Source: a plasmid
Length of the DNA: 7,421 nt
Sequence record: NZ_CP069410.1
Direction: 5' to 3' (one strand)
Within the stretch, counting starts at the first letter, position 1, and every line of letters begins with the position of its first letter. A program made the position numbers and the translations under genes. The notes under the pieces were generated by a model. The model did not search any database, had not been told where the DNA came from, and saw only the letters and a program-made list of their open reading frames with translations. This document shows, in pieces, positions 1-7,421 of the stretch.

Positions 1-284
1 TATGTCTTGTGCTCTAAGATGGCGGTCTCTAATTTGTTGATCGATGTCAGCGAAGTCAATCTCATTTCCCTCTGTACGTCTTGGCTCGTCTGTTTGATCT
101 GTTCGAGCTCTTGTTGCATCATCATCTCTTTGTTCATGTTTTCTTTCAGGAACGTCGAGAGATAGCCCTCTGTCGCTCTGAGACGTAGAATCATCTCCTG
201 GTATAACTGCTGTAACTGTTGTAACTCCTCTTTTTGCTGAACCTGCTGCTGCTCTTTCTCTTGTAACTTGTCTTTCAAAGCCAT
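1..284 (-). CDS. Candidate overlapping mobB-like ORF in an alternate frame inside mobA (5' part; continues off window).
   Basis: In the frame shifted from mobA, a TAG stop is followed immediately by an ATG (plus 284-282). That ATG is preceded by AAGGAGA with a 9-nt spacer. The frame then reads MALKDKLQEKEQQQVQQKEELQQLQQLYQEMILRLRATEGYLSTFLKENMNKEMMMQQELEQIKQTSQDVQREMRLTSLTSINKLETAILEHKT... and stays open to the window edge. It is strongly protein-like coiled coil. The in-frame mobA continuation here is low-complexity (RERAAAGSAKRGVTTVTAVIPGDDSTSQSDRG...). RSF1010 and pC221 both encode mobB inside mobA in another frame. Confidence 0.4.
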   Translation of the reverse strand, partial: MALKDKLQEKEQQQVQQKEELQQLQQLYQEMILRLRATEGYLSTFLKENMNKEMMMQQELEQIKQTSQDVQREMRLTSLTSINKLETAILEHKT

Positions 285-984
285 CTAAAATCGTCTCCTT
301 TTCATACGCCAGCCCTAACTTGCTGCCACGTACTTTTTTATTCGATTCTAAGTGCTCATACGTGATGTTTTTACCTCGTAAAGTAGCTTGGACGCCTTTG
401 TCTTTTAAACGTTCCTGGAACTCTTCAAAACTCGTTGTCTGCTCTTTTGAAGAGTCAATGGCCGTCCGAATTTCATCTTTCCAACTCGACTCACCTTTTT
501 GAAGCAAGGACTGTTCAGCTAACGTATAGCGCACATCGGCCGAGCGCTCTTCTACAATGGACAAACCATGTTCTTTACATAATTCATCGCTCACGTCACG
601 AAACCGGTCAATGGCCTCTTGGCCATGCGCATGAAACTTTCGACCATCCTCATAGTTCACAGCATTAATCACGATGTGGTTATGAATGTGATCCTTGTCC
701 GTATGCGTGTAGACGGCCACCTCGTGGCCTTTGGCTAATTTCTCAGCTAGTTTTAACCCAATTTCATTAGCTTTCTGAGGATCTACTTCATCAGGTTTAA
801 ATGATTGAATGACATGGTGGGCTTGTATGCCGCCACTCTTGCCCCATATTTCCCTTGTAGCTTTAAATTGGTTCCGAACATAGTCCACATCGCAATCAAG
901 CGAATTTGCCACCTCAGCGCGCTTCTCAGCGTACTTCAGTAACGCATTGGCATTTTTCGTCGTACTCAGCTTAATTGTTGCCAT
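1..984 (-). CDS. mobA: MobA/MobL-family (MOBQ-type, pC221 MobA-like) plasmid relaxase. N-terminal 328 codons only; the 3' end runs off the window.
   Basis: I translated the reverse complement of 984->1 by hand and the frame is open with no stop. The protein begins MATIKLSTTKNANALLKYAEKRAEVANSLDCDVDYVRNQFKATREIWGKSGGIQAHHVIQSFKPDEV. It carries the histidine triad HTDKDHIHNHIVINAV and continues ...VNYEDGRKFHAHGQEAIDRFRDVSDELCKEHGLSIVEERS. This is near-collinear with staphylococcal pC221/pC223 MobA as I recall it. It is missing from the ORF track because no stop lies inside the window. The ATG at 984-982 overlaps the 3' end of mobC by 19 nt. Confidence 0.85.
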   Translation of the reverse strand, partial: MATIKLSTTKNANALLKYAEKRAEVANSLDCDVDYVRNQFKATREIWGKSGGIQAHHVIQSFKPDEVDPQKANEIGLKLAEKLAKGHEVAVYTHTDKDHIHNHIVINAVNYEDGRKFHAHGQEAIDRFRDVSDELCKEHGLSIVEERSADVRYTLAEQSLLQKGESSWKDEIRTAIDSSKEQTTSFEEFQERLKDKGVQATLRGKNITYEHLESNKKVRGSKLGLAYEKETILDGFERQVTRERAAAGSAKRGVTTVTAVIPGDDSTSQSDRGLSLDVPERKHEQRDDDATRARTDQTDEPRRTEGNEIDFADIDQQIRDRHLRAQDI

Positions 985-1319
985 GCTGCAGCCAATCCCT
1001 TTTTAATTTCGTCGAGATTATATACCAATCTCTCAAGCTCCTGTTCACTCAATTGTTCGATGTCTCGTGCATTACACCATCTCGCAATCTGGTTCACATT
1101 GGTACCCACAGCACGCAATTCCTTCGCGATTGCCAGAGCACCCTCACGATTGATCTTCGGCTGTCGTACGCGGGTACCCTGTGCCTTTGCTTTCACAAAG
1201 GCAGGCACCGTCATTCCTACGTTATCCGCCATCAGCGATAGCCGTTCGAATTCCTCCTCAGTGACACGGAACTTCACCTGTTTAGGCTCGTTCCTACGCT
1301 CGCCTTTCGTCTCGCTCAT
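966..1319 (-). CDS. mobC: MobC-family relaxosome accessory protein (ribbon-helix-helix type).
   Basis: The ORF track frame is 966..1343, but the listed start is a GTG with no RBS. The internal ATG at 1319 is preceded by AAGGAGG with a 9-nt spacer, which gives MSETKGERRNEPKQVKFRVTEEEFERLSLMADNVGMTVPAFVKAKAQGTRVRQPKINREGALAIAKELRAVGTNVNQIARWC.... The motif K.VKFRVTEEEFERL..A...G.TV.AFVKAKA is the classic MobC (PF05713-like) signature. It sits immediately upstream of, and overlaps, mobA. Confidence 0.8.
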   Translation of the reverse strand: MSETKGERRNEPKQVKFRVTEEEFERLSLMADNVGMTVPAFVKAKAQGTRVRQPKINREGALAIAKELRAVGTNVNQIARWCNARDIEQLSEQELERLVYNLDEIKKGLAAAWQQLS

Positions 1320-1426
1320 TCCTTTATTCCTCCTTATGTTCACCTACTAGATGTGGTGAACTTGGTGTAAAATTCCAGCTTTATGCTTCCATAATACACC
1401 AAACAGTCGGAATAAGGCAAGCTCTA

Positions 1427-1466
1427 CAATTGGTACCCAATTGAGCTTGGTTATGCTGAGCATAAC
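1427..1466. promoter_or_regulatory. Two adjacent small palindromes upstream of mobC. Candidate oriT / MobC-binding repeats.
   Basis: caattgg-tac-ccaattg at 1427-1443 is a 7-bp inverted repeat. gttatgct-g-agcataac at 1450-1466 is a perfect 8-bp inverted repeat. Both lie 85-125 bp upstream of the mobC start. This is the position where MOBQ/pC221-type oriT sites sit. I could not recognise a nic consensus. Confidence 0.3.
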
Positions 1467-1630
1467 AATCCCCCCAGCCCCCTTTTCAAGGGGGAGCCAA
1501 ACCGCGGACGCTGTCCACACCTGCCAAAGGAAAGCTCCTTTGGAATGGCTTCTACAAACACCCCCAACCCCCTCAACACTTTGAGGGGGCTCCCTCGCCG
1601 GTTGGCGTCAAACAAACGTGGTTGTTTGAG
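1467..1630. repeat. Duplicated GC-hairpin module. Candidate single-strand origin (sso) or oriT secondary structure.
   Basis: There are two direct-repeat units. The first is CCCCCAGCCCCC + a ttttcaa loop + GGGGG at 1471-1494. The second is CCCCCAACCCCC + tcaacactttga + GGGGG at 1561-1589, where the hairpin is a 9-bp stem ccccctcaa/ttgaggggg at 1568-1589. Each unit is followed by an AT-richer hairpin: ccaaagga-aagc-tcctttgg at 1524-1543, and tcaaacaaac-gtg-gttgtttga at 1608-1629. A third C5...G4 hairpin lies at 1715-1731. The 61-aa ORF in the track at 1451..1636 is probably an artefact of these repeats. Confidence 0.35.
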
Positions 1631-1655
1631 TGCCAAGAGGGTTCGGGTGTAGAGA

Positions 1656-1704
1656 CATTGTCAATTCCTTAATGCTCCCTACGGTCCGCTTACCATTGAC
1701 AATG
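1656..1704. repeat. 10-bp inverted repeat cattgtcaat / attgacaatg with a 29-nt spacer.
   Basis: The arms are exact reverse complements at 1656-1665 and 1695-1704. The spacer reads tccttaatgctccctacggtccgcttacc. Confidence 0.5.
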
Positions 1705-1811
1705 CAGCTTATCTCCCCCTTTGTTTTGGGGTAGAGGCTGGCTTCTTATGTTTTTAAGAGTGTTGCTCACCTTGAAGTAAGATGAGCACTTTTGGGCGGC
1801 CGAGCTGGCGG

Positions 1812-1899
1812 TTCGGCAGGTATACTTGCGCAAACAAGCCGATTCTCAAATTCTTCGTTTTGGGTATGTCGGCTTGGCGAGAAATACAAACCTGCCGAA
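1812..1899. repeat. Long imperfect palindrome (88 nt) with nested arms. Candidate sso-like hairpin.
   Basis: The outer arms are ttcggcaggt (1812-1821) and acctgccgaa (1890-1899). The inner arms are caagccga (1835-1842) and tcggcttg (1869-1876). These are separated by symmetric 13/13-nt internal loops, with a 26-nt apical loop. The region is non-coding. Confidence 0.45.
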
Positions 1900-2110
1900 A
1901 GTCTTTGTACAAGGAGAAAAGAGTGGAGATTTTTTAAGTGGGTTTCTTAAAAAATACGACTCGTACCTTGTATAAAGACTAGCTATTTTTTAGGGGAGGT
2001 AGAAGATATTACAGTTTCTATTTTATAAATAAATTTAGACACCTATCCTTATATAGTTGAATAGCCTATAAAAGATTATTTTGAATAAAAAGTAGATAGG
2101 ATGATTTCTA

Positions 2111-2977
2111 TTGTTTTTTCATAAAAAGGAACTTCAATACCATGCAAAACCAGACCGTCCGGATCCTTTATTTGCAAAGCAACTGCAAGAAGTTTTAGGG
2201 GGGCAATTTGGTGAAATCTCTGTAGCATTACAATATCTATTTCAAGGATGGAATGTACGAGGTAACGGCAAATATAAAGATTTACTTATGGATACAGGAG
2301 CCGAAGAATTAGCTCATATCGAAATGTTAGCTACAATGATCGCCCGACTTCTTGATCGAGCACCTGTTGGAGATTTAGAAAAAGCAGCTCAGGATCCTGT
2401 CATTGGAGCGATTCTTGGAGGCATGAATCCACAACATGCTATTGTTTCCGGACTTGGGGCCATGCCAGCAGATAGTGTAGGAAACAGATGGCATGCAGGT
2501 TATATTGCAGCAAGTGGTAATCTCCTGGCAGATTTTCGCGCCAATTTAAATGCAGAGTCACAAGGTCGCCTTCAAGTTGTACGTCTCTATGAATCAACTA
2601 GTGATCGTGGAGTGAAAGATATGCTATCTTGGTTGATTGCTCGGGATACGATGCATCAAAATCAATGGATTGCAGCAATTAAGGAGTTAGAGGAAAAAGA
2701 AAATGTAGTTGTTCCAAGTACGTTTCCTCGACACTTAGAGAAACGGGAAGTATCCCATGTCCTCTTTAATTTTTCTGAAGGAGAAAAGAGTGCTACTGGA
2801 CGCTGGGCAAGTGGTCCAAGCATGGATGGAGAAGGTGTATTTCAATATGTTCAATGCCCAGAAGGATTTGGAGGCAAACCAAAATTAAAACCAGCTCCCC
2901 CATATATTCATGATACACCACCTCAAGATTTAAAGAGAAATGATAACTTTACTCCACCTCCTCCACATTTAGCTTAA
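2111..2977 (+). CDS. Manganese (non-haem, dinuclear Mn) catalase.
   Basis: The 288-aa product reads MFFHKKELQYHAKPDRPDPLFAKQLQEVLGGQFGEISVALQYLFQGWNVRGNGKYKDLLMDTGAEELAHIEMLATMIARLLD...RLQVVRLYESTSDRGVKDMLSWLIARDTMHQNQW. It is collinear with Lactobacillus plantarum Mn catalase and Bacillus YdbD-type Mn catalases as I recall them. The start codon is TTG at 2111, with AGGA at 2098-2101 and a 9-nt spacer. The stop is TAA at 2975-2977. Confidence 0.9.
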   Translation: MFFHKKELQYHAKPDRPDPLFAKQLQEVLGGQFGEISVALQYLFQGWNVRGNGKYKDLLMDTGAEELAHIEMLATMIARLLDRAPVGDLEKAAQDPVIGAILGGMNPQHAIVSGLGAMPADSVGNRWHAGYIAASGNLLADFRANLNAESQGRLQVVRLYESTSDRGVKDMLSWLIARDTMHQNQWIAAIKELEEKENVVVPSTFPRHLEKREVSHVLFNFSEGEKSATGRWASGPSMDGEGVFQYVQCPEGFGGKPKLKPAPPYIHDTPPQDLKRNDNFTPPPPHLA

Positions 2978-2991
2978 AAAGAATAACATTT

Positions 2992-3140
2992 AACAATTTG
3001 AGCAAACTACTCAAGATGTATAAAAGCATCAAAACTAACTTCTAATTATGTCACAGAAAAAACTACTGGTCCCCGATGAGCCGGTAGTTTTTTCTGTTTT
3101 TTAAGGTGTATATGATATATATTTTTAGTTAACATAAAAC
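2992..3140. repeat. Junction element copy 1 (conserved box, spacer, terminator hairpin, conserved box).
   Basis: aacaaTTTGAGCAAACTACTCAAGA lies at 2992-3016. A 40-bp spacer follows. Then CAGAAAAAA + hairpin aactactgg/ccggtagtt (3061-3089, one G.U wobble) + TTTTTTCTGTTTTTT. After 24 bp comes TAGTTAACATAAAAC at 3126-3140, then catttttcggaacac. Confidence 0.6.
3056..3102. terminator. Bidirectional rho-independent terminator between the catalase gene (+) and the HTH gene (-).
   Basis: A 9-bp stem is flanked by an A-run at 3056-3062 and a T-run at 3088-3102. Confidence 0.7.
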
Positions 3141-3157
3141 CATTTTTCGGAACACTT

Positions 3158-3682
3158 TTAGTCTAATAACCCTTTTTCCTTAAACACTTTTCTAAGAGCT
3201 TCATTTACTAATTCAGATTTATAACTCTTAGGAACTCGATCAATGATACTTAACACATCCTGGTCAAAATAAAACCCTCTATACACTTGTTTTGAGCGTT
3301 CTTTTGGATGCTGCAGTAACAAATCAATTGCATCTACTTTGCTATCATTTGTACTAGCTTTTTCAAAGCTGTCATTAGTACTTTCACTTTCATTCAGATA
3401 GCTAACACTAGCTGCTATTTCGCTATTGGCTAGCTGTTGTTTTGCTGGCATTTTACTGTTTTTAGAGATAAGAGTACTAAAATCAACATCTAAAGGTTCT
3501 GATTCTTCTCCAACATAGCGATAAATACTTTCCTTACTGTCCCATTCATAGCCTAATTTCTTAATCTTTGATTGAATGGTACGAGTACTTACATCATACC
3601 GATCAGCTAATTCTTTAATGGTGATTTCTTTCATCATAATTCCATTTAACATCTTTTTTACCAGCATCTTACTAGCCCCCAT
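3158..3682 (-). CDS. MerR-like HTH DNA-binding protein (hypothetical regulator). The exact start is ambiguous.
   Basis: The ORF is 174 aa. The N-terminus ...MKEITIKELADRYDVSTRTIQSKIKKLGYEW fits the MerR/excisionase-type HTH pattern ELA..(x)VS.RTI.....LGY. The C-terminus VYRGFYFDQDVLSIIDRVPKSYKSELVNEALRKVFKEKGLL is a predicted beta-alpha-alpha DNA-binding-like fold. There is no clear SD before the first ATG. The internal Met codons 6, 11, 16 and 17 are alternative starts, and GGGGG precedes Met6. A plausible promoter lies upstream on the minus strand with a perfect TATAAT. Confidence 0.6.
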   Translation of the reverse strand: MGASKMLVKKMLNGIMMKEITIKELADRYDVSTRTIQSKIKKLGYEWDSKESIYRYVGEESEPLDVDFSTLISKNSKMPAKQQLANSEIAASVSYLNESESTNDSFEKASTNDSKVDAIDLLLQHPKERSKQVYRGFYFDQDVLSIIDRVPKSYKSELVNEALRKVFKEKGLLD

Positions 3683-3771
3683 TTTCGTTTTAAAATTATA
3701 GTACTAGTATTCAAATGCAAAGTAATATTTCCTGCTATTACTTTGCTACAAAATGAATAATTAAGATCAAC

Positions 3772-3885
3772 ATGAGCAAACTACTCGAGAAGTCTTTTAG
3801 TACTCCAATTACAACCTAATATTTATCAGTAGAAAAAGCCATTTTCCCCAAAGATGGCTTTTTCGCCTTTTAGTTAACATAAAAC
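3772..3885. repeat. Junction element copy 2.
   Basis: ATGAGCAAACTACTCGAGAAG lies at 3772-3792. A ~40-bp spacer follows. Then GTAGAAAAA + hairpin aaaaagccat/atggcttttt (3833-3863) + TTTTTCGCCTTT, then TAGTTAACATAAAAC at 3871-3885. The hairpin sequence is unrelated to copies 1 and 3. Confidence 0.6.
3833..3870 (+). terminator. Rho-independent terminator.
   Basis: A 10-bp A/T+GC stem and an 11-nt loop are followed by a T-rich tract. Confidence 0.55.
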
Positions 3886-4037
3886 GTATTATCAGAAGTA
3901 AATATTTACAGCAGGATTAAGCCTGCTGCTATTTTATATTGACTCTAGAAAAATAATAATGTCCCATATATGGAACATATACATAACATTGATTAGGACA
4001 GTGATTTAACTGTCAATTCCAAAGAGGAGAGTGAAAC

Positions 4038-4577
4038 ATGTCTAAGACATGTATTATTGGAAATGGTTGTGCAGGGAAGACTACTCTAGGGAAAAAGTTA
4101 AGCCAAGATCTTTCACTTCCATTCTTTGAAATGGATGAAAAACTCAAATTTTTAAAAACAACTCCTTTTCCTACCAGGCAACAAATCAGACATTTTTCAA
4201 GAGAACTAAACAAATTATTAGATAAAGATAAATGGGTAATAGAAGGTTGGGGGTATAAAGAAACTTACGAAGAAAGATTTAAAAAAGCAGATATTATTAT
4301 CTTTCTAGATGTACCTTTCCAAGTTTGTTTAGAACGATGCCATAAAAGATTAGGTTCAACCAACTTAGAAATTCTAAAACGAGGCGTAACAAAGTTAAAC
4401 ATATTTGATAAACATGTACGTCCATTGCTATTAAAGCTAATCCAGAAATATAAAAATGAACCTAAAAAAATAATCCTAGAGATTGATCAGGATTTCAAAT
4501 ATGAGGATATATTGAGACAAATTAACATGAATACAGTGCCTATTAATAAGAAATCTGAATATCAAACAATAATTTGA
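4038..4577 (+). CDS. Small P-loop NTPase / nucleotide-kinase-fold protein, FlaR topology-modulation-protein-like (AAA_33-like).
   Basis: The ORF is 179 aa. The Walker A motif is IIGNGCAGKTTLGKKL. The block WVIEGWGYKETYEERFKKADIIIFLDVPFQVCLERCHKR is collinear with the WIIDGNY...ADTIVFLD.P...CL.R..KR signature of FlaR-like ~170-aa kinases. The RBS is AGAGGAGAG with a 7-nt spacer. The TGA stop lies inside junction box copy 3. Confidence 0.7.
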   Translation: MSKTCIIGNGCAGKTTLGKKLSQDLSLPFFEMDEKLKFLKTTPFPTRQQIRHFSRELNKLLDKDKWVIEGWGYKETYEERFKKADIIIFLDVPFQVCLERCHKRLGSTNLEILKRGVTKLNIFDKHVRPLLLKLIQKYKNEPKKIILEIDQDFKYEDILRQINMNTVPINKKSEYQTII

Positions 4578-4708
4578 GCAAACTACTCAAGAAACTGATA
4601 AGGTTTCAACCCTTTGGATAAATGTAGTAGAAAAACTCCCTTAACGCTCTAAGGGAGTTTTTCTGTTTTTGAACTGTATACTCTATACAAAGGTAGTTGA
4701 CATAATGT
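4571..4708. repeat. Junction element copy 3.
   Basis: aaTTTGAGCAAACTACTCAAGA lies at 4571-4592. A ~40-bp spacer follows. Then GTAGTAGAAAAA + hairpin aactccctta-acgctc-taagggagtt (4634-4659, perfect 10 bp, extendable to 13) + TTTTTCTGTTTTT. After 24 bp comes TAGTTGACATAATGT at 4694-4708, then ctctttccggaacac. The last tract matches tttttcggaacac after copy 1. Confidence 0.6.
4629..4670 (+). terminator. Rho-independent terminator of the kinase gene.
   Basis: A perfect 10-13-bp stem and 6-nt loop are followed by TTTTTCTGTTTTT. Confidence 0.7.
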
Positions 4709-4729
4709 CTCTTTCCGGAACACAACCCA

Positions 4730-4774
4730 AAAAAGAACCCTTGTCGCAGAACGGTTCCGCCGAGGGTTCTTTTT
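4730..4774. terminator. 12-bp perfect stem with a 21-nt loop (aaaaagaaccct ... agggttcttttt). Bidirectional terminator-like or structured RNA element.
   Basis: 4730-4741 is the exact reverse complement of 4763-4774. A-runs and T-runs are built into the arms. The stem is flanked by ctttccgga (4711-4719) and ttttccgga (4771-4779). The loop tgtcgcagaacggttccgccg is GC-rich. Confidence 0.4.
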
Positions 4775-5009
4775 CCGGAGTATGCAACTTTTTATACATC
4801 CTTGATATGACGGAGTTCCCCTTATAGGTGGTCGGAGAAATGATGAATAAAAAGTGCACCTTTTATTCATATGCAAGCCCTTATAAAAAAAGCATGTATC
4901 GGAAAAAGTATGATACAATAACCCCTGGTCTATTTTTTACAAATTTCAACGTAGCAAAAAGAGCAACCTTTCGTCCACTGCAGAGGTTGTTTCTTTATTT
5001 TCTTTAAGA

Positions 5010-5037
5010 CACTAATATCTTATTTGAGGGTGTTATA
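5010..5037 (+). promoter_or_regulatory. Candidate extended -10 promoter for the 5077 gene.
   Basis: gagggTGtTATAATag shows TGnTATAAT at ~5026-5037. A weak -35 (ACTAAT) lies 17 nt upstream. The 5044 ATG named in the ORF track would sit inside or just after the -10. The true start is therefore more likely 5077. Confidence 0.4.
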
Positions 5038-5076
5038 ATAGTTATGATTCTGAATAAATTGGAGGTTATAACTGTT

Positions 5077-5643
5077 ATGTACATGGAATTCTATGAAAAA
5101 GTAGATGGATTAGCAAGAGCTATTAGAGTCACAACTTCAACTGCAAAGAAATATTATTTACTTTTTGAAGAGCATGGTTATAACTTTAAACGTAATCAGC
5201 AAGGACAACTCTTGTTTTCACAAGATGATATAAATTTATTTAAAGAATTAATGATTTTAAAAAATGAAAAAGGTATGACAGTTCCAAAGGCTGTAAAGGA
5301 GATTGTAAGTGGAAAAGTTATAACTGACATAACAGATATAACAGACATAACTGTTACAACAGAAGATATAACGGTTATAACTAGCAAAGTTACAACTGTT
5401 ATGACTGAGATAGAAGAGTTAAAAAAGTTAGTAAAAGATCAAAATGAAATTATAGAGAAACAACAAGAAAATTTTAAAAAGCAATTTTTAAAACAAGAAG
5501 CCTACATAAAAGACAATCTAGAACAAAGAGATAAAACGTTAGTTACAACATTAAGAGAAATGCAAGATTCACAGAAAGAAATAGCTGCTACTTTATCCAA
5601 AGAAAAAGATAAGAAAAAATGGTGGCAAATATGGCGAAGTTAA
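5077..5643 (+). CDS. MerR-like HTH + coiled-coil protein with an internal (I/V)TD tandem repeat. A paralogue-like partner of the 3158-3682 product.
   Basis: In this frame GGAGG lies at 5061-5065 and the ATG at 5077 gives MYMEFYEKVDGLARAIRVTTSTAKKYYLLFEEHGYNF. The pattern LA..I.VTTSTAKKY....GY matches the 3158-3682 protein (LADRYDVSTRTIQSKIKKLGYEW). A tandem repeat ITDITDITDITVTTEDITVITSKVTTV follows. The tail ELKKLVKDQNEIIEKQQENFKKQFLKQEAYIKDNLEQRDKTL is a coiled coil. The ORF track extends the N-terminus to 5044, which overlaps the promoter. Confidence 0.6.
   Translation: MYMEFYEKVDGLARAIRVTTSTAKKYYLLFEEHGYNFKRNQQGQLLFSQDDINLFKELMILKNEKGMTVPKAVKEIVSGKVITDITDITDITVTTEDITVITSKVTTVMTEIEELKKLVKDQNEIIEKQQENFKKQFLKQEAYIKDNLEQRDKTLVTTLREMQDSQKEIAATLSKEKDKKKWWQIWRS
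5317..5410 (+). repeat. About ten degenerate 9-bp tandem repeats ATAAC(A/T)G(A/T)(C/T) inside the CDS, carrying GTTATAAC palindromes.
   Basis: The tract reads gttataactgac ataacagat ataacagac ataactgtt acaacagaa gatataacg gttataact agcaaagtt acaactgtt. The perfect 8-bp palindrome GTTATAAC occurs at 5317-5324 and 5374-5381 here. It also occurs at 5065-5072 (between the SD and the start codon) and at 5700-5707 (just past the gene). Confidence 0.6.
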
Positions 5644-5672
5644 ACCACTCAATCAATTTGAGTGGTTTTTTG
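5644..5672 (+). terminator. Rho-independent terminator immediately after the stop codon.
   Basis: The stem accactcaa-tcaat-ttgagtggt (9 bp) is followed by TTTTTT. Confidence 0.65.
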
Positions 5673-5712
5673 TATATTGCAAAAATGCAACGCATAACAG
5701 TTATAACTACTC

Positions 5713-5758
5713 GGCCGTCTTAAGACGGCTTTTTTAGCCTTCAGGCTATATTTTTTTC
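5713..5758 (+). terminator. Tandem back-up terminators.
   Basis: gccgtcttaagacggc is a perfect 16-nt palindrome followed by TTTTTT. agcct-tca-ggct followed by atattttttt comes next. Confidence 0.55.
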
Positions 5759-5876
5759 AACGAAAAAAATACGAAAAGACTCTTGCAATTCTATTAACGA
5801 ATTGCTATATAAATAGAGAGTGAGAGTAAAATAACCATTAAGGTAGTAATAAACCCTTTTATACCAAGGCTTTATA

Positions 5877-5940
5877 CCGGATTTCGTAGTTACCGAATTA
5901 GATAACTATAGTTACCGAATTAGATAACTACGAAATCATA
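5877..5940. repeat. Two perfect tandem 22-bp direct repeats (tagttaccgaattagataacta x2) bracketed by a 10-bp inverted repeat. Iteron-like candidate origin or centromere-like site.
   Basis: Unit 1 is 5887-5908 and unit 2 is 5909-5930, and they are identical. Each unit is internally pseudo-palindromic (tagtta...taacta). The flanks gatttcgtag (5880-5889) and ctacgaaatc (5928-5937) are inverted repeats that overlap the unit ends. The element sits 15-70 bp downstream of the repL stop. Confidence 0.6.
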
Positions 5941-5968
5941 AAAAAGTAACCCTTAGAAAAGGGTTACT
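5939..5968 (-). terminator. Terminator of repL. It overlaps the last 5 codons.
   Basis: The stem agtaaccctt-agaa-aagggttact (10 bp, 5945-5968) precedes a T-run on the minus strand, which is the A-run at 5939-5944 on the plus strand. Confidence 0.55.
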
Positions 5969-6576
5969 GGAAAATTTTTAAATAAAGGCTTAGCATTAGC
6001 AAAAAGTGCTTTTAAAGTTGTTTCTATATTGTCTCGTTCTCCACTATAAATAATATTCGGATTAATAAACAAGGCATATGTACGGGCATTATTGCCTTCT
6101 GTTTTCTGACCTTGAGCTTTAACAATTACGCCTTTATCAACTAGCTGATTTACAATTCTACTAACCTTAGGCGCACTAGTTTTTAATCTTTCAGCAATAG
6201 CCTTCTGAGTCAATGGAACTGCACTTCTAGAGTGAATATTATCTACAATGCAGTTACTTTTAAATTGCATATATCTTTGAATACGAAGTAAGAAGAGCAT
6301 CTGTTCATCAGTAAAATAATCATTGTCTAAAGCATAATCCCAATTATCCTGAATAAATTGAGCAAATTTCACTTTTGATTTTGGAGAACGTTTAGTTCCA
6401 ACGTAAATCTCCTTTCCTCCAGTCGCTTTACTTAATACTTCTATAGCCTTGTTAACATCATCCTGATCAACACCATGATAGTCTTCTTTTAATTTTTCTT
6501 TTTCATTTTCTAAATCTCTTAACCTAGCATTTTGTTCGGCATCATCAAAATTAATTTTGAATTTTCTTTTTTTCAA
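5953..6576 (-). CDS. repL: RepL-family (firmicute plasmid replication protein, pSN2-type) replication protein.
   Basis: The ORF is 207 aa. The core FLLRIQRYMQFKSNCIVDNIHSRSAVPLTQKAIAERLKTSAPKVSRIVNQLVDKGVIVKAQG...ALFINPNIIYSGERD is collinear with pSN2 RepL (...KIVNYILDNVHLSNNTMIATTREIAKATGTSLQTVITTLKILEEGNIIKRKTG...LMLNPELLMRGDD) as I recall it. This includes a winged-HTH block and the NP...G tail. The start codon is TTG. The SD is GGAGAGG with a 9-nt spacer. Confidence 0.6.
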   Translation of the reverse strand: MKKRKFKINFDDAEQNARLRDLENEKEKLKEDYHGVDQDDVNKAIEVLSKATGGKEIYVGTKRSPKSKVKFAQFIQDNWDYALDNDYFTDEQMLFLLRIQRYMQFKSNCIVDNIHSRSAVPLTQKAIAERLKTSAPKVSRIVNQLVDKGVIVKAQGQKTEGNNARTYALFINPNIIYSGERDNIETTLKALFANAKPLFKNFPVTLF

Positions 6577-6580
6577 TTGT

Positions 6581-6608
6581 TAATTCCTCTCCTCTAGCAG
6601 GAATTAAC
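6581..6608 (-). promoter_or_regulatory. 9-bp inverted repeat ttaattcct / aggaattaa enclosing the repL Shine-Dalgarno sequence.
   Basis: On the mRNA, UUAAUUCCU-GCUAGAGGAG-AGGAAUUAA ends 3 nt before the TTG start. Most of the SD lies in the loop and 3' arm of this stem. It could be a translational control element or an operator. Confidence 0.4.
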
Positions 6609-6630
6609 CGTCCTGTGTTAAAATAAAATT

Positions 6631-6734
6631 AATTAAATAGGTTGCACAACAACAAGAGGTTAATCCCTCGAAATGTTTTGTTAAAAGTCCTCTGGCCCGC
6701 TAAAACTAGAGGACTTTCTTATTTTTAATTTTAA
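6631..6734 (+). ncRNA. Candidate countertranscript (antisense RNA) to the repL leader.
   Basis: On the plus strand TGtTAAAAT (6616-6624) is an extended -10. About 60 nt downstream there is a strong plus-strand intrinsic terminator. Its stem aaagtcctct/agaggacttt (6684-6693 / 6708-6717) has a 14-nt loop and is followed by cttatttttaatttt. No plus-strand ORF lies within ~1 kb upstream. The element sits between a CopG-like gene and rep, antisense to the rep leader, as RNAII does in pMV158-type plasmids. The -35 is weak. Confidence 0.3.
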
Positions 6735-6759
6735 ATCATATAGATCTTTATTTCATTGA

Positions 6760-6966
6760 TTATTTATTCTTTACACTTCTTGATTCTACAGGTATTTCTT
6801 TCTCATATAACCTTCTTAAGGCCAAACGTATAACATCATTTTGAGTAATAGGTTTAAAACTAAAATCATTAAAATCATTAAATGAGTTAATTAACTCCTG
6901 AACCATTACTAATTCGTCTTCGTCAAGCCTTATGGAAGTAGTTTTTAACGTCTTTTTTTCTGTCAT
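6760..6966 (-). CDS. Ribbon-helix-helix (CopG/Arc/MetJ-like) DNA-binding protein. Probable copy-control repressor or transcriptional repressor upstream of repL.
   Basis: The true start is ATG at 6966 (MTEKKTLKTTSIRLDEDELVMVQELINSFNDF...ITQNDVIRLALRRLYEKE, 68 aa). GGAGG precedes it with a 7-nt spacer. The beta-strand + two helices pattern (TTSIRLDEDEL / VIRLALRRL) is the RHH fold. The ORF track's 88-aa version adds 20 residues translated across the promoter and RBS. Confidence 0.7.
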   Translation of the reverse strand: MTEKKTLKTTSIRLDEDELVMVQELINSFNDFNDFSFKPITQNDVIRLALRRLYEKEIPVESRSVKNK

Positions 6967-6997
6967 GTCAATACCTCCAACTTCTTCTATATACAAC

Positions 6998-7026
6998 ATT
7001 ATACAATTCAATTTAATCAATCGCAA
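6998..7026 (-). promoter_or_regulatory. Promoter of the RHH-repL unit.
   Basis: On the minus strand TTGCGA is followed by a 17-nt spacer and tgTATAAT (-10 = plus 6998-7003). The spacer contains five short att(g) direct repeats. A 7-bp inverted repeat taatcta/tagatta lies upstream at ~7035-7050 and could be an operator. Confidence 0.5.
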
Positions 7027-7060
7027 TACAATGTAATCTATTAGATTATAAAAGAAGATG

Positions 7061-7421
7061 TTATCCTAACTCTATACCAAACAACCCAAAGAACCACTTG
7101 AACAAGAAGAACATAGGCACCATAAAGACGGCCGCCCCAGCTCCATACTTCACCCAATCTAACCAGCCATTAAACACCACGCCCAACTTAGCGTTCGATA
7201 TCATAGTCTTGCTGTTTTTCTCGATTTCGCTGAGTTCTGATTTCGCCTTCTCGCTCAACATGTCGAACTTGCTCCCCAGGTTGTTGTTGATCTTCTCGAG
7301 TTCGTCCTTGATCATTTGATTGTTTGTTTGGAACTCGTTGTTCAGAAACTCCTGATTCTGTTTCATCTCGCTGTGCAATACCTTGATGGCCGTCTTCATC
7401 TCGGCCAAAGTTTCGTTCGTA
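7061..7421 (-). CDS. Coiled-coil protein with a C-terminal transmembrane anchor, XhlA-like. Probably 5'-truncated by the window edge.
   Basis: The product reads ...AEMKTAIKVLHSEMKQNQEFLNNEFQTNNQMIKDELEKINNNLGSKFDMLSEKAKSELSEIEKNSKTMISNAKLGVVFNGWLDWVKYGAGAAVFMVPMFFLFKWFFGLFGIELG. The tail NGWLDWVKYGAGAAV resembles the NRWIEVIRWVAGLAVGA junction of PBSX XhlA. The frame is open to 7421 and the ORF track's start (TTG at 7408) has no RBS. GC content matches the mob module rather than the cargo. Confidence 0.45.
   Translation of the reverse strand, partial: TNETLAEMKTAIKVLHSEMKQNQEFLNNEFQTNNQMIKDELEKINNNLGSKFDMLSEKAKSELSEIEKNSKTMISNAKLGVVFNGWLDWVKYGAGAAVFMVPMFFLFKWFFGLFGIELG

Follow-up and report, generated by a model that had tools for sequence, protein, structure and literature searches.

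Predicted dif-like Xer sites in a composite junction element bound single-gene modules on plasmids of Priestia megaterium

The window analysed here, that is, the whole stretch of 7,421 nucleotides from the plasmid record NZ_CP069410.1, belongs to a small Mob plasmid of Priestia megaterium, an industrial and soil Gram-positive bacterium that serves as an expression host and whose plasmids number up to a dozen. It contains a minus-strand gene with an HTH_11 domain, a plus-strand gene for a P-loop kinase, and three co-oriented copies (E1, E2 and E3) of a junction element (Table 1). Relative to oriT, the elements and the mob genes are on opposite sides. A separate plasmid RNA/ssDNA motif is found at 1648-1703 with Rfam.

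A preliminary description of this DNA had proposed three copies of the element, and this was borne out: both the left box TTGAGCAAACTACTCAAGA and the right box TAGTTRACATAA (3126-3137, 3871-3882 and 4694-4705) occur three times, on the plus strand only, the number of matches expected by chance being 0 for the left box (200 shuffles) and 0.15 for the right one. The limits then assigned to the unit were too short at both ends. It starts with (T)GAATA 14 nt 5' of the left box, as counted to the 10-mer core of the latter, and ends 16 nt beyond TAGTTAACATAA, at ..TTnnCGGAAca. Directly 3' of the left box there is a second small hairpin (GAnnC..GnnTC) with a stem that shows covariation in the family. 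In copies 1 and 3, the T-run is separated from the right box by a 15-bp palindrome TGTATA-N3-TATACA (family consensus TGTATAnnnTATACA, with high information content); it is missing from copy 2, and the same palindrome-less variant occurs in the related plasmids L129 and L128.

Table 1. Junction elements, their parts and the modules between them in the window.
Feature	Position	Strand	Basis or remark
E1, whole	about 2981-3154		all three copies in the same orientation
E1 -35-like GAATA	2981-2985	+	14 nt upstream of the 10-mer GAGCAAACTA; read from sequence
E1 left box TTGAGCAAACTACTCAAGA, core GAGCAAACTA at 3000-3009	2998-3016	+	match search (0 mismatches), family alignment
E1 small hairpin 2, GATGT-ATAAAA-GCATC	3015-3030	+	folding, family covariation
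E1 intrinsic terminator, 18-bp stem	3053-3102	+	A-run before, T-run after; -29.1 kcal/mol, z -5.8
E1 palindrome TGTATA-TGA-TATATA, beside the XerD arm	3107-3121	.	family consensus
E1 dif-like Xer site TGTTCCGAAAA-ATGGTT-TTATGTTAACT (XerC arm-centre-XerD arm)	3127-3154	-	PWM 30.7 bits
Module A, between the centres of sites 1 and 2	3141-3885	.	HTH_11-domain gene 3158-3682 (-) and E2 5' half
E2, whole	about 3755-3899		
E2 -35-like GAATA	3755-3759	+	sequence
E2 left box ATGAGCAAACTACTCGAGA	3772-3790	+	match search (2 mismatches)
E2 intrinsic terminator, 14-bp stem and short T-run	3832-3870	+	-16.7 kcal/mol, z -3.8; no palindrome
E2 dif-like Xer site ACTTCTGATAA-TACGTT-TTATGTTAACT	3872-3899	-	PWM 25.1 bits
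Module B, between the centres of sites 2 and 3	3886-4708	.	P-loop kinase gene 4038-4577 (+) and E3 5' half
E3, whole	about 4557-4722		
E3 -35-like GAATA, within the last kinase-gene codons	4557-4561	+	sequence
E3 left box TTGAGCAAACTACTCAAGA, containing the kinase stop codon TGA (4575-4577)	4574-4592	+	match search (0 mismatches)
E3 hairpin 2, GAAACT-GATAA-GGTTTC	4591-4607	+	folding, covariation
E3 intrinsic terminator, 16-bp stem and T-run	4628-4670	+	-27.1 kcal/mol, z -5.0; covariation
E3 palindrome TGTATA-CTC-TATACA	4675-4689	.	sequence
E3 dif-like Xer site TGTTCCGGAAA-GAGACA-TTATGTCAACT	4695-4722	-	PWM 35.0 bits

The repeats of the window are copies of a junction element that is widespread in Priestia megaterium. 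We found at least 559 copies in 233 PLSDB plasmid records, nearly all of them from Priestia, and the element occurs in chromosomes too; its copies are annotated in none of these records (absent in 233/233). In large plasmids and in the chromosome, the elements are mostly situated between convergent genes. Searches of Rfam and of a phage collection gave zero sequence similarity of the element to modular intergenic repeats. Each element combines two modules, a 5' and a 3' one, that are independent of each other; these halves also occur apart, half-elements being common.

Read on the minus strand, the right box together with the 16 nt beyond it is, by its sequence, a 28-bp dif-like Xer site with the family consensus tgTTCCgatAA-aAgtcA-TTATGTTAACT (77 copies; the centre is otherwise N6). 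The B. subtilis dif site is ACTTCCTAGAA-TATATA-TTATGTAAACT (PMC3025954), and its layout of XerC arm, centre and XerD arm (11-6-11) is found ungapped and at fixed spacing in the 77 copies. Relative to this reference, which is not the host's own dif, the XerD arm has at most one mismatch in 58 of the 77 copies; the XerC arm is looser, with TTCC..AA kept (nnTTCCnnnAA), and the 6-bp centre is variable. This is the pattern given in a review of Xer systems, where the right half-site is conserved and the left one is looser (PMC5357621). When scored with the family PWM, the B. subtilis dif reaches 26.4 bits (P about 1.3e-9 per position) vs the family median of 29.3. The earlier alternative of a terminator combined with a promoter-like block holds partly for the 5' half of the element, but not for TTAACA/TTGACA, which in this alignment is the middle of the XerD arm and not a -35 element. 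As for a recombinase encoded by the related small plasmids, which had also been considered, no such gene was found in the window or in 11 of these plasmids; thus, the enzyme must act in trans, and the host CodV/RipX are the most plausible candidates. The only tyrosine recombinase seen, on pBM600, is divergent, with Thr where the first catalytic Arg aligns.

In each copy there is a strong hairpin followed by a T-run (folding energies and z-scores, z from -3.8 to -5.8). The hairpins had been described as sharing no sequence while preserving the stem. The stem is indeed kept by compensatory changes: across the family 91% of cells are paired vs 80% in shuffles, and the number of double changes is 115 vs 42, a value reached in 0 of 500 shuffles. 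Sequence is shared, however, as the hairpins in 79 copies retain AAAAACT../..AGTTTTT, and covariation is confined to the inner 5-8 bp. The variable hairpin is a covarying Rho-independent terminator located about 30 nt outside the Xer site. It is probably bidirectional, since in E1 an A-run precedes the stem and a T-run follows it. Two smaller suggestions were not upheld: the mini-hairpin in the 20-nt box, whose pairs are broken by the variants (17 A-C and 11 A-C cells; 2/74 compensating at one pair), and the "echo" caatttgag at 5644-5672, which has no match to the family and is best read as chance.

The left box and GAATA are most likely a forespore-type promoter (sigma-F/G), judging from the motifs. 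Compared with the sigma-F consensus GYATA-N14-GGnnAnAHTR, GAATA-N14-GAGCAAACTA departs at one position in the -35-like part and at one in the -10 part; the 10-mer core fits the -10 pattern GGnnAnAHTR at every specified position except one, where A stands for the second G. The bona fide SASP-gamma promoter of a related plasmid reads GGATA-N14-GGATATATTA, and in 50 of the 74 family copies GNATR is situated 16-18 nt upstream of CAAACTA. Just 14/74 copies come after an ORF (at least 50 aa) of the same orientation. The predicted promoter points straight into the terminator, and an obvious use for it is lacking.

The idea that recombination sites bound the cassettes stands in so far as single-gene units are delimited and a predicted Xer site is present, the logic being that of host Xer/dif and not of attC. 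In other plasmids the same boxes surround many different genes, and the box-flanked content differs between related plasmids. The HTH_11-domain gene of module A is found in five of them (L128, L129, L133, L134 and L003), with its polarity towards the sites unchanged. Module B is shared with L129 and L130, where the homology begins at the XerD arm, and the linker is swapped within the otherwise identical kinase module. The E3 Xer site is situated where the cassettes meet a widely conserved backbone block; in L129 this site has two counterparts, which enclose an additional cassette of about 300 bp, and three further empty/occupied cases were found by script.

The dif-like sites of 12 small plasmids (n = 64, 3-8 per plasmid; 0.35 expected from shuffles) are all on one strand within each plasmid. 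The same is observed in a 25-kb array of pBM600 (99.7 kb), where at least 16 sites on one strand separate single genes of both directions. The modules are 0.2-2.5 kb in size, mostly single genes, and are arrayed by dozens. The polarity of the cargo genes relative to the sites is fixed, always opposite for the YjcZ, Spo0E and HTH-domain genes and always the same for the kinase and SPW genes. In L020, the SASP-gamma cassette brings its own promoter. RepL, too, constitutes a module (about 1 kb), which explains its co-orientation with the elements (7/7 plasmids); Mob is on the strand opposite to them in 9/10.

The ends of inter-plasmid homology, which reflect old events, fall within the elements in 34% of cases, the elements comprising 8% of the sequence. 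Both flanks are shared by 21 site pairs, the left flank only by 35, and the right flank only by 56. For pairs with common downstream DNA but different terminators, the XerC arm is identical in 96% of the pairs, the centre in 50%, and the stretch of 3-5 nt past the XerD arm in 8% (baseline 4%). Short variable positions between the terminator and the XerD arm are linked to neither flank. There is also a second, more diffuse breakpoint at the left box, which is beyond the Xer explanation.

The best explanation, which we consider reasonably probable, is that the elements are composites of dif-like sites recombined by the host Xer system and a terminator/promoter 5' module. Judging from these comparisons, cassettes of single genes are probably shuffled between plasmids by the Xer recombinases of the host. 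The 3' module consists of the palindrome followed by the dif-like site in the minus-strand reading, the palindrome adjoining the XerD arm being possibly a site for an accessory protein. CodV (XerC) and RipX (XerD), the chromosome-dimer resolvases, would bind the sites and occasionally recombine a pair. If two sites are on one molecule, the intervening DNA would be excised as a circle, because the sites of any one plasmid have a common direction; the circle, or another plasmid, would then recombine with a resident site, and reinsertion would occur in fixed polarity. Repeated rounds would yield arrays of single-gene modules with all sites direct and the module polarity fixed whatever the gene direction; in the window, the outcome would be the HTH-gene and kinase modules (approximate limits in Table 1). 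Since several direct active sites per plasmid should be unstable, their activity must be low or regulated; moreover, the three window sites have different 6-bp centres, and hence full XerC+XerD exchange between them would be limited.

The 5' module comprises (T)GAATA, N14, the box and the small hairpin, which a spacer of about 25 nt separates from the terminator. This terminator would insulate neighbouring modules, and the RNA made from the forespore promoter would be short (roughly 75-90 nt), with the hairpin as its cap and its end at the terminator. The conserved blocks double as short homologies, the box-to-palindrome segment being exchanged between copies via homologous recombination or gene conversion.

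The T-run, the palindrome and the XerD arm, 45 bp around the site, are so well conserved that homologous recombination or copy-choice could take place there and yield similar junctions. In this case, the elements would be plain terminator and regulatory repeats, their mosaicism would come from RecA-dependent or copy-choice recombination, and the dif-like site would be either a cer-like multimer-resolution site or a hitch-hiking relic, with Xer uninvolved in cassette movement. Breakpoints at every conserved block (box, A-run, T-run/palindrome), the linker exchange inside the kinase module and the terminator-like placement between convergent genes agree with this explanation, as does the fact that rolling-circle plasmids recombine at short direct repeats. 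However, it leaves unexplained the near-perfect 28-bp dif look-alike with its 11-6-11 layout and arm-specific conservation, the best-conserved part of hundreds of copies, as well as the downstream-side homology that ends in the 6-bp centre or the XerD arm and not throughout the 45 bp. Multimer resolution, in turn, needs one site per plasmid, whereas we observe 3-8, or at least 16. On balance, we regard this alternative as rather unlikely.

The fixed orientation relative to RepL and Mob would also be accounted for by a single-stranded DNA signal, whether a lagging-strand origin (sso) or an ssDNA promoter of the leading region, on the strand displaced in rolling-circle replication or transferred in mobilisation. 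The covarying hairpins and the placement of the window elements away from the mob genes relative to oriT fit such a signal, but it is improbable: 3-8 copies per plasmid far exceed what an sso would need, and the elements fill chromosomes and large, probably non-rolling-circle plasmids (the 86-kb pMLY91_6, typed non-mobilizable, and pBM600). In addition, Rfam gives no sso-like family in the window, which already has the other RNA/ssDNA motif, and the orientation is already explained by the logic of site-specific insertion.

Equally hard to credit is a non-autonomous transposable repeat, either MITE/bcr-like, as suggested in the preliminary description, or a PATE of the IS200/IS605 type with strand bias caused by insertion into the displaced rolling-circle strand. 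High copy number, intergenic sites and strict strand uniformity in small plasmids are as expected for such repeats. However, the consensus, with the ends (A)TGAATAA.. and ..TTCCGGAACA, has neither terminal inverted repeats nor target duplications; the copies are mosaics of exchangeable sub-modules, also found apart, and have not diverged as whole units; a transposase with matching ends was not seen; and the one-strand rule spans 25 kb of pBM600 as well. Finally, an attC-like structure-specific site, the first reading of this locus, with the variable folded core recombined as a hairpin by a dedicated tyrosine or serine recombinase, matches the conserved ends, the covarying stem and the cassette-like arrays but is highly improbable, given that the Xer site is linear, overlaps the right box only and runs past the limits first drawn, the element ends are not mutual inverted repeats and do not pair, the RYYYAAC/GTTRRRY cores are absent from the family consensus, the stem and the A/T runs beside it make up a canonical terminator, the two halves of the element are found separately, the cassette genes run both ways, and an integrase is absent from the window and the 11 related small plasmids, the pBM600 recombinase being divergent and altered at a catalytic position.

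If the host-Xer reading is extended, P. megaterium plasmids and parts of the chromosome might house an integron-like cassette system without an integrase of its own, run by CodV/RipX at direct dif-like repeats and comprising hundreds of single-gene modules, including replication modules, which these enzymes would cut out as circles and insert again; the welded flank (palindrome, terminator, forespore-type promoter) would then be an accessory or control region timing recombination, for example in sporulation. We offer this only tentatively, as a possibility. It can be tested whether host chromosome-dimer resolvases are a general engine of cassette shuffling outside Acinetobacter, what number of direct active sites a replicon can stably carry and what part the conserved flank plays, and, given RepL in one of the modules, whether replication genes travel as Xer modules. 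The sites also predict where P. megaterium plasmids rearrange or lose inserts.

Similarly to pneumococcal BOX and Bacillus cereus bcr, the elements are short, abundant, species-restricted intergenic repeats built of sub-modules with stable hairpins; a dif-type site is not known from these families, nor are they known to bound exchangeable gene modules. ColE1 cer and pSC101 psi also combine a plasmid XerC/D core with about 150-180 bp of conserved flank. The accessory sequences of cer/psi flank the XerC arm, there is one site per plasmid, serving dimer resolution, and cer also holds the promoter for the small RNA Rcd. In Priestia, in contrast, it is the XerD arm that has the flank beside it, each replicon has many sites, and the promoter-like box fires towards the core and not away from it.

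With integron cassettes, the modules share small size, mostly one gene per unit, uniform orientation of the sites, and the expected excision as a circle and re-insertion. However, IntI, attI and Pc are lacking, the core is linear and dif-like instead of a folded attC, and the genes have either direction and their own promoters, as in the SASP-gamma cassette. IMEX are likewise integrase-less circular DNA inserting at a dif-type site via host Xer, with the insert flanked by two direct dif-like repeats and with formation of tandem arrays (PMC5357621). They are phages or large islands targeting the chromosomal dif, whereas the Priestia targets are plasmid-borne and the units are 0.2-2.5 kb long, mostly single-gene and arrayed by dozens, with no replicative or phage functions except for the RepL modules.

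The dif modules of Acinetobacter Rep_3 plasmids, bounded by sites named pdif or XerC-XerD-like, also come with many 28-bp dif-like sites per plasmid (11+6+11), with the XerD arm TTATGTTAAnT conserved in both systems, a looser XerC arm and a variable spacer. In both, small modules, most of them with one or two genes and some empty, lie between the sites, and their combinations differ among related plasmids; a recombinase gene is absent from the modules, so that host XerC/D are invoked. We did not find multi-site Xer dif modules described outside Acinetobacter plasmids in the searchable open-access literature. The Priestia host, in turn, belongs to Bacillota, the backbones are of the RepL/wHTH type with Mob (MOBP/V/Q), not Rep_3/OrfX, even the replication gene RepL is a module, and the sites are usually welded on the XerD side to the conserved flank, whose roughly 150 bp include the palindrome, the terminator and the promoter-like box. 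In Acinetobacter, C/D and D/C sites alternate, which made module movement hard to explain; the Priestia sites within a small plasmid or array are all direct (all modules of the "CD" type), and hence simple excision and integration would account for the arrays. On the extended reading given above, the direct orientation of all sites would make this system the simplest form of dif modules in nature and a tractable Gram-positive model of module movement. The Priestia system is a variant of Acinetobacter dif modules and IMEX that is Gram-positive, with all sites direct and a composite flank.

The two boxes with which the preliminary description had bounded its junction elements are each present three times in the window, on the plus strand only: the left box TTGAGCAAACTACTCAAGA at 2998, 3772 (two mismatches) and 4574 (chance expectation 0), and the right box TAGTTRACATAA at 3126, 3871 and 4694 (chance expectation 0.15). 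In every copy a strong hairpin also precedes a T-run (-29.1, -16.7 and -27.1 kcal/mol; z = -5.8, -3.8 and -5.0). Hence the three copies stand, but their proposed length of 114-149 bp does not: since the family consensus spans approximately 175-190 bp, the true unit is longer and extends on both sides.

A blastn search of PLSDB with copy 3 yielded 559 places in 233 records (225 from Priestia), with up to nine places per plasmid and almost none of them under an annotated feature; a profile search of the fetched plasmids and box-bearing genome contigs placed copies in both plasmids and chromosomes of Priestia. In the family alignment (79 distinct full copies) the consensus is (A)TGAATAA - N12 - TTGAGCAAACTACTCAAGA - small hairpin - ~25 variable nt - terminator in the 5' half, AG AAAAACTnC..loop..GnAGTTTTT CTG TTTTT - AAGC TGTATA nnn TATACA from the terminator to the palindrome, and nnnT - TAGTTAACATAAT - g nnTnTTatCGGAAca at the 3' end. 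The TGTATA-N3-TATACA palindrome is absent from copy 2 of the window and from its counterparts in L129 and L128 (such handles denote the related plasmids and contigs compared); candidate ligands of it are the HTH_11 and DUF3967/MerR-like proteins encoded by the plasmid. The element was unmatched by blastn in phages, the box had seven exact matches in IMG/VR, and most of the non-Priestia matches of the box 17-mer in 596 Gb of genomes, among the matches listed, are attributable to chance. A permissive Rfam search of the entire window returned no family for the element, its sole outputs being RF01691 and a sub-threshold Phe-leader match on the terminator; no tRNA or tmRNA was found in the window.

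Read on the minus strand, the right box TAGTTAACATAA together with the next 16 nt has the form nnTTCCnnnAA - N6 - TTATGTTAACT, and the box makes up one half of a predicted dif-like Xer site; B. subtilis dif is ACTTCCTAGAA-TATATA-TTATGTAAACT (Kono et al. 2011, PMC3025954). The XerD arm differs by at most one mismatch in 58 of the 77 copies from the arm of B. subtilis, the species used here rather than the host dif, while the XerC arm keeps T3, T4, C5, C6, A10 and A11 and the 6-bp centre varies. This asymmetry agrees with the pattern described for dif, where the right half-site (RipX/XerD) is conserved and the left one (CodV/XerC) is looser (PMC5357621). In the L006 copy, ACTTCCTAGAA-AATTCA-TTATGTTAACT, the XerC arm is the same as in B. 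subtilis. On the family weight matrix B. subtilis dif scores 26.4 bits against a family median of 29.3 (exact tail probability 1.3e-9 per position), whereas an Acinetobacter pdif site reaches 18.8 bits and the dif of E. coli 14.7 bits; besides the three sites, nothing else in the window exceeds 6 bits. We dropped the reading of the 3' module as an ordinary promoter once the conserved block could be accounted for by dif; the spacings, compared by eye, do not fit sigma-A, -B, -E, -G or -K, and the 260 nt that follow each of 85 copies contain only 24 distinct co-oriented ORFs, at very scattered distances.

The elements comprise 8% of the sequence but hold 34% of the inter-plasmid homology ends. 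Among site pairs from different loci, both flanks are common in 21, only the left in 35 and only the right in 56. In the linkage map, linkage with the upstream DNA extends through the N14 spacer and stops abruptly at the left box. The spacer region and the terminator are half-linked; a second break follows between the terminator and the XerC arm, and both this arm and the centre go together with the downstream DNA. For the pairs with the same downstream DNA and different terminators (n = 24), the XerC arm was identical in 96% of cases against a baseline of 8%, and the centre in 50% against 4%; the 3-5 nt past the XerD arm agreed in 8% of cases, against 4%. Thus, homology ends within the centre or the XerD arm, which would coincide with the place of Xer strand exchange; the steps of the mechanism past the sequence anatomy are ones that we infer.

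An example is provided by the kinase module, which is common to the window, L129 and L130 from TTAGTTAACATAA.. through the end of the left box. In the window a single site abuts a conserved backbone block (..AGTTGACATAA-TGTCTC-TTTCCGGAACA..), whereas L129 has two sites at the same place, ..AGTTAACATAA-TGTAAT-TTCTAGGAATA.. and ..AGTTTACATAA-TACCTC-TTTCCGGAACA.., approximately 300 bp apart, with an apparent short hydrophobic ORF (by eye) between them. Site 3 of the window and this region of L129 form an empty/occupied pair such as is expected. Three further configurations of this kind were returned by a script, and the content flanked by the boxes does vary between related plasmids.

The sites have a consistent polarity. 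In 12 small plasmids we observed 64 sites of at least 14 bits (0.35 expected from shuffles), always on a single strand within each plasmid (chance 2^-52 if orientation were random); mixed orientation was seen in 4 of the 26 multi-site loci, each a large plasmid or an unclassified contig. The strand of the elements does not depend on the direction of the cargo genes, and it is that of RepL in all seven plasmids (7/7), as RepL itself is a module between sites: in five plasmids its gene lies within an approximately 1-kb module between two dif-like sites. If excised, such a module would be a minicircle, potentially self-replicating. The plasmid of the window has no RepL gene, only a winged-helix gene with a weak RepL match. 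Relative to the sites, the YjcZ, Spo0E and HTH-domain genes are invariably in the opposite orientation, and the kinase and SPW genes in the same one. An array in pBM600 (99.7 kb; reference strain QM B1551; L142, NC_014031.1, ~63-88 kb) has at least 16 sites, all of one orientation, over approximately 25 kb, which separate single genes of both directions, with IS3 and IS256 elements interspersed. The idea of single-gene cassettes bounded by recombination sites is supported, with different genes between the same boxes elsewhere, and the 28-bp dif-like site as the presumed recombination site.

The main rival to Xer exchange is that homologous recombination makes the junctions at the dif-like site as well. 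It certainly contributes to the mosaicism, given the breaks at the left box, a swapped linker, and short variable positions between the T-run and the XerD arm that are linked to neither flank. Within the kinase module, which is otherwise identical, the stretch from the left box to the T-run is of one type in the window and of another, unrelated one in L129 and L130. Among pairs of copies that agree in their upstream DNA but not in the spacer region, 48% have the -35-like motif in common, 60% the N14 spacer, 65% the left arm of the box and 44% its right arm (baseline 40%). We attribute the linker swaps and box breaks to dispersed copies exchanging sequence by homologous recombination or gene conversion, with the conserved blocks as short homologies; breaks at the left box are common, but less sharp than at the dif-like site.

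As for the enzyme that would act in Xer exchange at these sites, the window and 11 related small plasmids encode no recombinase besides Mob relaxases. To our knowledge, XerC/D homologues are near-universal. In B. subtilis, the dif recombinases are CodV and RipX, which are not known to require an FtsK-like activator (PMC5357621). In pBM600, a divergent Xer-like tyrosine recombinase gene (L143:1561-2493) adjoins the rep gene; XerA is its top match, with a score of 70.8 bits where the cut-off is 220, and in a single structural alignment a Thr is aligned to the first catalytic Arg of XerA. This hints, though weakly, at a non-standard enzyme, which may be a trans-acting factor. A more palindromic dif-like site, AATACATATAA-AATACA-TTATGTTAATT, lies at L143:5528-5555, approximately 3 kb from this gene.

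The central hairpin had been described as diverging with its structure preserved, and this extends to the entire family: the A-run/T-run and the outer CT..AG are kept, while five inner pairs covary, with 115 double changes against 41.8 in shuffles (matched by 0 of 500) and 91.3% of cells paired against 80.4% (slid controls, 54-71%). As G-U cells are about twice as frequent as A-C cells, the plus strand is the folded one. A role of the hairpin in recombination is not supported. It is a canonical intrinsic terminator, and its A-run makes it probable that termination works in both directions. Another, small hairpin begins at the closing GA of the left box, with at least four consecutive pairs in 59 of the 76 copies (stem variants include GATAC/GTATC, GAAACT/GGTTTC, GACG/CGTC and GATGC/GCATC). 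At L046:6230-6490 (a Bacillus sp. RC contig), two 5' modules face each other between convergent genes, with no dif-like site among the profile matches there, hence the terminator half is also used on its own.

The left box (invariant positions GA.CAAACTA...A.GA) is tentatively read as a forespore-type promoter, the best available interpretation of its motifs. A GNATR pentamer lies 16-18 nt 5' of CAAACTA in 50 of the 74 copies, and GAATA-N14-GAGCAAACTA shows one departure per element from the sigma-F consensus of B. subtilis, GYATA-N14-GGnnAnAHTR, for which GAATA is a documented variant and an A/T-rich spacer, also seen here, is typical; sigma-G promoters closely resemble those of sigma-F. The gamma-type SASP gene of L130, a genuine forespore gene carried by a related plasmid, has GGATA-N14-GGATATATTA, and the SASP cassette of L020 displays the complete layout of site, own promoter, gene, box and terminator. 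The transcript from the box would begin at the base of the small hairpin and end at the terminator. Alternatively, the box could be a second core-type recombination site (5-bp arms, invariant 7-bp centre), consistent with its left arm going with the upstream DNA and its right arm with the downstream DNA; this was not adopted because the upstream boundary is diffuse. Another alternative is a binding site of an accessory protein. The box is not simply a 3'-UTR motif or stop-codon context, as a co-oriented ORF of at least 50 aa precedes it in only 14 of the 74 copies, and the GNATR motif is equally frequent without such an ORF (42/60) and with it (8/14). A small peptide or coding remnant was rejected, the frames being unconserved and the apparent third-base variation (GAR CAA ACT ACY) lacking a consistent ORF, as was the mini-hairpin formerly seen inside the box, where TTGAG->TTGAA and CTCAA->CCCAA arise independently and break pairs without compensation. 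L020 is one of the short contigs (L011, L017, L020, L032, L038) of a Sphingomonas sp. PsM26 assembly that carry typical Priestia elements and the gamma-type SASP cassette, most likely as Priestia plasmid contamination.

The DNA of the window (7421 bp) is that of a small, mobilisable Priestia (Bacillus) megaterium plasmid, which is 96.5% identical to pPmC-129-15 (NZ_CP069412.1), and parts of it are common to 250 other Priestia/Bacillus plasmids. The G+C content steps abruptly from 43-52% in the mob region (1-1950, 7061-7421) to 27-35% elsewhere (1950-7060), which suggests a chimeric backbone.

Features of the window and of the related plasmids
Feature	Location	Strand	Remark
MobC and relaxase genes	split by window ends	-	
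Mn catalase gene	2111-2977	+	
dif-like site 1	3127-3154	-	family weight matrix
HTH_11-domain protein gene	3158-3682	-	
dif-like site 2	3872-3899	-	family weight matrix
P-loop kinase gene	4038-4577	+	
dif-like site 3	4695-4722	-	family weight matrix
DUF3967/MerR-like protein gene	5044-5643	+	
Winged-helix protein gene	5953-6576	-	weak RepL match
RepL module	L134:4565-5582		
RepL module	L127:7402-8425		
RepL module	L002:8317-9166		
RepL module	L128:9659-163		
RepL module	L003:9808-564		
pBM600 array genes		either direction	DUF1259, DUF421, DUF1796, AraC, PadR, YqcI, ABM, YjcZ, several hypotheticals

Several other features of the backbone were observed. RF01691 ('Bacillus-plasmid RNA') matches 1648-1703 (minus strand; 54.9 bits, E = 1.7e-10) in GC-rich surroundings with C-run/G-run hairpins upstream of mobC (1440-1710), probably the oriT/sso zone. 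The block 3' of site 3 (4723-4880), which many plasmids keep adjoining a dif-like site, is rich in hairpins, including the long AAAAAGAACCCT...AGGGTTCTTTTT, and could be an sso, dso or oriT-like signal; its CTTGATAT resembles the pC194-type nick core. Between the DUF3967/MerR-like and winged-helix genes, the 22-bp TAGTTACCGAATTAGATAACTA occurs twice in exact tandem (5887-5930), the pair forming a 29-nt inverted repeat; these repeats, which have TAGTTA in common with the XerD arm, are candidate iterons or a candidate operator. Inside the DUF3967 gene, 9-nt periodic repeats ATAACnGAn (5316-5382) encode a short repetitive I-T-D-like stretch.

We found no description of dif-like arrays in Priestia/Bacillus plasmids in open-access text. 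The closest known system is the dif module, which the searchable literature assigns to Rep_3/OrfX plasmids of Acinetobacter, where C/D sites alternate with D/C sites. The Priestia system shares with it the type of the site, the small size of the modules and the lack of a module-borne recombinase, but differs in site orientation and in backbone, and thus would work like dif modules while standing outside that family. The attC logic proposed earlier is not supported. Unlike integrons, the system has no IntI/attC; unlike IMEX, it has no phage functions. In their logic, the Priestia arrays are nearer to tandem IMEX arrays and integron cassettes than to alternating dif modules, since direct sites allow for excision and re-insertion.

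Follow-up and report, generated by a model that had tools for sequence, protein, structure and literature searches.

A sequence-only reading of plasmid record NZ_CP069410.1 singled out a perfect 2 × 22-bp tandem repeat just 3′ of a gene that it called repL, raising the question of what this repeat does: a Rep-binding origin, a partition site and an operator were all proposed. To our knowledge, RepL-like plasmids (pSN2, pGI2 and pTX14-3 types) have much more poorly defined origins than the pT181, pC194 and pMV158 families do, and we know of no catalytic motif in RepL-like initiators. Comparison of the window (the whole stretch of DNA analysed, 7,421 nucleotides) with related plasmids suggests that the 58-bp element containing the repeat (5880–5937) is probably a plasmid-specific Rep-binding ('bind') locus at the origin of a replicon of the pGI2 type whose initiator is RepL-like. 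The observations behind this reading are the anatomy of the element, its conservation, its fixed geometry, the four-fold equivalence of its half-sites and their covariation with the helix-turn-helix of Rep. The features of the module and the adjoining gene are as follows.

5785–5805, plus strand: inverted repeat GCAATTC-N7-GAATTGC at the module's left edge (left context of 'class A')
5813–5826, plus strand: first box, ATAGAGAGTGAGAG, here called the AGAGTGAGA box, the most conserved sequence of the module
5860–5873, plus strand: second box, TATACCAAGGCTTT (TAYCAAGG), reading CCTTGGTATA on the minus strand
5880–5886, no strand assigned: GATTTCG, left flank forming the T-rich outer arm of the palindrome as a whole and pairing with 5931–5937
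5887–5908, no strand assigned: dyad unit 1, TAGTTACCGAATTAGATAACTA, comprising half-sites 1 and 2, 11 bp each and face to face
5909–5930, no strand assigned: dyad unit 2, identical to unit 1, comprising half-sites 3 and 4
5931–5937, no strand assigned: CGAAATC, right flank forming the A-rich outer arm of the palindrome as a whole
5945–5968, minus strand: intrinsic terminator of rep called by the terminator scan, AGTAACCCTT-TTCT-AAGGGTTACT and then TTTTTTAT
5953–6576, minus strand: rep, encoding a 207-aa winged-helix (MarR-like/RepL-like) protein, the putative replication initiator

The anatomy described in the sequence-only reading was borne out. The 22-mer occurs as a perfect tandem pair, which Tandem Repeats Finder reported with a period of 22, 2.0 copies, 100% matches and a score of 88, and a repeat search returned the same pair and, in addition, 5880–5908 and 5909–5937 as an inverted repeat with 29-nt arms that are 86% complementary. 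When up to three mismatches were allowed, these remained the only two sites in the window, against 0.00 expected from 200 shuffles, so the repeat is not a product of chance. The bracketing 10-mers, GATTTCGTAG (5880–5889) and CTACGAAATC (5928–5937), are exact reverse complements, and each shares 3 nt with a unit. The units are indeed pseudo-palindromic, as TAGTTACCGAA and TAGTTATCTAA, the two half-sites of one unit, match at 9 of their 11 positions and have the core (positions 3–8) GTTACC/GTTATC. The two dyads, 22 bp apart, hence comprise four 11-bp half-sites in alternating orientation. The placement 'just 3′ of repL' also held, with the stop codon of rep at 5953–5955 on the minus strand and the palindromic element beginning 16 nt beyond it. 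The terminator hairpin overlaps this stop codon and sits between rep and the dyads.

The name repL, given to the gene in the earlier reading, is loose. The window protein falls below the Pfam cut-off for RepL (PF05732; 17.9 bits against 20.3) while passing the generic winged-helix models MarR_2 and HTH_24, yet seven of eight close relatives match RepL at E ≤ 0.01 (best 2.7e-7) and some close homologues carry the RepL annotation, which argues for a distant branch rather than a clean member of the family. In sequence, the window protein is 74% identical, over 97% of its length, to P0034 (annotated 'Uncharacterized 23.6 kDa protein', B. cereus group), which both Bt407 BTB_5p and pIS56-9, a 9671-bp plasmid with Tn4430, encode. 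We take P0034 to be the pGI2 ORF and these two plasmids to be pGI2 copies. The structure model of Rep has a winged-helix core with pLDDT 75–90, although overall pLDDT is only 64.5; Foldseek returned weak MarR-type matches (best E = 4e-3, TM about 0.3–0.5), sequences of solved structures gave generic winged-helix matches only (E ≥ 7e-4), and the best fold and profile matches were MarR, MepR and SlyA. The recognition-helix region spans approximately residues 131–146 (KTSAPKVSRIVNQLVD). No HUH or Rep_trans match was found in Rep with Pfam, nor any recognised nuclease motif. Tyr81 is invariant in alignment A2 and conserved at ≥90% in A3.

The repeats are not peculiar to this plasmid. Looking beside repL in related plasmids, which the sequence-only reading had proposed as a check, we compared 36 related loci, retrieved through Rep homology, in which rep is complete and the 3′ sequence long enough (30–100% identity of Rep). 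In 35 of them a module follows rep in the same orientation, consisting of the AGAGTGAGA box, the TAYCAAGG box and two adjacent dyads, and the order and spacing at 5813–5968 of the window match these loci. A blastn search with the non-coding DNA alone retrieved 78 plasmids, and a Rep homologue abuts the element in all nine of those examined. Megablast of 4600–7100 against PLSDB gave a match that ends at window position 5827, and the more sensitive blastn recovers the repeats in relatives. The module reaches as far as pBCT8, whose annotated 'replication protein' is 30% identical to the window Rep (E = 9e-33). Rep is the only protein always present among carriers of the element; it is the sole sizeable ORF on a 2.7-kb contig (L025), and rep is one of only 2–4 genes on plasmids of 4.5–5.5 kb. 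Carrier replicons range down to 2.7–4.6 kb, where the module is the main conserved non-coding DNA beside rep. More than 35 related plasmids show great consistency in the position of the element, its spacing and its co-evolution with Rep.

The geometry of the module is equally constrained. The distance from the start of the first box to the centre of the double dyad is 90–94 nt in 35 of 35 loci (92 bp in the window), and the spacing from the first box to the TAYCAAGG box is 44–47 nt in nearly all of them. Automatic centring placed the two dyads 22.0 bp apart, centre to centre, in 30 of 35 loci; L016 has 21 bp, and L010, L014 and L037 have 22 bp by eye. The AGAGTGAGA box has a single occurrence in the window; alignment A1 shows AGAGTGAG to be invariant, and AGAG[TC][GA]AGA or a near variant is found in 35 loci. 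To its left, GTTCC-TTGC-GGAAC replaces the window-type inverted repeat in other relatives, and homology between class A and class B loci begins only about 8 nt left of the box. A hairpin followed by an A/T run is found at the terminator position in all relatives, and the flanks of the dyads covary among loci (TTTTCAT/ATGAAAA, TTTTAAT/ATTAAAA, TTTTTGA/TCAAAAA). The centres ('loops') of the dyad units are kept A/T-rich and read as direct in 15 relatives, inverted in 9 and symmetric in 3.

The second box is the more changeable of the two. Read on the rep strand as CTTGATA, it could be likened, on our assumption, to a pC194/phiX174-like nick core. We rejected this candidate because the TAYCAAGG motif is flipped in three lineages (L021, L024 and L025, with CTTGRTA at +39/40), which is awkward for a strand-specific nick site, and because Rep has no HUH motif.

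The half-sites themselves vary between plasmids, and they vary together. At positions 3–8, half-site identity is 94.5% within an origin versus 57% between origins, and positions 3–6 of the core are almost always symmetric. Half-site distance correlates with that of the recognition-helix region of Rep (Mantel r = 0.55); the correlation persists when the rest of Rep is controlled for (partial Mantel r = 0.48, p = 2e-4) and is slight for the rest of Rep when the helix is controlled for (r = 0.09, p = 0.10), in tests that ignore shared ancestry and include several near-duplicate loci. For example, within a clade of about 73% identity, SAPKVSR is paired with GTTACC/GTTATC, DKSKISR with GTTGTC and YKSQVSK with GTTATAA. 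Half-site divergence thus appears to track the Rep recognition helix and not the remainder of the protein. On comparative evidence, the element has two marks of a bind locus, lying always beside rep in cis and having half-sites that co-vary with the recognition helix. The earlier proposal of a candidate Rep-binding origin is therefore the one that the comparison favours, through rep linkage, fixed geometry and half-site/helix covariation.

MarR-like winged-helix proteins bind dyads as dimers. In the model that we propose, the RepL-like winged-helix initiator that the plasmid itself encodes, made by the minus-strand gene immediately upstream of the dyads, would bind the four half-sites as two dimers on one face of the DNA, with one Rep dimer per dyad unit and the centres two helical turns (22 bp) apart. 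Held at a fixed distance from the AGAGTGAGA and TAYCAAGG boxes, Rep would then be in place to open the origin there, or to nick it, the AGAGTGAGA box being the candidate initiation (nick or melting) region. Cruciform extrusion of the palindrome may assist opening or nicking, after which the leading strand would be synthesised by host enzymes. The variable half-site core (positions 3–8) would decide which Rep reads which origin and so would set replicon specificity and incompatibility. From the comparison we infer physical binding by Rep, the dimer stoichiometry, and the site and chemistry of initiation. Rolling-circle origins in the literature combine a conserved nick region with a Rep-specific bind site, and a rolling-circle mode is suggested for the window plasmid by the published labels of its relatives pGI2 and pBMB0228. 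An Rfam Bacillus-plasmid motif at 1648–1703 on the minus strand (54.9 bits) may represent a single-strand origin; it lies on the same strand as rep. GC and AT skew across the window gave no origin signal and followed gene orientation and the mosaic G+C content (0.29–0.50).

A more far-reaching version, which we consider doubtful, is that RepL-like winged-helix initiators start replication in a manner unlike classical rolling-circle nicking. Rep dimers on the phased double dyad might switch the ~58-bp palindrome between duplex, cruciform and cloverleaf, and Rep might act as a DnaD-like loader or a recruiter of host enzymes at the AGAGTGAGA/CAAGG region about 92 bp away. If so, a large family, perhaps pSN2/RepL plasmids generally, would form a separate initiation class, with a recognition code readable straight from natural helix/half-site pairs.

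A palindrome of this length could also work mainly through its structure, as a cruciform or as a single-stranded hairpin or cloverleaf (a nick site, part of a lagging-strand origin or a replication terminator), with half-sites that are not read by Rep. The 29-nt arms of the inverted repeat are consistent with such a role, as are strong single-stranded folds on both strands (−13.2 and −14.0 kcal/mol; z = −5.6 and −6.2), a near-perfect palindrome of at least 50 bp in nine relatives and the report that palindromic origin DNA of pT181 can extrude as a cruciform upon Rep binding. Compensatory changes keep the base pairs of both candidate folds: one long hairpin is 89.0% paired across loci (covariation score 0.585) and an outer stem with two small hairpins is 86.9% paired (0.559), each score being beaten by 0 of 500 shuffles. 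However, covariation supports these two mutually exclusive folds equally, and a single fold needs no four-way equality of half-sites, yet the half-sites are equal, so that a single reader of four equal half-sites explains the pattern better than one fold does. The mismatches between paired half-sites (n = 87) also speak against selection for pairing, as 53 are transversions, which break pairing on both strands, and the wobble-compatible remainder (24 on the minus strand only, 10 on the plus strand only) shows no preferred strand. Pairing alone, moreover, does not predict that half-sites track the recognition helix of Rep, the centres are held A/T-rich at a fixed 22-bp spacing, and a single-strand-origin-like sequence lies elsewhere, at the Rfam motif. 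Taken together, these points make a purely structural role unlikely.

Rep binding need not imply initiation, and the dyads might instead be a regulatory or copy-control site at which Rep or another plasmid protein binds so as to titrate initiator, to handcuff plasmids or to block transcription that converges from the DUF3967 side on the 3′ end of rep, with initiation elsewhere. The dyads do lie between convergent genes (5044–5643 on the plus strand and 5953–6576 on the minus strand), and additional single dyads occur in four relatives (L022, L007, L029 and L034). A natural variant, L019, has an intact rep and has lost both dyads and the CAAGG box; however, an ORF on its contig has a weak PriCT_1 match (15.8 bits, under the cut-off), so that L019 may replicate from a second replicon. 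Against a site serving convergent transcription, the DUF3967 gene is missing from most carriers (present in 10 of 39) and both convergent genes have their own terminators. The fixed spacing of 90–94 nt between the dyads and two conserved non-coding boxes points to a single composite cis element, and this module is the chief conserved non-coding DNA by rep on the smallest carriers. We therefore regard a solely regulatory role as distinctly improbable. The operator proposed in the earlier reading found no favour either, there being no second copy near the rep promoter in the window. An operator for the RHH-like ORF or for the DUF3967/MerR-like protein was rejected, as homologues of these occur in 0 and 10 of 39 related loci, respectively.

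An RNA function, in which a small RNA or primer transcript would start near the AGAGTGAGA box and cross the dyads in antisense to the rep 3′ end, seems very unlikely. Immediately to the left of the AGAGTGAGA box, the window has a promoter-like TTGCAA-17 nt-TATATA, and invariance of the box would fit an initial transcribed sequence. This promoter reading was rejected as a general explanation, however, as the promoter scan did not call it and the TTGC-to-TATA spacing is only 13–15 nt in class B relatives; in addition, the plus strand has no T-run directly after the hairpin at 5945–5968, and the wobble pattern has no preferred strand. A whole-window Rfam scan gave no match at 5800–5950 even at E ≤ 1, its only real hit being the Bacillus-plasmid motif at 1648–1703, and the terminator scan left the repeats uncalled, its call being 5945–5968 on the minus strand.

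A partition centromere or a multimer-resolution (Xer/res) site, which repeated dyads in a non-coding gap can resemble, is extremely improbable, given that Pfam found no ParA, ParM, TubZ, centromere-binding partner or recombinase among the nine ORFs of the window that were scanned, that some carriers are only 2.7–4.6 kb and one contig name gives ~446× coverage, and that the half-sites vary between plasmids of one host genus, whereas conservation would be expected of a host Xer site; the partition site of the earlier reading is set aside accordingly. The nine ORFs scanned, which include all the large ones, encode a relaxase, MobC, a Mn catalase, and kinase-like, HTH_11, DUF3967/MerR-like and winged-helix Rep proteins, with no Par proteins among them. 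The earlier reading also linked the start of the repeat to a conserved junction box, TAGTTAACATAA, a resemblance that is coincidental: TAGTTANC occurs outside the half-sites twice in the window versus 1.1 expected, and the junction box is unchanged where the half-sites differ (TATATC in L006 and GTTGTA in L016).

For the window plasmid, the Rep-binding origin would be a matter of routine annotation, locating the origin as an element of an ordinary kind. More broadly, it offers a testable origin model that would apply to at least 298 PLSDB plasmids of Bacillus/Priestia: a conserved initiation region and, at a fixed distance from it, four 11-bp half-sites that would determine replicon specificity. 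The natural helix/half-site pairs would provide a ready table for predicting incompatibility groups, and small orthogonal vectors for Priestia megaterium and B. cereus-group hosts could be designed with its help.

Among known systems, theta iterons share with the window a 22-bp period and Rep-specific repeats beside rep, as in the Rep_3 theta plasmid pSK639 with its five 22-bp iterons. In contrast, the window has only two units, these are dyads with unfixed centre orientation, its initiator is not Rep_3, and DnaA-box-like 9-mers are not enriched (3 in the window versus 2.2 expected, none near the module). The iteron-like tandem described earlier is not what relatives conserve; they keep a pair of adjacent dyads with variable centre orientation and in two copies only, and the element is not a classical iteron array of a theta replicon. 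Operators of the MarR family are likewise dyad-symmetric sites of ~20 bp read by a winged-helix homodimer, although the matches between Rep and MarR proteins are weak, and such operators lie in promoters, whereas the window has a proposed origin with two dyads phased at 22 bp.

Closer in its initiator is the RepL/pSN2 family, represented by pNE131, in which Rep is also a small helix-turn-helix protein. In pNE131, GTTCT-type repeats at 22-bp spacing and a GTTCT-N9-AGAAC dyad lie upstream of repL (1847–1912; repL start at 1960), whereas those of the window lie downstream; no AGAGTGAGA/CAAGG module was seen in pNE131, and the window Rep has an extra N-terminal part of ~100 aa. The label 'pSN2-family RepL' is accordingly imprecise; the protein is a RepL-like relative of the 23.6-kDa protein of pGI2.

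In overall design, the window is reminiscent of established rolling-circle origins. The bind locus of pMV158 consists of three 11-bp direct repeats read by a hexamer of the HUH protein RepB, and, as in the window, a gap of tens of base pairs lies between these Rep-binding repeats and the conserved region of initiation; the window differs in having four 11-bp half-sites in alternating orientation. Origins of the pT181 family combine a conserved nick palindrome (IR-II) with a variable specificity repeat (IR-III), and the window similarly pairs a family-wide conserved region with a plasmid-specific inverted repeat for the cognate Rep. In contrast, the pT181 initiator is a Rep_trans tyrosine nuclease acting at a single adjacent repeat in an origin inside rep, whereas the window Rep is a small protein of the winged-helix type in which no nuclease motif is recognised, and the two dyads lie ~92 bp from the box, 3′ of rep.

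The closest relatives are pGI2 of Bacillus thuringiensis, pBMB0228 and pBCT8, with homologous Reps (74% identity to the window Rep for the pGI2-type 23.6-kDa protein, 48% and 30%, respectively). Of these, pGI2 and pBMB0228 are labelled rolling-circle in the literature, and a review relates pBCT8 to pTX14-3. The window differs from the pGI2 group in its class A left context in place of the GTTCC-TTGC-GGAAC type, its probable Priestia host, and its accessory cassettes and MOB module. Half-site cores differ as well, being GTTACC/GTTATC in the window, GTTGTC in pGI2, GTCCC in pBMB0228 and GGTGTGA in pBCT8. All share with the window the AGAGTGAGA box, CAAGG box, two dyads and terminator 3′ of rep, and it is this non-coding module, together with homology of Rep to the 23.6-kDa protein, that places the window plasmid among the pGI2-type replicons.

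The repeat element of the window reads, in order, GATTTCG (5880-5886), TAGTTACCGAATTAGATAACTA (5887-5908), an identical 22-mer (5909-5930) and CGAAATC (5931-5937). Tandem Repeats Finder assigned it a period of 22, 2.0 copies, 100% matches and a score of 88, and a second repeat search returned that pair as well as one inverted repeat spanning the entire element (arms of 29 nt, 86% complementary). The 11-bp halves of each unit, TAGTTACCGAA and TAGTTATCTAA (both written from outside to centre), make the unit a pseudo-palindrome. These results bear out the sequence-only reading, which had described a perfect 2 x 22-bp tandem repeat of pseudo-palindromic units bracketed by an inverted repeat, and the feature is real and under functional constraint. 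It lies beside the replication gene:

5953-6576, minus strand: rep ORF, 207 aa, stop codon 16 nt from the start of the repeats
5945-5968: rep terminator hairpin, between the rep stop and the repeats

The element had been placed just 3′ of repL, which holds for the position but not for the name, as the Pfam RepL score of the window Rep (17.9 bits) falls below the cut-off of 20.3. RepL is the annotation of some Rep homologues, and the Pfam family was matched by 7/8 Rep relatives at E <= 0.01. Rep passes the Pfam cut-offs of MarR_2, HTH_Crp_2 and HTH_24, marking it as a winged-helix protein, and no nuclease motif was recognised in it by Pfam search. Its structure model is poor overall (pLDDT 64.5), with a winged-helix core at pLDDT 75-90 (approximately residues 70-150), and the best fold matches, all weak, were MarR-family dimers.

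Homologues of Rep were identified by tblastn on 298 plasmids (235 Bacillus, 56 Priestia); rep is one of 2-4 genes on plasmids of 4.5-5.5 kb, and a rep homologue is the only sizeable ORF on one 2.7-kb contig. The closest named relative is P0034, an 'Uncharacterized 23.6 kDa protein' of the B. cereus group (74% identity), whose gene is present on Bt407 BTB_5p and on the 9671-bp pIS56-9, which bears a Tn4430 resolvase. We take this plasmid (Bt407 BTB_5p/pIS56-9) to be pGI2. For the pGI2 sequence, a paper on pGI1 cites among its sources Andrup 2003, a work whose title mentions six rolling-circle plasmids. The window Rep is 48% identical to the annotated 'Rep protein' of pBMB0228, a plasmid reported to be a cointegrate formed by two rolling-circle replicons, and 30% identical (E = 9e-33) to the annotated 'replication protein' of pBCT8, a plasmid linked to pTX14-3 in a review.

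Matches to the window in megablast stopped short of the repeats, while a more sensitive blastn with 5780-6000 matched 78 plasmids. The region was compared in an alignment of nine of these 78 and in the 3′ flanks of Rep homologues in two further locus sets. A search for similar repeats beside rep in relatives recovered a double-dyad module in 35/36 loci (counting those in which the rep 3′ end was complete and the sequence long enough). Its order is constant. It opens with an inverted repeat on the left, which is of one or the other of two types, and continues with an invariant (T)AGAGAGTGAGA box and, 44-47 nt further on, a TAYCAAGG box; then come the dyad pair within flanks that are T-rich on the left and A-rich on the right, and the rep terminator. 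In the sole exception, locus L019, the CAAGG box and both dyads are cleanly deleted (3091-3125), but rep is intact and the AGAGTGAGA box is kept; its 16-kb contig carries an ORF that weakly matches PriCT_1 and HTH_11 and may mark a second replicon. In two relic loci with truncated rep (L009 and L015), one dyad each remains.

Individual parts of the module vary. In three loci (L021, L024 and L025) the CAAGG box is flipped (CTTGRTA at +39/40 versus TAYCAAG at +44 to +47) and the other parts are not. Read on the rep strand, its usual form is CCTTG(A/G)TAT, which we take to resemble the pC194/phiX174 nick core CTTGATA. Extra single dyads occur in loci L029 (1519-1544), L034 (1317-1341), L007 (2672-2699) and L022 (1594-1612 and 1673-1692, both beside its pair), and the half-site type of some of them differs from that of the neighbouring origin pair; L034, for example, has a GTTATC-type dyad as its rep terminator hairpin and a GTGTCAC-type origin pair.

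The geometry of the module is fixed. Measured from the start of the AGAGTGAGA box, the double-dyad centre is 90-94 nt away in 35/35 loci (92 nt in the window), and the dyads lie 22.0 bp apart, centre to centre, in 30/35 loci by script; three further loci were mis-centred by the script and are at 22 bp by eye, and L016 is at 21 bp. Given this spacing, the element amounts to two dyads separated by two helical turns, and its four half-sites of 11 bp alternate in orientation. Half-site cores differ widely among plasmids (GTTACC/GTTATC, GTTGTC, TATATC, GTTCTT, GTGTCAC, CCGTAT, GTAATG, GTTGGT, GTCCC, TGTATTG and GGTGTGA, for example), but the four half-sites of any one plasmid match each other (positions 3-8 are 94.5% identical within an origin versus 57% between origins). 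The dyad centres are A/T-rich and often asymmetric; relative to each other, the centres of the two units are direct in 15 plasmids, the window among them, inverted in nine and symmetric in three. Because this orientation varies, the perfect tandem direct repeat is just one of two interchangeable layouts, and the conserved trait is two adjacent dyads within an overall palindrome.

Such a palindrome could be read as folded DNA or by a protein. Single-stranded DNA of the element folds well on both strands, either as a long hairpin (89.0% of cells paired, covariation score 0.585) or as an outer stem with two small hairpins (86.9%, 0.559), both far above shuffled and slid controls. The two folds are mutually exclusive, compensatory change supports each equally, and the equality of all four half-sites is needed by a homodimeric reader bound twice and by neither fold alone. 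In addition, 53/87 asymmetries between paired half-sites are transversions, which leave no pairing on either strand; wobble-compatible asymmetries number 24 versus 10 by strand, and asymmetry is almost absent from core positions 3-6. Among candidate readers, homologues of Rep were present in 39 of 39 related loci, of the DUF3967 protein in 10 and of the ribbon-helix-helix (RHH)-like ORF in none. Divergence of the half-sites tracks that of the Rep recognition-helix region (residues 131-146; Mantel r = 0.55, or partial r = 0.48, p = 2e-4, with the rest of Rep controlled), whereas correlation with the rest of Rep, helix controlled, is r = 0.09 (p = 0.10), all values being uncorrected for shared ancestry. 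Within the clade approximately 73% identical to the window Rep, SAPKVSR accompanies GTTACC/GTTATC, DKSKISR accompanies GTTGTC and YKSQVSK accompanies GTTATAA.

The element is probably the part of the replication origin that Rep recognises, in a plasmid of the pGI2 type whose initiator is RepL-like. The candidate Rep-binding origin proposed at the outset is favoured, at the level of comparative sequence, by linkage to rep, fixed geometry and half-site/helix co-variation. The double dyad would be the plasmid-specific locus bound by Rep, putatively as two dimers, and the conserved boxes at fixed distance would form a common initiation region with a putative nick or melting site. The comparative picture is tidy and lends itself to direct testing: the geometry is fixed, the four half-sites are equivalent, and a code links recognition helix to half-site.

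Other proposed roles fare less well. An iteron-like array is contradicted by the variable centre orientation, and a usual iteron array was rejected since the conserved feature is the dyad pair rather than the direct repeat; 9-mers resembling DnaA boxes are at chance level in the window (3 versus 2.2 expected), and none is close to the module. Against an operator, no further copy of the unit was found near the rep promoter or elsewhere in the window; with up to three mismatches allowed, the 22-mer matched only 5887-5908 and 5909-5930 (zero expected in shuffles). The element is not a centromere or partition site, because the ORFs scanned in the window (MobA-type relaxase, MobC, manganese catalase, kinase-like, HTH_11, DUF3967/MerR-like and weak RHH-like) included no partition protein, nor any second replication protein. 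The start shared with the junction box TAGTTAACATAA is coincidental, as TAGTTANC has two extra matches in the window versus 1.1 expected and the box is unchanged in plasmids whose Rep half-sites differ greatly.

By its DNA matches the window groups with Priestia plasmids, and several further features were noted along it. G+C is 0.44-0.50 across 1-1900 (relaxase/MobC) and 0.29-0.35 over most of 2000-7421, except in the catalase segment (~2100-3000; up to 0.41), a difference suggestive of mosaic origin. Since the relaxase ORF continues past position 1 and its frame does not match that of ORF 7061-7408, the window is perhaps not exactly a closed circle. Three accessory cassettes (Mn catalase, 2111-2977; HTH_11 protein, 3158-3682, minus; kinase-like protein, 4038-4577) end in a shared ~150-bp tail (2976-3152, 3750-3897 and 4552-4705) ordered TTGAGCAAACTACTCRAGA, terminator, TTTTAGTTRACATAA. 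The cassette-tail box recurs in loci L006, L009, L014, L015 and L016, and its position in L009 and L015, ~12 nt to the left of the origin's AGAGTGAGA box, hints at a junction made by recombination. The Rfam Bacillus-plasmid RNA motif RF01691 matches 1648-1703 on the minus strand (54.9 bits, E = 1.7e-10), and ~200 nt away (~1860-1985) GTCGGCTTGGCGAG...GGAGATTTTTT...AAAATACGACTCGTACCTTG resembles DNA directly left of class B origin modules (one of two left contexts); this region may be the single-strand origin, which a rearrangement would have split off from the other origin parts. Non-coding 4614-4874 has long hairpin potential and 75-89% identity in ~77 Priestia plasmids of 3.8 kb to 170 kb, with no annotated feature under the matches. 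Within the DUF3967/MerR-like ORF, 9- and 18-bp repeats TATAACAGA encode ITDITDITD (5316-5363), and a 16-bp motif ATAAC(G/A)GTTATAACTA occurs at 5368-5383 and again 50 nt past the gene (5694-5709). The small ORF upstream of rep (6760-7026, minus; weak ribbon-helix-helix match, E = 0.049) has a good promoter-like site (TTGCGA-17-TATAAT, 7026-6998) and a cop-rep operon-like layout, yet lacks homologues in the 39 loci.

Rolling-circle origins generally have two parts, a conserved region for nicking and a bind site specific to the Rep, and by analogy the window module would likewise pair a conserved region with a Rep-specific site; in pT181, Rep-induced cruciform extrusion has a part at the origin. 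A non-classical initiation mechanism is possible, because Rep has no recognised nuclease motif and a recent preprint groups RepL with single winged-helix initiators related to RepA_N proteins. The origin layout is not common to the pSN2 family: in pNE131 (L040), a true RepL plasmid, 1847-1912 holds TTTGTTCTAATTT twice at 22-bp spacing and then a GTTCT-N9-AGAAC dyad, just upstream of repL (start 1960), whereas the window's repeats sit downstream of rep, although the 22-bp phasing is the same in both.
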